In this document: piece after piece, positions 1 to 64,000 of the stretch | Layout of the letters: every line of letters begins with the position of its first letter | Numbering within the stretch: position 1 is the stretch's first letter | From: Felis catus | Lineage: Eukaryota | Assembly: GCF_018350175.1 (NCBI RefSeq) | Contig: NC_058382.1 | Coordinates: 58,716,001 to 58,780,000 of the forward strand | Length of the DNA stretch: 64,000 nt | Reading direction: 5' to 3' | The notes under the pieces: model-generated | Databases searched by the model: none | Seen by the model: only the letters and a program-made list of their open reading frames with translations | Told to the model about the DNA's origin: nothing | Position numbers and translations under genes: made by a program

Positions 1-18
1 CTCTGGGATTTGTCAGGC

Positions 19-28
19 CCTATAAAGG
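19..28. promoter_or_regulatory. CArG-box motif CC(A/T)6GG (SRF-type), also TATA-like
   Basis: CCTATAAAGG inside the inverted repeat CAGGCCCT-ATAA-AGGGCCTG; CCAAT at 59-63. Motif match only. Confidence 0.3.
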
Positions 29-455
29 GCCTGTGATCTTTCAACAGTTAGGGCATCGCCAATAAGAGGTTTGCTTTGCGGCACTTGAAGGAGGAGGGCT
101 TTCTGGAGGGTGGCACGGGTCTCAAGTACCCTGAAGTCGGCTAATTCGGCTCGCTTGGAATAACAGACATTTAACACCTTCCATTGTTCTGGGCCTGGGC
201 CCCAGAGCCCTGCTGGGACTGGGGGGCCGCGGGTTGGGTTCCTCCGGTTCACAGGGGAGGCCGCCCTCCTCAGCACCAGGTCTGAGACCCAGTCTCCCCC
301 TAGCAAGCCTACCAAACCTGAGGGATCTCCACACCCCACACCTGCCTCCTTGGAGGAGGAAGCGGGGCATGGGATCTCGTAGTGTCAACAGCCCCTTAAG
401 CGATAATCCTAGACGTACTTGCCCCTCATGGCTTTTCTTATATTTGCCATTTCAG

Positions 456-506
456 TTCCTGACGAGTGGGGGATCTGAAAACCACCACATTTCTTCCTAT
501 TGTAAA
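456..506 (+). other. Candidate 51-nt exon of an unidentified + strand transcript
   Basis: Branch-like CTCAT (425-429), pyrimidine tract gcttttcttatatttgccatttcAG|, donor AAA|GTAAGT. Reads FLTSGGSENHHISSYCK (phase 0) or xPDEWGI* (phase 1). Confidence 0.35.
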
Positions 507-519
507 GTAAGTGTCTTAT

Positions 520-814
520 GTTTATCATAAAACAAAACATTCAGTATAGAAAGTTGATTAAGAAAGGGAAACACTTAAGGAATAATTTCTTGATTATCCA
601 TAACCCTGCCATTTGGGGATTAGCCACTTTACGCATTTTGCTATATTTTCTCTCTCTTTCTCTCCATTTATGTACATGTGTATAACACAGTTAGAATGAT
701 ATAATTTTAGATACTGTTTTCCCCATAACCACTGTATCATGAAATGTTTCTGTTCCTTTAAAGTATCATTTGGGAACATGTATATTTAAAAATAATTGTC
801 TTTTAATGTTTATT

Positions 815-867
<53 letters not shown>

Positions 868-1470
868 GCACGAACGGGGGAAGGTCAGAGAGAGAGGGAG
901 ACACAGAATCTGAAACAGGCTCCAGGCTCTGAGGAGTCAGCACAGAGCCCGACACGGGGCTCGAACCCCAGAACCGCGAGATCGGGACCTGAGCCCGAGT
1001 CGGACGCTCAACCGACTGAGCCGCCCAGGCGCCCCAGAACACGTATGTTTTAAAACTGAAAAACCGAACCCTGTTGTGGACAACAAAGAAGATGCTTCGG
1101 CAGAGTGAGCAGAAATGCCAAGACAGGACGCAGCCCGTCCTACTCCTGACCGACGTGGGGGCTGCTCCTGGACGGGCACCTTCGTACACGAGGATGCGGA
1201 TGCAAATCCTTGGACGCGAGTCGTGTGTGTTTGTTTCCTGCGGTAACTTCCTGGTGCAGGAGCCACAGCTCAGAGGGTGTGGACGCTTCTAAGCTACTGC
1301 GTGCATACTGACAAGTCACCGCGTGGAGAGGCTGTAAATTCACGGACCCGTCCCCCAGCTGTGCCCGCGAGCACCTGTATCTTTCCACCTTGGTGTTCAG
1401 GCCTTTGCCTTGTTTTTTTGTTTTTTGTTTTTGCTAATTTAAGGAGCCAGGACTTGGAGTCACCACTGTG
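520..1470 (-). mobile_element. Ancient L1M (L1ME-like) 3' fragment, interrupted by a Can-SINE
   Basis: ccataaccctgccatttggggattagccactttacgcattttgc and the 1220-1470 stretch (tttttgctaatttaagg) resemble the L1M 3'UTR/ORF2 end as recalled. Confidence 0.6.
801..1035 (-). mobile_element. Can-SINE (feliform type)
   Basis: Minus strand GGGGCGCCTGGGCGGCTCAGTCGGTTGAGCGTCCGACT head, (CT)n tract, A-tail; degenerate TSD gaaca(t/c)gtat..ttaaaa. Confidence 0.95.
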
Positions 1471-1860
1471 GTTCTGAGACACCTGACTTCACTTCTAAAC
1501 ACCTTCATCTGGTCCATTAGCTACCACACTGGGAGACAGCAACTGCGGGGTGTTATGGGAACGGAGAGGCCGGCTCTCCGTCTGTGAGAGCATCAATTCC
1601 TTTTGCAGAGCTCAGGCATGGGGACAGGGGTCACCCCTCTGAACAGCTATCAATCGTGGCTGCCTGTGGGCAATTTGCTGGAGAGGCCAGCCCGGGGAAA
1701 CTGGAGCCGGAGGAAGGGGGCACAGAGACTTCTCGTGAGATTGTAGGTGGGAAGGATGGCTTGCAAAGTCACCCCCTGTGGCTGAAAGAAGCTTGCTGTA
1801 AGGAGCCTGCCCCTTTTAAAAAGCAAACACAAGAAATGGACCCTTTGAAGGGTCCGAACC

Positions 1861-2340
1861 CATGACATTCGGCGCATTCACGGCATCGTGCAGTCGCCAC
1901 CTCTGTGTGGTCCCCCGACATCTCCGTCGTCCCCAAAGACACCAGGCCCGTTCGCACTCCCCGTTCTCCGTAGGCCGGCCTGGAACCGCACATCCGCCCT
2001 CCGTCTCCCTCACTTGCCTCTTTGGGATATTTCACGGAAGCGGGGCCCCACAGCTGGCCAGCCTTTGGGTCTCCCTGCCCCCCGCATCACCGTTCCCAGC
2101 TGCTGCCTGCCGTGCCCGGGGCTCGTACGGCTGGGCGATAGGCCACCGCCTGGACGGACCGCGGTCCGTCCACCCAGTCCCCTGCTGACGGACACTTGCA
2201 CCGTTCGCAGCTTTGGGTTACGTCCGCAGCAGTGGGATTGCGGATCTCACGGACACTCCGGATTTAACTTTCTGAGGAGCTGTCGGACGGTTTTCCACAG
2301 CCCCGCCCCTTCCACGTTCCCACCAGCAGGGCAGGGGGGG
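1861..2340 (-). mobile_element. L1MA/L1MB-type 3' end, strongly GC-shifted
   Basis: Collinear L1M landmarks, e.g. tttaactttctgaggagctgtcggacggttttccacagc and ttcccaccagcag. Confidence 0.8.
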
Positions 2341-3133
2341 TCCGATCTGTGTACAGAGGGAGAGATAACGGCTTATTCCAGCAGCATCTTCCCGAGGCGC
2401 CGTCCTGCCTTCTTGGTCCACGTAACAATCCCAGCGTGGCACTCCCGTGCTGTCACCTGGCCGGCGGTCTATTTGAGACCCTTGGCAGGCCACAGCCCCC
2501 TTAACGTTCTGATGCCTCCACCTCCTGGCTATGCCTCCACCCCTCCCGCCTCAGTTTCCTCCCTGAGGAAACGACGCAGTTACGTCTAGTTGACTGGCTA
2601 CCCCAAGCCCCGTGCCAGGCGTGTGGTGGCGCCTCGTAATGACGAGCCGTGAGGTCCCATCCAGGAGGCACGTGGGGGGCCGTCAGAGGCCGACCGAGGG
2701 ACCCCCGAGCCTGTGCGGTTTCACCAGCTCACTACGTTGCCATCGATAATGCGAAACAGACGATTAGAACCACATCTGAGCACGACTGACAAGTGCCTCT
2801 AATACATACAGAAATGGCCAGAGGGGGTGGGTCTGAGCCAGTCTGGTTCCAGTGTCCCTGTGACAGAGAGGATGGTGTGGCCGTCAGAGGGGACCGGATG
2901 CCCCACCTCTGTGGCCTAGCAGGCTCCGTATAAAACCTTCAAGGGCTAAATAAATGCAGTAATTTACAGAGAAGAGGCCTCCCAGGGCTGCCTCTGGCAC
3001 TGAGGCCTGAGGACCAGGCCAGCATCTGTCTTCTCGGGTGACGTGTTCCTGTCAACAGTCACCCTAGCGGGAACAGGACCCAGCAAGACAGTGTGGCAGC
3101 CTCCCTTCCGCTCTGTGTTCTTCTTGGTGGTGA

Positions 3134-3343
3134 AGGGGAGGGGGCAGCTGCAGGGCTGCAGGGCAGGGAAGGGGAGGGGAGGGGGAGGGCAGTGCTGCAG
3201 GGCTGCAGGGGAGGGCAGGGGAGGGCAGGGTGAGGGCAGTGCTGCAGGGCTGCAGGGCAGGGGAGGGCAGGGGAGGGCAGGGCTGCAGGACAGGGAAGGG
3301 CAGGGGGAGGGCAAGGGAGGGCAGGGCTGCAGGGCAGGGAGGG
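3134..3343 (+). repeat. G-rich imperfect tandem repeat (GGGCA / GCTGCAGGGCAGGGGAG units)
   Basis: Repeated gctgcagggcaggggagggcagg motifs. Confidence 0.9.
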
Positions 3344-3631
3344 CTCAGTTCTCTGTCCCCAGTTGTCCTGGCTCCCTGAGGCCCCTACGGGATCAGAGCC
3401 GAGTCCCCCGGAAGTCCAGGCTCCCTCAGGGACGCAGGGCTAAGTGTGGCGCAAAGCCTCGCAGGCCCAGAGCGAGCAGGATGGGAGTCTGGACCCGCAG
3501 TCCAGGCAGGTGGGCTTCCAAGGAGCGCGGGGCACACGCCCTGGCCTTGCACGGAGGTTGGTTCTAGAGCACGCTCTTTTCAGCATGCTGTGATCTCGGG
3601 CAAATCTCACATCTCTCCAAGGGGTACATTT

Positions 3632-3650
3632 GTTTCAATTTTATCTTTGT

Positions 3651-3681
<31 letters not shown>

Positions 3682-3829
3682 CTAGCAGAGGAGGGGGATG
3701 GGATGGGGGGGGAGAGAGAATCTTAAGCAGGGCCCACGCTGAGCTGGGCTCGGTCCCACAACCCTGGGATCGTGGCCTGAGCCCAAATCAAGAGTCGACG
3801 CTTAACCAACTGAGCCACCCAGGTGCCCC
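3632..3829 (-). mobile_element. Can-SINE (older feliform subfamily)
   Basis: ccaaatcaagagtcgacgcttaaccaactgagccacccaggtgcccc; (AG)n; degenerate TSD aaggg...cattt. Confidence 0.92.
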
Positions 3830-3961
3830 AAGGGACCCATTTTTATCTACAAGACGAAGACGAGCAATTTTCACCTGCCAGGGTGGTGAAATGAACCAAA
3901 CACAACGTTCGTTGACAGGCATAAATAATTTCGCGGGTGTGGAAAGGGGGCGTGTTTCGGC

Positions 3962-4475
3962 TAGCGGCGTCCAATGCAAATATAACTCAAGCCACACATG
4001 GAATTTGAAATTTTCTAGTGACCGCGTTAAAAAAGATGTAGAAAGAAACAGGCGGAACTGATTTTAAAATACCTTAACCCGGGGCGCCTGGGTGGCGCAG
4101 TCGGTTAAGCGTCCGACTTCAGCCAGGTCATGATCTCGCGGCCTGTGAGTTCGAGCCCCGCGTCGGGCTCTGGGCTGATGGCTCAGAGCCTGGAGCCTGT
4201 TTCCGATTCTGTGTCTCCCTCTCTCTCTGCCCCTCCCCTGTTCATGCTCTGTCTCTCTCTGTCCCAAAAATAAATAAACATTGAAAAAAAAATTAAAAAA
4301 ATAAATAAATAAAATACCTTAACCCAATATATCCAACGCGTTATCCTGCAGTTAATGTGAAGATGGGAGATATTTAAAATTCCTTTATACTAACTCTTCA
4401 AAATATGGCAGCACATCTCAGTTCAGACCAGCCACACTGCCAGGGCTCAGTAGCCATGTGTGGCTGTGCAGTGTG
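3962..4475. mobile_element. MER33-like hAT-Charlie DNA transposon, split by a Can-SINE
   Basis: gtccaatgcaaatataactcaagccacac...gaaattttctagt...aacccaatatatcc...gcacatctcagttcagaccagccacac...gctcagtagccatgtgtggct. Confidence 0.85.
4081..4310 (+). mobile_element. Young full-length Can-SINE (SINEC_Fc-like)
   Basis: GGGGCGCCTGGGTGGCGCAGTCGGTTAAGCGTCCGACTTCAGCCAGG head; perfect 15-bp TSD AAAATACCTTAACCC at 4066-4080 and 4311-4325. Confidence 0.98.
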
Positions 4476-4769
4476 TCTAGAACCATCCTATTTCCTGGGC
4501 AAGAGGAGTCCCACCCGGGGTGGGGGGGTGGGGGGTGCTGTCTGCCATATCACCAGTCTGTCCTGATGGGGCACTGGCTTCCCGAGGGGGGAGACGGTGC
4601 AGAGGTGGGGATCAGGTAGGTCCTTGCTAGTTCCTTCCACAGCTTTAGGGTTTGATACGTTTGGGGGCGGGGTTAACTTAAAAATCTGTTTGCATATAAA
4701 GAAGATGCAAATTTTAGCGAGAAGGATGCTCACTGCGGTGTCATCACGATAGGGTGGCTGTGAAATCAG

Positions 4770-4885
4770 GCAAGTGGCCGCAGAAATCGTCACCTCGAGC
4801 TAACTGGTGACCTGGACAAGGCGGGGGTGGGGGTGGTGGTCAGTGACCGGGGGAGGGCGGAAGCCAGGCGAGTGGGTGAGAAGGC
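4770..4885 (-). mobile_element. L2 fragment
   Basis: ggtgacctggacaagg...ggcggaagccaggcgagtgggtgagaag resembles the L2 core. Confidence 0.45.
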
Positions 4886-4987
4886 CGGCGATCCCATTTC
4901 TGTGTTTTAAGTAAGAACACCTGGATGGACATCGACCAAAATGTTCACTGTCATCTCCGGCTGATGGAGCACGGTGGGTTTTTGGCC

Positions 4988-4992
<5 letters not shown>

Positions 4993-5024
<32 letters not shown>

Positions 5025-5215
5025 ATTTTTGGGACAGAGAGAGACAGAGCATGAACGGGGGAGGGGCAGAGAGAGAGGGAGACACAGAATCGGAAACAGG
5101 CTCCAGGCTCTGAGCCGTCAGCCCAGAGCCTGACGCGGGGCTCGAACTCACGGACTGCGAGATCGTGACCCGGCTGAAGTCGGACGCTTAACCGACTGCA
5201 CCACCCAGGCGCCCC
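4993..5215 (-). mobile_element. Young Can-SINE abutting the A-tail of the next SINE
   Basis: Long pure poly(T), near-consensus body, head ends ccacccaggcgcccc at 5215. Confidence 0.97.
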
Positions 5216-5444
5216 TTTTTTTTCTTTTTTTAATTTTTTTTTCAACGTTTATTTATTTTTGGGACAGAGAGAGACAGAGCATGAACGGGGGAGGGGCAGA
5301 GAGAGGGAGACACAGAATCGGAAACAGGCTCCAGGCTCCGAGCCATCAGCCCAGAGCCTGACGCGGGGCTCGAACTCACGGACCGCGAGATAGTGACCTG
5401 ACCCGAAGTCGGACACGTAAGCAGCTGAGCCACCCAGGCACCCC
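5216..5444 (-). mobile_element. Can-SINE
   Basis: Tail tttttcaacgtttattt, consensus-like body, diverged head acacgtaagcagctgagccacccaggcacccc. Confidence 0.97.
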
Positions 5445-5504
5445 TGTCCATCTTTATTAATATTAACATTAATCCCGTCCTCCTGACAGCCACAGACAGG
5501 AAGG

Positions 5505-5630
5505 CACTCGCACCGTCCCCAGGTTACAGATGAGGAAGCCACGCATAGCAAGGGTTAAGTAACTGCCCGGGTTCACGCTCCCGGTGAACGGTGGTGCCCA
5601 GGTTCTGAAGCCAGACCGTCTACCTCTAGA
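5505..5630 (-). mobile_element. MIR fragment
   Basis: ccccaggttacagatgaggaagcc...ggttaagtaactgcccggg (MIR core, reverse). Confidence 0.75.
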
Positions 5631-5924
5631 CCACACGCCCCTTCTCCTTGACTACACAGACCATGGCCCCTTCCTCTAAATCCCATTTCTGCCTCCTGGC
5701 AGGGTGGACTCCATCCGTATCTCTGACTCTTCTGTGCCTCCCTGGGGGTCCCAGCTTGGTGGGAGCCCAGTGTTGAACTGACCCTCAGCCACCGCTGACC
5801 CACTGCAGCAAGAGAAGGTGTGTGCCTTCAGTGCTCTGCTTTGGGCCCGGAGCAAAATCAAGGGAGTCTTAGGATCAGGACTGGAGGAACTGCAAAAGGA
5901 GAAGTGTGAACAGCCAAGAAAATG

Positions 5925-5927
<3 letters not shown>

Positions 5928-5971
<44 letters not shown>
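5928..5971. repeat. (GT)n microsatellite
   Basis: About 22 perfect GT units. Confidence 0.98.
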
Positions 5972-5974
<3 letters not shown>

Positions 5975-6624
5975 CTGTGCGGGTATATTTTCGTGGGGTG
6001 GGAGCTGGAGAGGGGGGCTGTTTAGTTTAGGCAAAGGCTCAAGCTGGTCCTTGCTGTTAGCAGGAAGCCCAAATGGGGAGCCAGGAAAAGACCCCAGGGA
6101 TGCCGCACGCCTCGGACAACGGCGTTCCTCCCTTCTCGTACCCCGGACTTGTACGCTCACAAGAATTTGCAGGACACCGTGCCGTGCGGGCGCTGTGCTG
6201 GCCCAGGGTGCCTGGTAAGGACAGCCAACACTGACAGGCCCCCCCCGGGGAGCCGTCAGGAGCGGGCGCGTCTGAAGAATGTCACCTCCGTTAACCGCTG
6301 CAACGCCCTCACCTGCCCCCTGAACTCCCAGCCCTGGCTGTCCCCAGGGCACCGAGGTGTGTGGCCAGAGTTCCACTTCCAGCACGCACAGAGTGGCCGG
6401 TGAGCGCTGCCTCGCCTCAGCAGCTCCGCAGACTGCCTCCCAGGGAGAAGCAGGCCTTTGTGGGAGACGATGGGTTCTCTTTGAGGAAGAGACCCCGGGA
6501 GCCTTAAGACATGCTGTTACCGGGCCGCCCGGAAGTTCTGATCTCACTGGTCTGGGTGGGACCCGGGATCAGTCTGGGTTTTGTGTTTGTTTTTGGATCA
6601 ACTCGGGTGATTCTCTAACCCTTT

Positions 6625-6768
6625 GCCACTCAGCGGGCGTCCCTGTCGTAAGAGTCCCGCTGGGTTTAACGCCCAGTGTCACTGTCTTGAAATTCATCAC
6701 TGTTGAGCGGGGAGGGGCCTGGTGCTTCCTTCCGGCCCTGGGCCCCCGGGGTTATGCAGCCCCGTCTG
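6625..6768. mobile_element. MER45A-like hAT element
   Basis: gggtttaacgcccagtgtcactgtcttgaaattc...ctgggcccccggggttatgcagcccgtctg. Confidence 0.7.
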
Positions 6769-7189
6769 CAAAGTTCTTCCTCCCACAGACCCAGGCTCCC
6801 GACTCAACACCTGAGGCCGGCCTGGGCTTTCTGGATGTTGTAAAATACAGATGGCGGCTTGTGGCGGCCCAGGTTATACAACACGAGGTAATCAATCCGA
6901 CGAGTAAACACAGCGTAGACAATCAAAACCAGCCACGGTGCAAAACGGGGCAGAAGGCTGAGAGGCCGTGAGAGGCAGGGACAGGACCGAGGGCAGGACC
7001 AAGGACAGGACCGGGGGCAGCACCTCACCTGGGGCCTGGCCCCCGCCCTCAGGGTTTGCTCCTTCACAGGGCTGATGGCGGTGCACCTCACCGATGCCTC
7101 CCCTTGCCTCTCCCTGCCCAGATGGTCTCTCTCCCTCCTCCGCTCCGCCAAGCTCCCCATTCCCTATAACCACCCGTGGTTGGGGGGGT

Positions 7190-7565
7190 GGCTGCTGGCT
7201 GATCCCCCAAAGTATGTCTACATTCTACTCCCTGCACCCTGTGGATGGGGCCTTGTTTGGAGAAAGGGTCTTTGCAGATGTGATTAGGTTAAGAGTTGCA
7301 GAGGAGACCATCCTGAATCCTCTCCCTAGACCAGAGGGGAGGAGAGGCTGTGAAGGACAGGGACAGAAGAGGAGGGACTCGGTCACAAGCTGAGGGACGC
7401 CTGGGCCCCTAAGACCTGGAAGAGGCGGGAAGGATCCTCCCCTCCAGCCTCTGGAGCGAGGCCCTGTGACACCATGAATCGGGGCCTTCTGGCCTCCCAA
7501 ACTGGGAGAGAATAAATTGTTGTTGCTCTAATCACCTGGTTGGTGGCAATTATTTTTGGCAGCTC
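7190..7565 (+). mobile_element. MLT1 (MaLR) solo LTR
   Basis: tttggagaaagggtctttgcagatgtgattaggttaag...ggaagaggcgggaaggatcctcc...ttctggcctcccaaactgggagagaataaattgttgttg. Confidence 0.88.
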
Positions 7566-8380
7566 CCTCCAACTTCTCTCTGCTTTGTTTTGTGCCAGCT
7601 TCCTGAGCTCTCCCCCGCCTGCTGTAAGCCGGGCGAGGCTCTGTGTGTGTGCGTGCTGCTCACGGCCGCGGCCCCAGTGCCTTTACAGCGGCAACCGGAG
7701 CCTCGGGGCCCCAGGGAGCGAGAAGCATTGCTCTGGTCCTCAAAGTGACCAGCGGGGCAGCAAACTGCCAGCAAAGCCCGGACCTCAGCCGCAGGCAGCC
7801 CGATGACTCCCGGGAGGGGTCCGCTCCTCTGACTCACCCCCGGAGACCCTCAGCCCCACCGCGAGCGCCCCAAGCCCTTGCCTTCCCAGCTGCCCAGCGT
7901 GCTCCCCCTTACTAGGGCCCCAGGACGCGATGCTCAAGTAGATGCCCATGCCGGTCTCTGCGTCTTAATTTAGATCATCCTGATGGATGGGTGTCCTGCC
8001 GACCATCTTCTTCGCGCCCCTCCCGATTCAGTCCTCCCTTCCCTGGCGGCCGACCTGCCTGGACTCCATCGTCCCATCCTGGCCTGTGCTCCTGGCTGGA
8101 GCTGGCAGCGGGGGCTCCGTGGACCACAGGACAGTGAGGGGAGGGAGGCTGGGTGCTCTCTGCTCCCTCCCCGCTGGGCCACCTCCACCTGGCGGGCGGT
8201 GTCCCCTACCTGAGGTCACAGCTCCCGTTGGGGTCCTCTCCATGTGGACACCCTGCCATGATGTCACCTGTGTCCCCTCATCCCTACAGTCCCCTGCTGC
8301 TGCCTCCCATCCCTCCCCCAGGTCCACGGACCTTGCCCACACCTTGCAAATGTTGCTGTTGTTAAAGCCCCTTCAATTTA

Positions 8381-8558
8381 CTTTTTGTTTAAGTTTATTT
8401 GTTTATTTTGAGACAGCCAGCCAGAGAGAATCCCAAGCAGGCTTCGCACTGTCAGCATAGAGCCCGACGTGGGGCTCAAACCCATGAACCGTGAGATCGT
8501 GACCTGAGCCGAAATCAAGAGCCGGATGCTTCACCGACTGAGCCAGCCAGGTGCCCCC
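8381..8558 (-). mobile_element. Can-SINE with short CT region
   Basis: gccgaaatcaagagccggatgcttcaccgactgagccagccaggtgcccc; TSD aaa(g)ccccttcaattta on both sides. Confidence 0.93.
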
Positions 8559-10629
8559 AAACCCCTTCAATTTAAAACCCAGTTCGAGGGGCTGTTTATT
8601 TCCAGCCCAGCGAGACCCGGACTGATCCCGTGTCCCTAACCGGGCTATTACCGGTTACCCGCTGTCCACGCACCTGACGCCCACTGGAAGGTGGGGTTCC
8701 GCGCCCAGCTTACACCTCGGAGGAGACACTCCCCGCTGGAACACGGGCTCGGGGAGCCCAGGGGCTTCGTCTTCCCTTTCCTGGAATTCCTGCTGAGATC
8801 GTGGCAGAGTCGCCCCTAGTCGTACGAAAGGGTCCAGGGAGGTGGATCCCCCAGGGGTAACGTTTCGCAAAACGGCCGTTCGAAGGTGCCAGCGGCGACT
8901 CGATGCTGACACCACCCACCTGGTCACTCACATCTCTGTCAGATCTACCTGCGGTCGTGCGCGCGTGTGAGCTCACGGGCGTGCACGGCGTGGGTCGTGC
9001 CGCCTCCGCACGCGGTCGTGGCACGGCACGTTTCCCTCAGCACCAGGAAGCTGTTAATCTGATTTCTCTGGAATTGGTATTCTAACCTGATTTCTTCAAG
9101 AGCCTCTTAAGACCTTATTTTGTGACGACTTTCCTCCCACTGCCAGAACCGTGCCTGGCACGTGACAGAGACTCAAACGCCTGTACCGGCTGAGCATCGG
9201 GTGCGTTTCGTCCTCAGGACCCCCCGTTTGCGCGGACGGGGAAGCGGGGCTCAGGGCTGGGCTCACGCTCGGGGTCTTGAGGCCCCGGGGGCCTCTGGAT
9301 GCAGGGGGTCCCGGGCACCCCTGTTCAACCTCGGCGTCTTCCCCTCCGTCTGCGGGTCGTCCTTCCCACAGCTGTGCCGGGCGGCCGTCCTCCGAGCCCG
9401 TCCAAGGCCGATAAAAAGTGCCGGGCAGGACGCGGCGGAGCCTGGAGCCTGGCCGGCCTGATAACTGGCTTCGCTTTGATGTTTTTCAAGTTCAGAACGG
9501 ACCCCGGGCCCCTTGGCCAGCGTTGCATGCTTGTTTATTTTTGTCGCCGTGTAGGCTTGTGTGATTTCCCCTTCCCAAGTGGGACAGCTATCATTATTGC
9601 TGTCATTACCCTATTGGAAACGTTGCTAAACGCACTCTCCCGCTCCACCCCACCCCTCCTTCCAAGCGCCTGAGGAAGACCACCCACGACGTCAGACCTT
9701 CCCTCCATTTAATTTTAGTCTCAGGATGTAAGTTTGCAATTTCATCACAATTAAAAAAAAAAAAAAAACCCAAAACCGAAACGAGACTGGTTTTCCCACC
9801 CCAGACCTGCGGACCGTCCCTCCCTGACAGGCGGGCTCAGGAGCTGCCCGAGAGTCCCCAAGAACGGCGAGCTTTCAGGGCACGGGGACCCGGGAACGGT
9901 TTCGCAAGAAAACACGGAATACTGTCCTAAGTTACGTTCCAAATGCGTTAGATCAGAAAAAGACCGCTAAGCTGTGTTCTTCTCATAAATACCAGTGAAT
10001 TAGTCAGAGGGCACGGGGAGTGCAGGGCACAGGAGAACCCACCACTTCCTCTCTGAGAGCACCCTGGGTCGGAATGTTCTAGATATTCAGGACACAGCGG
10101 CAAAGACCCTCACGATAACTCTGAGATCCCCTTGCAGGGTTTCCCGGCACGCTGCCCACCTGAACACAAGGCTTGTGTTTTATTTTCTTCCTTTCTTACT
10201 TATTCTTTGTCCTCATAAGTCCACGTCTGAAACACACGCGGAGTCCGTGTGCACTCGCGCACGCACGCACGCACACACGGGCAAGCACACACCCCCTGGG
10301 CGTTTCCCTCCCTCTGCTCCCAGCAGATTTCATTTCTCAGCCTCTTGGAAAATGTTGGAGTGGGGTTTGACCCGAATGAGATTCAAATGGGTGATGTGGC
10401 CCAGGGATCTCGCAGGCTCCCACAACCCAGGTTTCTTTTCTTTGTCATATTCCCTGTCTCCTTTTACGGTTTGTTTCTTCCTTCGGAGCAGTAAAATAAA
10501 TGTTTTCTCATCTACCTTCTGGGAGCACACTGGGGGAGAGGGATAAGCCTGTGTGTCAACCAACACCTACAGCCACAGTTTGGGGGTGAAAATGTTTTAG
10601 TTAAAGGAAAGGCCGTAGAAAGGAGTCTC

Positions 10630-11150
10630 AATCTATAAAACAATGCTTTAGCTCATGTTCAGTGAAGGAAAACCAAATTCTAACCACAGTGAAGCTGTTT
10701 TTCCAGTATCTCAGGGACGCTAGGTGTGACCACGCATGCTGCGCCCTACACAACCTGGGGGGGGCACCGTTCACCTGGGCGCAGTGCTGCGCCGTGGACT
10801 AAATGAGCAATGTGTGTGCTGGAGTGAGGGTCAGGGGCTCTCACACGTAGCTGGCTGCAGCGGATGCAAGACAAGCTGTTTGGAAAGACATATGACGGTC
10901 ACTACCAAAATTTCGCATGCACTTTCTCCGGGACCCTGCAATTCCACTCTTTGGGGGGTTGCCCCACCATGAGAGGGCACGTGCACTTTCAGAAGCCTGC
11001 AGGCAATGGGTGTGGGAGCAGAAGCTTGGACACAACCTAGACGTTCATGCACGGGGGGTGAGTCAGTGAACTGGGATCTATCCCGAAAAGGACGGGTGCA
11101 GCCTTCAGAATAAAGAGGCAGATTCACAAAGGCAGTGGTCCCTGGGACAT
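10630..11150 (+). mobile_element. L1ME-type ORF2-end/3'UTR fragment
   Basis: ttggaaagacatatg...gaccctgcaattccactc...ttggacacaacctagacgttca matches L1M landmarks as recalled. Confidence 0.7.
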
Positions 11151-11224
11151 GTCGCTCAGTGGGGGCCTCTGAGTGTGGAAGAGTCTGCATGCCGTCTGCT
11201 TCCCCCCAGCCCCCCGCCTTCCCC

Positions 11225-11410
11225 CATTAGCTGGGTGGTGTCAGGCACCTTGTTTAACCTTCTTTGCCTCACTTTGTCCAACTGTAAAGTGGGGATGATA
11301 ACGGCACCCACCCTGCAGGGCTCTGGAGAAGGTTTCGCAAATCAGTATGTGTAGAACGTTTAGGACAGTGCTTGCACAGAGCACGGGCTGTACAATCATT
11401 AGTTATTATT
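11225..11410 (+). mobile_element. MIR
   Basis: tttgcctcactttgtccaactgtaaagtggggatgataacggcacccacc...ttaggacagtgcttgcacagag. Confidence 0.8.
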
Positions 11411-11603
11411 ACTTTATCATCACCATCAGCAGAAAGAGAGCACATGGGCTGAGATAGGCATTGAAAGCCCCTGGAAGGGTACCCAGAACCACAGGGGCCA
11501 GAGACACTGAGAGACTGAGGCCAGGGTCAAGTGGCGGAACACTTACTACTAACATGTGGCTTTTGAATTTCTGTCAAGAATATTCGTTCTCTATTTTTTC
11601 AAT

Positions 11604-11799
11604 ACTCTTTATGTTTTTAAGTTTATTTATTTTAAGAGAGAGAGTGAGAGAGCAGGAAGGGCAGAGAGAGAAGGAGAGAGGGGATCCTGTGTAGGCTCCA
11701 AGCTGTCAGCGCAGAGCCCAATGCAGGGCTCGAACTCACAAACTGTGAGATCATGACCTGAGCTGAAGTTGGAGGCTGAACCAACCACCTAGGCACCCC
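11604..11799 (-). mobile_element. Can-SINE
   Basis: gggctcgaactcacaaactgtgagatcatgacctgagctgaagt...aggcacccc; TSD tct(a/t)ttttttcaat. Confidence 0.93.
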
Positions 11800-11814
11800 T
11801 CTTTTTTTCAATGT

Positions 11815-12770
11815 TTTTGATGAAAATTTGGAAACATGCATAAAGGTTGAAGAGTTGTACAGTGAACATCGATGTGCCTACCCTCTCAGCTCTGAAGTCA
11901 GCATGTTGCTGTGCTTGGTTTCCCATCCATCCATCCATCCATCCATCCATCCATCCATCCATCCATCCAACCACCTATCCATGCATCCATCCTTCCATCC
12001 AACCATCCATCCATCCATCCGTCCGTCCGTCCATCCGTCCATCCATCCATCCATCTGTTCGTTCGTCCATCCATCCACCAATCCATCCATCCATCCATCC
12101 ATCCATCCATCCATCCATCCATCCACCCATCTGTCCCTCCATCCATCCATCTGTCCATCCATCCATCCAACCATCTATCTATCTGTCCATCTATCCATCC
12201 AACCATCCATCCATCCATCCATCCATCCATCCATCCATCCATCCAACCATCCATCTATCTCTCCATCCATCCATCTATCCATCCATCCATCCATCCATCC
12301 ATCCATCCATCCAACCACCTATCCATGCATCCATCCTTCCATCCGTCCGTCCGTCCATCCGTCCATCTGTTTGTCCATCCATCCATGCATCCATCCACCC
12401 ATCTGTCCATCCATCCATCCATCCAACCATCCATCTATCTGTCCATCTATCCATCCATCCATCCATCCATCCATCCATCCAACCATCCATCTATCTCTCC
12501 ATCCATCTCTCCATCCATCCATCCGTCCATCCGTCCGTCCGTCCATCCATCCGTTCGTCCATCCATCCACCCAACCATCCATCTCTCCGTCCATCTATCC
12601 ATCCATCCGTCCGTCTATCTGTCCATCTATCCATCCAACCATCCATCCAACCATCCATCCATCTCTCCATCCATCTATCCATCCATCCATCTGTCCGTCC
12701 ATCCCTCCTTTCAAAGTAAACTGCAGATATTAGCGTGCTTCCTCCCAGTTTCTTTTGCATGAATATCAAT
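11815..12770 (-). mobile_element. L1MC-type 3' end split by a (CATC)n array
   Basis: gatgaaaatttggaaacatgcataaagg...gtgaacatc before the array and tttcaaagtaaactgcagatatt after it. Confidence 0.6.
11922..12704. repeat. Complex (CATC)n array, about 780 bp
   Basis: CATC units with CGTC/TATC/AACC/TCTC variants. Confidence 0.98.
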
Positions 12771-14479
12771 TCGCTAGAGCCCAGTATTTGTCTATGGGCT
12801 TTCTTTTTTGATAAAACGTACAAAGAATCAAATGCACAGGTCTGAAGTGTCCTGTTGGATAATTTTGACGATGCATTATTTACTAAAAAAAATAAATTAT
12901 CTACAAATAAAATGTGGCTGACCAGGAGAGAGAGGCAGAGACAGAGAGAAATGGAGACAGACCAAAATACAGCACTTTCAACCCACAGAGAGGAAAAAAA
13001 AAAATCATGAAGTCAACGTGACAACTTATCTGGTGGAGAGGGATTTACAAGCGATAATGCTTGTTACAGATGAGTTTCAGTTGTGGACTATTTCCATTCC
13101 CAAGAAAGCATGTGATTTTGGAACCTCACAGCTTGATCCCCGGGCAGGAAGCAGGCACCAGCCTCCTGGGGTTCCAATCGAGAGTCTCCCCTGACTAGCC
13201 ATGTGGTCTTGGAGAAGGCGCCTGGCTTGACTGGATCCCAGCAGCTGGGAAGGGTGCTGCTTTGGCTTTTTGGGTCTGTGGGAAGAACTCTGAACTAATA
13301 CGGCGTGTTTAGAAGGGCCTCTGGCGTCTAGTGGGTGCTCTGTGGCTGTTGTCTCTTACGATAAATCACCCATCTATCTTCGTTTTCCATTTTTTTCAAA
13401 ATTGAACTGGAAAGAACCAAACAACGCAAGTTTTAAGTTCTTCATCCTTAGGGGAAAAACGTCATCTCTCCCTACAGCTTTGCCGCCCTCCCATCCTTTG
13501 CAAAAATCCAGGGAAATGAATCAGCCTACAGACTTTTTGCTCTCTAATTCTTTGATTACTACATGATTGCAGCATCCACTCAGGCCGGGGCTAAAAATCG
13601 AAAGAAAACAAGAATTCTTGAGTTATTTCCAGATACTGAATCTGACACCACGATCCCTCTCTCAGTTTTGGCAAAACCTACAAAACGAGTGACCAAGAAG
13701 GATAAACAAGTTTAGGTAAACACATGAATCATGATTCATGATTTAAGTCCATCAGTTAACATTTAGCTTCATTTACCACAGTGTTTTAATGTCATTAAGA
13801 ATGTAACTTCTTAGGAAAACTAAGAAAGTCTGTTTTTAGCCCAGACATGCAATTAAGGGAATTAGTAACGTGATACATCACCCTCAGGAACTGCGATATA
13901 TGTAAGGAAGCTCGTGCAGCCTTCTAGAAATATGCTCTTGCAGCCGGAGCCAGAGTTCACCAGGTTTCCATCTGAGGGCAGCCGGGAGGGGAAAACAAAA
14001 TGAAAGAAGGGAGTCGTTGCCCCAGCGCTGAGCGGCAGGAAGAGGGGAGTCGCGAGCGTGTGCAGATGTTCAATAGTCAGAAACTCGGGGTGTGCTCTGG
14101 GGAATTAGCCGCTTTCCTGTCTGGATCGGAATCACCCTCAAAGCACTCACTGCAGCTTTGCAAGGGTCTGTGTGTGAGGCTGGCGAGTGGGTTTCCTGGG
14201 GCCCGCGTTGGGAAAAGGAGAGAGGATTTTTTTTTTTCTTTTCAAGATCCTGAAGGAGAATTCCACTTCTGATGAACTTTGGCATTTACTTAGTTTCTGG
14301 AAGCTTGACGCCCGCTAGGTCAGGACTTCTCCTCCTCGGCACCGATGACACTGGGGCCAGATCTGTCTTTGCTGGGGCGTCCTGTGCAGCATTCCACGCT
14401 CCCCCACGCCCCCACCGTGCCATGCTGGATGCTCCTGGGGGCGATGCCGCCGTGGAGTAAGAACCACTGCTATGAATGA

Positions 14480-14590
14480 ACCCACTCCTTTTGCAGATGG
14501 GGAAACTGAGGCTCAAAGGAAGTAAGCTGGAATCAGGCCCAGGATCGCGGCTACAAGGAGGCGGCACAGGGCAGGGGCGATTCAGTCTAC
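14480..14590 (-). mobile_element. MIR fragment
   Basis: ccttttgcagatggggaaactgaggctca. Confidence 0.7.
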
Positions 14591-15644
14591 AGGGATCCAA
14601 GCTCAGGGCCACCACTCAGTGGCTGCACTCAGGGGCAAGGGTCTCAGCTTCCCCAAGGAACCCTTCCTTATAGACCCCCCCCCACTCCCCCGCCCAGGAC
14701 AACAAGCAGGAGCTGTTCCTAGAGATGGCCGTGGACAGAAGCCATGAGGACAGCCGTCACAGGTGCCGATTCTAGTGTGTGACATGGGGCAAACCTTCTG
14801 ACCACTGCACGCTTCAGTCCCTCACCTGTAGGATGGGGCTGCCCTAGTGGCCCTCCCTCAGCAGAGTCAAACACAACAGTGAAATGGACTCTCAGCTCAG
14901 TGGCCCCCACACAGTCAGGGTCAAGTCTATCCACCATTATTATGGTCATCGAGGTGGTTGTTGGGGCCGGGGGTGGGAGGAATGTAGGCTGGGTCCTGGT
15001 GGTCCCAGTGGCTGGTTGGGTCTGAGGGGGCTCAGCTGCTGGTCTGACCAAGTCTGGTCACTCCTTCTCCCCTTCTCTGCTCTTGGGAACCCATGGCACC
15101 GGAAGTACTGCCTGCTGTCTACTAGCCCCATTGCCCTCGGAGCCATCCCTGGGCGCTTCAGCCCTCACACTGCTCCTCCCTCCAAATCCAGGTGGTTGGA
15201 GCCTGTCCACAGTTACACTCCGTCTTCCCTTATGCTGCTCTTGTCAGCATGGGCACCTCAGAGCTCCAGCCAGAGCAGACACTGGCCTCTCAGGGCAGCA
15301 CAGAGGGTGTCCTTGACTGAGTCCCTAACTTTTCTGATCTCAGATTCCTCACCTGGGCAGGGCCATGGGAACAGAAGATCCCTACCCTCTGATAAAGGCC
15401 TACCTACCACCATATTCCTTTGTAGTCTTGACCCTGGGGACCCAGCATGATGCTGAACACATGGTAGATGCCCAGTCAATGTAGGATATAAGAGGATGTA
15501 AGAATGAGAGGCTGGGTCTGTGAATCTGGGTGGTCTGTCCACTTCTTTCCAGAAACAAAAAGATAAAAAGACAGAGATTGTTGCTTGGATTTTATGGGGA
15601 CACAGTAAAGATTACCTTCCTGGAGGGTGAAGGTGACCTATCTT

Positions 15645-16000
15645 CCCACCCATCCATCCACCTGTCTGTCCGTCCATCCATCCATCCATCCATCCATCCA
15701 CCTGTCTGTCCATCCATCCATCCATCTCTTCTCCATCCATCCATCCATCCATCCATCCATCCATCCATCCATCCATTCATCCATCCACCCATCTATCCAT
15801 CCATCCATCCATCCATCCATCCATCCATCCATCCATCCACCTGTCCATCCATCCATCCATCCATCCACCCATCCATCCATCCATCCATCCATCCATCCAT
15901 CCATCCATCCATCCACCCATCCATCCACCCATCCACCCATCCACCCACCCACCTATCCATCCATCCATCCATCTGTCTATTCATCCATCTATCCATCCAT
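15645..16000. repeat. Complex (CATC)n array, about 355 bp
   Basis: CATC/CACC units. Confidence 0.98.
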
Positions 16001-16070
16001 TCCTCAAAAATATATTCCTACCAGGTGCCAAGCACTGGTGGTCTGGGCTTTGGGGATGCAGAGGCATTTC
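15995..16070 (-). mobile_element. L2 3' end adjoining the CATC array
   Basis: cattcctcaaaaatatattcctaccaggtgccaagcactgg...ggctttggggatgcag resembles the reverse L2 terminus. Confidence 0.6.
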
Positions 16071-16992
16071 AGTACCCACTATCTTGGAACAAACCTGACC
16101 CAGAGGAGATAACATGGCATGTTTGCTGAATGAGTGAATGGATGGGTAAAGCAATAAATGGCACAGAGTAGACTAGTTCTAGGAATCCCTATCACTAGTT
16201 GGGCTTTGGCTCTGTCCACAGGTCCCAAGTTCCCTAAGCAAAGGGTCTGCAGTGCGAGTGACAGGTGGAGAGACATTTGTAAGGGCATCAGTGATGAGGA
16301 AACATGCTCTCTCTATCCTCGTGAGCACTTCCCAGAGAGATCCCACATCCACACTGAGTGGCTTCATCCTCTCCAACTGAGCTAGTCGGTTATCAGCCCA
16401 CAGCCCCATGTCGCTGCAAAGCAAGGCTTTGTGGGGCTAGGGCACCTGTCCCAGCAAGTTCCAGTCCCTTCTCTATTGGTTCAAAATCTCTGTCCTTTGC
16501 CCAAAACGCCCATCATCAGAAGCAACAACAGGAAGCAAAGCTGACCACATTGTAATGCTTGTTAGTCCAGAGACACAGGCTGCATGTGACGTTGAGGGAA
16601 CGGTGAGGAGTCGTGCGGACCTATCCATCTCTGCTCACCTTGTGAGCACATACAGAGGGCAACCTTAGTGCATCTAAACGTCACATCAGGGAACTGATCA
16701 GGAAAAGCAGTGTGCATGGTTCCTCCCTGGCCTGCACCTGTCCCCAAGGTGGGGGACGTCTGGAAGACCAGCGGGCTAACCAAGGCATCTCCAAGTCAGG
16801 TAAGGCGGCTTCATCGGCGGCAGCTCAGTGCCCAGCCGTACTTGCCCATCACTCCTGCAGAAAGCCGAGAGCCCAGGCTCCCTGATTTCAAACACAGCTC
16901 CTTTACCTGTCAGCTGCAGGCAGGCAAGGCCTGAGACCTGGGAAGAGAGACCAGACCTTTCCAGAATTGGATCTGTCTCATAATTATGGGGA

Positions 16993-17175
16993 CCATTTGC
17001 TGAGCGATTGCTTTGGTCTGGTGCCATGGTAAGCACTTTGCATGGGTCGGCTCAGTCGTTCCCCCACAAAATCCCAGGGGTGGGCATTATCACGGTGCCA
17101 TTTTGCAAGATTCAAGCAATGCGACTGGTCACACTGAAGGACTAGGATTGGACCCCCAGTTTGAGCACCTCCAGA
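16993..17175 (-). mobile_element. MIR
   Basis: catttgctgagcg...taagcactttgcatgg...cattatcacggtgccattttgca...aggattggaccccca. Confidence 0.65.
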
Positions 17176-18530
17176 AGATCTGCATGGGACTAGGTGGGGC
17201 TAGAAGCCCTGGGGCTGGGACTGATCAGCTCCCCCAGGGGCCGTAGCTTCCCACATTGGAAGTGGCTGGGCCAGCCGCCCATCCTGCAGATGGACAGCCT
17301 GGGGCGGGTGTGGGCAGGAGATCTCAGCCAGATACCCCACGTTCTGCCCTTCTGGCAAGTGCTGCCACTGCATGCATCCAGATTTTCCAGGGACTGGACC
17401 AGAGGCTGATGGAGAAACATCTTTCCTTTAAAATGGAAACTGGAGGGTAGAGAAGACAAGTCCGGGGAGTTCAGCCGTCTTACTGGGGTTCCATGGTGTG
17501 TTTATGGCGGTCTGAATTGGGGTCCACATTTGGGTGCACCCTAAATCTTAGCCCTTTGAGAATGCGCCCCGACATCCATGTGGAGAAGATTGGAGACCTT
17601 CCAAGGTATGGCGGGAAGATCACCCTGGCTCCAGGAAAAGAAAGCCCAGGGTCAGAATATGAGAAACACCTTTCAAAGGCAGGAGGATTTCTTCAACCCA
17701 ATACATTTCCTTTTCTTCTTTTGATTGTTTTTTTTTCTTTTCATTCCCCCAAATATCAACCTCGGGAAGGAAGATCACTTCAAATCTCATTTTATAGTAT
17801 GGAATATTTTCCTTGTTTCCTAGCAGAGACCAATTTTGGATGAATAACTTGCGACCACAGAAACACGACACCAAAGCAACAGCACTGGGTGGCAAATTTC
17901 TCCGTTACCACAAATATCCTTTCTCCTCAAGGACCAGATTGGAAGCATTTGGGGTTGTTTGTGCATCCCATGCTCAATCAGGCGGAGGAGGGGCCGCCCC
18001 GGTAGCAGCAACATGCCCAGTGCTGTCCGTCCGTCACCAGATGCACATTTCCCTCTTTGTTACACTTTTCCAACGCGTTGACAGATTCTTCAGTCCCCAG
18101 TGTGAGACTGTCCTCCTTGCGTGAGCAGGAGGTGACTGGAACATACTCGAAAAAAACCCAATTCCATCCAGGGGCCCTGACTGTATGTTGTGAGGACTTC
18201 AATGGTGATTATCTAGGGCCCCTGTCTCCATTCTTTAGTCCCCAGTTTACCCTGGCATTCATAGCCTTTGATGCCTGTCCTGTCAAAATTTGGATCCACT
18301 TTGGAAGTAAAAGGGGACCACACTGCATTATTCCAGAGGCACCAGTTTCAGGCAGTGGCACGGTGATGAAGTGTTCATGAACATTAAATATTCATTTAAA
18401 TATTTAATATGGAGCCACCCTTACCCTCATCACCAGCAGAGTAGTGCAAAGTGCAAAGGAATAAGGAGACCAAATGGTGAGAGTTGCATGCATCAATTAG
18501 CCTCTGATCATTTTTATCCTCCCAGCATTA

Positions 18531-18752
18531 TTTTTTTTTTATTTTTTTTTAACGTTTATTTATTTTTGAGACAGAGAGAGACAGAGCATGAACGGGGAAG
18601 GGGCAGAGAGAGAGGGAGACACAGAATCGGAAGCAGGCTCCAGGTTCTGAGCCATCAGCCCAGAGCCCGATGCGGGGCTCGAACCCACGGACCGCGAGAT
18701 CGTGACCTGGCTGAAGTCGGACGCTTAACCGACTGCGCCACCCAGGCGCCCC
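18531..18752 (-). mobile_element. Young full-length Can-SINE
   Basis: Near-consensus; TSD cctcccagcattatttt at 18518-18534 and 18754-18770. Confidence 0.98.
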
Positions 18753-18884
18753 ACCTCCCAGCATTATTTTAGAAGAAATTCCAAACATACAGGAAAGTTA
18801 CCCATTGTGAAATGCATATATTCATCACTGACATTCTGCCATTGTCAATGTTCTGTGATTCTTTATCATTTTACCTTCCATCCT

Positions 18885-19400
18885 CCCTTCTTTCTTTCCT
18901 TCCATCTACCCATCTATCCATCCATCCATCCACTTACCCATCCATCCACCCACCCACCCATCCATCCATCCACCCAGTTATCCATCCACCCATCCATCCA
19001 TCCACCCACCAATCCATCCATCCATCCATCCATCCATCCATCCATCCATCCATCCACCCACCCACCCACCAATCCATCCACCCACCCACCAATCCATCCA
19101 TCCATCCATCCACCCATCCACTTACCCATCCATCCACCCAATCATCCATCCATCCATCTATTCATCCACCCACCCATCCACCCACCCATCCATCCATCCA
19201 TCATCCATCCATCCATCCATCCATCCATCCATCCATCCATCCATCCACATACCCATCCATCCACCCATTTATCCATCCATCCATCTATCTATCCATCCAC
19301 CCACCCATCCACCTACCCATCCATCCATCCATCCATCCATCCATCCATCCATCCATCCATCCATCCATCCTGTCATCCTTCTGTCCATTCATCCATCCTT
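18885..19400. repeat. Complex (CATC/CACC)n array, about 500 bp
   Basis: Read directly; preceded by L1MC-like gaaattccaaacatacaggaaagt. Confidence 0.98.
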
Positions 19401-19422
19401 CTAGATAGCCAATCATCTTATT

Positions 19423-19865
19423 CTTTTTAATAGACTATTTCTTAGAATAGTTTTGGATTTACAGAAAAATTGAGAAGATAGTGGAGAGTTCCCTTACACT
19501 CACACCCTGTTTCCCTATTGTTAACATCTTGCATTAGTATAGTACATTTGCTACAATCAATGAACCAATATTGATGTACTATTACATCATTATTAATTAG
19601 AGTCCATACTTTACTCATATTTTCTTAGTTTTCATGTAGTGTTTTGTTTTCATTTTTCTGTTCCAGGATCCCATCCAGGATCACATGACAGTTATCAACG
19701 TCTCCTTAGGGTCCTCTTGGCTGGGACGGTTACTCAAACTTTCCTTGTTTCAGGTGACCTTGACAGTTTTGAGGAATACTGGTCAGGTATGTTGTACAAT
19801 GTGCCTCTAGCAGGATTTTTCTGGTGTTTGCTGATGATTAGACTTGGGTTCATGTCATTTTTTTT
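19423..19865 (-). mobile_element. L1MC-type 3' end that kept its AT richness
   Basis: tagttttggatttacagaaaaattgag...gtacatttgctacaatcaatgaaccaatattgat...gaccttgacagttttgaggaatactggtcaggta. Confidence 0.88.
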
Positions 19866-19959
19866 TATAAACGTCGTAGTCAGTTTACGCACTTCTTTTG
19901 CCAAGTGAGGAATGAAGAAAACGGTCCCGTACCTGCATCAAGGGGGTGTTGTGTGACAG

Positions 19960-20125
19960 TGGAGAGGACTACCAGTGTTGCCTGGGTCAAATCCCAACCT
20001 CAGCAACCACTAACATTGACGTACTTCCCTTAAGCCTCAATTTCCTTCTCTGTAAAACGGACATAAATGGTCCCTGACTTAGAAGGTGCTTTGAAGGGTT
20101 CAATGCAACTCTGAGCACAGGGAGC
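19960..20125 (+). mobile_element. MIR
   Basis: gcctgggtcaaatccca...taagcctcaatttccttctctgtaaaacgg. Confidence 0.7.
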
Positions 20126-20524
20126 CCCCAGTGGAGACCACCTGTTGTTCTCGATGTTACAGACGTGCAGCACAGGTGATAGTTACCATAACACCTGGGG
20201 GGGCCGGTTCCTTTCAACAGTGGGCCAGCTGACTGGATGCAACCCCCTTCTCATACCCAGCCACCCTCAGATGGAGGGGCTCAGGGCCTAGGGGCAGCTG
20301 GGGAGCCAGGGGATGCTGGTGCTCCTGAGGAAGGAGTCCTGCCTGGCTCTGACCTGTAGAGCCCTAATATTGGAGGGAGGAACACACTTAATCCATGGGC
20401 CTATTTTATTATCGCTACAAATACTCTCTTATTGGCACGAGGAGATGAGCCCGGGGCAGAAGAGCAGGCCCTCCTGGGACGTACGTCCTCCCAGCCCCAG
20501 GGGGACCCGTTCCCCCCACGAGCT

Positions 20525-20655
20525 TCGCTATCCCCATCCTACAGACAAGGACACTGAAGCGTCCACAGCAAGCCCCGCCCCCAGAACCCCTCAGCTAGAA
20601 GGTGATGGGGCCCAGATTCAGGGTGTCGGGCTCCGGAACCTGCTCCCTAACCCCG
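20525..20655 (-). mobile_element. MIR fragment
   Basis: tatccccatcctacagacaaggacactgaagc...cagctagaaggtgatggggcccagattca. Confidence 0.65.
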
Positions 20656-20849
20656 GCACCCCCAGTCACCCCGGGTCAAGCTCCTTAGCCTGGGATCTGT
20701 GGGCCCCTTTGGGCGTCACCGGATGGGCCACGAGACCCCACAGTTTGCTTGCAGAACATCATACGTACATTTTGCGGGGCGAGGACCCACAGCATTTTGG
20801 AGAGGCCCACGCTCTCACCGAGGAGCCCTCCTATACCCCTCACTTTCCA

Positions 20850-22100
20850 GAGCGACTACGGTGTGGATCGGGCCTCGGGTCCCCGCAGCCAGCCCGCCGT
20901 TCTCCCTCCTACCGGTCGGTGCACACATCTATTGCTACGCAATGCGGGGCGCCCCACTGTTCTGCGCGAAGCACACACCGAAAGGTGTCCGGTCCTACGT
21001 GTGGACCACCGGGAACGCCCCCGCGGAGCCCCCGCCCTCATCAGGGAGGACGGCGGCGCGGGCGCCCCAGAAGCCCCTTCCCGTCCGCAGCCCCGCTCCT
21101 GCAAAGTCGGGGGCTCTCCCGGCCCCCCGCGTCCTGGAGGCTTCCACCTGCTGGGAACGTCCCGTGGGCGGCGGCTTCTGGGCTCCTCACCACTGAGATG
21201 CGCCCCTGGCAGGGCTCGAGTCCGTCTCCACGGCCTTGGGCCGCTCCGCCGAGGACACCGGCCCACGCTCCCTACCCCTTGTCCCGCGGGGGAGACCCTC
21301 GGGCGGCCTTCACCTTGGGGCCGCAGGAGCCGGGCGCGCCTGCGCATTCGCGGACGCGCGCACGCTTGTCTTCCGGTCACGTGTCCCGGGGACGCAGAAT
21401 CGCCGCGCCGCCTGACAGGCCTGGCGGGGCCGACGTTAGCGTCGCCTTCCGCAGGGCAAGTCCACACGCCCACTCGCAGCTTCCCACCTCCCCGGCGACG
21501 TTTACTTTGAGCCAGGCCGGCGGGTGGGGGTGTAACCTGCGTTTTAAAATATGAAACTACCTTCCTGCCCTTTTCCTTGCTCCTTCAAGGTGCTTTCTTT
21601 TCCTCGCTGCCATCCCCCGGCCCCTCGGCACGCCAAGCCAGAGGTCAGGGCCGTGGTGGACATGTGACTGTGAACCGCGGTCCTCGTGGGGTGCGGGGGC
21701 GGTTGGGGGCACCGGCCGAGAAGGAGCCCAGGGGCCGTGCCCCCTCCCTTCTCACCGAGGCTGCGTGTGTGGTCTTAAGGGGCAAACACGCACCGGTTCT
21801 GATCTATATACGGTCTGGGGTGGGAGAGCCGGCCTGCCCGCCTGGACGGTTTGGTTTTGGGGAGACCGCGGCGGGGGCCGCTGACAGTGCTGACACACGC
21901 CTTGACGGCTTTGCCCTTGCACCACGCACTTCTGTCTGTAACGGTCGAGCCACCAGGGCTGGTGGCATCGCGGCTGAGCATCCCAGGCCACTGCCCGTGG
22001 CTCCCGGGAGCCAGTGGCAGCCGTGGCGGCCGGTACCCCTAGTGTGCTGGAAATCTGGTCAGATCTCGACCCTGCACGTGACCCCTGTGCGTCCATTAGG
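20850..22100. promoter_or_regulatory. CpG-island-like region
   Basis: Visibly very high GC and CpG density; not computed, and no exon identified. Confidence 0.5.
20960..21555 (-). mobile_element. L1MC/L1MD/L1ME-type 3' end converted to CpG-rich sequence
   Basis: Ordered L1M landmarks: gcgccccagaagcccc, gtcctggaggcttccacctgctgggaacgtc, gaccctcgggcggccttcaccttggggcc, gtccacacgcccactcgcagc. Confidence 0.65.
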
Positions 22101-22706
22101 AACAGAGAGCCGGCTTGCTGTAGGCACGACCCTCTCCCTGGGTGGCCGGGGAATCGTGGCGTGTGGACCCCTCCCCCCAGGCCACCCACATCTAGGGGGA
22201 GGTGCGGCAGGGGGCACACGGTCTCAGCTGTCCACGATGGTACCTGGCCACAGTCCCTCAGAGGCAGCTAGCAGGCCACACCCCGTGTCCGGCCCCTGCC
22301 CTGCCCTGCAGGCTGTTTCCAGCCCTCCACGCCCACACCTGGGCAGACCCAGAGGTTCCCTGCCTCTGCACTCCCGGCCCTCATTCCAGAGTTTTGGGAC
22401 TGAGCAAGTTACTCGTGGAGGGAGCTCCGGCCGGCTGAGCTCCAAGAAGGCACCGCTTCCGCTCAAAATGCTTCCCGCCCTCCTCCTCCACCCGGAGTGT
22501 GGGAGTGGCGGTCACACCTGACGTGCGCTGCCAGAAGCCTGCCCGGGGGTCAGAGGAACAGATAAGACTTCCTGTCCCCTTTGCTGCAAATGGAGGAAAT
22601 TCGGGGCTGGAAACCTACAGGGTTTGGAGTTGGCCGTGGCTGCCTGCCCGGCCCGCTTGGCTGTGCTGCTCAGGCTTGCTGCCCCACTTCTCCCAAAGGT
22701 GCCCGC

Positions 22707-23276
22707 CACACACACACCACAGCACACACGCACACGTGTGCACACGCCATACGCATGCACGTGCAAACACGCACACGCATGCACACACGACGCATGCACA
22801 CACGTGCACATGCCATATACATGCACGCATATACACACGCACGCACACGCACGCACACACGCCCGCGTGTGCACACGCCATATGCATGCACGTGCAAACA
22901 CGCACATGCATGCACACACCACACACGCATGCACACACATGTGCACACGCCATACACATGCATGTGCAAACACGCCATACACAAACACACATGCACACAC
23001 CATACACATGCATGCATACATACACACGCACACACGCACACGTGTGCACATGCCATATGCACGCACACAAACACATGCACACACCACACACATGCACACA
23101 CAAACACGCACACACGTGCACACGCCATGTGCATGCATGCACAAACACACACGTGTGCACACACCACACACACATGCATGCACAAACACATACACAAACG
23201 CATGCACACGCCATACACACCCCACACAGCATACACACCACACATGCAGATGCATACACACACACGCACACATGCC
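22707..23276. repeat. Complex CA-rich alternating purine/pyrimidine array
   Basis: Recurring cacacgccatac, catgcacgtgcaaacacgcac and gtgtgcacac blocks. Confidence 0.95.
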
Positions 23277-23501
23277 ATGGCCCATTTGCAGCAAGTTCCA
23301 ATCACCACCGAAGGCAGCTGGGCCCTTCCTTACGGAACACAGGTGTCCTGTGGTGACATGTCAGCTGACTCTAACTTGAGAGACAGTGTGTGGGGGGGAG
23401 GGGTCCCAGGGTCGGTTCCGTGTGCCCAAGAACAAACCCGCCGGATCCAGCACTCGCCGCAAGTCACTAAGGGAATGTATAGTTTACACGTGTTTATGAG
23501 G

Positions 23502-23855
23502 AAGGTGACCATTTGTTATCTCGGTCAGGACGCTTTTTTTTTTTTTTTTTTAATTTTTTTTTTTTTAATTTTTTTTTTTCAACGTTTATTTATTTTTGGG
23601 ACAGAGAGAGACAGAGCATGAACGGGGAGGGGCAGAGAGAGAGGGAGACACAGAATCGGAAACAGGCTCCAGGCTCTGAGCCATCAGCCCAGAGCCCGAC
23701 GCGGGGCTCGAACTCCCGGACCACGAGATCGTGACCTGGCTGAAGTCGGACGCTTAACCGACTGCGCCACCCAGGCGCCCCAGGACGCTTTTGAGAATAA
23801 AAAGGTGCCGTAGCCACAGTGCCAGGACCGAGGGGCAACTTGGGCTGCCCCCCTG
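23502..23855. mobile_element. MER81-like hAT-Blackjack element split by a Can-SINE
   Basis: aggtgaccatttgttatc..caggacgcttttgagaataaaaaggtgcc...gccaggac once the SINE is removed. Confidence 0.6.
23534..23781 (-). mobile_element. Young full-length Can-SINE
   Basis: Long T-tail, near-consensus body; TSD aggacgctttt on both sides. Confidence 0.98.
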
Positions 23856-24867
23856 TATTTGTGGGGATGGGCGATGGCGTGTGGGGGACACGGCCCAGCC
23901 TGGGAGCCGGCGGCCTGGGGCACACCCCTGGGCTCTGCAGGTGCTCGGCCCGGGGCCGGGGCCAGGCGTCCTGCGTGCAGCCCCTTCAACCAGAGCCTCA
24001 GAGCCGCCTCTCCCCGTCGGCAGGCGGGAAGGAGCCCCCCGGAGACGGTTCAGGGGGACGTCCACCTCCCTGCACGCTCTCCTTGTCACAACGAAGGATT
24101 TCAGACCGCATCTACAACTCCACAGATACACACTGAAAGCATAAAAATTAGGGCAGTCCCAAGTCACATTTTCTGCCAGACGTGGGTTTTGTAAACCCTG
24201 CTGTTGAGACCAGCCGAGGCCGCCACATTTCTCCCTTGTCACCGAATGTGCTGGTCTCACCCGGGGAGGAGGGACACAGCTTTTGCACAGCGCGCCTGGC
24301 CAGTGGCTCCGCATGGCCCTCCCTGTCCTGGGGGAAACGGTCTGCCGTCCTCACGGGAAGACCTCCATCTGCCATTTCTCCCAGGGGTCGTTTGATTGTT
24401 GCTGTTTTGTGGGAGGGAGAACGTGAGCCCTACGTCTGGTCATTCATTTCAAACAACGCGAGGACAGAGAGAGACCTCTTGTGCACGTTTCTATCTAATG
24501 AACCAACTCCAACATTGCCAGAATGAAAGGTGTTTTACTCACAAGACCCCGAATGAAGATGCTCTCACTGACCCCATTCAAATTAGCGATCGGGTTTGAG
24601 CTGTTACAAAAATCCTTGTCGTTCATTTTGGTTTGTGCCGTGTCTGGGTTTGAGCCACTCTGGAGACCCTTTTACCGCGCTCTGGCTTGTGCTGTGTCCA
24701 CATCCATAGTAACCCTAACAATGTATTCTGGCAAGTATGATCCATTGTCCCTGAGATGACGACGTACATTTAATGGGCGTAAATATGCAAACAGGTGAAG
24801 TATCCGTGTCGGGTGACGTTACATTAAAATAGGCTTTCCATAGTGGCTTTGCCTACCAAAAGTTTGC

Positions 24868-25035
24868 TTTTTAATTTGTTTTTAATGTTTATTTTATTTT
24901 TCAGAGAGAGAGACAGAGCGGGAGCAGGGGAGGGGCAGAGAGAGAGGGAGACACAGAACCTGATGCAGGTTCCAGGCTCCGCGCTGTCAGCACAGAGCCC
25001 GACGCGGGGCTCGAACCCACGAACCGTAAGATCAC
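24868..25035 (-). mobile_element. 5'-truncated Can-SINE
   Basis: Tail and body through cgacgcggggctcgaacccacgaaccgtaagatcac; head absent. Confidence 0.9.
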
Positions 25036-25166
25036 AAACACGCGTTTCTCACCTTGGCGAGCAAATGTTAATTGTGTTTAAGTACGAGAACCAAGAAGGC
25101 TTTGGAAATTTTGTGGAGATTACTATTTTTCCTGAAACTTGCCTTTTTTGTCTCTAGCTATTTCAT

Positions 25167-25168
<2 letters not shown>

Positions 25169-25211
<43 letters not shown>

Positions 25212-25272
25212 TGTGTGCGTGTGTGTGTGTGTGTGAGATACAAAGAGAGAGAGAGAGACAGAGAAAGAGAGA
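25169..25272. repeat. (GT)n followed by (GA)n compound microsatellite
   Basis: Read directly. Confidence 0.95.
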
Positions 25273-27449
25273 CTTAAGAACTTCAAAATTAAAGGTTGAG
25301 AAACACCAGATGAAGGGTCTCGATCTTTGTAGCTTCTATTTCTTTGAAAATGTCCCAGAAAAAGTTCTTCCTTTTTGCAGGATGTAGCTTCCCCACAAAT
25401 CCTGAAATTCCTTTGTTTAACACAAAAACAAAACAAAACAAAACTTGTGGCTTTTCTCAAAATGACAAACCAGACACACGGAATATGAAATCCCCAGAAC
25501 ACAGCCAGGACCATAAACCTTCGGACTCAACAAGCGGGTTTTATGGGGACCCCAGTAAAACCGAAAGGACGCGGTAAATGAAGAGCCCACCGCGTCTCCT
25601 GTGCAGCTGTGTCTCTGGGACGACAAGCGTCCGAGGGCGCCAGATGGAACCAGGGTTCTCGCCGTTCTGGTGGCTCATGGGCAGACCCCCCAAACAGCTG
25701 AGATGCCCGGGTTTCCTCCCGTCGGTCCGGATGGAATGCAGCCGGGAGGTGGAGATAGGGCACGCTCACCCCAAAGCGTTTCTCCAAACTGCCGCCCCAA
25801 ACAGGTGTGTAAATATTTGGCACAAACAGGGGAAGTAACTGGCAGAACAGGGCAACTAGCGACCCCCGAGGATGTTAATATTGCGGATGTCGAGGGCAGA
25901 GGGGGAGGGATTTAACGTCTCGGAGCTGACGCGCTGGCATCCACCGAATACTTGTGATTAAAAACGCTGCCGGCCCCCACCGCTGGGACTGGTGGGGAGG
26001 GGGCCCACCCGCAGCGGGAGCTCCCCAGGCCCGGACTCCACTCGGTCGCTTGAACCCACCGGACGCTGGACAAGCCACCTCATCAAGCCCAGTTCTGCAG
26101 CCAAAAATCAGGATAATTCCCTCTTTCAACCCCCTCTCTGGGGATCCTGGGAAGAGGAGAGGAGACAGAGAGAGAAGGCACCGGGGATGATGTTTAACCG
26201 GGAGGGTGTTGCGCGTGCTTTTCTAACAAGAAAAGCGATTCTGCCCTTTGCATGGGTTGCTGCCTGCCCAGCCCCATGCTCGCCTCTGCCCTCAGGTCTC
26301 CCAACATCCCACAGGCTGGCTGCCTTCCTCCCTCTGACCGGAAGCCACTGCCCCCTGGAAGGGCCCTGCCATTTGCTCTCGGGTGTTGCAAAAATTCCCC
26401 GGAAAACTGGCGGTGTCCAGAGGGCGCCGTCGGCGGGCGCAGGAGCGCGTGGGGCAAAGGTACGTTCGCGCCCTTCTCGGCCCGAGGTGTCCTGGCCTCT
26501 AGACTCTCGCACACGCTCGTGCACACGCTCCCACACACCCAGATGGCACGCACCAGCCGACCCCTCTCCGAACAACACGCTTTAGGAAGCAGGGGTTTTC
26601 CAGCCTCCTGGTCCTGGTGCAGCACTGGCTTCCTGGGTGGCACCTGCCGGGTCTATTCTCACGTCTCAGGGCACCGGGGCGCTATGTCCTACAGCCCGGG
26701 TCCCTCGGGGAGCACTGGCCGGCCGGCCATGCCCGGCATTTCCGTGCCGTTTGAGGGCGACTCCAGCACCGGGCCATTACCCCACGAGGGTCCGCCCTGC
26801 ACAGCGTGAGCTCTGGACACCCAGTGCTGAGTAACCGGCCGGGCCGGGCTGTGCTGACCCGGGCTTCTGAATCCCTTTTATAGAGGTTCATTTGCGGGGC
26901 GCGCAGGCAGCCTTCCAGGTGGCTGGCACTGACCTCGCCAGGGTCTCTCTCCATGCCCCCGGGCACAGCCAGGCTGGAGGCTGGGTCTCTCCATCACTCT
27001 GAGGCTGCAGACCGAAAGAGCATCGGCAGTCAGAGCCAGGGGCTGGGTCACAGTAATCTTGTGGCTGGAACCCCGGATGTGTGAAGGGCCCCTTTCCCGA
27101 AGCGGGGCTGGCTCCCGGAGAGGTTTTGGAGGCACCGTCCGCGGAGGGGCTTGCAGCCCAGCTGCAGAATCACTCAGCCCCCTAGCCAGCACCTGCACGG
27201 CCAGGACCCCCGCAGAGGAGGTCAGCCCCAAGCATCCGTCCACGGGGTCACCTCACGTCTGAGCCCTTTGGAGTGGAGGGAGTGCTACATCCTGCGCGAG
27301 GCCCCAGCCCGCAGGAGAAGGGCGGGGGACGGGGTATGAGAGGCGGGGGCAGGGGGCAGCCGGCACAGCCGGGACGGGACGAGAAGGCGTGGGGCGGGAC
27401 TCCAGACGGCTGCCCTTCGCTTGCCCATTGGGCGACCCTGGAACACTCC

Positions 27450-27830
27450 ACAGGTATTAGTTGAGCACCTACTACGAGCCACAAGACACTGAGGCCGTGA
27501 CGGCACACAGGACAAGCTCCCGGTCCGGTTGGGGTGCGGGCCGGAGATGAACAGACGTCGGGTCACGGTGAGAGCCGGTTTTAAGGGGAGAAGGAGACGT
27601 GGGGTGGGCGGGAGAGGCTCTCAGAGGAAGGATGTTGCTAGCCGCCCCTGTGGAAGTTTGGGGAAGGCCATTCCAGAAAGCGGGAAAGCGCAAAGTGGAA
27701 GTGATGAGCAGCAGGTGCTTGGGGAGGCAGACGTCCGTGTGGCTGAGTCGAGGGGAGGAGCGGGAGGTGTGGTCGGGGGCAGTCGAGGAGGACGGCGTGG
27801 GGCCCGCAAGATGACCGAGCCCCATGGGGC
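27450..27830 (-). mobile_element. L2 3' fragment
   Basis: gtattagttgagcacctactacgagcca...ggaaggccattccagaaagcgggaaagcgcaaag. Confidence 0.6.
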
Positions 27831-28454
27831 CGCCCAGCGGACATATCGATGCTTTTTAACCCAACACTATAACCGCGAGCAATACAGTTTTGCATTTTTA
27901 TTAATATGCTATGAGCATCTCTCCTTGTAATAAAAGTTCTCAGGTTAAATAAAAAGTCCTAAAAAAAATACAGAGCATGAGGACAGACGCAGCCTGCGGT
28001 GTTTATGGAATGGGGTGGAGAGTGGGCAGGTGGGGCCCCCGGGGCCCCAGGACACACCTGATCTGGACCCCACCACCTCCCCCCACCGCACCACAGAGTC
28101 CTTCCTGCCTTCTTGGCCGACCACCCCACACCCAGCCATGTGGTTCCAGCTCAACACCCCAAATTTAAGACACTTCCAAGAATAAATCTCACGGACACTG
28201 ACTACGCACTCACGGAGGCCGAACACAGCTCTTGGTGTCGGAGACGCTGTGCCCGATTCCCTTCCTCCTCGGAGCTCAGGTTCAGGAACCAGTCCCTTCT
28301 GGAACTTTCTAGTAACCAGTTGAGCCAGGTGTCTGCGCTTTGGGGTTAATACCTTTAGGAAGCCTGACGATTTCATTTCACTTTTCATCTGGATATTCTC
28401 ACAATCCGTGGGGAGGTTAACAACGATTCCTTTGAAAAAGGTATTTTCGGAGGT

Positions 28455-28615
28455 GAGGTGAGATGTTTGGAAACAGAGAGCAGGGGTGGTTGCACAACAC
28501 CGGGGCCGGGGCCGGGGGTGGCGGGTAAGTCATGCCGTTGAATTGTATGCCTAAAAACGGTTAGAACTGAAAATTTCGTGTTATGTGTATGTTACCACAA
28601 TTTTTTTTAAAAAAA
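28455..28615 (+). mobile_element. L1MA/L1MB 3' terminus
   Basis: ggtggttgcacaacac...gccgttgaattgtatgcctaaaaacggtta...gttatgtgtatgttaccacaa. Confidence 0.85.
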
Positions 28616-30039
28616 AGTTAATAATATCATGAACCCAAACTCATTGAATTGTCGACCAGTTCATGATACCTGCATTTAGATCTCAAGCTGTTTAAAAGAT
28701 AAACAGAAATAAATCAACTTTTATAAAGGTACCTTTAAAAAATGGTACAGCCCAGAACGGGAAGATGAAACTCTCCCGGTCGTCACGGACATTGCAGGAA
28801 GGAATCTTACACTCTTTGCTCATTTTTGTTTCTTGTGAACTGAGCCTTTGCTCAACAGACAAGCCAAAGGCCCCGCGGAGAGCGGCCAGCCGGGTCTTGC
28901 CGGAGAGACCTTTGGCGAGTTGGTTCACAATCAATTTCATCACTGCCGACAAGCGAGAAGGTTGGACAGGTTCTAGAAATCAACTGGCCTCGGACGTAAC
29001 TCGACACCCCACTGGCTCAGTCACTCTGCTCTCCCCTCTCTCTACGCCAATTATTACGACTTGGTTTCTATGTTTTTTATAATCCTAGAGCTCACAAGCG
29101 CCTCTGTGAAGGCGAAAATCCCCACAGCGCAGACGTGTAGCCCGGCAGAGAAATGATCCCAGTTTGCCCCCCAAAGGCTAACGTCCACATGGGTTGTTGG
29201 TTCAACCAACCCCTCAAAGACCCCGGATCCCCGCAAAGGTGGATTGTACAGAGATCAAAATGTGCGGTGGGTGGGACCCGCTCCGACACCACGCGGTGGG
29301 GGCGGGGTGGGGGTGGGGGGATGGCAAAGGGCCGGGCCGGTTCCCCCAAAGGAGCAGTGTGGTCTCACTTTGGTTTCGGTTAACCTTAGGAACGACGCCT
29401 TTCTCTGCTGCTGGCTTGAGCGAAGGCAGCACGGCCCCGGCAAATGGCATTTCTGGTAATTGGCACTGATGATCACCAAACCCGCAGGGCTGAGGTCGCC
29501 ACCCTGGGTGCGGCTGATTTAGGTGAAATCGAACAGCGCGGATGTGACCGCAGACCCGGCTGAAAGGCGAAAGCCCCGGGACGAGCTGGCTCCTGGTTCA
29601 AGGAGACTAGAGGCCTCGCCGTCTTCCAAATCAGGACCGAGTCCACGCCCAGTCTGGGGCTCCCCCGCTGGCGAGGGCTCAGGGGTACAGGGGGAGTGGC
29701 CTGAAGGACAACGCATTTACTGAACCCAGGAAGATTCTCGGGGAGCGGGGCTGAGCCTGGCCAACGCCCTCCACGATGCCCACGCAGCACGGGACGGCCA
29801 GACTCCCGGCTGGCACGGGAGGTGTGTCCCTCATCAGCAATGACAACATCATCACTACAGGACCTCATACTGCGCACGCTTAGCCTGACCGTGTCTCGGT
29901 TCTCCTTGGCATTTGGGGAGAATTCTTCCTTAGGTCCCTACCTCGAACGTCCACGTCAACCTGCAAACACACGGCTCCTGCATAAACTCCCTTTATGTGG
30001 GATCATTCCTATGAGGGGCCGAGATTCCACGGAAACTCG

Positions 30040-30400
30040 GAGGAAGGAGGCCTGATGCAGCCTTAGAGGTCAGGGGAGGCTTTCTGGAGCAGGTGCACCA
30101 GAGCAGAATCTTGAAGACGTAAGGACCCTCGGCGACCAGGGCGAAGGACGGTAGCCGGAAGCAGCAGGCGTGCAAAGGCTCAAAGGCAGGAAATCACCAG
30201 GAACTCCCGGTCCCCAGGGTGGTGCCTGCACAAGTGGGGAGGGGGCTTGCAGGGGAGGTGGGAGCGAGAAGCTGAGGGGAACCCCGGGTACGGGGCCTGC
30301 AGGGAGGGCGGCCCCGGAGGGTGTGATCCGGGCCGTGTTAGGACCCCGGCTCTTGGCCTCTGCAAGGGGGATTGCAAGGGCATGAGGCTTCCAGTCTGGA
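30040..30400 (-). mobile_element. L2 fragment
   Basis: ggtcaggggaggctttctggagcaggtg...cagcaggcgtgcaaaggc. Confidence 0.7.
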
Positions 30401-31019
30401 GGCTGTGACAATAGACCGGGAAAGAGGGGGCGGATGTGGGCAGCGGGGACAGCAGAGTTCCGGGAGAAGGATCTAGGACGTTGCCTTCCGGGTCTCTGCC
30501 GTCCTCCGCCCCTGTGCCCCCTGAGTCCAGGGTGAGCACAGCTTCGGGGAAAACAGGGAGACCGAGCAGGACAGGGACCAGGAATCCTCCTTCCCCCCTG
30601 GGGTTCCCCTGGGAGGTCACATTGGGTGGGCGTGTCCTCAATCTGAGGTCACTGTTTCCCTCACGGCGGTCACTTCTACACCAAACTCTCTCCCGAGTCT
30701 TGCCATCTCTCCTTCCCCTTGTCCCCCAAGTCCCCTTGTCCCCTACCCCCCCTTTGTGCTCTCCCCCCGGGGGCCCCCACACCCCAACCCCACCTGAATA
30801 GAATTCTCTTTGTCGACAGACCCTCCTGAAATTCTCCTGATGCGAGTGGCCTGTCTCCTGTTGACCCTGACACCAAGCGGTACATCTGCTTCTCAGAAGC
30901 TCCTTGTCACCCCCCAGGTCCCGGCCATGCTTCTGCTCCTGTGTGCCAGCACCGAGCAGAGAACAGTGCAGACGGGGTCTCTGCTCCCACAGTTACAGCG
31001 CAGGGCGGCCTCGGGGCCC

Positions 31020-31145
31020 CTGCATATAAGCAGACTCCGGGGCCTGGATCCCGGTCGGTGAGCCAGACCCTCTGGGGAAGGGGCCCTGAGTCCGAAGTTC
31101 CAGCCGGACTCTCAGGGGTCTTGTCCGCACTGAGGTCTGGCCCCT
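31020..31145. mobile_element. MER5A-like hAT fragment
   Basis: aagcagactccggggcc...tgagccagaccctctggggaaggggccctgagtccg. Confidence 0.5.
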
Positions 31146-32514
31146 CCCACGGGCCACGGGCCACGGGATGTTCCTTCACGTTCCCGGTGACACCTTGCAC
31201 GAAGCAGGACTACGTCCCATCTGGTGTGCACAGAAGTGACATCCCAGACGGGGGACCTCGTAACCGGTCAGCAACCCCGTGAGGGGCCGGGCGGGACCCA
31301 GGCCATCCGAGCCCGGGGTTCAAGGTTTGGAAAGTCCCCGCTGAACGGTTTCCTGCGGTTTGTATCTCCAGTCCCAGAACTCACACAGCACCAGAGTCAC
31401 AGTAACGACCTGGAATCTGTTGTGCAGGTACCAACAACGCTCACACTCTCTTCCTCTTTTCTCTCCCTCCCCCCAAAAGGTTAGCAAGTCCGGCTTTGTG
31501 AAAATCTAGATTAATCTGTTAGAAGAGAAGCCGGGGGCAATTGGCCATTTTATCGGAAGCCACGTAAGTTTACTGAGCGCGTCGGCGTATCTGCAGCACG
31601 TCGATCAATGAGAAAAGCGCGAAATGCTCGTGGTTTGAAGCGAGGCGCGGTGTGCCTCTTTGGAGACCCCGGAAGCCCCGACTATCTGCTTCCGGGGCTT
31701 TCCGTCCGTCCAAGATCGGCGCCCTGTGCCACGTGCTGGGGGCTCCGGGCGTGAGGGGATCGTTCCGTCTCACACGTCCACACCCTCCACCTCGACATGT
31801 TTCTAAAAGAGACAAAACAGAGCAGGACAGAACAGGCCCTCTCCTCCCCTCGCTGGCCGAACGCAGCATTTGATACGTCGCAACAGGTTAAATGTCGGCA
31901 CCGCTGATGAGAACACCACCGCACAAAATAAAAGCCCTGATTTGCTTTCCCTTTGGATTGGATTTCCAAACGGGTCAAACATTTACAGAAACGGCCCAAA
32001 CTGTACAAATAAACCGTAGGTCTAGAAGGGAAGGCAGTTTACATTACTCCGGGCCAGATGACTCCGGGAGCCACAGCCCTGGCCCTTTGAAAACCACTTT
32101 GCGCGGCGTCCGTGAGCTCTGTGCCCCATCTGGGATCCCTCAACCCTCCCCCCCACCACCAAAGAGCTTCAGGAAGAGCACCGTGATCCTACAAATCCCC
32201 CGCCCCATTCACACTCCAGCTGGGCGGCTCTGTCCCCCACCAGCTCACAAAAACAAGGGTTTCAGCCCGGAATCCCAGGACACCCACACGGCACGGCCTG
32301 CACCACGTCCCTTCCCTCCCTCGTGTCCCACACATGTGAGCCCGAGTCCCACGCACAGCTGGTGCTCACCTGTGTTTCCTAGATGAGGACCCAGGTTCTG
32401 ATGGTCGGAGGGCCCTGTGTGGGCAGAGTGGGCCTGTGTCCCTGCTTGTCAGAATGATGCCCAGCTGGTTCTTGGGCTACTGTGTCTCAGGTCCAAAGCA
32501 CCTGCTCTAGGTTG

Positions 32515-32516
<2 letters not shown>

Positions 32517-32560
<44 letters not shown>
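32517..32560. repeat. (GT)22 microsatellite
   Basis: Read directly. Confidence 0.98.
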
Positions 32561-32563
<3 letters not shown>

Positions 32564-32635
32564 AATCCGGGTGGCCCGACCCGGAATGACTAGTGTCCTT
32601 ATAAGAAGACAGATGTGGATTCACACACACACACA

Positions 32636-32673
<38 letters not shown>

Positions 32674-32895
32674 GAAATGGTCATGTAAAGACAGAGGCAG
32701 AGGCCGGAGGGAGGCGGCCACCAGCCCAGGGACGTGGGGAGCTCCCAGGACCTGGAAGAGGCAGGAAGGACCCTCCCGAGGGAGTACAGCCCTTCCCACA
32801 CCTTGATTTTGGACTTCTGGCTCCAGAAGGCAAGAGAATTCATTTGTGTTGTTTTAAGCCACCAGTTTGGGGCTCTTTGTTACTGAGCCTACTGT
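32561..32895 (+). mobile_element. MLT1 (MaLR) LTR containing (CA)n at 32622-32671
   Basis: aatgactagtgtccttataagaag...catgtaaagacagaggcagag...acaccttgattttggacttctggctccagaa...ttgttttaagccaccagtttg. Confidence 0.92.
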
Positions 32896-35429
32896 CTATA
32901 GGCTGTGCCGATGCCACCGGGTGGGGGTGGAGGGTGTCCTCCGTGGTGGCATGAGGGGGTGGGGATCCCCCTCGGCGCCCCAGAAACCGCAGGGGAGTGG
33001 CAGCTGCCCCCCTCCCCGCCCCCCAGAGCTCGGCTGGCTGGAGGACGGTATCGTCATAAAGGTTTTCTGTTCTGTTCACCCACACTTTTCCTGGTACCTC
33101 GTTCTGGGGGGAGCAATGTCTCCTTGGAGCATCGTTTTGCCTGACGTGCGCTGATGGTTCTGGCTCCCAGGCTCCTCTAGTGCTCTGTCGGGATGTTCGG
33201 GAGGCCCTAGGAAATCCGGGGACGCCACTGCCGACCCCTCCTCCGGGGCCAAAGTCCCGAAGCAGCCTGTCCTCCTCTCTCCATGCTCCCCGTGGCTGGT
33301 CCGTCGTGCTGCGTTCCGGGTTTTCAGTCGCAGGAGGGAGGATCTGGAGCAGGTGTGGAAGGCCACACCTGAACCCGTCTCCCTACTCAGCACCCCTGCT
33401 TTCCACCTGCTTGCCCGCCAAGCTGCCCCTTTCCCTTGGGCTGACCGCTCAGCGCCCAGTTGGCTGCCCGCCCGGGGCTCTCTGGATGAGGCTACCGTTT
33501 CCTCCGAGCCTCCCCGGCCAGTCGGGGTCCGCAGGCACGGTGTGGTGGCATCCCTCCGGGGCACGTGGCCGAGCCTGGCCCCCGCCGGAGGCGGACTCAA
33601 AGCCTGGGCTCTGGTGGCCCCAGGAGGTCTCCCCTCCTGCACCCCGTGCTCTTTGCAGCATCCGGGGCCTCCCGAAGCGGCACTCAGCAGAGAGGCATTC
33701 ACAGCCCTCCTCGGCCTCTGACCGCGCGGGTGGCCCGAGGAAAATCCACCGGCCCGTGCTAAGGCCCCTGCTTGTGCTCACGCGACGTGAGCAGCGGGAA
33801 CGTGGGGCAGAAGAGGTGCTGGTCTGCGGGGGCCGGGGGACAGCAGGGGAGAGCCCGACGTCCAGGCCACTGCCTTGTGACCTGCGAGCCGGGGGTACGT
33901 TACAGAAACAGACCGTAGCACGGAGGCACGTCTCTCTCTGCCCGGTTTTTATGCAAAAGTTACGAGCGCTTCGCAGATGTCGACTGTTACCTAGTCACTC
34001 GCTCACCCGATGACACCTAAACATGAGCGAGGTCTTGTCTTCTCCGTCGTGGTCTGGACGCAATACCAACACTCAGCTGCGGGGAGAGGACGGGTCACAC
34101 ACACGACCGACGAGCGCGTTCGTGGGGCCCACGCGATGATACCAAGTATTTTCAGAGTTACTAATGCTTTCTTCAGTCTATTCTTGTGCCCGCCTTCCCG
34201 GTGGCCTCTTACCAGCGTTTCTGCAGAACGACATTTTCCCGTCACCGAGAACCCTCACCAAGTTCTTTTTCTTTTTCGGTTTTAAATCCCCGTGACTTCA
34301 GACTCACTTTTCTGCATTCGATTTGGGAAAAGGGGCAGCATTTGGAAAGTCCCACAGAAGGGACCAGACACTGTAAGTTGTTTACAAAAAGGACGTCTCT
34401 TCCAGTAACCGAGGCCTTCTAGTCATCGACAGGAGAGGCGGAGGGAGGTAAAGTGGTGGAGATCTGGGGACCCACACTTCTCTTTCTCCTAGTTCGTGTC
34501 CGCAACTGGGCTTCAGAGACAGGTGCAGCCAGGGGAATGCTCTGAGCATCTTCTAGCCGGTCCCCAAGGCAGCCTGGGCTCGGTCTGAAGACGGCCGCTA
34601 TCAGAAGGGAGGCTGGGCAGTTTTTAGGATGAAACTGTGCATCTCCTGAGTGTACGCTTTCCCCGGGACCCCCTCCCAGCGGGGCGTGCTGGCCACGTCC
34701 CTTGAGTAATCCCGCACAAAGAGAGACATTTGTCTGTTTGCGCCCCTCATCCACCGTGGCCGTTTGCGGGTCCTGGCCCCCCGACTGGACCGGCTCTCCG
34801 AAACCTCGCTGCTGTTGGAGATGAGCACGCGAGAGCTCCCAGATTCCTGCCCCCCAGCAAAGACCTGACGTCCCCAGTCCTGACACCCTCCACCCACTGG
34901 TTAATTCCAGCTTGGCTTGTCTGTGTCTAACGTGAGCGAGAAACAGGCCTTGGACCTTTGAGTCTCTGTGACATAAGCTGAACCTTCTTCCTAAATTATG
35001 CAAATGAGATCCTGTCCCCTGCTTGCCAAGAGGGAATGGCCGTGAGCCCACGTAGGCCGGGAGGGCGACAGATGGCCCCATGGGATTCCGGTGGCCCTGA
35101 GTGTGGTGTGGCAGGGGCCAGCACACCCGAAGGACGAAAGGGACAGGGAGGAGGACGCTGTCCGTGGTGACCACGTGGACATCAATACCAAGGGCAGGCG
35201 TGTCTCCCTCCATCTGTCGTTGGCGCTTCAGGGGCCCCGCCTACCGCTCAGACACCATCCGGCGCGGGTGAAGGGCGGCCCCGGAGCCAACAGCTGTCAG
35301 CTGACCAGTGGGACCGAAGCTCGAGCCCAGGGGTAGGTCGAGTTATCAAGAGCCAGAGACACCTTTCTCGTGCAAGTCAGGTTCCGACCAGGAAGACGGC
35401 CGCCTCGATCCCTTCATCGTCCCGTCCCT

Positions 35430-35950
35430 CGCGGACCACAGCTGACATCTCTAGGCGGGCACGCGCCGGCCAGCCCCTTGCAGCCTCCTCTCCTGCTCCT
35501 CCCGCAACCTCAGATACCAGCGGTTGAAGACACTGTCACCTCGAAGGGACTTTCATGTCACAGGTGGAACTCGACAACAGGACCACATCCTCGGCGGGCG
35601 GGCTCCCGCTCGGGGCCACGGGACCGAGGGGCGTTTGCGCACGGCAAGGCTGATCGAGTGCCATCGGATGGATTACATCGGGGACAGGCCATCGTCTGTG
35701 TTGAAGATCAGTCCGTTTCAGATAAGCACCAAATGAAGATGCTGGGCAGGTTCTCCCAGAGCATCACTGCCTTGGACACCTCGAGGCTCCAGGCCACAGT
35801 CGGCCAGAGTCAGCAGTTCTGCCAAGTTGTGTGTAAAAGTGATTTCTCTGCACACAAAATGAGGAAGAGTTCCTGCAATTGCGTGAGGAATATCCGAATG
35901 AGCAGTCCCTTCCGGTACGTTGAGGGGGAACAAGCACAGCAACGTGGACA
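35430..35950 (+). mobile_element. Possible piggyBac-like transposase C-terminal fossil
   Basis: Frameshifted motifs ADH-LTS, RLIE, LGRFSQSITA, FCQVVC...KMRKS occur in the order I recall for PGBD4-type transposases. Confidence 0.35.
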
Positions 35951-36009
35951 TCAGTAAATTTAGGTTCAAATAACCCAGACGTTTGACTCTCTGTGTATGT
36001 ATGTTTCCA

Positions 36010-36115
36010 TTCATCTGTCCGTCCTTCCTTCCTTCCTTCCTTCCTTCCTTCCTTCCTTCCTTCCTTCCTTCCTCTATCCATCCACCCACCCAGCCACCCA
36101 CCCATCCATCCATCT
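36010..36115. repeat. (TTCC)n plus (CATC/CACC)n microsatellite
   Basis: Read directly. Confidence 0.95.
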
Positions 36116-36129
36116 GGATCAGATGTGGT

Positions 36130-36420
36130 TCCTCCCTCCTCTGTCTTGCTAAGAAAACCCCAACTTTGTTTAACTATCCATCCCTCAAGGAGGTGACTCA
36201 GACCTCAGCTCAGGAGCAAATTCCTAGGAGTCTAAGACAGCCATCGTAACCCCACTCCCTCCATCGGTGACTGGTTTAGCAATGGCCATGCTGACCCATT
36301 TCTGACCCATGGGATGTGGGAAATGCTTCCTCTAACTAATGAAGCAGATACAGGACAAAAGGGTCTCCTTTCTGCCCCTGTCCTGGAACTCCCATAGACA
36401 TTGTGACCAGCCTGAGCATC
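36130..36420 (+). mobile_element. LTR16-like (ERVL) LTR fragment
   Basis: cttgctaagaaaaccccaactttgtt...ggtgactggtttagcaatggccatg..gacccatttctgacccatggga. Confidence 0.65.
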
Positions 36421-36449
36421 TCTACACCTTCCTAGACCTGGAAAAGACC

Positions 36450-36750
36450 TCACTTCCCAGCACCCTTTGCCGTTGAGCTGGGCCGTGGGACTGGCTATGG
36501 CCAGTGGGCTGTGAGGAGCCATGTGCCCCTTCCTGGGCTGTGCATTTACTTGCCTGCATAAGGCCCTTCGGGACAATCTTCCCCGTCCTGCGGCAAACCC
36601 TACACTTGACGGGAGGCTACAGCCGTGGGACGGAAGCACCCTGGGGGCCGCTGCCCACACGGAGGAGTCCTGACCTGGAGAGCCGCCCAGGCTGGCACAC
36701 ACATATAATCTCCGTTGTGTGTCCGGCCACTAAAATGTTGGGGTTCTAGC
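36450..36750 (+). mobile_element. MLT1I/J-like MaLR LTR
   Basis: acttcccagcaccctttgccgtt...tggccagtgggctgtgag...gcatttacttgcc...gccactaaaatgttgggg. Confidence 0.7.
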
Positions 36751-37734
36751 CGCAAAACGGTCCCACCCGTCCCCACCCGCCGCCTAATATTTCCCCTTAG
36801 TGAACCCACGGTTTCACCTAGTGAATTTGTTTCAGAAACTCAATACCGCTCCTATAAACTGACTTTGGGCTGGATGTGGCGCTCACGGAGGCCGGCCGCT
36901 CTGTTCTCAGGGGGTGTGTGGGGCAAGTGCTTGAATCGTCCTGGAGTCAAAGAAGGAGTCTTTCTACTTGGCTCAGTAACTCCCGTGCCCTTTGCCACCT
37001 GCCAGCTCCTGTGCACCTCACCCCTGGGGACCCACTGTCCCTCACCGGTTCGTTTCAATCATCAGGAGACCCCTGTGCTCCCCTGGCTACCACCTCCCCA
37101 CGCAGGCATTTCGTGGTATTTTCATATCCACGACTCACGCGTTCCCGTCTGTCCCCGCGGCTACATCCAGAGACGCTGGCTCATTTCTGGAAGCCGGGAG
37201 CACCTGCTTGGTTCGCAGATGTGTCTGGAGGGCCAGAGCCGGTGGGATTTCTGTCCTGCTATGGGATCATGGGAAAGAGTCTTGGCCGAAACTGGGGCGC
37301 TGGAGTCCCACGGGCTCAGCTGTCTCTGACCCCGGCAAGCAGCCTTTCCAGCCTCCCCTGGAACCTTAACCCGTCCATAACTCTCTGGTATTCATATTCT
37401 CTGGTTTATTTTGAGCAGTAGTGTTTTAATGCCAGAAAATTCCCACGTTCCCTTTAACGCCTGGTATTTCAGTTTGCTGGACGAAAAATACGCTTTGCCC
37501 TTTCTTCGGAACCGTTTTCCCTCCCGTAGAGCGTTGTGTAACAAAGTGCCGGAACACAGGTTTCTGTGTGATTTGCTCTTTTTAAAAGGGGACTCCAGGG
37601 TTTAAGTCCAGATATGCCTCAGCTTGAACCCAGGGCTGTGAAAGTTATGACAGCACAGCCTCACTTAGACTTGCGAGGAGGCACTCGGGTCTCCGGAACA
37701 CCACACGTGTGCTGGAGACAGCACCCACAAGCCC

Positions 37735-37943
37735 CGGGCGCCTGCCGTGCACCGGGCGCCCCTCTAAGGCCGGGTGCCTCAGCCAACACAGTCGCCACAA
37801 TGATCCCGTGAGGCGGGGGTTATTGCTGGTCTCACTTGAGAGAGGAGGAAAACGAGGCCCAGAGAGGTTGAGCTGCTTATCCAAGGTCACACAGTATTAG
37901 ATGGCAGAACTGGGATTCACACCCAGGCTGGGATTGATTTCAG
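37735..37943 (-). mobile_element. MIR
   Basis: gaggaaaacgaggcccagagaggttgagctgcttatccaaggtcacacag...gaactgggattcacacccagg. Confidence 0.85.
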
Positions 37944-38559
37944 AAGGAAAAGAAGTCCATCCAGGCGTCAAATCCGATGTCACTGGGGAGGGGTCAGCCA
38001 GGGGGGTCACCTTGAAGACCTGAAAGAAAACCTCTCTCAGGAGCATCGAGAGCGACTCTTCCTGTCTCTGAGAGGATGAACTAACTCTGAGGCCCTGGAG
38101 GTCCCTTCCAGCCTGAGGAGCCGACAGGGGAGAACATCAGCACAGCGCAAAAAGAAGCTTCGAGAAGAATGTCCAGGGAGGCGCCAGCCCGAGCCAGGGG
38201 GAGCGTGACGCGGGGCCACCAAAGCCGGCCGTGCCCACGGCCGCCAATGGAAGAGAACGCTAGAGACAGCCCGGGGCCGTGGAGGAGTGTGGCCCATTGC
38301 CAAGGAACGCAGGCGGCCTGAGCTGGCGGTGCTGGGGGCTGGGCCGCGGGGGGCTTTGGGGACCAGCCAAGGAGGCGTGGGGCGCGTGGGCCTGACCTCG
38401 TGGAATATGGGAGAAAGTGCGGGTGCTCCCCTGATGGGGACGGGCCTTCTGGGGAAAGTTCCAGAATTAGGGCTGGGCACAATCCTTCCGGGTGGATCCC
38501 CAGCCCAACTCAGGGTCTGGGCGTGACCCCACCCCCGACCACCGACGCGGCCCTGGCGA

Positions 38560-38710
38560 GCCTCCAGTTTCCCGTGTGACCTCAGTTTCCTCATCTCTAG
38601 AATGGGAGTAGAAACAATCCCAGCCCAATAGAGCGCCGGGAGGAATCAGGGAGACATGCTTGGCCAGGGTCTGGGGCGCGCAGCGCGGCAGGCACGCTTG
38701 AACCAAGTTT
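38560..38710 (+). mobile_element. MIR fragment
   Basis: cctcagtttcctcatctctagaatggga. Confidence 0.7.
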
Positions 38711-39144
38711 TCTAGAAGAAAGTGCTGTCGCTGCTCTCGCCTGCCCCCCGCCCCCCGCCCCCGCCACGATTTCCAGCAGGGAAACTGTTAATATTTCATG
38801 AGATTGTGGTGAGGCTGAGATCTGAATTCTCAGCCAAGGGAATCAAACTTAAAAACCCCAGGGGAAGGCAGTTCAGAGGCACCGACAAACCTAACACCCT
38901 CCCGGGAACTGTCCGCACGGTGCGCTCGGCCTCTGCCTCTAAGTGCGTCTCACCAGGTGACGGAGCCCCTGTGTGGCACGCGCACTTTGAGGACGGGAAC
39001 ACTTGGAGACGCCCAGGTCACTGTCAATCAGCTCCTGAGGCTGCTGCCTGGAAGAAGCAGCCTGGGGCGGGGAGATAAAAATGCAGGGATGGGGACAGAA
39101 CTCTGGCAGGGGACGGAAAGACGACTGCTCACGACTTCAGCTTC

Positions 39145-39330
39145 TCCGTTGAGCACTTTGTTGGGGCCTCGCAGCTAATCAAGCACGATGCCTGGAAGCA
39201 CCTCTGGCTTACCAGTCGTGATCGTCCCACTCTGCACATGAAGAAACTGAGGCCAGAAAGGGCGACCCACCTCGCCCAGGGTGACAGCTAGCCAGAAGGC
39301 GTGGCAAGGCTCAGAGCCGGAAAGTTGTCT
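39145..39330 (-). mobile_element. MIR
   Basis: cccactctgcacatgaagaaactgaggccagaaaggg...gcccagggtgacagc. Confidence 0.75.
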
Positions 39331-40024
39331 GCTGATAGTTAGCGAAGCCCTAGCCTCACCACCCCCCAGGCTCAAGGGCTGAAGCAAAGAGCTAGAAGGA
39401 AGCCCCCACCCCCTGGAATCGGGGCCAAACGGCCCCAGCGCCACCCAGGTCCCTAGAGAGGCCCCGGATACTGCGCTCTGAAGTCCCAACGGGAAGTCGA
39501 ACGAACCAACCAACAAACAAACAAACACCAGACATGTCCTTGACATGATGTGGTGCTGAAATCCGGGCGGGACTGCCCGCGGGGTTCTGCGGGTGACACC
39601 GGGCGTGCCTACTAGAGCGGCTCCAAAGCAGGGGCCGTCGTGGGCTGTCACACCTTCCCAGGGCCAGAGGGAGGAGGTGACTGCTGCCTCTCTCGGGCGC
39701 AAAAGTAAACAGGGGAGGGTCTTCTCTGCAAAGCACCTCACTTCGTTACACCCGTAAGAACTGGAGAGCAAGCCTTGTCCCGGGGGAACGGCACTGCCCG
39801 TTGAACCCACGCACAGAAACCGGACCAGCTCGCTCACGGCTCCAAGCCCGCCCGCACCCCAGCAGCTGGGCTCCGCACCTGCAGGACGACAGCTGTGCGG
39901 TCACTAGCGGCACAAAGAGTCTTTAAATGCGGGAATTCTAGTGTTAGTCGGGATACGGCAGATTTTATTATAACCTCACGTGGATCTTCCTACCTGGCCC
40001 CAGAAAAAGAGGTTGGTGCAAGGA

Positions 40025-40262
40025 TTTTTCTTTTTCTTTCTTTCTTTTTTTAATGTTTATTTACTTTTGAGAGAGAGAGAGAGAGAGAGCGAGAGCGCGC
40101 GCAGGGGAAGGGCAGAGAGAGGGGGAGACACAGAATCCGAAGCAGGCTCCAGGCTCCGACCCGTCAGCGCAGAGCCCGACGCGGGGCTCGAACCCACGCA
40201 CGGTGAGATCACGACCTGAGCCGAAGTCGGACGCTTAACCGACTGAGCCACCCAGATGCCCC
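40025..40262 (-). mobile_element. Can-SINE
   Basis: gagccgaagtcggacgcttaaccgactgagccacccagatgcccc; (AG)n; T-rich tail. Confidence 0.97.
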
Positions 40263-40374
40263 TCTTTATTTTTAATGTACTTATTCTTAGCCTATCTATT
40301 ATTGTCGTTCAGATGTAAGCAAGAGCTATTGTGTCGCTCTTCCCAGAAAATATTTTAAAGTGTTGATCGGCTGA

Positions 40375-40600
40375 GAGGACTGCCTTTTGTCTCTCTCCTT
40401 CCGTCACCACCACTTTTTTCTGTCTGGAATGTGGATGCCATGGATGGGGCTCCAGCAGCCTTCTTGGGCCGTGAGACCTCAAAAAAAAAAAAGTTTGCCA
40501 AGCAGAGAAGAAAGACTTCTGAAGACCTTCATGGGGCCAATAGCCAGATCCCCCATCTTTTGGACTTTTACCCTAACGGCAAACGCAATAATATTCCAAA
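40375..40600 (+). mobile_element. LTR16/LTR33-like ERVL LTR fragment
   Basis: ttctgtctggaatgtggatgccatggatggggctccagcagccttcttg. Confidence 0.55.
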
Positions 40601-40609
40601 AGCAAACTA

Positions 40610-40790
40610 CCTGAGCTTCAATTCCAACCCTGTTGCTTCTTGCTGTGGTTGCCATTGACCACAGGCAACTCATTTTAAATTCTCCTTTGCCTCCGTTTCC
40701 TTGTCTAAAATACGGGGATTAAATGACATTACTGACCTCACAGGATCGTTACGAGGATTCGACGCGTATGTGTACATCGGCAGTAGTAAA
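40610..40790 (+). mobile_element. MIR
   Basis: tttgcctccgtttccttgtctaaaatacggggat...acctcacaggatcgttacgaggatt. Confidence 0.75.
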
Positions 40791-40810
40791 GCTATACGCA
40801 CACGTGTTTA

Positions 40811-40834
40811 TTTTTTACTTATCTATTTTTTCGT
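40811..40834 (-). mobile_element. Tail-only retrotransposon insertion
   Basis: 24-nt T-rich insert between perfect 16-bp direct repeats TACGCACACGTGTTTA. Confidence 0.7.
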
Positions 40835-41624
40835 TACGCACACGTGTTTAAAGAAATACAATACCCCCCCCCCCGGGGTGACCTACAGAGACCATCAAAT
40901 GGCTCCTGCTTCTGAGACTCCTGCACTCTCCTGGGGTCATTTTTTCTTCTGCTTGGTTTTCCATCTTTGTGGCTGGTTGTTGGGCTGGGCACTCTACAGC
41001 GAGTTCTCTTTCCCTAAGTCGACCACGAGTGCAGGGTTCACCCAGCACAGCCCTCAAGCCTCTGCCAGCTCTGTGTCACTGCAGACGGTCAAGGTTGCCA
41101 GGACCAAGAGTAGGAAGCCTTCGCCATCGTCAGGCTGGGCGAGCCCACCCTCGGAGCCTTGTTCGTGCATTCGTGGACGGCTCGGATGAGTTCGTCACCG
41201 TGCACGGTCTGGCCGAGCAGGCCTGCCGTCACCACCCAGGGCAGAGGGAGTGCCCCTGGGACAGACTGCCACCTCTCAGGTGGGGTCTTCCCCACCCGGA
41301 CCCCATCTCCAGCTGCCGGCTAAGGTTCCTTCTCATAACAGCCCCGCTTTGGCTGCCGGTGACAGCAGGCGCCCGGGTCTCCTTTTGCTGAGAACCAAAC
41401 CTTCCCGGCAATTCAAGGAGCTGGAGCTGGGCAACATCCGGGGGCGGGGGGTGGGTGCTTCTGGGACATTCCCTGAGTCTCGCATGGGGCGGTCCTAAGT
41501 GTGGAAGTCGCCATGAGTCTGTGAGTCCTTCACTTTTGTTTACTTCTTAGGAGCATCTTCTATGGAGGGCTGGTCTGGGAGAGCCTTGGTGCCTGAGAAA
41601 GGCGGCCAGATTTCCTGGGGACTG

Positions 41625-42225
41625 TTTTAATTTGGGATCCTGCCCAAGAGATGCAGAGACAGAATTTAAGTGAAGTCTGTTTGGTTGATGATCCCAGGAA
41701 ACATCATGGGTGAGTGGTGAAGGGAGACGGGGGCAGAGGGCGGCCCACAGAGGGCGGGTCATTGGGCCACTGAGCTCAGTCCTGCTACGGAGACTCTGGG
41801 ACCCAGTGTACATGAGTGCTCAGTTACCCCCGCAGAGGCAGCTGGGTATTTATCAAAGGGCTCCATTGCCAAGAGAGATGGAGAGAGAGAGAGAAAGAGA
41901 GGGAGATAGAGACAGAGAGAGGGAGATAGAGAGAGGGAGAGGGAGATAGAGACAGAGAGAGAGAGAGATTGGAGAGATAGGGAGAGAGAGAGGGAGATAG
42001 AGACAGAGAGAGGGAGATAGAGAGAGAGATAAAGAGATGGATAGATTGGAGCGATAGGGAGAGAGAGAGAGGGGGGGGGAGAGACTGACTGAACACCCAG
42101 GACTTCTAGATTGCCGTGCAGGCAAAGACCAGAGGCAGCCCCAGGAGAAGGAAAGCTGGGCAGGTGCACCCTGACGTGGTGAGGGTGAAGGGGTCCAGGT
42201 AGGTGGGATCTGCTATGGGGACAGG
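41625..42225 (-). mobile_element. LTR16-like ERVL LTR interrupted by a GA-rich microsatellite
   Basis: tgatcccaggaaacatcatgggtgagtgg...actgagctcagtcctgc...gcagctgggtatttatc. Confidence 0.7.
41871..42085. repeat. Polypurine (GA/GATA/GGGA)n array
   Basis: Read directly; recurring gagggagatagagacagagaga unit. Confidence 0.95.
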
Positions 42226-44064
42226 TGGCAGGAGACCAGGGAGGGGCAGTGAGACCCGTCCATTCTAACTTGGGACACGTCCTTCGGGACACGATGGTAA
42301 CATCACAGAGCACATTTAGGGCCCTTAGTCGGCAGAAAGGAAACCAAACTCTGACCTCGAGGTCGGCTCCCCTCAGGGGATTTCTTCTTCTGTCGGAGGG
42401 GAGGTTTGTCCTGGTTTGTGAATCCAAAGTCTGGAGCCCAGAGCTCCAGCTGCCTGCCCATCCTCACCCGCAGCCCCGGCTCCCCCGGTTCAAGGCCACG
42501 CCTCTGTCCAAGGTGCAGGCACGGGAGAGGTGGGCCCCTCCCCACGGGCCTTCTCGCCCACCCGCGTGCTTGTTTGGTGACCGGCCGGGCTCCCCTGCGG
42601 CTGTGCGGGCTCCGGTAGGGAGGGGCTGCGAGGGGGGGCTCCGAAGCAGTGGCAGGCTCACGGCGACTGTTTTTGGAACGAATGGATGAGTGAGTGAGGG
42701 CGTCACACGTGCACCTTGGCCTCAGGCGGCTCGCCCCCTGGAGCCCTCTGCAGAAGGAGTCTGTGTTCACAGGAAGGGGAGAGAAGCCAGAGGGGCGGGA
42801 AGCTTGTCTGGTCTGTGTCCAGATCCCCTTGAACTGACGGAGGCCCTTGCTCCCGCCCCGCCCAGTCGTGCGGCAGAAGGTTCTCGGAACGGAGACAGGT
42901 GATGGCTCCACTTCCCCAGCCCCTGGACCAGGTCCCCCGCTGGCCCTCCAGGCAGAGGCCAGGTGTCCCCGGAGCAGCCACTGAAGACTTCTCTCCAAGC
43001 GGAGCCCGTGAAGTAAAACGACCAGCCCAAGGTCACTGACCAGGAAGTGGCAGGGCCAGCGCTCCAGCCGCGAGAGCCCCGTGGCCCCGTCTCCACTAAC
43101 AGGCTCTCCCTAAACGGCCAGCTGCGGAAGCGGAGGTCAAGGCCGGGCTGAGCGGCCGGTCGGGCTGCCCGGGAGGGGTGCTGATGCTCCCCTGTGCCGC
43201 CGGTCCCCCTCCCTCTGGCATGAGCCAAATCAGAGGGGCGTCTTACACCCATCGTGTGGATGATGAAATGAGGGCCCGCAAACTTAAGTGGCTCCCCCAG
43301 ATGACAGAGCAGGGGCGGAGGGGGGTCAGGGTCTAAACACAGGGCTTCCTGACCAGCCAGTCACCCTCAGACCTAGCCCGTCCGGGTGCAAAGTCAGCCT
43401 TAAAACTCGTGACCCTTTTGAAAGAAAGAGCCGCCTTAGAGATAGCAGGTCACTGAGTGTTTTGTCCTCCCCGGCACGTCAAAGCAAAACGAACTCAACA
43501 TAGCTCCGCAGCAGGGCCGTGAAACACGGCAACCTCTGTCCAAGGGGGGGCTACAGATTGTGGCTCCTTCACGGGCACGCCTGCGGAGAGCCCTGGCTGG
43601 GCCCCATTCTGCTCCCCAGGACCGACGTGTCAGCCGGGGGCCGTCTGCCTGGGTCTCTTCACGACGGATCCAGGTGACCCTGGCTCACGAGGAAGGGGAC
43701 CCACAGCGCGGAGCCACCGGGCCCCGGGGTGAGAGTTCCCGGTACCACCAAGCTGACCCGTCCTGTCTGTGGAGGCCAAATGTGTCCTCAAGACCCGAGC
43801 GCGGGGCTCTGTCCGCCACCACAGGGAGAACTTAGCATGAGGCCCAGAGAGACAGGCGACCTGCCTGTCAGTCTTGCCAGCTGCCCCCGGCGGTTTGCAC
43901 CCTTCTTTGCTACCGGGACCCCGGTGTCGCCCCAGATTCCTCTGCAGGGACAGGTGGCTCTGTGATGCCCTTCTGGCCAACGAGGCATAAACTGAGGGTT
44001 TCCGGGAGACCCCCCTCTCTCCGCCCTTCTAGTTGTCTGAAATAGTGCTGGGTAGCGAGATGGA

Positions 44065-44260
44065 GGAGTGTGGTTGTGAACCGAATCGCCTGGAGCCAGA
44101 CCCCTGCCATTTACCAGTCCTGTCGCTTCTGCATAACCCCCCCCCCCCCCAGGCTTCGGTGCCCTTGTCATAAAAGAGCTCCTTCCTCACAGCTTGCTGG
44201 GGGCATTAAGTGAGCTAATATGTACAAGCCCTTGGAACAGCAGCTGGCCAATAGGAAGGC
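44065..44260 (+). mobile_element. MIR
   Basis: cctggagccaga...gccatttaccag...gcattaagtgagctaatatgtacaagcccttggaacag. Confidence 0.65.
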
Positions 44261-44649
44261 TGTGAGGAGGCTGGAGGCCAGGCAGCCCTTTCACAACCAC
44301 GAGGCAGACAGGCTCTGACAGCAGGGCCATCCCACTCTCCCTCGACAGTCTTGCTGTGGGAGACCAAATGCTCATTAGTTAGCTGAGCTTGTATGAACAG
44401 CGCTCATTTGTTTCCGATAAACATGCCGAAGCCAGGCTTGCCCTTGTCGAGGGCTGCACAAAGAGAACTGGCTGGGGTTTGAAAACCGGCGGGGATCGTG
44501 TGGCGTGTGTAGAGGCCGGCCTGACGGGCAGCGCTGAACTGCTGTGTCGGGGGACATGTCACACAGCTCACTGGTGACCTTCACAATTAGCCAGGCATCT
44601 CGTTAAGTTACCTGGAAACCACAGTCCCCACACCACGGCTCCTTTCGGT

Positions 44650-44860
44650 GTCGTGGTGGAGACCAGAACTTCTGCAGGCTCAGTGCTCGGGGCCCTGGTT
44701 CCACTCTTTGCTGGCAACGGCCTTGGTCTTTGTGCCTCAGTGTCCTCATCTGGGAAACGGGGATGATCATTATCGCACCTCATCCAGTGTTGTTAGGATC
44801 TGATGAGTTAATCCGTGGAAACACATGGAATGTCCGCGCACAGTAGGTGCTCAGGCGATC
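44650..44860 (+). mobile_element. MIR
   Basis: tgtgcctcagtgtcctcatctgggaaacggggatgatc...gatgagttaat...cacagtaggtgctca. Confidence 0.8.
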
Positions 44861-45075
44861 TTTGCTTCAATATGTTGCCAGCGGTCTGTGCAGTGATGCG
44901 CCCAAGGCCATCCTGCCGGGAACTAGATGAACCCCAGTCTGAGTAACGCCCCCCGCCCCCGCCCCCGCCCCCGGCAGCCGGTGAGTCTGAAGATCCTGCT
45001 TCTCCACTAAAGCACCTGCGGCCTCTCCCCGGACTCAGGGCTGCTTCCAGCTCCACCTCCATCTACATCTGTGGC

Positions 45076-45283
45076 TTTTTTTTTATGTTCATTTATTTTC
45101 AAAAGAGAGAGGGACAGAGCACGAGCCAGTTAGGGGCAGCGAGAGAGGGAGACACAATCTGAAGCAGGCTGCAGGCTCCGAGCAGTCAGCACAGAGCCCG
45201 ACACGGGGTTCGAACCCATGAACCGTGAGATCAGGACCTGGGCCGAAATCGGACACTTAGCCGCCTGAGCCACCAGGGGCCCC
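45076..45283 (-). mobile_element. Can-SINE
   Basis: gacacggggttcgaacccatgaaccgtgagatc...gagccaccaggggcccc; TSD core tgtggcttt. Confidence 0.93.
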
Positions 45284-45409
45284 ATAGAATTGTGGCTTTG
45301 GCCAAGCGTCCAGCCCTACCTGAGCCTCAATGACCCATCTGTAGACAGATCAGGTCATTCCCGGAGGTGTTCCAAGCACCGAATGCACACTTTTCCAACA
45401 GAAGGAGCA

Positions 45410-45770
45410 GCACCCCCCCCCGCAAGATGGGCCACGACCCCATGTCCCATCCCCCACCCCCCAGGCAGCCTTGCTCTCTTCCTACTGAGAGGTCAGGCCT
45501 ATGTCCCCTCCCCCTGAATCTGGGGCTTTGGGACGCTTCGTTCGGTTGAGTGCGGTGGGAATGCCGCTGCGCCTTCCGAGCGAGGCCAGATCACGGCACC
45601 GCGGGCAGCTCTCCCGGGGTCCTCTCGGGACGCTGGCCCTGGGGGAGCTGGCTGTTGCTGGAGACACCCAACACCGAGGCCACTGCGCCGGAGGGGCCAC
45701 GAGTGCTCCAATCCACAGCTCAGCACCGAGATGCCCCAGGGAGAGGCCCCCAGCTGAGCCCTTCCTGTAT
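45410..45770 (+). mobile_element. MLT1F/G-like MaLR LTR
   Basis: aagatgggccacgac...gagaggtcaggcctatgtcccctccccctgaatctggg...ctctcgggacgctggccctgggggag. Confidence 0.75.
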
Positions 45771-47289
45771 TTCTCCCAGCCTGCGGCCTGTGGTTGGGGG
45801 GAGGGTGCACGGAGCACGCTGTGCCGGAGCCTTTGTGGGGGACGGGGCGGGGGGTGGAGGGGCACAATGGAGAGCTGGGTGTGTGGAGGGGCCAGCAGCA
45901 GGGATGGGGGGTGGGGAGGGTCACATTCCACTCCTTTTGGGCACCAGGGCGGTGCAGGGCAGGGACACACAGGAGCTAGCTAGCGAGGAGGGAGGTCAGA
46001 GTGACACCGGAGCCCCTGCCGCCTCCCTCCCCTGCTCGGCTTGCCGCTCGGTCCCTCCCTCTCCCCCTCCTCCCCACTAAGGTGCTCCCTGGCCTCTGAC
46101 ACTCACTGCTCATCGAGCACTCCCTTCACTACCCAGGAGATTCTCTGCACCCTTCACACTTCCTTCCTGCCTTCTCCCTCCACGTGGCCTCCCCTCCCCA
46201 CACCCCCCCCACTGGCTATGGGGCACCCCCACCCTCCCAAATCCCCCGATTGCCCCCCACCTCCAGAGTCGGGCCTCAAAGGTGAAGGGGAAGGTCGGGG
46301 CTTGCTGGGGGAGGGGTGGCACAGTTGCGTCCTCCGGCTCCACGGGACAGGGGAGCCCTGGGGCCACCGCAACTGCCCCCCTTAGACCACCTCTCACCGG
46401 GCAAGATCATTGCCAGCTTCCCTTTGGAATAAAAAGACCGCGGTAGGGGGGGTGGCCAGATTGAGCCTTGACTCAATCACCATCTGAGCCTGTGATAGCG
46501 AACATTTTAAAGTTGGGGACAGAAACGCCTAAGAGGGAAGAGTTAGAATTACGGAGAATCCCACTTTGTCCAGTGGGTGTTGTCCCTGGAAAGGGAGGGA
46601 GCCCGAGATGGCGCCATTGCTGGGGTGGGGGGAGGGGGCTTGTGTTTCAGGTCAGAACAACACGGGCCGCAGTTTACCTGGCAGAGGTCAGCCCTCCAGG
46701 TTTGTTCTCCCAGAAGACGGACTTGGAAGCCCTGACTTTTCCCACACTGGGTTCTGGGGGCTCTCAGAGGAGGGGAGGGGCCTGGCAGCCACAGTATGCG
46801 GGACCTGGTTGCTCAGGGGTGTGGACCCCGGTGCTCCTGTTACTGGAGCCCCAGTGGTGGCAGAGCCCCAGGGGAGCCGGGAGCTGCCCCTGAACGTGCA
46901 CCCTTCTCATCCCAGAACTGAGATTCCCTCGCCCTGACTTTGCTGGGAGGCTCTGCTTGATCAAGGAGCCTTGGAAGGAAGCGCTACTGGCTCCCCTAAG
47001 ACTCAGCCCTCCTGGCCTGGGTCTGGGACAATCCCAGGGCAGGGGGGCGGGGCAGGGGACCTCCGAAGTCTCCCCTGGTCGCCTCCTGGAGCCCTGAAAC
47101 TCCCCTGCTCTAGCTGCTTTGATCTGCTCCCTCCCACCCCCCAGGTGGCGTTGGCTCGGACACAGGACTTCAGAATCAAGAGCCGGGGGGAAATCACGCC
47201 AGGGTCGCTCATCCTCGCAGCCTCCCAGAGCCCGTGGGCCCCGAGGTGCCCTTTGCCCGGGAGGCGGCGCTGAGCACAGAGACTCACAC

Positions 47290-47680
47290 GGGGAGGGGAC
47301 TGGGGTAGCAGTTCGAAGCAGTTTTCTGCTCCCAGGCCGTGAAGAATTACATTGTAGAAAATCAGGGAAGGGGGGGGGGAGGGAGGGAATGTTCAAGCAA
47401 TTACATAAAGTAATTTGCAAAACCTGCACATGCACAGGTCGCCCTGTTTTTATAAGGATGAGAGAAAATAAATAATGGTAGTAACAGTAGCTAATGCTCT
47501 CACTGCTCGTCCCTGACGTGTGTGTGCGTGCGTGTAATTTGCACACAAAAGTACCAGGACGTGAAAAGCTGGTAGCTCTTGGGGGTGCTCTTGGGGGTGC
47601 CTTTTCCCCTCCTTTTTGTGATGCGGCACTTTCCAGATGTTCTACGACAAACACAGGGCACTTTGCAAACCGTTTCCATG
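47290..47680 (+). mobile_element. L1ME-type 3' fragment
   Basis: Weak similarity: aatgttcaagc...tttgcaaaacc...ccctgtttttataa...tttccagatgttctac. Confidence 0.4.
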
Positions 47681-48689
47681 ATTCGTTTCTTAAGACTCCC
47701 GAAAAGTCGAGGCTCAGCAGCCCCCCTGCAATAGAGAGACGCCGACATGGGGATCGAAGCCCTCAAAGCTGAGGCCGGCCGTTTCGGGCCCGGCTCCCCT
47801 CCCTCCCCCAGGACCAGCCGGGTCCCGCCTGGTCCCTCCGCGGCGGCGTTCAGCCCACTGCGGTCGGTCGGGCTTTCCTGGAGCAGCTTAGCGGAGGCCT
47901 CGGCGCGTCCCAGGTGCTCAATACGTGATGTTAAATAAAGCTTTCTCTAAAGGATGTTTCACCACCTCCCCCAGCGGCATCCAAGCCCAACACGAGCCTT
48001 CCCGCCTCTGAGATGGCCCTCTCCCTCCTGGACACTATCTGTTCCTCCGGGGGGAGGACGGCACACGACACAGCGGAGACCCTCTGGGACCGAGCCCGGA
48101 GCCAGAGGCGGTGCACGGCCCGTCCCACCTGGAAGGAGGTGTGGGGCCCCCACATTCCGGGTCAGGGGACCAAGTCTCCGAGAAGCCCAAGCCGGCCCCC
48201 CAAGCCACACAGAAGCCTTCCCTGTCTCTGTTCCTGCTCCCCTCCCCGTCTGTCTTCATGACGGATACGCTCTGCTCAGGAAGCTACCCTGTGCCACCGA
48301 ATAATTACACTGTTGTTGTTGTCGTCGTTGTTGCTGTTTTAAGTGAATCGGTCGCCCAGCTCCGTTAAAGCCGGCAGGCCGCGGGCCCCCGAAGCCAGCA
48401 CCGCAGACAGCCCGCACGGACAGGACCTGTCTGGATCTTAGCAAAACAGAGCTCTCCCTCGGAGGGCGAGGGGCTGGCTTTAAGAATGGTATCGTTTCAC
48501 TGAAGGAAAAAAAAAAAAGAAGACAGGCCCAACTGTTTGGTCAGCAGCGAAATCAATTTATAAATGACCCTTCCCGTGTGTCCTGTAAACTTTCCCTTCT
48601 CCAGACTCCGAGGGTCTGGGTTCCGGGAACATTTTGTTTAAAAAAAAAAATCATACGTTAAGTAAAGCGAGGAAAACGTTCTGTCGTCA

Positions 48690-48830
48690 ACATCGTAAGC
48701 GAAGTGTACATTCCCCGTGAAATGCGCGACTCGTTTCCATAAAACTGTTCCCGGAGTGTTAATGCGTGAGTCCCGAGGGCAGCCACTGCCACGCCCGGGG
48801 TGACCGTGCCACGTTGATGCAGAAGCGACC
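48690..48830 (-). mobile_element. L1MB/MC 3' end, GC-shifted
   Basis: gtgtacattccccgtgaaatgcgcgactc...gcagccactgccac. Confidence 0.45.
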
Positions 48831-51800
48831 CGGTGGGTTGTAAGGGACCTCTGTGTACCTTGTGACAGGCGCTGGGGGCGGGGGGGACGGAGCAAAGAGA
48901 ATTAATTACTGAGTGACTTCTGTGGGTCCTGAGCTCAGCCCGTCCCTCTCTCCATGTGCTCTCCCCGGGAGCCCCAGGGGCCCAGGCGCATCTGGGGTCC
49001 CGCTGGCAGTTACGGTTCGGGGCCAACGGCTTCGCAGAGAAGCCCTGGGCTTGAATCCCAGCTCCGGCACTGGGGACTGGGGACAAGACGTGTCACGGGG
49101 CCAGACCAAGGCGGGGTGAGGGAGGCACCACGATTAAGGGGGCGCTGGAAACTCAGCCATCAAGACAGAAACTATTTCTATATTAAAAAAATTTCATAAT
49201 GAATGCAAAACCCCCACGATAAACAAAACAGCAGAATTTTGCAGGAAGGACAGGACCTGACCCTCCCCTGCCCGAACCACCTTACTCGCCCTGAGCCAGA
49301 CCCGTGTCCCGTCTCTGCTTACAGATGTCAGATTTTACTCTGCATGGATTTATGTTTGCATTCATTTAGACCTTTCTTCTTGACGCCTGGGTTTTTTCAG
49401 CACCTCCTTCAATTCTGGGCCTGAGGCGAGGGTTTCGCTCCCCTCCCCTTGCTCCCTGCCCCCGGGGACAGTCTCATCCTCCGAGCCTGGTGTTCTCAGA
49501 AACCCCAGCACCAGCCACGGCTTCCGGGGGCCTGCGGCCTCAGAGCGACGGTTTGTTTGCTCACCCACACGCGGTGTTGTGCGTTCACATGTGCAAAGAC
49601 CGGGGTCAGGTCCTGAGACGCCGGTGCCCCCCGACCCTGAGCTTGCAGTGTGGCGGTGCAGACAGGACAGGATGTGGGAGGGACCCCAGTGGGGACAGGC
49701 CTGCCTGCAGCACATATGACTGAGCAGACAGGAGTGCGTGCGGGGATCCACCCTGGACCAGCGGGAGCCCCGGAAGCCTTCCCGGAGGAGGCAACACTCT
49801 CCCAGGCCTCGGGGAACTTGACAAAGGGGAGAGACAGCACGTGTCTGAGATAAGCAACAAAAGGATTGGCTTGAAGGAATCTCTGCGAGCAACGCCTCAT
49901 GTCACTGAGGCAGCGGGAGGGCTGTTACAAGGTTCTGAGACGGTTCTGGAAGATGGACACATCCTTCCCTTTGCGGGGAGTTTCTGTTTTCTTTCTGGCT
50001 GATGCACATGCACACGCGTGCACACACACACACACACAAGCCCCCAGCAGCCGCCTCTCCTGCCCAGGATCCAGGGGCCATGGCGGCCTTCCTGCCCCGA
50101 GGTCCCCGCTCAGGGGCACTTGCTGGCCGGTCACGTGCCCTGGGCCCTCCTTTCCCACAGTCTCTGCTCTCTGCTGGTGTCCACTCCCCACCCACAGCGC
50201 AAAGGCACACTGAGCCAGGGCGTCTGCATGTTACTCGGGCCTCATTTGTAGGGGCCGTAAGTCCCGAACTCTCCATAGAATTCTTAAATCCTTCCTGAGC
50301 CCCTCCTGCCTGGGAGCAAGCCCCCAAATCCGATCAAAGAATGCCGCCCAGAAAGTCAAGCTGCTTGAGCGAAAACTAGACGCTCACACCTAATCACCCA
50401 TCCCAAGGGTGAAGGAGCCCCGGTCAGCCACAAAGTGATCGAGGATTGGTACACGTGGACGTGGAGAGATGCCCGTCTACCGTTGGGCTGAAAAAAATCA
50501 GGCTCGAAACTCGCAGTCCAATATGATTCCAATAGCTTTCTCAAAGCGAGTGTTTATATGAAGAGACGCCTGGGGTGGGGAGGGCCGGGGGGCCGCCGAA
50601 CGCTGCCCGCACTTACTTAGGACGGGAAATTGGGAGGGGAAATTTTTTTTTAAAAATCCATCTTTACGTTTTTTGGCAATCGAATGTTCTACACGGGCAT
50701 CTGTTACCTTTGCACCAACAACAGCAAAAGCCCAGCTAAGCTGTTTGCATTTAGCACCGTGGGTGAGTAAGAAGGAGCCAATTTTCTAGGTAAATCCTGA
50801 TTCTCTCTTGTAACATAAGCCTCGTGACGGACTTACCCGTCTCTGTTCGAGTTGCACATTTCCTAACTGACCTGGACTGGAAGCCAGACGACCGGTTTGT
50901 CCCGAGGCTCACGGACCCGATTTCTGACTGTGTTCGTGCCACCCGGTGAGCGACTGGGTGGCCACCGAGGTGCCACGTGGCTCAGAAAGTACTGCTCTGA
51001 ATCTCGGAGCCTCTCTGCACGTGGCGTCTGGTCATATCGAACCCCGTGCAGGCTTAACTTCTTAACGCAAAGGTCCAGCTTGACACCCACTGAAACTAGA
51101 CCTTCCAGAACCTCCACAGTTTAAAGGAAAAAAAAAAATAGGCATTCTCTTTGTGCGTCTGTCTCTGTCTCCTTTCCATCCCTCTTCACCGCATATAATA
51201 TCGGAGATGATTTAGAGGAAGTAAATATTAAAAAGCAGGCCGGGGCAAAGAGGGGAAGTCATCAGAACACGTCCACTGACTCTACGGAATCCCGCACAGC
51301 CGCTGGAGCGCGTCGTAAAGCGGGCTCCGAAACGTATTTGCACAGTGCGTTTACCTCCCCGCCGTGAGACCCCGGAGCGGTGGACGGACGCTAAGGATCT
51401 CCACGCGGCGGGTAGACCCCGGGGGCCCGCAGACCCCCGCCAACACTTGGCCAAACCTCCCAACAGATCCGTCTTTCCCTCGCCCCACACGTGCAGACAC
51501 AGGCACGCATACGCGGCCGCCGCGGGCACACGCACACGTGTGCACACACACGCAAGCCCCGGCCAGACAAGCGCGTGTTTATGTCCGTGGTCAGGAGCAT
51601 GAACAGCACTTTGGCCCCACTCGGCGCGGGTGATTCATGACCCTGGTCCGTCTGGGCCAACCTGGGGTGGGGGCCGGAGGCCCCCGGGGAGGCTGGACGC
51701 TGCCGGAGAAACGATGGAGGGGATGCGGCCCGTGGGGGGATGTCTCAATTTATCCGGAGCCCCGTTTACAGCCTGTCCATTGTGCCCCGTGTCCCTCCCC

Positions 51801-53509
51801 CCCCCCCCCCCCCCCGCCCTGAGCAGGTCCAGCTGGAAGGAGACAGCGCTCGGAGCTCAGTGGGCGCAGACAGGACTAAAGTAAACACAGTGCTCATCGG
51901 CAGGCAGTTAGCAGCCTTTGGACAGATGATCAGCGTTGAGCTGGTGACGGACCACACACACGAGGCCCCCTCGGACCACACAGGCATCTGCCTGCCCGGC
52001 CTCTGCCTACGCCACACGCACACAAGGCTGGCCTCGCCTCACCGCGCCTTTCCCCCGCGCCACAGGAGATTTGGAGAAGCGTCTAGAAACGCCTGGATGT
52101 TGCAGACCCATGGCTGACCCTGGCGTTTCCAGGCCCCCGCCGGAGCCCCCTCAAGTCAGGCCCTGCGACAGAGACCATTGGCCGCGAGAAACCGAGGGGG
52201 CAGGGTCTCGGGGTCCCAGGCCCTCTGGGCCTTGAGGCCTCAGTCTCCCCCATCTGTGAGCTGGGGCGCTCACAGCAGCTGGTGTGCAGGGTGTGTGGAC
52301 CCAGCCTCCCGGGGCCGTGGCTCACGGACCCCTCGGGCCCCTGTGTGACTCTTACTGTCCCCCAGCAAGTGGCCCACATCCCGCTGAGGCCGGTGCCCTG
52401 AACACCGGCCACCCTTTACCAGGCGGCCGCCGTCCTGCCCCCACCCAGCTCCCAGCGGGCAGTGACCTCTGCAGACCAGTCCCTTCAGGTGACCCTCAGA
52501 CCCAGAGGCCACCTGGCACACTTGAGGCTGTGTCCTGAAAGCCACACCCAGTGGGACGCCCCTGGGGAGCGCTCGCTAACAGCTGTCCCCCCCTCCCCCA
52601 GCACGTTCGCAGAGACCCTGCCCCTCCCGTGAGGACTCCCCAGGGTGAGGCCCTGACCCACCCAGGCCGCTCTGCCATCTCCAGAGGGCTCCCGAATCCC
52701 AGGCCACCTCCCTAACGGGGAGCCAGGCGAATAAAGCCCCTGCCCGCTGGCCAAGGCGGGGCTGGCGGTGGTTTAGGCTCCAGACACGCCTTGCAAGGGG
52801 GCCCATGTACTCAGACTCACCAGGCTCATCGTGGAGAGGCGTTGCCCCCAGGGCGATGGGGGGAGTGCAGGCCGAGGCCAGTCTCCATCCCGGTGACACC
52901 TCAGAGCACCGCTCCGGGGTGGGGTGTGTGGCCTCCGGCCGCCCACAGCACCATCTGCAGGCCTTGCCTGGGGCCGGCGGCTGACCGGGGCCATCTGTCT
53001 TCATTACGCGGGTTTATTTGGGGAGGCGAGCGATGGGGGGCTGTCATGGCTGAGAGAAGGCTTGATCTATCGGCAGACACGCTTTGAAGCTCCCTTCAAG
53101 GGTGTAGCTGTGCAGATCGGAGGGGGGCGGACGGCAGCCCTGGGCGCACCCCCATACAGAAGGGTCTGCAGGCCGGGGGCCCCCCGGGAGCAGGCCTCCA
53201 GGGGAGAAGCGGGCGAGAGCCGCGCCTTTGAACTCTGCTCTGCTGCTCCCTTGGCCTCCGCCCACCGCCCAGGCCACTGTTTCTGAGGTCCGATGCGTTT
53301 TTAATGCCAGGAGAGGTCTCGGTGCGGCTCGAGGACGTAACGGTGAACATCAGGGCAGAGGCCTCGTAATCTGGAGGGGGAAGCACACAAGAGGCAGAGA
53401 AGGAAATGAAATTCTCAGAGAGCAGGGCGAACACAGGGGAAAACGGGGCTGGGATGCGGGGAGGCTGGGCAGGCGACTTCCCGGCTGGTGGTCAGCAGCC
53501 CTGGGCCCG

Positions 53510-53700
53510 GGCTCTGTTTGGATTTAGATCTCAGAAACTGCCTCCTGAGAATCCGTTCTCCATTACCACGGGTCATCCTTCAAGGTCCAGCTCCCCGGTG
53601 CACCAGCCCTCAGTGTCCTCATCTGCACAATGGGTATGATAAGGGTACCGAGCTCTGAGGACCGCAGGAGGTCACACACGAAGCCCCAGTGAGACCCGGA
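53510..53700 (+). mobile_element. MIR
   Basis: cctcagtgtcctcatctgcacaatgggtatgataa. Confidence 0.7.
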
Positions 53701-55889
53701 GAGCCGGCCACAGTGCCCGTCCCCGCGGGGCGACCCTCCGTGTTCAGTCCGTGTGGGGCATAAACGCACGCTGGGGAAGATCCGCCACCCTGAGCAGAGA
53801 GGAAAGATGCCGTCCTGTCCCGACTCCTCGGGATGGTGTGAAATTATCAGTGAATAGTCGTCACAAGGGTAAGGGAGGCTTCCCACAGAGGAGGAACCCT
53901 GAGGTCACTAAAATGGGCAGGGCTGTGCTTTACAAAGACACAGAGGGAAGGGACTGTATTAGCGTAACAGAGGGAAGACCTGGCCAGAGGGGAGAGAATT
54001 CACCGGAATATGCTTTCAGGACCCGTGGTCGGGACCCGTGGGAGGGTGACGGCTTTCGTCCCAGTGCCCAAGCTGGCTTGACCTCCCCTTGGGGCTGGGG
54101 TCCAGGCTGCATCCCACGCGAGGGGTGACCAAGGCAAGTCACGCATCTCCCTGCACTCGTCCGGGAGAGGGGTCTAAAACCCCCGTCAGCAGGAGGACGG
54201 CGAAGACGGAATTCTAAAAGTCGAAACAGGTGCCTGATACAAAACGGGTGTATCATCTTCCCATTCCCCTGGGTTCCCCCATCTCCCAAGTTTTCCTTTT
54301 CTTATAAGACCACTAAGAGGTAATGCAGAGTCAATTAAACGCTGGAGAGATAGGCAGTGAGGACGCGGGCATTAAACTGAGGGTCAGGCCTTGTCCCCGG
54401 CGCCCGTGGAAGCAGATGAGGGTTCGGACCCGAAGCCAGAAGCACGCGCTCTGGGCCTGGCGCTCCTTCCCACGTGCAGGCCTTCGTGCACCCGAGGGAG
54501 CTGCGAGCCCGCCCAAAGCAGGGCCTGGGGCGGAGAAGGAGGAAGCACGGCCTCCAGAGAGGAAAGTCCCCGTGTCTTCGGGAGCAAGGGCACAGCGACA
54601 CCTGCCACTCCCTGAGCGCCGACTCTGGGCCCGGAGCCTCGGTTTACAGAGCCCTCAGGTGACCGGGCTCGGGACCCGCCGTGCCCTTCGTTCACCGCTG
54701 CTGAACCTGGGCATCGAGAAACCGCGACCCTTCCCTGGCTGGGTGCCCGAGCTAGAGCTCCAAGCCTGGAAGGTTCGGCGGGGGTGGGGGTGGGGGGTCG
54801 TTCCCACTTCCCAGCAGATGTTCGGTGCCGAGCAGGCCGTGAAACAAACCCCAGGTCCCCCCAGCGCGGGAATCACATGTGCCTGTCAGGGCCCAGCGCA
54901 AGCATAACACAGACCCTCCGCTCCCGACCTGGCATGGGAGGCGTTTTGACTCCCGCTGCGAAACATGAAGGTCGTGACCCACCGGCTTCCCCAGCTGCCC
55001 TTTCCTCACCAGGGGAAAATCTGACAACAGACGTGTTATTTATGAAGCTAATGCAATCCAGAGGCTCTCGGCGCACGGGAGGGAGCGGGAGAGAGCGCGG
55101 GAGAGGGGTCTGGCCCCACAGAAACCAGTTTCACTGGCTGCATTGTGAGCAGGACGCACACAGCAGGGCGGGGACGAGGCTCACCACGACCAGCAGCCCG
55201 GTGGCCGGAGAAGCTCCGGCAACCAACACATCTCCACCCAGGGGCCGCGGGTCCCGGCACGTTTTCCCAGGGCGGCCGGGGAGGCACGCAGGACACATCC
55301 CCTGATCAGTTCTCTCCTCGGAGTCGTGCAAATGGAAGGGAGGAGCCCCCTGGGGCGAGCCTTTCTGTGGGGCAAAGACGGTCAAAGCCTCTAGACTGCC
55401 ACATCATTTTCATGCACGGACTTTGCAACGGGCTCTTCCTGCGAGGAAAGCTGAGTTGGTCGCTGTGTTTTTCTCCAAGGACTTTTTTTCCCCCCTCCCT
55501 ATAAGCGTATCGTCTCCAAAGACTCGAAACGTCACGGAATCGACATCAGACAACGATTGGACGCAGGGATGCTCCTTTGTTTCTCCACATTTCACTGAAT
55601 GGGGATGACGAGCAGGCGTGGAAAGACACAGACGTTGTTCACACGGGCCTGGTGTGACGCGGGGCCCCCCACCCCGCTCACTGGGTCTGTGATCCTGGTT
55701 GGGTCACTTGACATCTCCTTCGCTGGTGAAACGGGAGGGGACTGGGACTTAGCCGCACACAGCGGGCTAATTAGACACGAGGACACAGCTGTCCCGGCAG
55801 AGCCCGACAGGGAGCAGCCTACAGGCCCTCGTGACTCTCAGTGTCACATGTCCGCTGCAGACCTGTGACAAAGGGATCACACACACAGA

Positions 55890-56060
55890 TTTTGGAGCTG
55901 TGTGACCTTGGGCGAGTTACTCAACCTCTCTGCGTGCCTCGGTTGGTTTCCTGGCCTGCAAAATGGGGAGGACCTATGGTGGGGGGAAGGGTGTGAGTTA
56001 ATCGATGCCAAGCACTGACAGCACCCTGGGTCCTGGCTAACTGGCATTTATTGCTGCCAT
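55890..56060 (+). mobile_element. MIR
   Basis: agctgtgtgaccttgggcgagttactcaacctctctgcgtgcctcgg. Confidence 0.85.
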
Positions 56061-59000
56061 TAGAGGGAGAGTTGCCACACCCACACCTTTAAAATCACTT
56101 AAAACTGTTTCTTTACACACACACAAAAACGTGGCAAAAACAACAGCAACAAAAAGGGAAAACCTCTATTCTGATAAACCCTATTTCAAGGCACTTTAGT
56201 CACGCGTCCATGTTTTTGTGTCTTTTGTCACAAAACAGCCCCTCGAGCTGCTCGTCTCGCAAACACGTGGGCTTGCAAACAGGCTGCGTGTGGCCTGGGT
56301 GAGCTGTCCCCTGCGTGGCGAGGATCCCCGGCAGATCTCGACGGTCCCACATGAGGGGGCGCCTGCGTGCACGGGCAGGTGCCGTGTGGACGCGGACGCT
56401 GGGCATCACGGAGTCCACTGCGGGCAGCGTGTGTCCAGCATCCACCCTGCTGTTTCCTGGGGATTTTGGTCTGCGTGGGGCGGGGGCCGATCTCTGCTCG
56501 CAGCCGGGAAGACAGGTCCTCCACCAGCGCCTGGCCGGGCTCTGCTTCCTGTTTACTTCAGAGAGAGAGGCTGGGGCCTGCGGGGTCTGTAACCAGCCCT
56601 GGGTCTGAAACCAGCCAGGCCCCATGAGCGGCTATCACCCCATCGGCCCAGATAGGCCGCAGGGCTCTGCCGTCCGTCAGCTGTCTTCTGTCGTCCTTGA
56701 AAGTTCCCTGTCCTGGAATGTCTTCTCGTGAGGTGGATCCGGCCCCCGTGGCACGGCTCACGGTTTCTGCAGGGCTCAGCTACGCGTTTCACCCTTATTT
56801 GCAAAATTAGGACATACATACTCTTTGGAAACGACTTAAAATTTCACATTGAAAATTTCCGGAAGAAAATCATCAAAGGAGAAAGGAGAGAGGAATAATC
56901 GCCCCACCCCAAACCTCATCACCGAGAAATAACGCTTTGGTCAAATTTCATTCAACGTGTTTGCGCAAATTATACCCATAGAGACCCGTGCGTCCTAGGA
57001 GACAAAAAGGGGACGGACCCGACATGCGGCTGCTGGCCTGCTTTTGCTTCTAGCTCAGCGATAAGTGATTTCACAGCACTATCAACAGCACCGCACCTCG
57101 AATCTCCCTGGGTAAGCTCCCCAGGTGAGCAGAAGGTGCCCACACGCAGAACACAGATGTGTCTCAGCAAGGAGTGACCGAGTTTCCGGCCACCGACAAG
57201 CTGCACGTGGGTCCCATTCCTGCCTCACACGGCGTATCACCTGACCCTCTGCCAATCTATCAGTCTGCCAATGTCATAGGTAGGAAGGAGGAGTTCATGT
57301 TGCTTCTGTCTTAAAAATAAAAAAGTACTTTGCACATAGTTACCAGCCGCTTACGCACCTGTGGACCGGCACATCTATTTAAACCCCGGGTCTTTGGGCT
57401 GCAAATGCGGCTTTCCAAACATGGGTCCAGCCCCACCCCACACCTCCTTGAACCGGCTCGTCTCTTTCTCTCAAGAGATGGTCCTGCCTCTGGTGTTTGG
57501 GCGCTCCTGTAGATGGCGAGGGCGGGGGGCGGCGGGCTCACCACCGCCTGAGGGTCCGAGGGTTCCCAGCCCTGCCCGGGAACCGCGCTGGTCCCTCCCG
57601 TGAACAGCATCTCGAGCGCCAGACGATGCCGGAAGCACGTGGCTAATTCCATCTTTGTTCCAGTCAAGCTCACAGAGACACAGAAGGCTAAGGAACTTGC
57701 TGAGGGTCGCAGAGCAGGACAGCGGCAGAGAGAGTAGCTGAGCTGTTTTCTCCGGCCCGTGGAAACTCACAAAGGACACGTGAAGCTGGTTAGACACCTG
57801 ACTTTCAAAAGAAAATACTTTCTCAAACTACAGACAGATCGATAGTTCCTCAAAATCTTCCTCAAAGACTCTCCTCCAGACGTTTTCTCTAGCTGCCCAA
57901 GGAAAAGAGAGCCACTGGCCCAAACCTGTTGAAGTGAGAGCCTCGGGCGTTGTGACCACAGCCCTGCTGGGTGCTGGGGCTCCCGGGAGGCAGGAGGCCT
58001 GGCCCAGCCTCCAGGATGTCCCTGTTGGCTCAAGATGTCGCCGGTCCACAAGGCAGAAGTGGCTACAGCATAATTTAATCGATATAGACCCAAATGAGGC
58101 CACGGCATTCACCCTTATTTTCTTTCCCTCCGCGAGCTGCTTTTAGACACTGGATTTTCTTCCTGCAGAAACAGACGCCTTTGCGCAAAACAGGGGAACA
58201 CACGACGTTACAATGACCGCATTCGCCTTCTCTCCCGCCCTGCCTCTCCAGCCTCGGCCACCTGCTTCCCAGCCGCCCCCCTCGCCTTCTTGTTACTCTT
58301 CAGAACTTCATTCTCTGTACGTCTAGCCCGCAGATCTCTGAAAACAAGGCTCTGGCATCAGTCAGTCACACTCTGGTATGAACTAGTCCAACACCTTAAA
58401 GGGTTGAGCCCTCCCGAGAGAGAGCATTCCCCCCACCCTTATTTTTTTTTTTAAAGGGGACATGTTCATCCATGAGCTGGGCATCCGGGGTGTGGGCAGT
58501 GGGGCAGGCACATTGAGTCTGAAAGGAGACGTCTCAGCTCCACTGAAATCAATCCTTAACTTTCACCTCACTCCCACCCCCTTGCTTGTTCAAGGACTCC
58601 TCTGTCCTCAGGATGAACCAGCAACAGGGGGCCACATCTAATCTCAGGGAGACTGGGTCGTAGAAATAAAATCTTTCCTTTCGTGGCAAACCAAAGCAAA
58701 CAGAACCTGATGAAACAATGCGAATAAAACACGACAGAGGCACACGCTGCGACCCCTTTCAGTGGAAAAGGCTCTGCCCCGGGTCCAGACCCGTCAGTCA
58801 GGCAGTCCCGCGTGCACAGAGCGCCAGGACGGGGCAGAAGGTGCCCGCGGGGGCCAGGGCCTGCGGGCTGGGGCCACCGAGGCTTGCAAACTAAATTTAA
58901 AGCCTCGCCTCCCAAGACCCTTGTGTAAAGGTTACTCGAGGTCTATTCCGGGTTCAGGCTTAAAAAAAGCATCTTTATTTGGCAAGGAAATGCCTTGTGA

Positions 59001-59914
59001 GAAGGCGCTCGGCGGACGAGGGGCATGGAGGGAAGCTGTGGCTTGGTGAGTTTTTCTTCTGGCATTTACAGCCCTGAAAAATGATTGCAGCTTCCTCTGG
59101 CCGCCGGAGCTGGAGCCTGAAGGAGTGACCTTTAAGGAGAGTCTGTTTACTCCGTCTTCGGGCAGAGGCCCTTGCGTGAGCTCTGCAAAGCGGCGCCCCG
59201 CCTTGGCGCTGACCCCGGGGCCCGCGTCCAGACCCACCAGTTTGGAACAAGCAGGGGACGAGCCGGGGGCTGGTGAGGGGCTGCTCCGGGGTTGGGGTGA
59301 GGGGCGCGTTCCGGGAGGTCAGGGTCAGCCCCTGCCCGCTGGGCGCCCGGGTCTGGCCCCTGGCCTGGAACAGCCTGCGAGGCGGGTGTGTCGTGACCTG
59401 CCATTCCATGCTTCGTACGCTCTGGAAACCCTGTCCCGGGGCCAGCTCCAAGCTCCCTCACTTTTTAGACAAAACAAGAAGTAATTAGCCTGGACGGGGA
59501 TACTCCTTGGTCTTTGTGGACCACACCGCAAATCAGGTTTGAATCTCGATCCCCTGAACTCTCACACCAAAAGGTACACGGAGGGAGAAACGGAAAACCA
59601 GGGAGGCCAGGCAGCGGTCGGAACCCTCGCGGAGCTCCCCGAAACGACGCCGGCCACGGCCTTTGCAGCGGCCAGGGAGACTGGAATCTGACTCCGGCGC
59701 ACGGCTGCTTAAACGTGAAAGAAATAAGCACGTGTAACGGGATCTGCGCGTTTCCAAAAGTTTGAATTAAACTTGAAGCCTTGGATTTACGTTTTCAAAG
59801 ATCGTTTTGAAACCTTCCGACTTACAACACGATCGCTGCTAATTTTCTCTTCATACCCTGATTCAACAGTCTCTGTTCCAGAGAGACGGTGCTTTACTAG
59901 AATCCTCCGGTTTC

Positions 59915-60510
59915 GGTTATAAATATAATATTCTTTGCTTGGAGGAAATCTAGGAGAGTTTTAAAAAGGAAAATTAAATCGACATGCAGTCCCGCTGCTC
60001 GGAAGTGCCCCCGGTCAGCACGGCAGCAAACTGCCTCCTGTCTGGCGCACGTGTGTGCACATGTGTGTGTGCGTGTGTGCACACTTGTGTGCAAGCGTGC
60101 GTACACGCGCACGTACATGTATGTGTGCATGTGCAAACGTTTGCACGCGCACACACGTGTTTCTGCACACACGCACGTGTGCAGGTGCGCGCGTGCACGC
60201 ACACGTGTATATGGGTGTGTACACACTTGTGCGCAAAGCATTGTGCACGTGCGTGCGCGTGTGTATGTGTGCGCGTGCAAACGTTTGCACGCGTGTGCAT
60301 GTGTGTGCACACGTGCGTGTCTCATACGACGCATCCTTACACAAAGCCAGCGTCAGGAGTTTTGTATCACGCTGTCCTCCCTTGTCAGCATCTCATAAGA
60401 ACGTCCCCGCATCATTAAAGGACCCGTGCAAACGTCGTTTTAACGCGTGTCCAATATGGCAACTTATGGATGTGCCATAATTTATTTTACTATTCCTCTA
60501 TGATAAAAAA
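59915..60510 (-). mobile_element. L1ME-type 3' end hosting a TG-rich array
   Basis: ttataaatataatattc...aaaaaggaaaattaaatc before and tatggatgtgccataatttattttactattcctctatgat after the array. Confidence 0.65.
60045..60320. repeat. Complex TG/CG alternating purine/pyrimidine array
   Basis: Read directly; internal duplication with about 144-bp period. Confidence 0.95.
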
Positions 60511-62161
60511 ATGTTTTAAAGTGTGCAAACTTCCTTTCCCAGTGGAAAAAAATAGAATAACTGCCCTGGAATGGTTATTTGTGATTTCCTGAAATTAGGT
60601 CAAAAATATTACACATTTTTTGTTACCCCAAGTACCTACTTCCTGGTGGATTCCAAATACCGACCCGCTAGGCGACCAGAGGAAGGGGAGTGGCCAGACC
60701 CTTTCCTTGTGACACTGGGGTGGGCGTGCCATGGGGTGTGCTGAGCCTCGTCCCTCCCAGGACGCTGTGAGTCATGAGCTAGGCCGAGAACGATAAGGAA
60801 AGGCGTGAGGCCTGTGTCTGGGGGCGGGTGTTCCCAGGCTCCACCCGAAATTTCAGGGGTCCCTGAGCCCTGAGCCCTCGCTGCGCCCCTGGAGAATTCC
60901 CAGGCCCGAGGGTTTAATTAATGAGGATCCCCTCTGACCCAGATCCAAAATTATCTCAGATCCCTTCAATCCATAATTCTGGGAAGATCATAGAATGTTT
61001 TGTTTGTTTGTTTTGGTTTTTGTTGTTTTAGCACTCGCCGTTGACATTTAACAGGGAAAACTTTTTGCAAACATTGAAAAACTCTGAACTTCTCTCTGCA
61101 ACTGAAGACATCGCAAAGGAAGGACTTACAAAATAAAAAGAGTGAAACTGAGACAATCTCAAGAGTTGTGTCAATCTGCAACCAATACATACATATTCAG
61201 CGCTCTGAAGAGTTGCAAAATGAACATTGCCTTAGTCATTGGGGAACTAAAATAGTCACGTGTTTATCCCGCCTGGTCTTGTGTGCGGTAAGGTCTTTGA
61301 CGGAATTAGGACTGACTCAGTCCTTTTCCTCCGTGAAACGTCTGTGCAACGTGCTCTCAGACGCTCCCGGTCTTTGGTTGTCAGTTTTCTCCCTTCTTAG
61401 TGCAACGCCACGCCTCAGCGCCCGGGTTCCGTGGACAACCAGGACGCGCATGTCCTTGGGGGGTTCACCAAAGTCCTAAAAGCTTCAGGACCCTCATCCA
61501 TGAAACGGAACGCTGCCTCTTGGCTGCTGTGACCCGGGGAGGAAACACGGCGGGGAAACCACTCAACACGTCACTTAGGATCAAGCACGTTGTTGGTCTT
61601 CTTGGAAGATCCTGAGGACCAGACACGACAGGGATGCTTGGTGGCTGGGGGCTTCGGGTGGAACGGATGGATGAAGCGTGACCCGTTCTCACTGCTAAGC
61701 GTTTGGGACTAATCTGGGCTATAATTTCATATTGTAAATGGAATCAATTGCGCATAAAAGGGGGAGGATCCAGGTATCTGAGACAGCTCACAAATCCGGG
61801 GGGTGTGGGTGACGTGGAGGGAGCTTTCACGAGCAGGTTCTGTTTGCCAACCTCACCAGCAGGTTTTGACGTCGTGCTTGGTAAAAGGCGCCCTGCGAAG
61901 CAGGCGTGTCATTAACGAATAGTAACGGCGAAGCATGGGCTGGCGTGACCATCGCTCAGCGTGGGGAGAGCGCGCACTTACCCAGAGCACCTCCCGCAGC
62001 CCTCCCGTGCTGGGGCGCCGCCTGCCCAGCTCGGCAGGTGCGGGAACCGGCACGGGACGGACGCAGAGCTTGTCCCAGGCGCCCCGGGCTCAAACCAGGC
62101 GGTCCGGCCCCAGGGTCCACGCACAGTCTCTCTGCGGCCAGCCTACAAGGTCATTCCCTTC

Positions 62162-62373
62162 GCTCTATTCCTTTTAAGTTTATTTATTTGAGAGAGACAG
62201 AGACGGTGCGAGCGGGGAAGAGGCAGAGAGAGAGGGGGAGAGAGAATCCCAAGCAGGCTCCACGCTGCCAGTGCAGGGCCTGACGCGGGGCTTGAACTCA
62301 TGAAGCCGTGAGATCGCGACCCGAGCTGAAACCGAGAGTCGGGGGCTCACCCGACTGAGCCACCCGGGCGCCC
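62162..62373 (-). mobile_element. Can-SINE
   Basis: Body and head ...ccgactgagccacccgggcgccc; perfect 12-bp TSD GTCATTCCCTTC at 62150-62161 and 62374-62385. Confidence 0.96.
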
Positions 62374-64000
62374 GTCATTCCCTTCTAGGGGGGATTTATC
62401 CATCTATTTTCTCCTCTCAAATTAAAAAAACCAACACTTAATCTCTTAATGGAGGCTTACGGAATTCAAACGGGGCAGCTCTTTCCCGGAAATAGCGGAT
62501 GATAAGGAAGAGAACAAGGACGATACGGACAAAGCACGACAGATTCATGACTGATGCCGCCCCTGGGGGAGGAGTCTATTCGAACCCAGCGACCCAGGGG
62601 GCAGAGGCACGGCTCCCGTGGACGTGGACGGTTGCTCTGGGCGGCTTAGCAACAGACGGGAGCGCCTGCCTCAGCAGCGGGCGGCGACACCGTGTGGGGC
62701 TGGGGCTTTCCACCTGCAGTCACGCTCTGCGGGGCCAAGCTGGTCCTGCCCCTTCGGCCCTGCACCAGCGCCGTGAGCACCCCAGCACCCCCCTCCCCCC
62801 CAGGCCGGGCCTAACGGCAGCACCGTGGGGAGAGACACAACAGGTGAGTATTGTCACCTGGGGAGAGGGGCGGGTGGAATGGCCCTCTGCAAAGAGGGGA
62901 CGGCGGATGCCTGCTCCGAGGCTCAGAGCGAGGGACGCCTGGCGTGAGGCTTTGGCCGCACATGCTATTGGCCCGTGTGCCCCAAGGGGCCGCCAGCAGG
63001 CGCTCCCAGGTGGGCCCCTGGCACGAGGTCTGTCAGGACGGGCGTCATGCTTAAAAGAGGCAGACAGACGTAGGGGGGCTCCCGGTTCTGTTGCCCTGCA
63101 GCCGCGTGACCGGGGCCTCCTCGTCCTCCTCCGTAAACGGGCACGTAGAGGCCCCCGGCCACTGGGTTGCCGGGTGGGCGCCAGGAGATGACCCCTCTCG
63201 AGCGCATCCCCCTGCCTGGCACCCAGCAGCCACGCCAGTCCGCGCCGGCCGGCATTGTAAGTGTCACGTGCCCGGAGGCCTGATCACAATCACCTCGCGC
63301 CACAGAAACGCAGAACTCCGGACAGGGCAGGGATGAGCAACCCCGGGCTCGGGCCTCGACCCTGGGGTAACTGGAGACAAAAGTGTGGGATCAGACTTGC
63401 AATCAAAGAGGGAGAGCGTTTGCAAACGAGCAGGTTACGGTTAACATAAACTTTGGAAACCATGAGGAAATTAAGGATATCACTTTAAATTAAATATCTT
63501 AAGTAGACATGTACTTTAAATGTGATAAGACAGCTATGGTACATTAAGTCAATGCCGATTGGTAATTAAAAGCGGGTTTCTCCAGGCTTAGCTGCCCGGG
63601 AGGAGAGATCAACGTCTTTGTACAGGAGCTGACAGTCGTCGGAAGTATGGTTTTAATCATCCCCGGCCCCACTTGCTCTCTGCTTGGCAATAATAATGAT
63701 TTGTTCTCGTAATGAAATAATATTCATTTACCGCAAACGCACTGCGCACACGGGGCACGATACCATCGGTGTCGCGCCCTGATTAGGACTCCGCTACACG
63801 ATGATTTCACGGAATTCCAGAATATCAGAGCGGCAGCGGGGGGAGGTCGATTCGGGTCCCGGCCCTTCATCCCTTCATTTCACACGTTTGACCAAGGGAT
63901 TGCGTGGTTCAGGTTGCACCTGGCCGGAGCTTCCGGGAGGTTCCAGGGAGAGCCGAGCAGGGGTGTTTCCGGGAAGCTGCTTGTCACGCTGTGTCCTCTC

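What the first reader, a model, noticed from the sequence alone, without database searches (positions are those of the whole stretch)
20960..21555. A CpG island apparently built de novo from an AT-rich L1 fossil
Seen: the densest CpG stretch still carries ordered L1M 3' landmarks. At 21294-21322, gaccctcgggcggccttcaccttggggcc aligns with the recalled consensus gacatttgggttgtttccagtttggggct at 18 of 29 positions, and 9 of the 11 differences are A/T to G/C. Inference: GC-biased gene conversion created a lineage-specific CpG-island-like sequence and erased stop codons, which explains the overlapping 413-, 253- and 205-aa ORFs. This is potential raw material for a new promoter or de novo ORF.
Basis: partly seen in the sequence, partly recalled or inferred. 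Interest (0 to 1): 0.72.

Follow-up and report, generated by a model that had tools for sequence, protein, structure and literature searches.

The report
CpG island overwritten on old L1
A CpG-rich patch in cat-like DNA sits on a dead, once AT-rich L1 retrotransposon whose A/T bases were largely replaced by G/C, most likely by recombination-driven GC-biased gene conversion, which is a known process; its long reading frames are by-products and no function is shown.

Summary
20960-21555 is the CpG-densest stretch of the window (GC 0.71, CpG o/e 0.96). Plain nhmmer with real L1 pieces misses it. A GC-shift-aware profile finds the 3' end of L1 ORF2 on the minus strand at about 21207-21423: 37.9 bits, 0 of 3000 shuffles. 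A purine/pyrimidine-only test finds the same register weakly (5-8 of 300). In that core 74 of 116 A/T sites are now G/C against 7 of 71 the other way, and none of 31 CpGs is CpG in the profile. L1 origin of the other ~380 bases is not shown. Three more GC-shifted L1 relics lie in this window. The ORFs exist, but stop density matches composition and relatives are frameshifted. No RNA reads were laid, without a positive control. Best reading: an orphan CpG island made by GC-biased gene conversion, a known kind; cat has 77,199 orphan islands (PMC11170920). The scan noted the same thing on other DNA three times. Lineage specificity, methylation and promoter activity are untested.

The parts
20960..21555 (.). 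CpG-island-like peak (GC 0.71, 72 CpG, o/e 0.96), inside a broader stretch 20471-22190 that passes Takai-Jones thresholds
21207..21423 (-). Tested L1 core: DNA matching the 3' end of L1 ORF2 (about human ORF2p residues 1165-1240, my conversion), GC 0.36 in the profile and 0.75 now
21294..21322 (-).
21424..21555 (-). Possible upstream continuation of the L1 relic; not significant
   Evidence: 196 and 203 of 1000 shuffles reach the score
20930..21206 (-). Possible end of ORF2 and 3'UTR of the relic; looks so by eye (recalled), not significant with available references
   Evidence: 591-749 of 1000; best UTR reference 24 of 500
21336..21383 (.). Promoter-type motif cluster: NRF1-like site, then an ETS site abutting a USF-type E-box (motif patterns recalled)
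   Evidence: NRF1-like P 0.006, USF P 0.016, number of motif kinds P 0.15; 11 motifs tried
20313..21554 (+). 413-aa ATG ORF, Pro/Arg/Gly-rich, antisense to L1; by-product
20749..21510 (+). 253-aa ORF (TTG start, no ATG)
20856..21473 (-). 205-aa ORF (GTG start), on the L1 sense strand
2040..2355 (-). Comparator: second L1 ORF2 3' relic, GC-shifted less far (81 of 155 W>S, 10 of 105 S>W), found by plain nhmmer
   Evidence: (E 1.6e-9)
23828..24174 (-). Comparator: third L1 ORF2 relic, GC 0.74 in its aligned part, found by the GC-aware and purine/pyrimidine models
10620..11060 (+). Comparator: fourth L1 ORF2 relic, mildly shifted (GC 0.57 against 0.39)
   Evidence: (E 0.0015)
19430..19860 (.). Comparator: AT-rich block 1.1 kb from the island (GC 0.36, CpG o/e 0.14), old-L1-like by eye (recalled, not tested); shows the shift is local

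Best explanation
An old L1 inserted here on the minus strand and died (shown for a core of about 220 bases of ORF2 3' end; the rest inferred). The site then lay in a long-lived, kilobase-scale recombination hotspot, where GC-biased gene conversion fixed A/T to G/C changes at about two thirds of A/T sites while G/C sites were kept (pattern shown; cause inferred). GC rose from about 0.36 to 0.75. CpGs arose as a by-product and AT-rich stop codons fell about threefold, leaving long Pro/Arg/Gly ORFs with no coding role. Partial germline hypomethylation probably helps keep the CpGs (inferred, weak). The shift was largely complete before the split from a relative about 4% diverged, and the few polarised recent changes are losses of G/C. 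It is an orphan CpG island of the gBGC class. It may open chromatin as such islands can, but no function is shown.
For: GC-aware profile hits: 34.9 bits with 1, 0, 0 of 1000 shuffles; 37.9 bits with 0 of 3000 and reversed profiles at 18-21 bits. Among 112 GC-rich tile-strands the target ranks behind only the clear relic at 2040-2355. A composition-blind purine/pyrimidine test gives 5-8 of 300, starting at the same register in 3 of 4 settings. Substitution table: 74 of 116 W>S (56 of them transitions), 7 of 71 S>W, 4 W>W; 31 CpGs now, 0 in the profile. The same bias appears in other relics to different degrees, with an AT-rich block 1.1 kb away, as expected of patchy hotspots. CpG transitions run about 3.3 times other transitions against P0122, between unmethylated (k=1, P 0.018) and strongly methylated (k=15, P 0.017). 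Literature: many cat orphan islands overlap phastBias gBGC tracts (PMC11170920, passages); dog gained 35,464 islands, attributed to gBGC (PMC4350167, passages); W>S bias is seen in felid lineages (PMC5155386, passages).
Against: Plain nhmmer, tblastn and HOXD70 miss the target. The GC-aware setting was picked as best of 6; 3 of 6 settings were not clean (7, 30 and 60 of 300), and the no-shift setting fails with the protein-derived profile (156 of 300). The W>S counts come from an alignment that rewards W>S, so they overstate the bias. The references are young L1s, not the true old ancestor. The flanks are not significant. There is no outgroup alignment, so direction rests on L1 being AT-rich. 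Among variants polarised with P0122 there are 5 S>W, 1 S>S and 0 W>S (my reading), so there is no sign of gBGC acting now, though this is too few to test. PMC11161765 (abstract, section 8) reports that some felids show a recombination deficit at PRDM9-independent hotspots.
Confidence: 0.72

Rival explanations
1. An exapted L1 that became an unmethylated promoter or enhancer first; selection for GC-rich binding sites plus freedom from CpG deamination made the island, with gBGC secondary.
For: Cluster of NRF1-like, ETS and USF-type motifs at 21336-21383; the only two NRF1-like matches in 64 kb are in the target (P 0.006). CpG decay is lower than for strongly methylated DNA.
Against: The number of motif kinds is not above shuffles (P 0.15) and 11 motifs were tried. 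W>S is spread over the whole core and mostly outside motifs. From general knowledge, lack of methylation alone does not lift GC to 0.75. Sister relics without such motifs are shifted too. Divergence from P0122 in the island is not reduced (21 differences in about 197 codons against 12 in about 172 upstream). No exon or Rfam gene was found nearby.
Confidence: 0.12
2. A region-wide drift to high GC (a GC-rich, probably subtelomeric domain) with no discrete hotspot; the target is just the upper tail.
For: The whole window has GC 0.568 and CpG o/e 0.58, with 27 island-like stretches. All four L1 ORF2 relics found are shifted upward. Island density rises towards telomeres (PMC2441465, passages).
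Against: The relics differ widely (GC 0.57, 0.60, 0.74, 0.75 in aligned parts), and a block at GC 0.36 lies 1.1 kb away. The region-wide process would itself most likely be gBGC, so this differs in scale rather than in kind. The chromosomal position is unknown.
Confidence: 0.08
3. Not L1-derived: an ancestral GC-rich element whose resemblance to L1 is produced by a permissive scoring model.
For: Standard searches fail. Model settings were tuned. The flanks are not significant. Target against the second relic gave only 7 and 69 of 300.
Against: 0 of 3000 shuffles with a second profile at a setting carried over from the first; reversed profiles are at null level; rank among 112 GC-rich real tiles. 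The same register comes out of the GC-blind test. The signal persists with the landmark scrambled.
Confidence: 0.06
4. The 413-aa ORF is a functioning de novo protein gene.
For: It is longer than most shuffles: 2 of 1000 for the local region and 3 of 100 window-wide. One allele or very close relative keeps all 413 codons (P0121).
Against: P0123-P0125 shift frame at about 20713, and P0122 shifts three times inside the island yet stays open. Codon-position GC is flat. There is no Pfam hit. No shorter homolog was found among 676 candidates. The region was chosen after the fact as the most GC-rich.
Confidence: 0.02

Closest known systems
Orphan CpG islands overlapping gBGC tracts in cat, dog, pig and horse (Kocher et al. 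2024, PMC11170920; passages and reviewer file read, figures not seen)
   Same: Non-promoter CpG-rich stretch in the species with the most such islands (77,199 in cat); gBGC named as a source.
   Different: That study masked repeats and could only note that unrecognised ancient transposons may hide in its sets. Here the L1 substrate is identified and serves as a record of the ancestral state. No chromatin data here.
GC peaks and gained CpG islands at dog recombination hotspots (Berglund et al., PMC4350167; passages read)
   Same: Sharp local GC peak, W>S excess, new island by gBGC, reduced CpG mutability.
   Different: Dog lacks PRDM9, whereas that paper states the cat assembly has a complete PRDM9 frame. 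Recombination rate and methylation are unknown here.
'BGC' class of CpG islands of Cohen, Kenigsberg and Tanay 2011 (seen only as summarised in PMC4121359, passages)
   Same: Island maintained or made by biased conversion rather than by selection; intermediate CpG decay.
   Different: Defined in primates by branch-wise substitution models, which I could not run.
PRDM9-independent hotspots in placental mammals (Joseph et al. 2024, PMC11161765; abstract passages and section 8 read)
   Same: Offers the stable hotspot at hypomethylated DNA needed for so large a shift.
   Different: Some felids show a deficit at such loci in recent branches, so activity here may be old. Not shown for this locus.
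LINE-1 ORF2 3' end (human ORF2p, PDB 8UW3 and 9K6G; DUF1725 label from UniRef)
   Same: The core aligns to the DNA encoding this region.
   Different: About 49% identity at conserved columns, with indels; no protein-level similarity left. Unlike the natural CpG island of the L1 5'UTR (recalled), this island lies on a part that is AT-rich and CpG-poor in the references.

Membership tests
CpG island (sequence definition) | At least 500 bases, GC at least 0.55, CpG o/e at least 0.65 | tested here: met
   596 bases, 0.713, 0.96
CpG island (functional) | Unmethylated in the germ line, with H3K4me3 or open chromatin | tested here: inconclusive
   Indirect only: CpG transition excess about 3.3-fold from 7 of 13 transitions; no methylation or chromatin data
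Orphan CpG island | Not at an annotated promoter or exon | tested here: inconclusive
   No Pfam hit passing a curated cut-off in 69 of 96 long ORFs scanned (27 left out: repeat-derived, or overlapping the target and mostly scanned), no Rfam hit; short exons would be missed and no annotation was available
LINE-1 relic | Significant similarity to L1 by standard profile search | tested here: not met
   No nhmmer hit at E<=20 with a 14-piece young-L1 profile that does find two other relics; Dfam not available
LINE-1 relic | Collinear similarity to L1 ORF2 once base composition is modelled | tested here: met
   (0 of 3000 shuffles); purine/pyrimidine-only 5-8 of 300; holds for 21207-21423 only
LINE-1 relic | 3'UTR and poly(A) end downstream of ORF2 | tested here: inconclusive
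   Best of 11 references 24 of 500 shuffles
L1M subfamilies (L1MA-L1ME) | Diagnostic 3'UTR matching a Dfam L1M model | not testable with these tools
   No Dfam or Repbase library; label recalled
gBGC tract | Cluster of W>S changes far exceeding S>W | tested here: met
   74 of 116 against 7 of 71 relative to an L1 profile; alignment favours this outcome
gBGC tract | Excess shown on a defined branch with outgroups, and elevated W<->W or S<->S rate or high recombination | not testable with these tools
   No ortholog beyond one close relative seen through its predicted protein; no recombination map
gBGC tract | Ongoing fixation bias in polymorphism | tested here: inconclusive
   5 S>W, 1 S>S, 0 W>S among polarised variants; too few, no frequencies
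De novo protein-coding gene | Frame kept among close relatives | tested here: not met
   4 of 5 related predicted proteins carry frameshifts
De novo protein-coding gene | Transcribed and translated | tested here: inconclusive
   0 reads laid from 2 raw RNA runs (1-2% of each read, no positive control)

The most novel reading that the evidence does not exclude
A sizeable share of the cat's unusually many orphan CpG islands are transposon fossils overwritten by gBGC until standard repeat finders no longer see them (2 of 4 L1 ORF2 relics here were missed or barely touched by plain nhmmer). This one has gone a step further: conversion has written an NRF1/ETS/USF module onto L1 ORF2 DNA, giving a working, unmethylated promoter or enhancer with no selected ancestry.
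Probability: 0.12. Interest if true: 0.62.

Novelty: new member of a known kind. Interest (0 to 1): 0.3.

Why it matters
It is a tidy single-locus illustration that a CpG island can be written on AT-rich junk DNA by a neutral recombination bias, with the dead L1 recording the starting state. The practical point is that such relics escape standard repeat detection, so they are counted as unique orphan islands and give spurious long Pro/Arg/Gly ORFs. A GC-shift-aware repeat search could measure how many carnivore islands arose this way. The process itself is established, and nothing here shows a new function.

Tried and rejected
No own genome was held. Self-BLAST of the target gave only a 64% piece against 2045-2123 at E 0.06 and short chance hits. 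Plasmid blastn gave short chance hits; tblastn of an L1 ORF2 protein against plasmids and phages gave none. A motif scan of viral contigs found 0. The metagenome scan found 5 loci, of which L001 was a bacterial chance match and was dropped. HOXD70 pairwise alignment failed for the target with 8 of 8 reference pieces, while the relic at 1790-2400 passed with 4 of 8. Target against that relic was not significant. tblastn and plain nhmmer missed the target. Pfam gave no family for the L1 peptide itself, so identity rests on PDB and UniRef names. Anchored flank and 3'UTR tests were not significant. An uncalibrated tile scan gave many high scores in compositionally mixed tiles; I replaced it by local-shuffle calibration. 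A SINE clock was attempted, but the 12 copies belong to several subfamilies and I drew no counts from it. Read laying: two raw RNA runs gave 0 reads with no positive control, and two contig sets of uncertain kind gave flat, patchy depth with holes over part of the island; neither is a test of expression or chromatin. A search for shorter ORF homologs found none. Direction of the fixed differences from P0122 (10 window-S, 6 window-W, 5 S/S) cannot be set with L1 as outgroup, because CpG decay would revert to the ancestral base. Look-ups of earlier findings by place and by sequence were empty.

Full report
Setting. The window is mammalian non-coding DNA with carnivore-type SINEs (cat-like by recall; the run search names one coded organism). 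It is GC- and CpG-rich throughout: GC 0.568, CpG o/e 0.58, and 27 unmasked stretches passing Takai-Jones thresholds. No Rfam gene was found. No Pfam family passed its cut-off in 69 of 96 ORFs of at least 135 codons; the 27 left out were repeat-derived or overlapped the target, most of the latter scanned. No own genome was held, so host gene and chromosomal position are unknown.

The observation. 20960-21555 has GC 0.713, 72 CpG and o/e 0.96, the densest in the window. The landmark lies at 21294-21322, and my hand count against the 29-mer in the finding agrees with 18 of 29 and 9 of 11. Such a match is expected about 0.011 times in 596 bases of this composition, so it is a lead, not proof. The three ORFs exist, but two start at TTG and GTG.

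References. I fetched real L1 DNA from public contigs and L1 ORF2 C-terminal proteins. P0024 matches human LINE-1 ORF2p residues 1070-1274 at E 9e-101. Ten of them match the landmark at 13-17 of 29.

Standard tests fail. HOXD70 alignment, tblastn and nhmmer with a 14-piece profile do not find the target. The same nhmmer run finds relics at 2346-2206 (E 1.6e-9) and 10817-11048 (E 0.0015).

Composition-aware tests succeed for a core. I evolved the profile under a model with high equilibrium GC and scored against the target's own composition. Of six settings, three gave 0 of 300 shuffles and three gave 7, 30 and 60. At the best setting the minus strand scores 34.9 bits, columns 293-522 mapping nearly collinearly on 21423-21207. 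1, 0 and 0 of 1000 shuffles of three kinds reach that score, and the tile ranks 4th of 362. A second profile, back-translated from 156 proteins, gives the same register. At the carried-over setting it scores 37.9 bits with 0 of 3000 shuffles; reversed profiles score 18-21, and among 112 GC-rich tile-strands only the clear relic ranks higher. Scrambling the landmark leaves 28-30 bits against nulls of 19-20. A purine/pyrimidine-only test that ignores GC gives 5-8 of 300, starting at the same register in 3 of 4 settings. The flanks and the presumed 3'UTR are not significant. I put L1 origin of the core at about 0.9; for the remaining 380 bases it is plausible by eye (recalled) and unproven.

The shift. 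At conserved columns, 74 of 116 A/T sites are now G/C (56 by transition), 7 of 71 G/C sites are A/T, and 4 changes are W to W. GC went from 0.36 to 0.75 and CpG from 0 to 31. The alignment rewards this pattern, so the ratio is an upper estimate. Other relics show the same direction at different strength: 2040-2355 (81 of 155 against 10 of 105), 23828-24174 (GC 0.74) and 10620-11060 (GC 0.57). A block 1.1 kb away is still at GC 0.36. That patchiness fits kilobase-scale hotspots within a GC-rich domain.

Timing and methylation. Predicted proteins from related DNA give an indirect view. P0122 differs at 32 of 368 codons (about 4% in DNA, my estimate) and is GC-rich across the island, so the shift predates that split. 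Inside the island there are 21 single-base differences: 7 CpG transitions, 6 other transitions, 5 G/C swaps and 3 other transversions (one sits at a frameshift junction). Per visible site CpG transitions run about 3.3 times other transitions; a factor of 1 (P 0.018) and of 15 (P 0.017) fit poorly, and 10 is marginal (P 0.07). This suggests partial protection, from hypomethylation or from gBGC itself. Variants I could polarise are 5 S>W, 1 S>S and 0 W>S, which mutation input alone would give.

ORFs. The target has 17 stop triplets, equal to its shuffles (16.5) and a third of L1 references (49-54). The 413-codon frame is somewhat long for chance: 2 of 1000 locally and 3 of 100 window-wide, in a region picked for being the most GC-rich. 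But it begins about 650 bases outside the island and has flat codon-position GC. P0121 keeps it whole; P0123-P0125 leave its frame at about 20713, and P0122 changes frame three times inside the island and still reads through. That is how stop-poor non-coding DNA behaves.

Promoter. An NRF1-like site, an ETS site and a USF-type E-box cluster at 21336-21383. Single-motif P values are 0.006 and 0.016 among 11 motifs tried, and the joint count of kinds is P 0.15. Two raw RNA runs gave 0 reads from 12.9 million records each, with no positive control, and two contig sets gave no usable depth signal. The question is open.

Mechanism. Shown: L1 ORF2 substrate for the core, near one-way W>S change, new CpGs, stop loss by composition, frameshifted ORF. 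Inferred: gBGC at a long-lived hotspot, partial hypomethylation, an old rather than current episode. From general knowledge, absence of methylation cannot by itself raise GC to 0.75, and selection would not be expected to change two thirds of A/T sites across several unrelated relics.

What is known. [quoted passage not shown] Their reviewer reply says repeats were masked and decayed transposons may hide in the sets. Berglund et al. describe island gain by gBGC in dog (PMC4350167, passages). A 'BGC' island class is summarised in PMC4121359 (passages). Abascal et al. report W>S bias in felid lineages (PMC5155386, passages). Joseph et al. report PRDM9-independent hotspots in most mammals but a deficit in some felids (PMC11161765). 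Five searches of the open library listed no paper whose title or abstract start describes an island traced to an overwritten L1 ORF2; subscription journals are not covered. Three earlier notes of this scan report the same thing in other genomes; I did not check them, but one led me to PMC4350167.

Verdict. It is a new member of a known kind, one of several in this window. The ORFs are by-products, and lineage specificity and function are untested. Interest 0.3.

Noticed in passing
window 1830-2355 (-): Clear L1 ORF2 3' relic with the same W>S bias, itself inside an island-like stretch (GC 0.64, CpG o/e 0.83) and overlapped by a 246-codon open frame.
   Followed up: yes
window 23828-24174 (-): Another strongly GC-shifted L1 ORF2 relic, 2.3 kb from the target; plain nhmmer touched only a 32-base piece next to it at E 9.
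   Followed up: partly
window 10620-11060 (+): Mildly shifted L1 ORF2 relic, found by tblastn and nhmmer.
   Followed up: partly
window 20689-23379 (+): One reading frame has only two internal stops over about 2.7 kb (273, 336 and 285 codons); the last part is a CA-rich repeat, and indels at 21859, 22293 and 22564 occur in other individuals.
   Followed up: partly
window 11923-12708, 15646-16000, 18897-19398: Three long, decayed CCAT arrays within 8 kb, all on the same strand; two appear to sit inside old L1-like blocks (by eye).
   Followed up: no
window 22707-23272 and 60050-60300: Long imperfect CA/TG arrays rich in CACG and TGCA units that pass CpG-island thresholds on their own.
   Followed up: no
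window 59680-59980, 61050-61300, 63400-63800: AT-richer, non-repetitive blocks amid GC-rich DNA that look like conserved non-coding elements (by eye only).
   Followed up: no
L005:1-1086: An old L1 3' piece from another mammal, split by SINEs, that also looks GC-shifted (whole contig GC 0.545, CpG o/e 0.5).
   Followed up: partly
L006-L016: Mammalian L1 DNA occurs as contaminant contigs in nine prokaryote genome records and in two viral contigs; a 'Helicobacter pylori hypothetical protein' is L1 ORF2-like (P0079).
   Followed up: no
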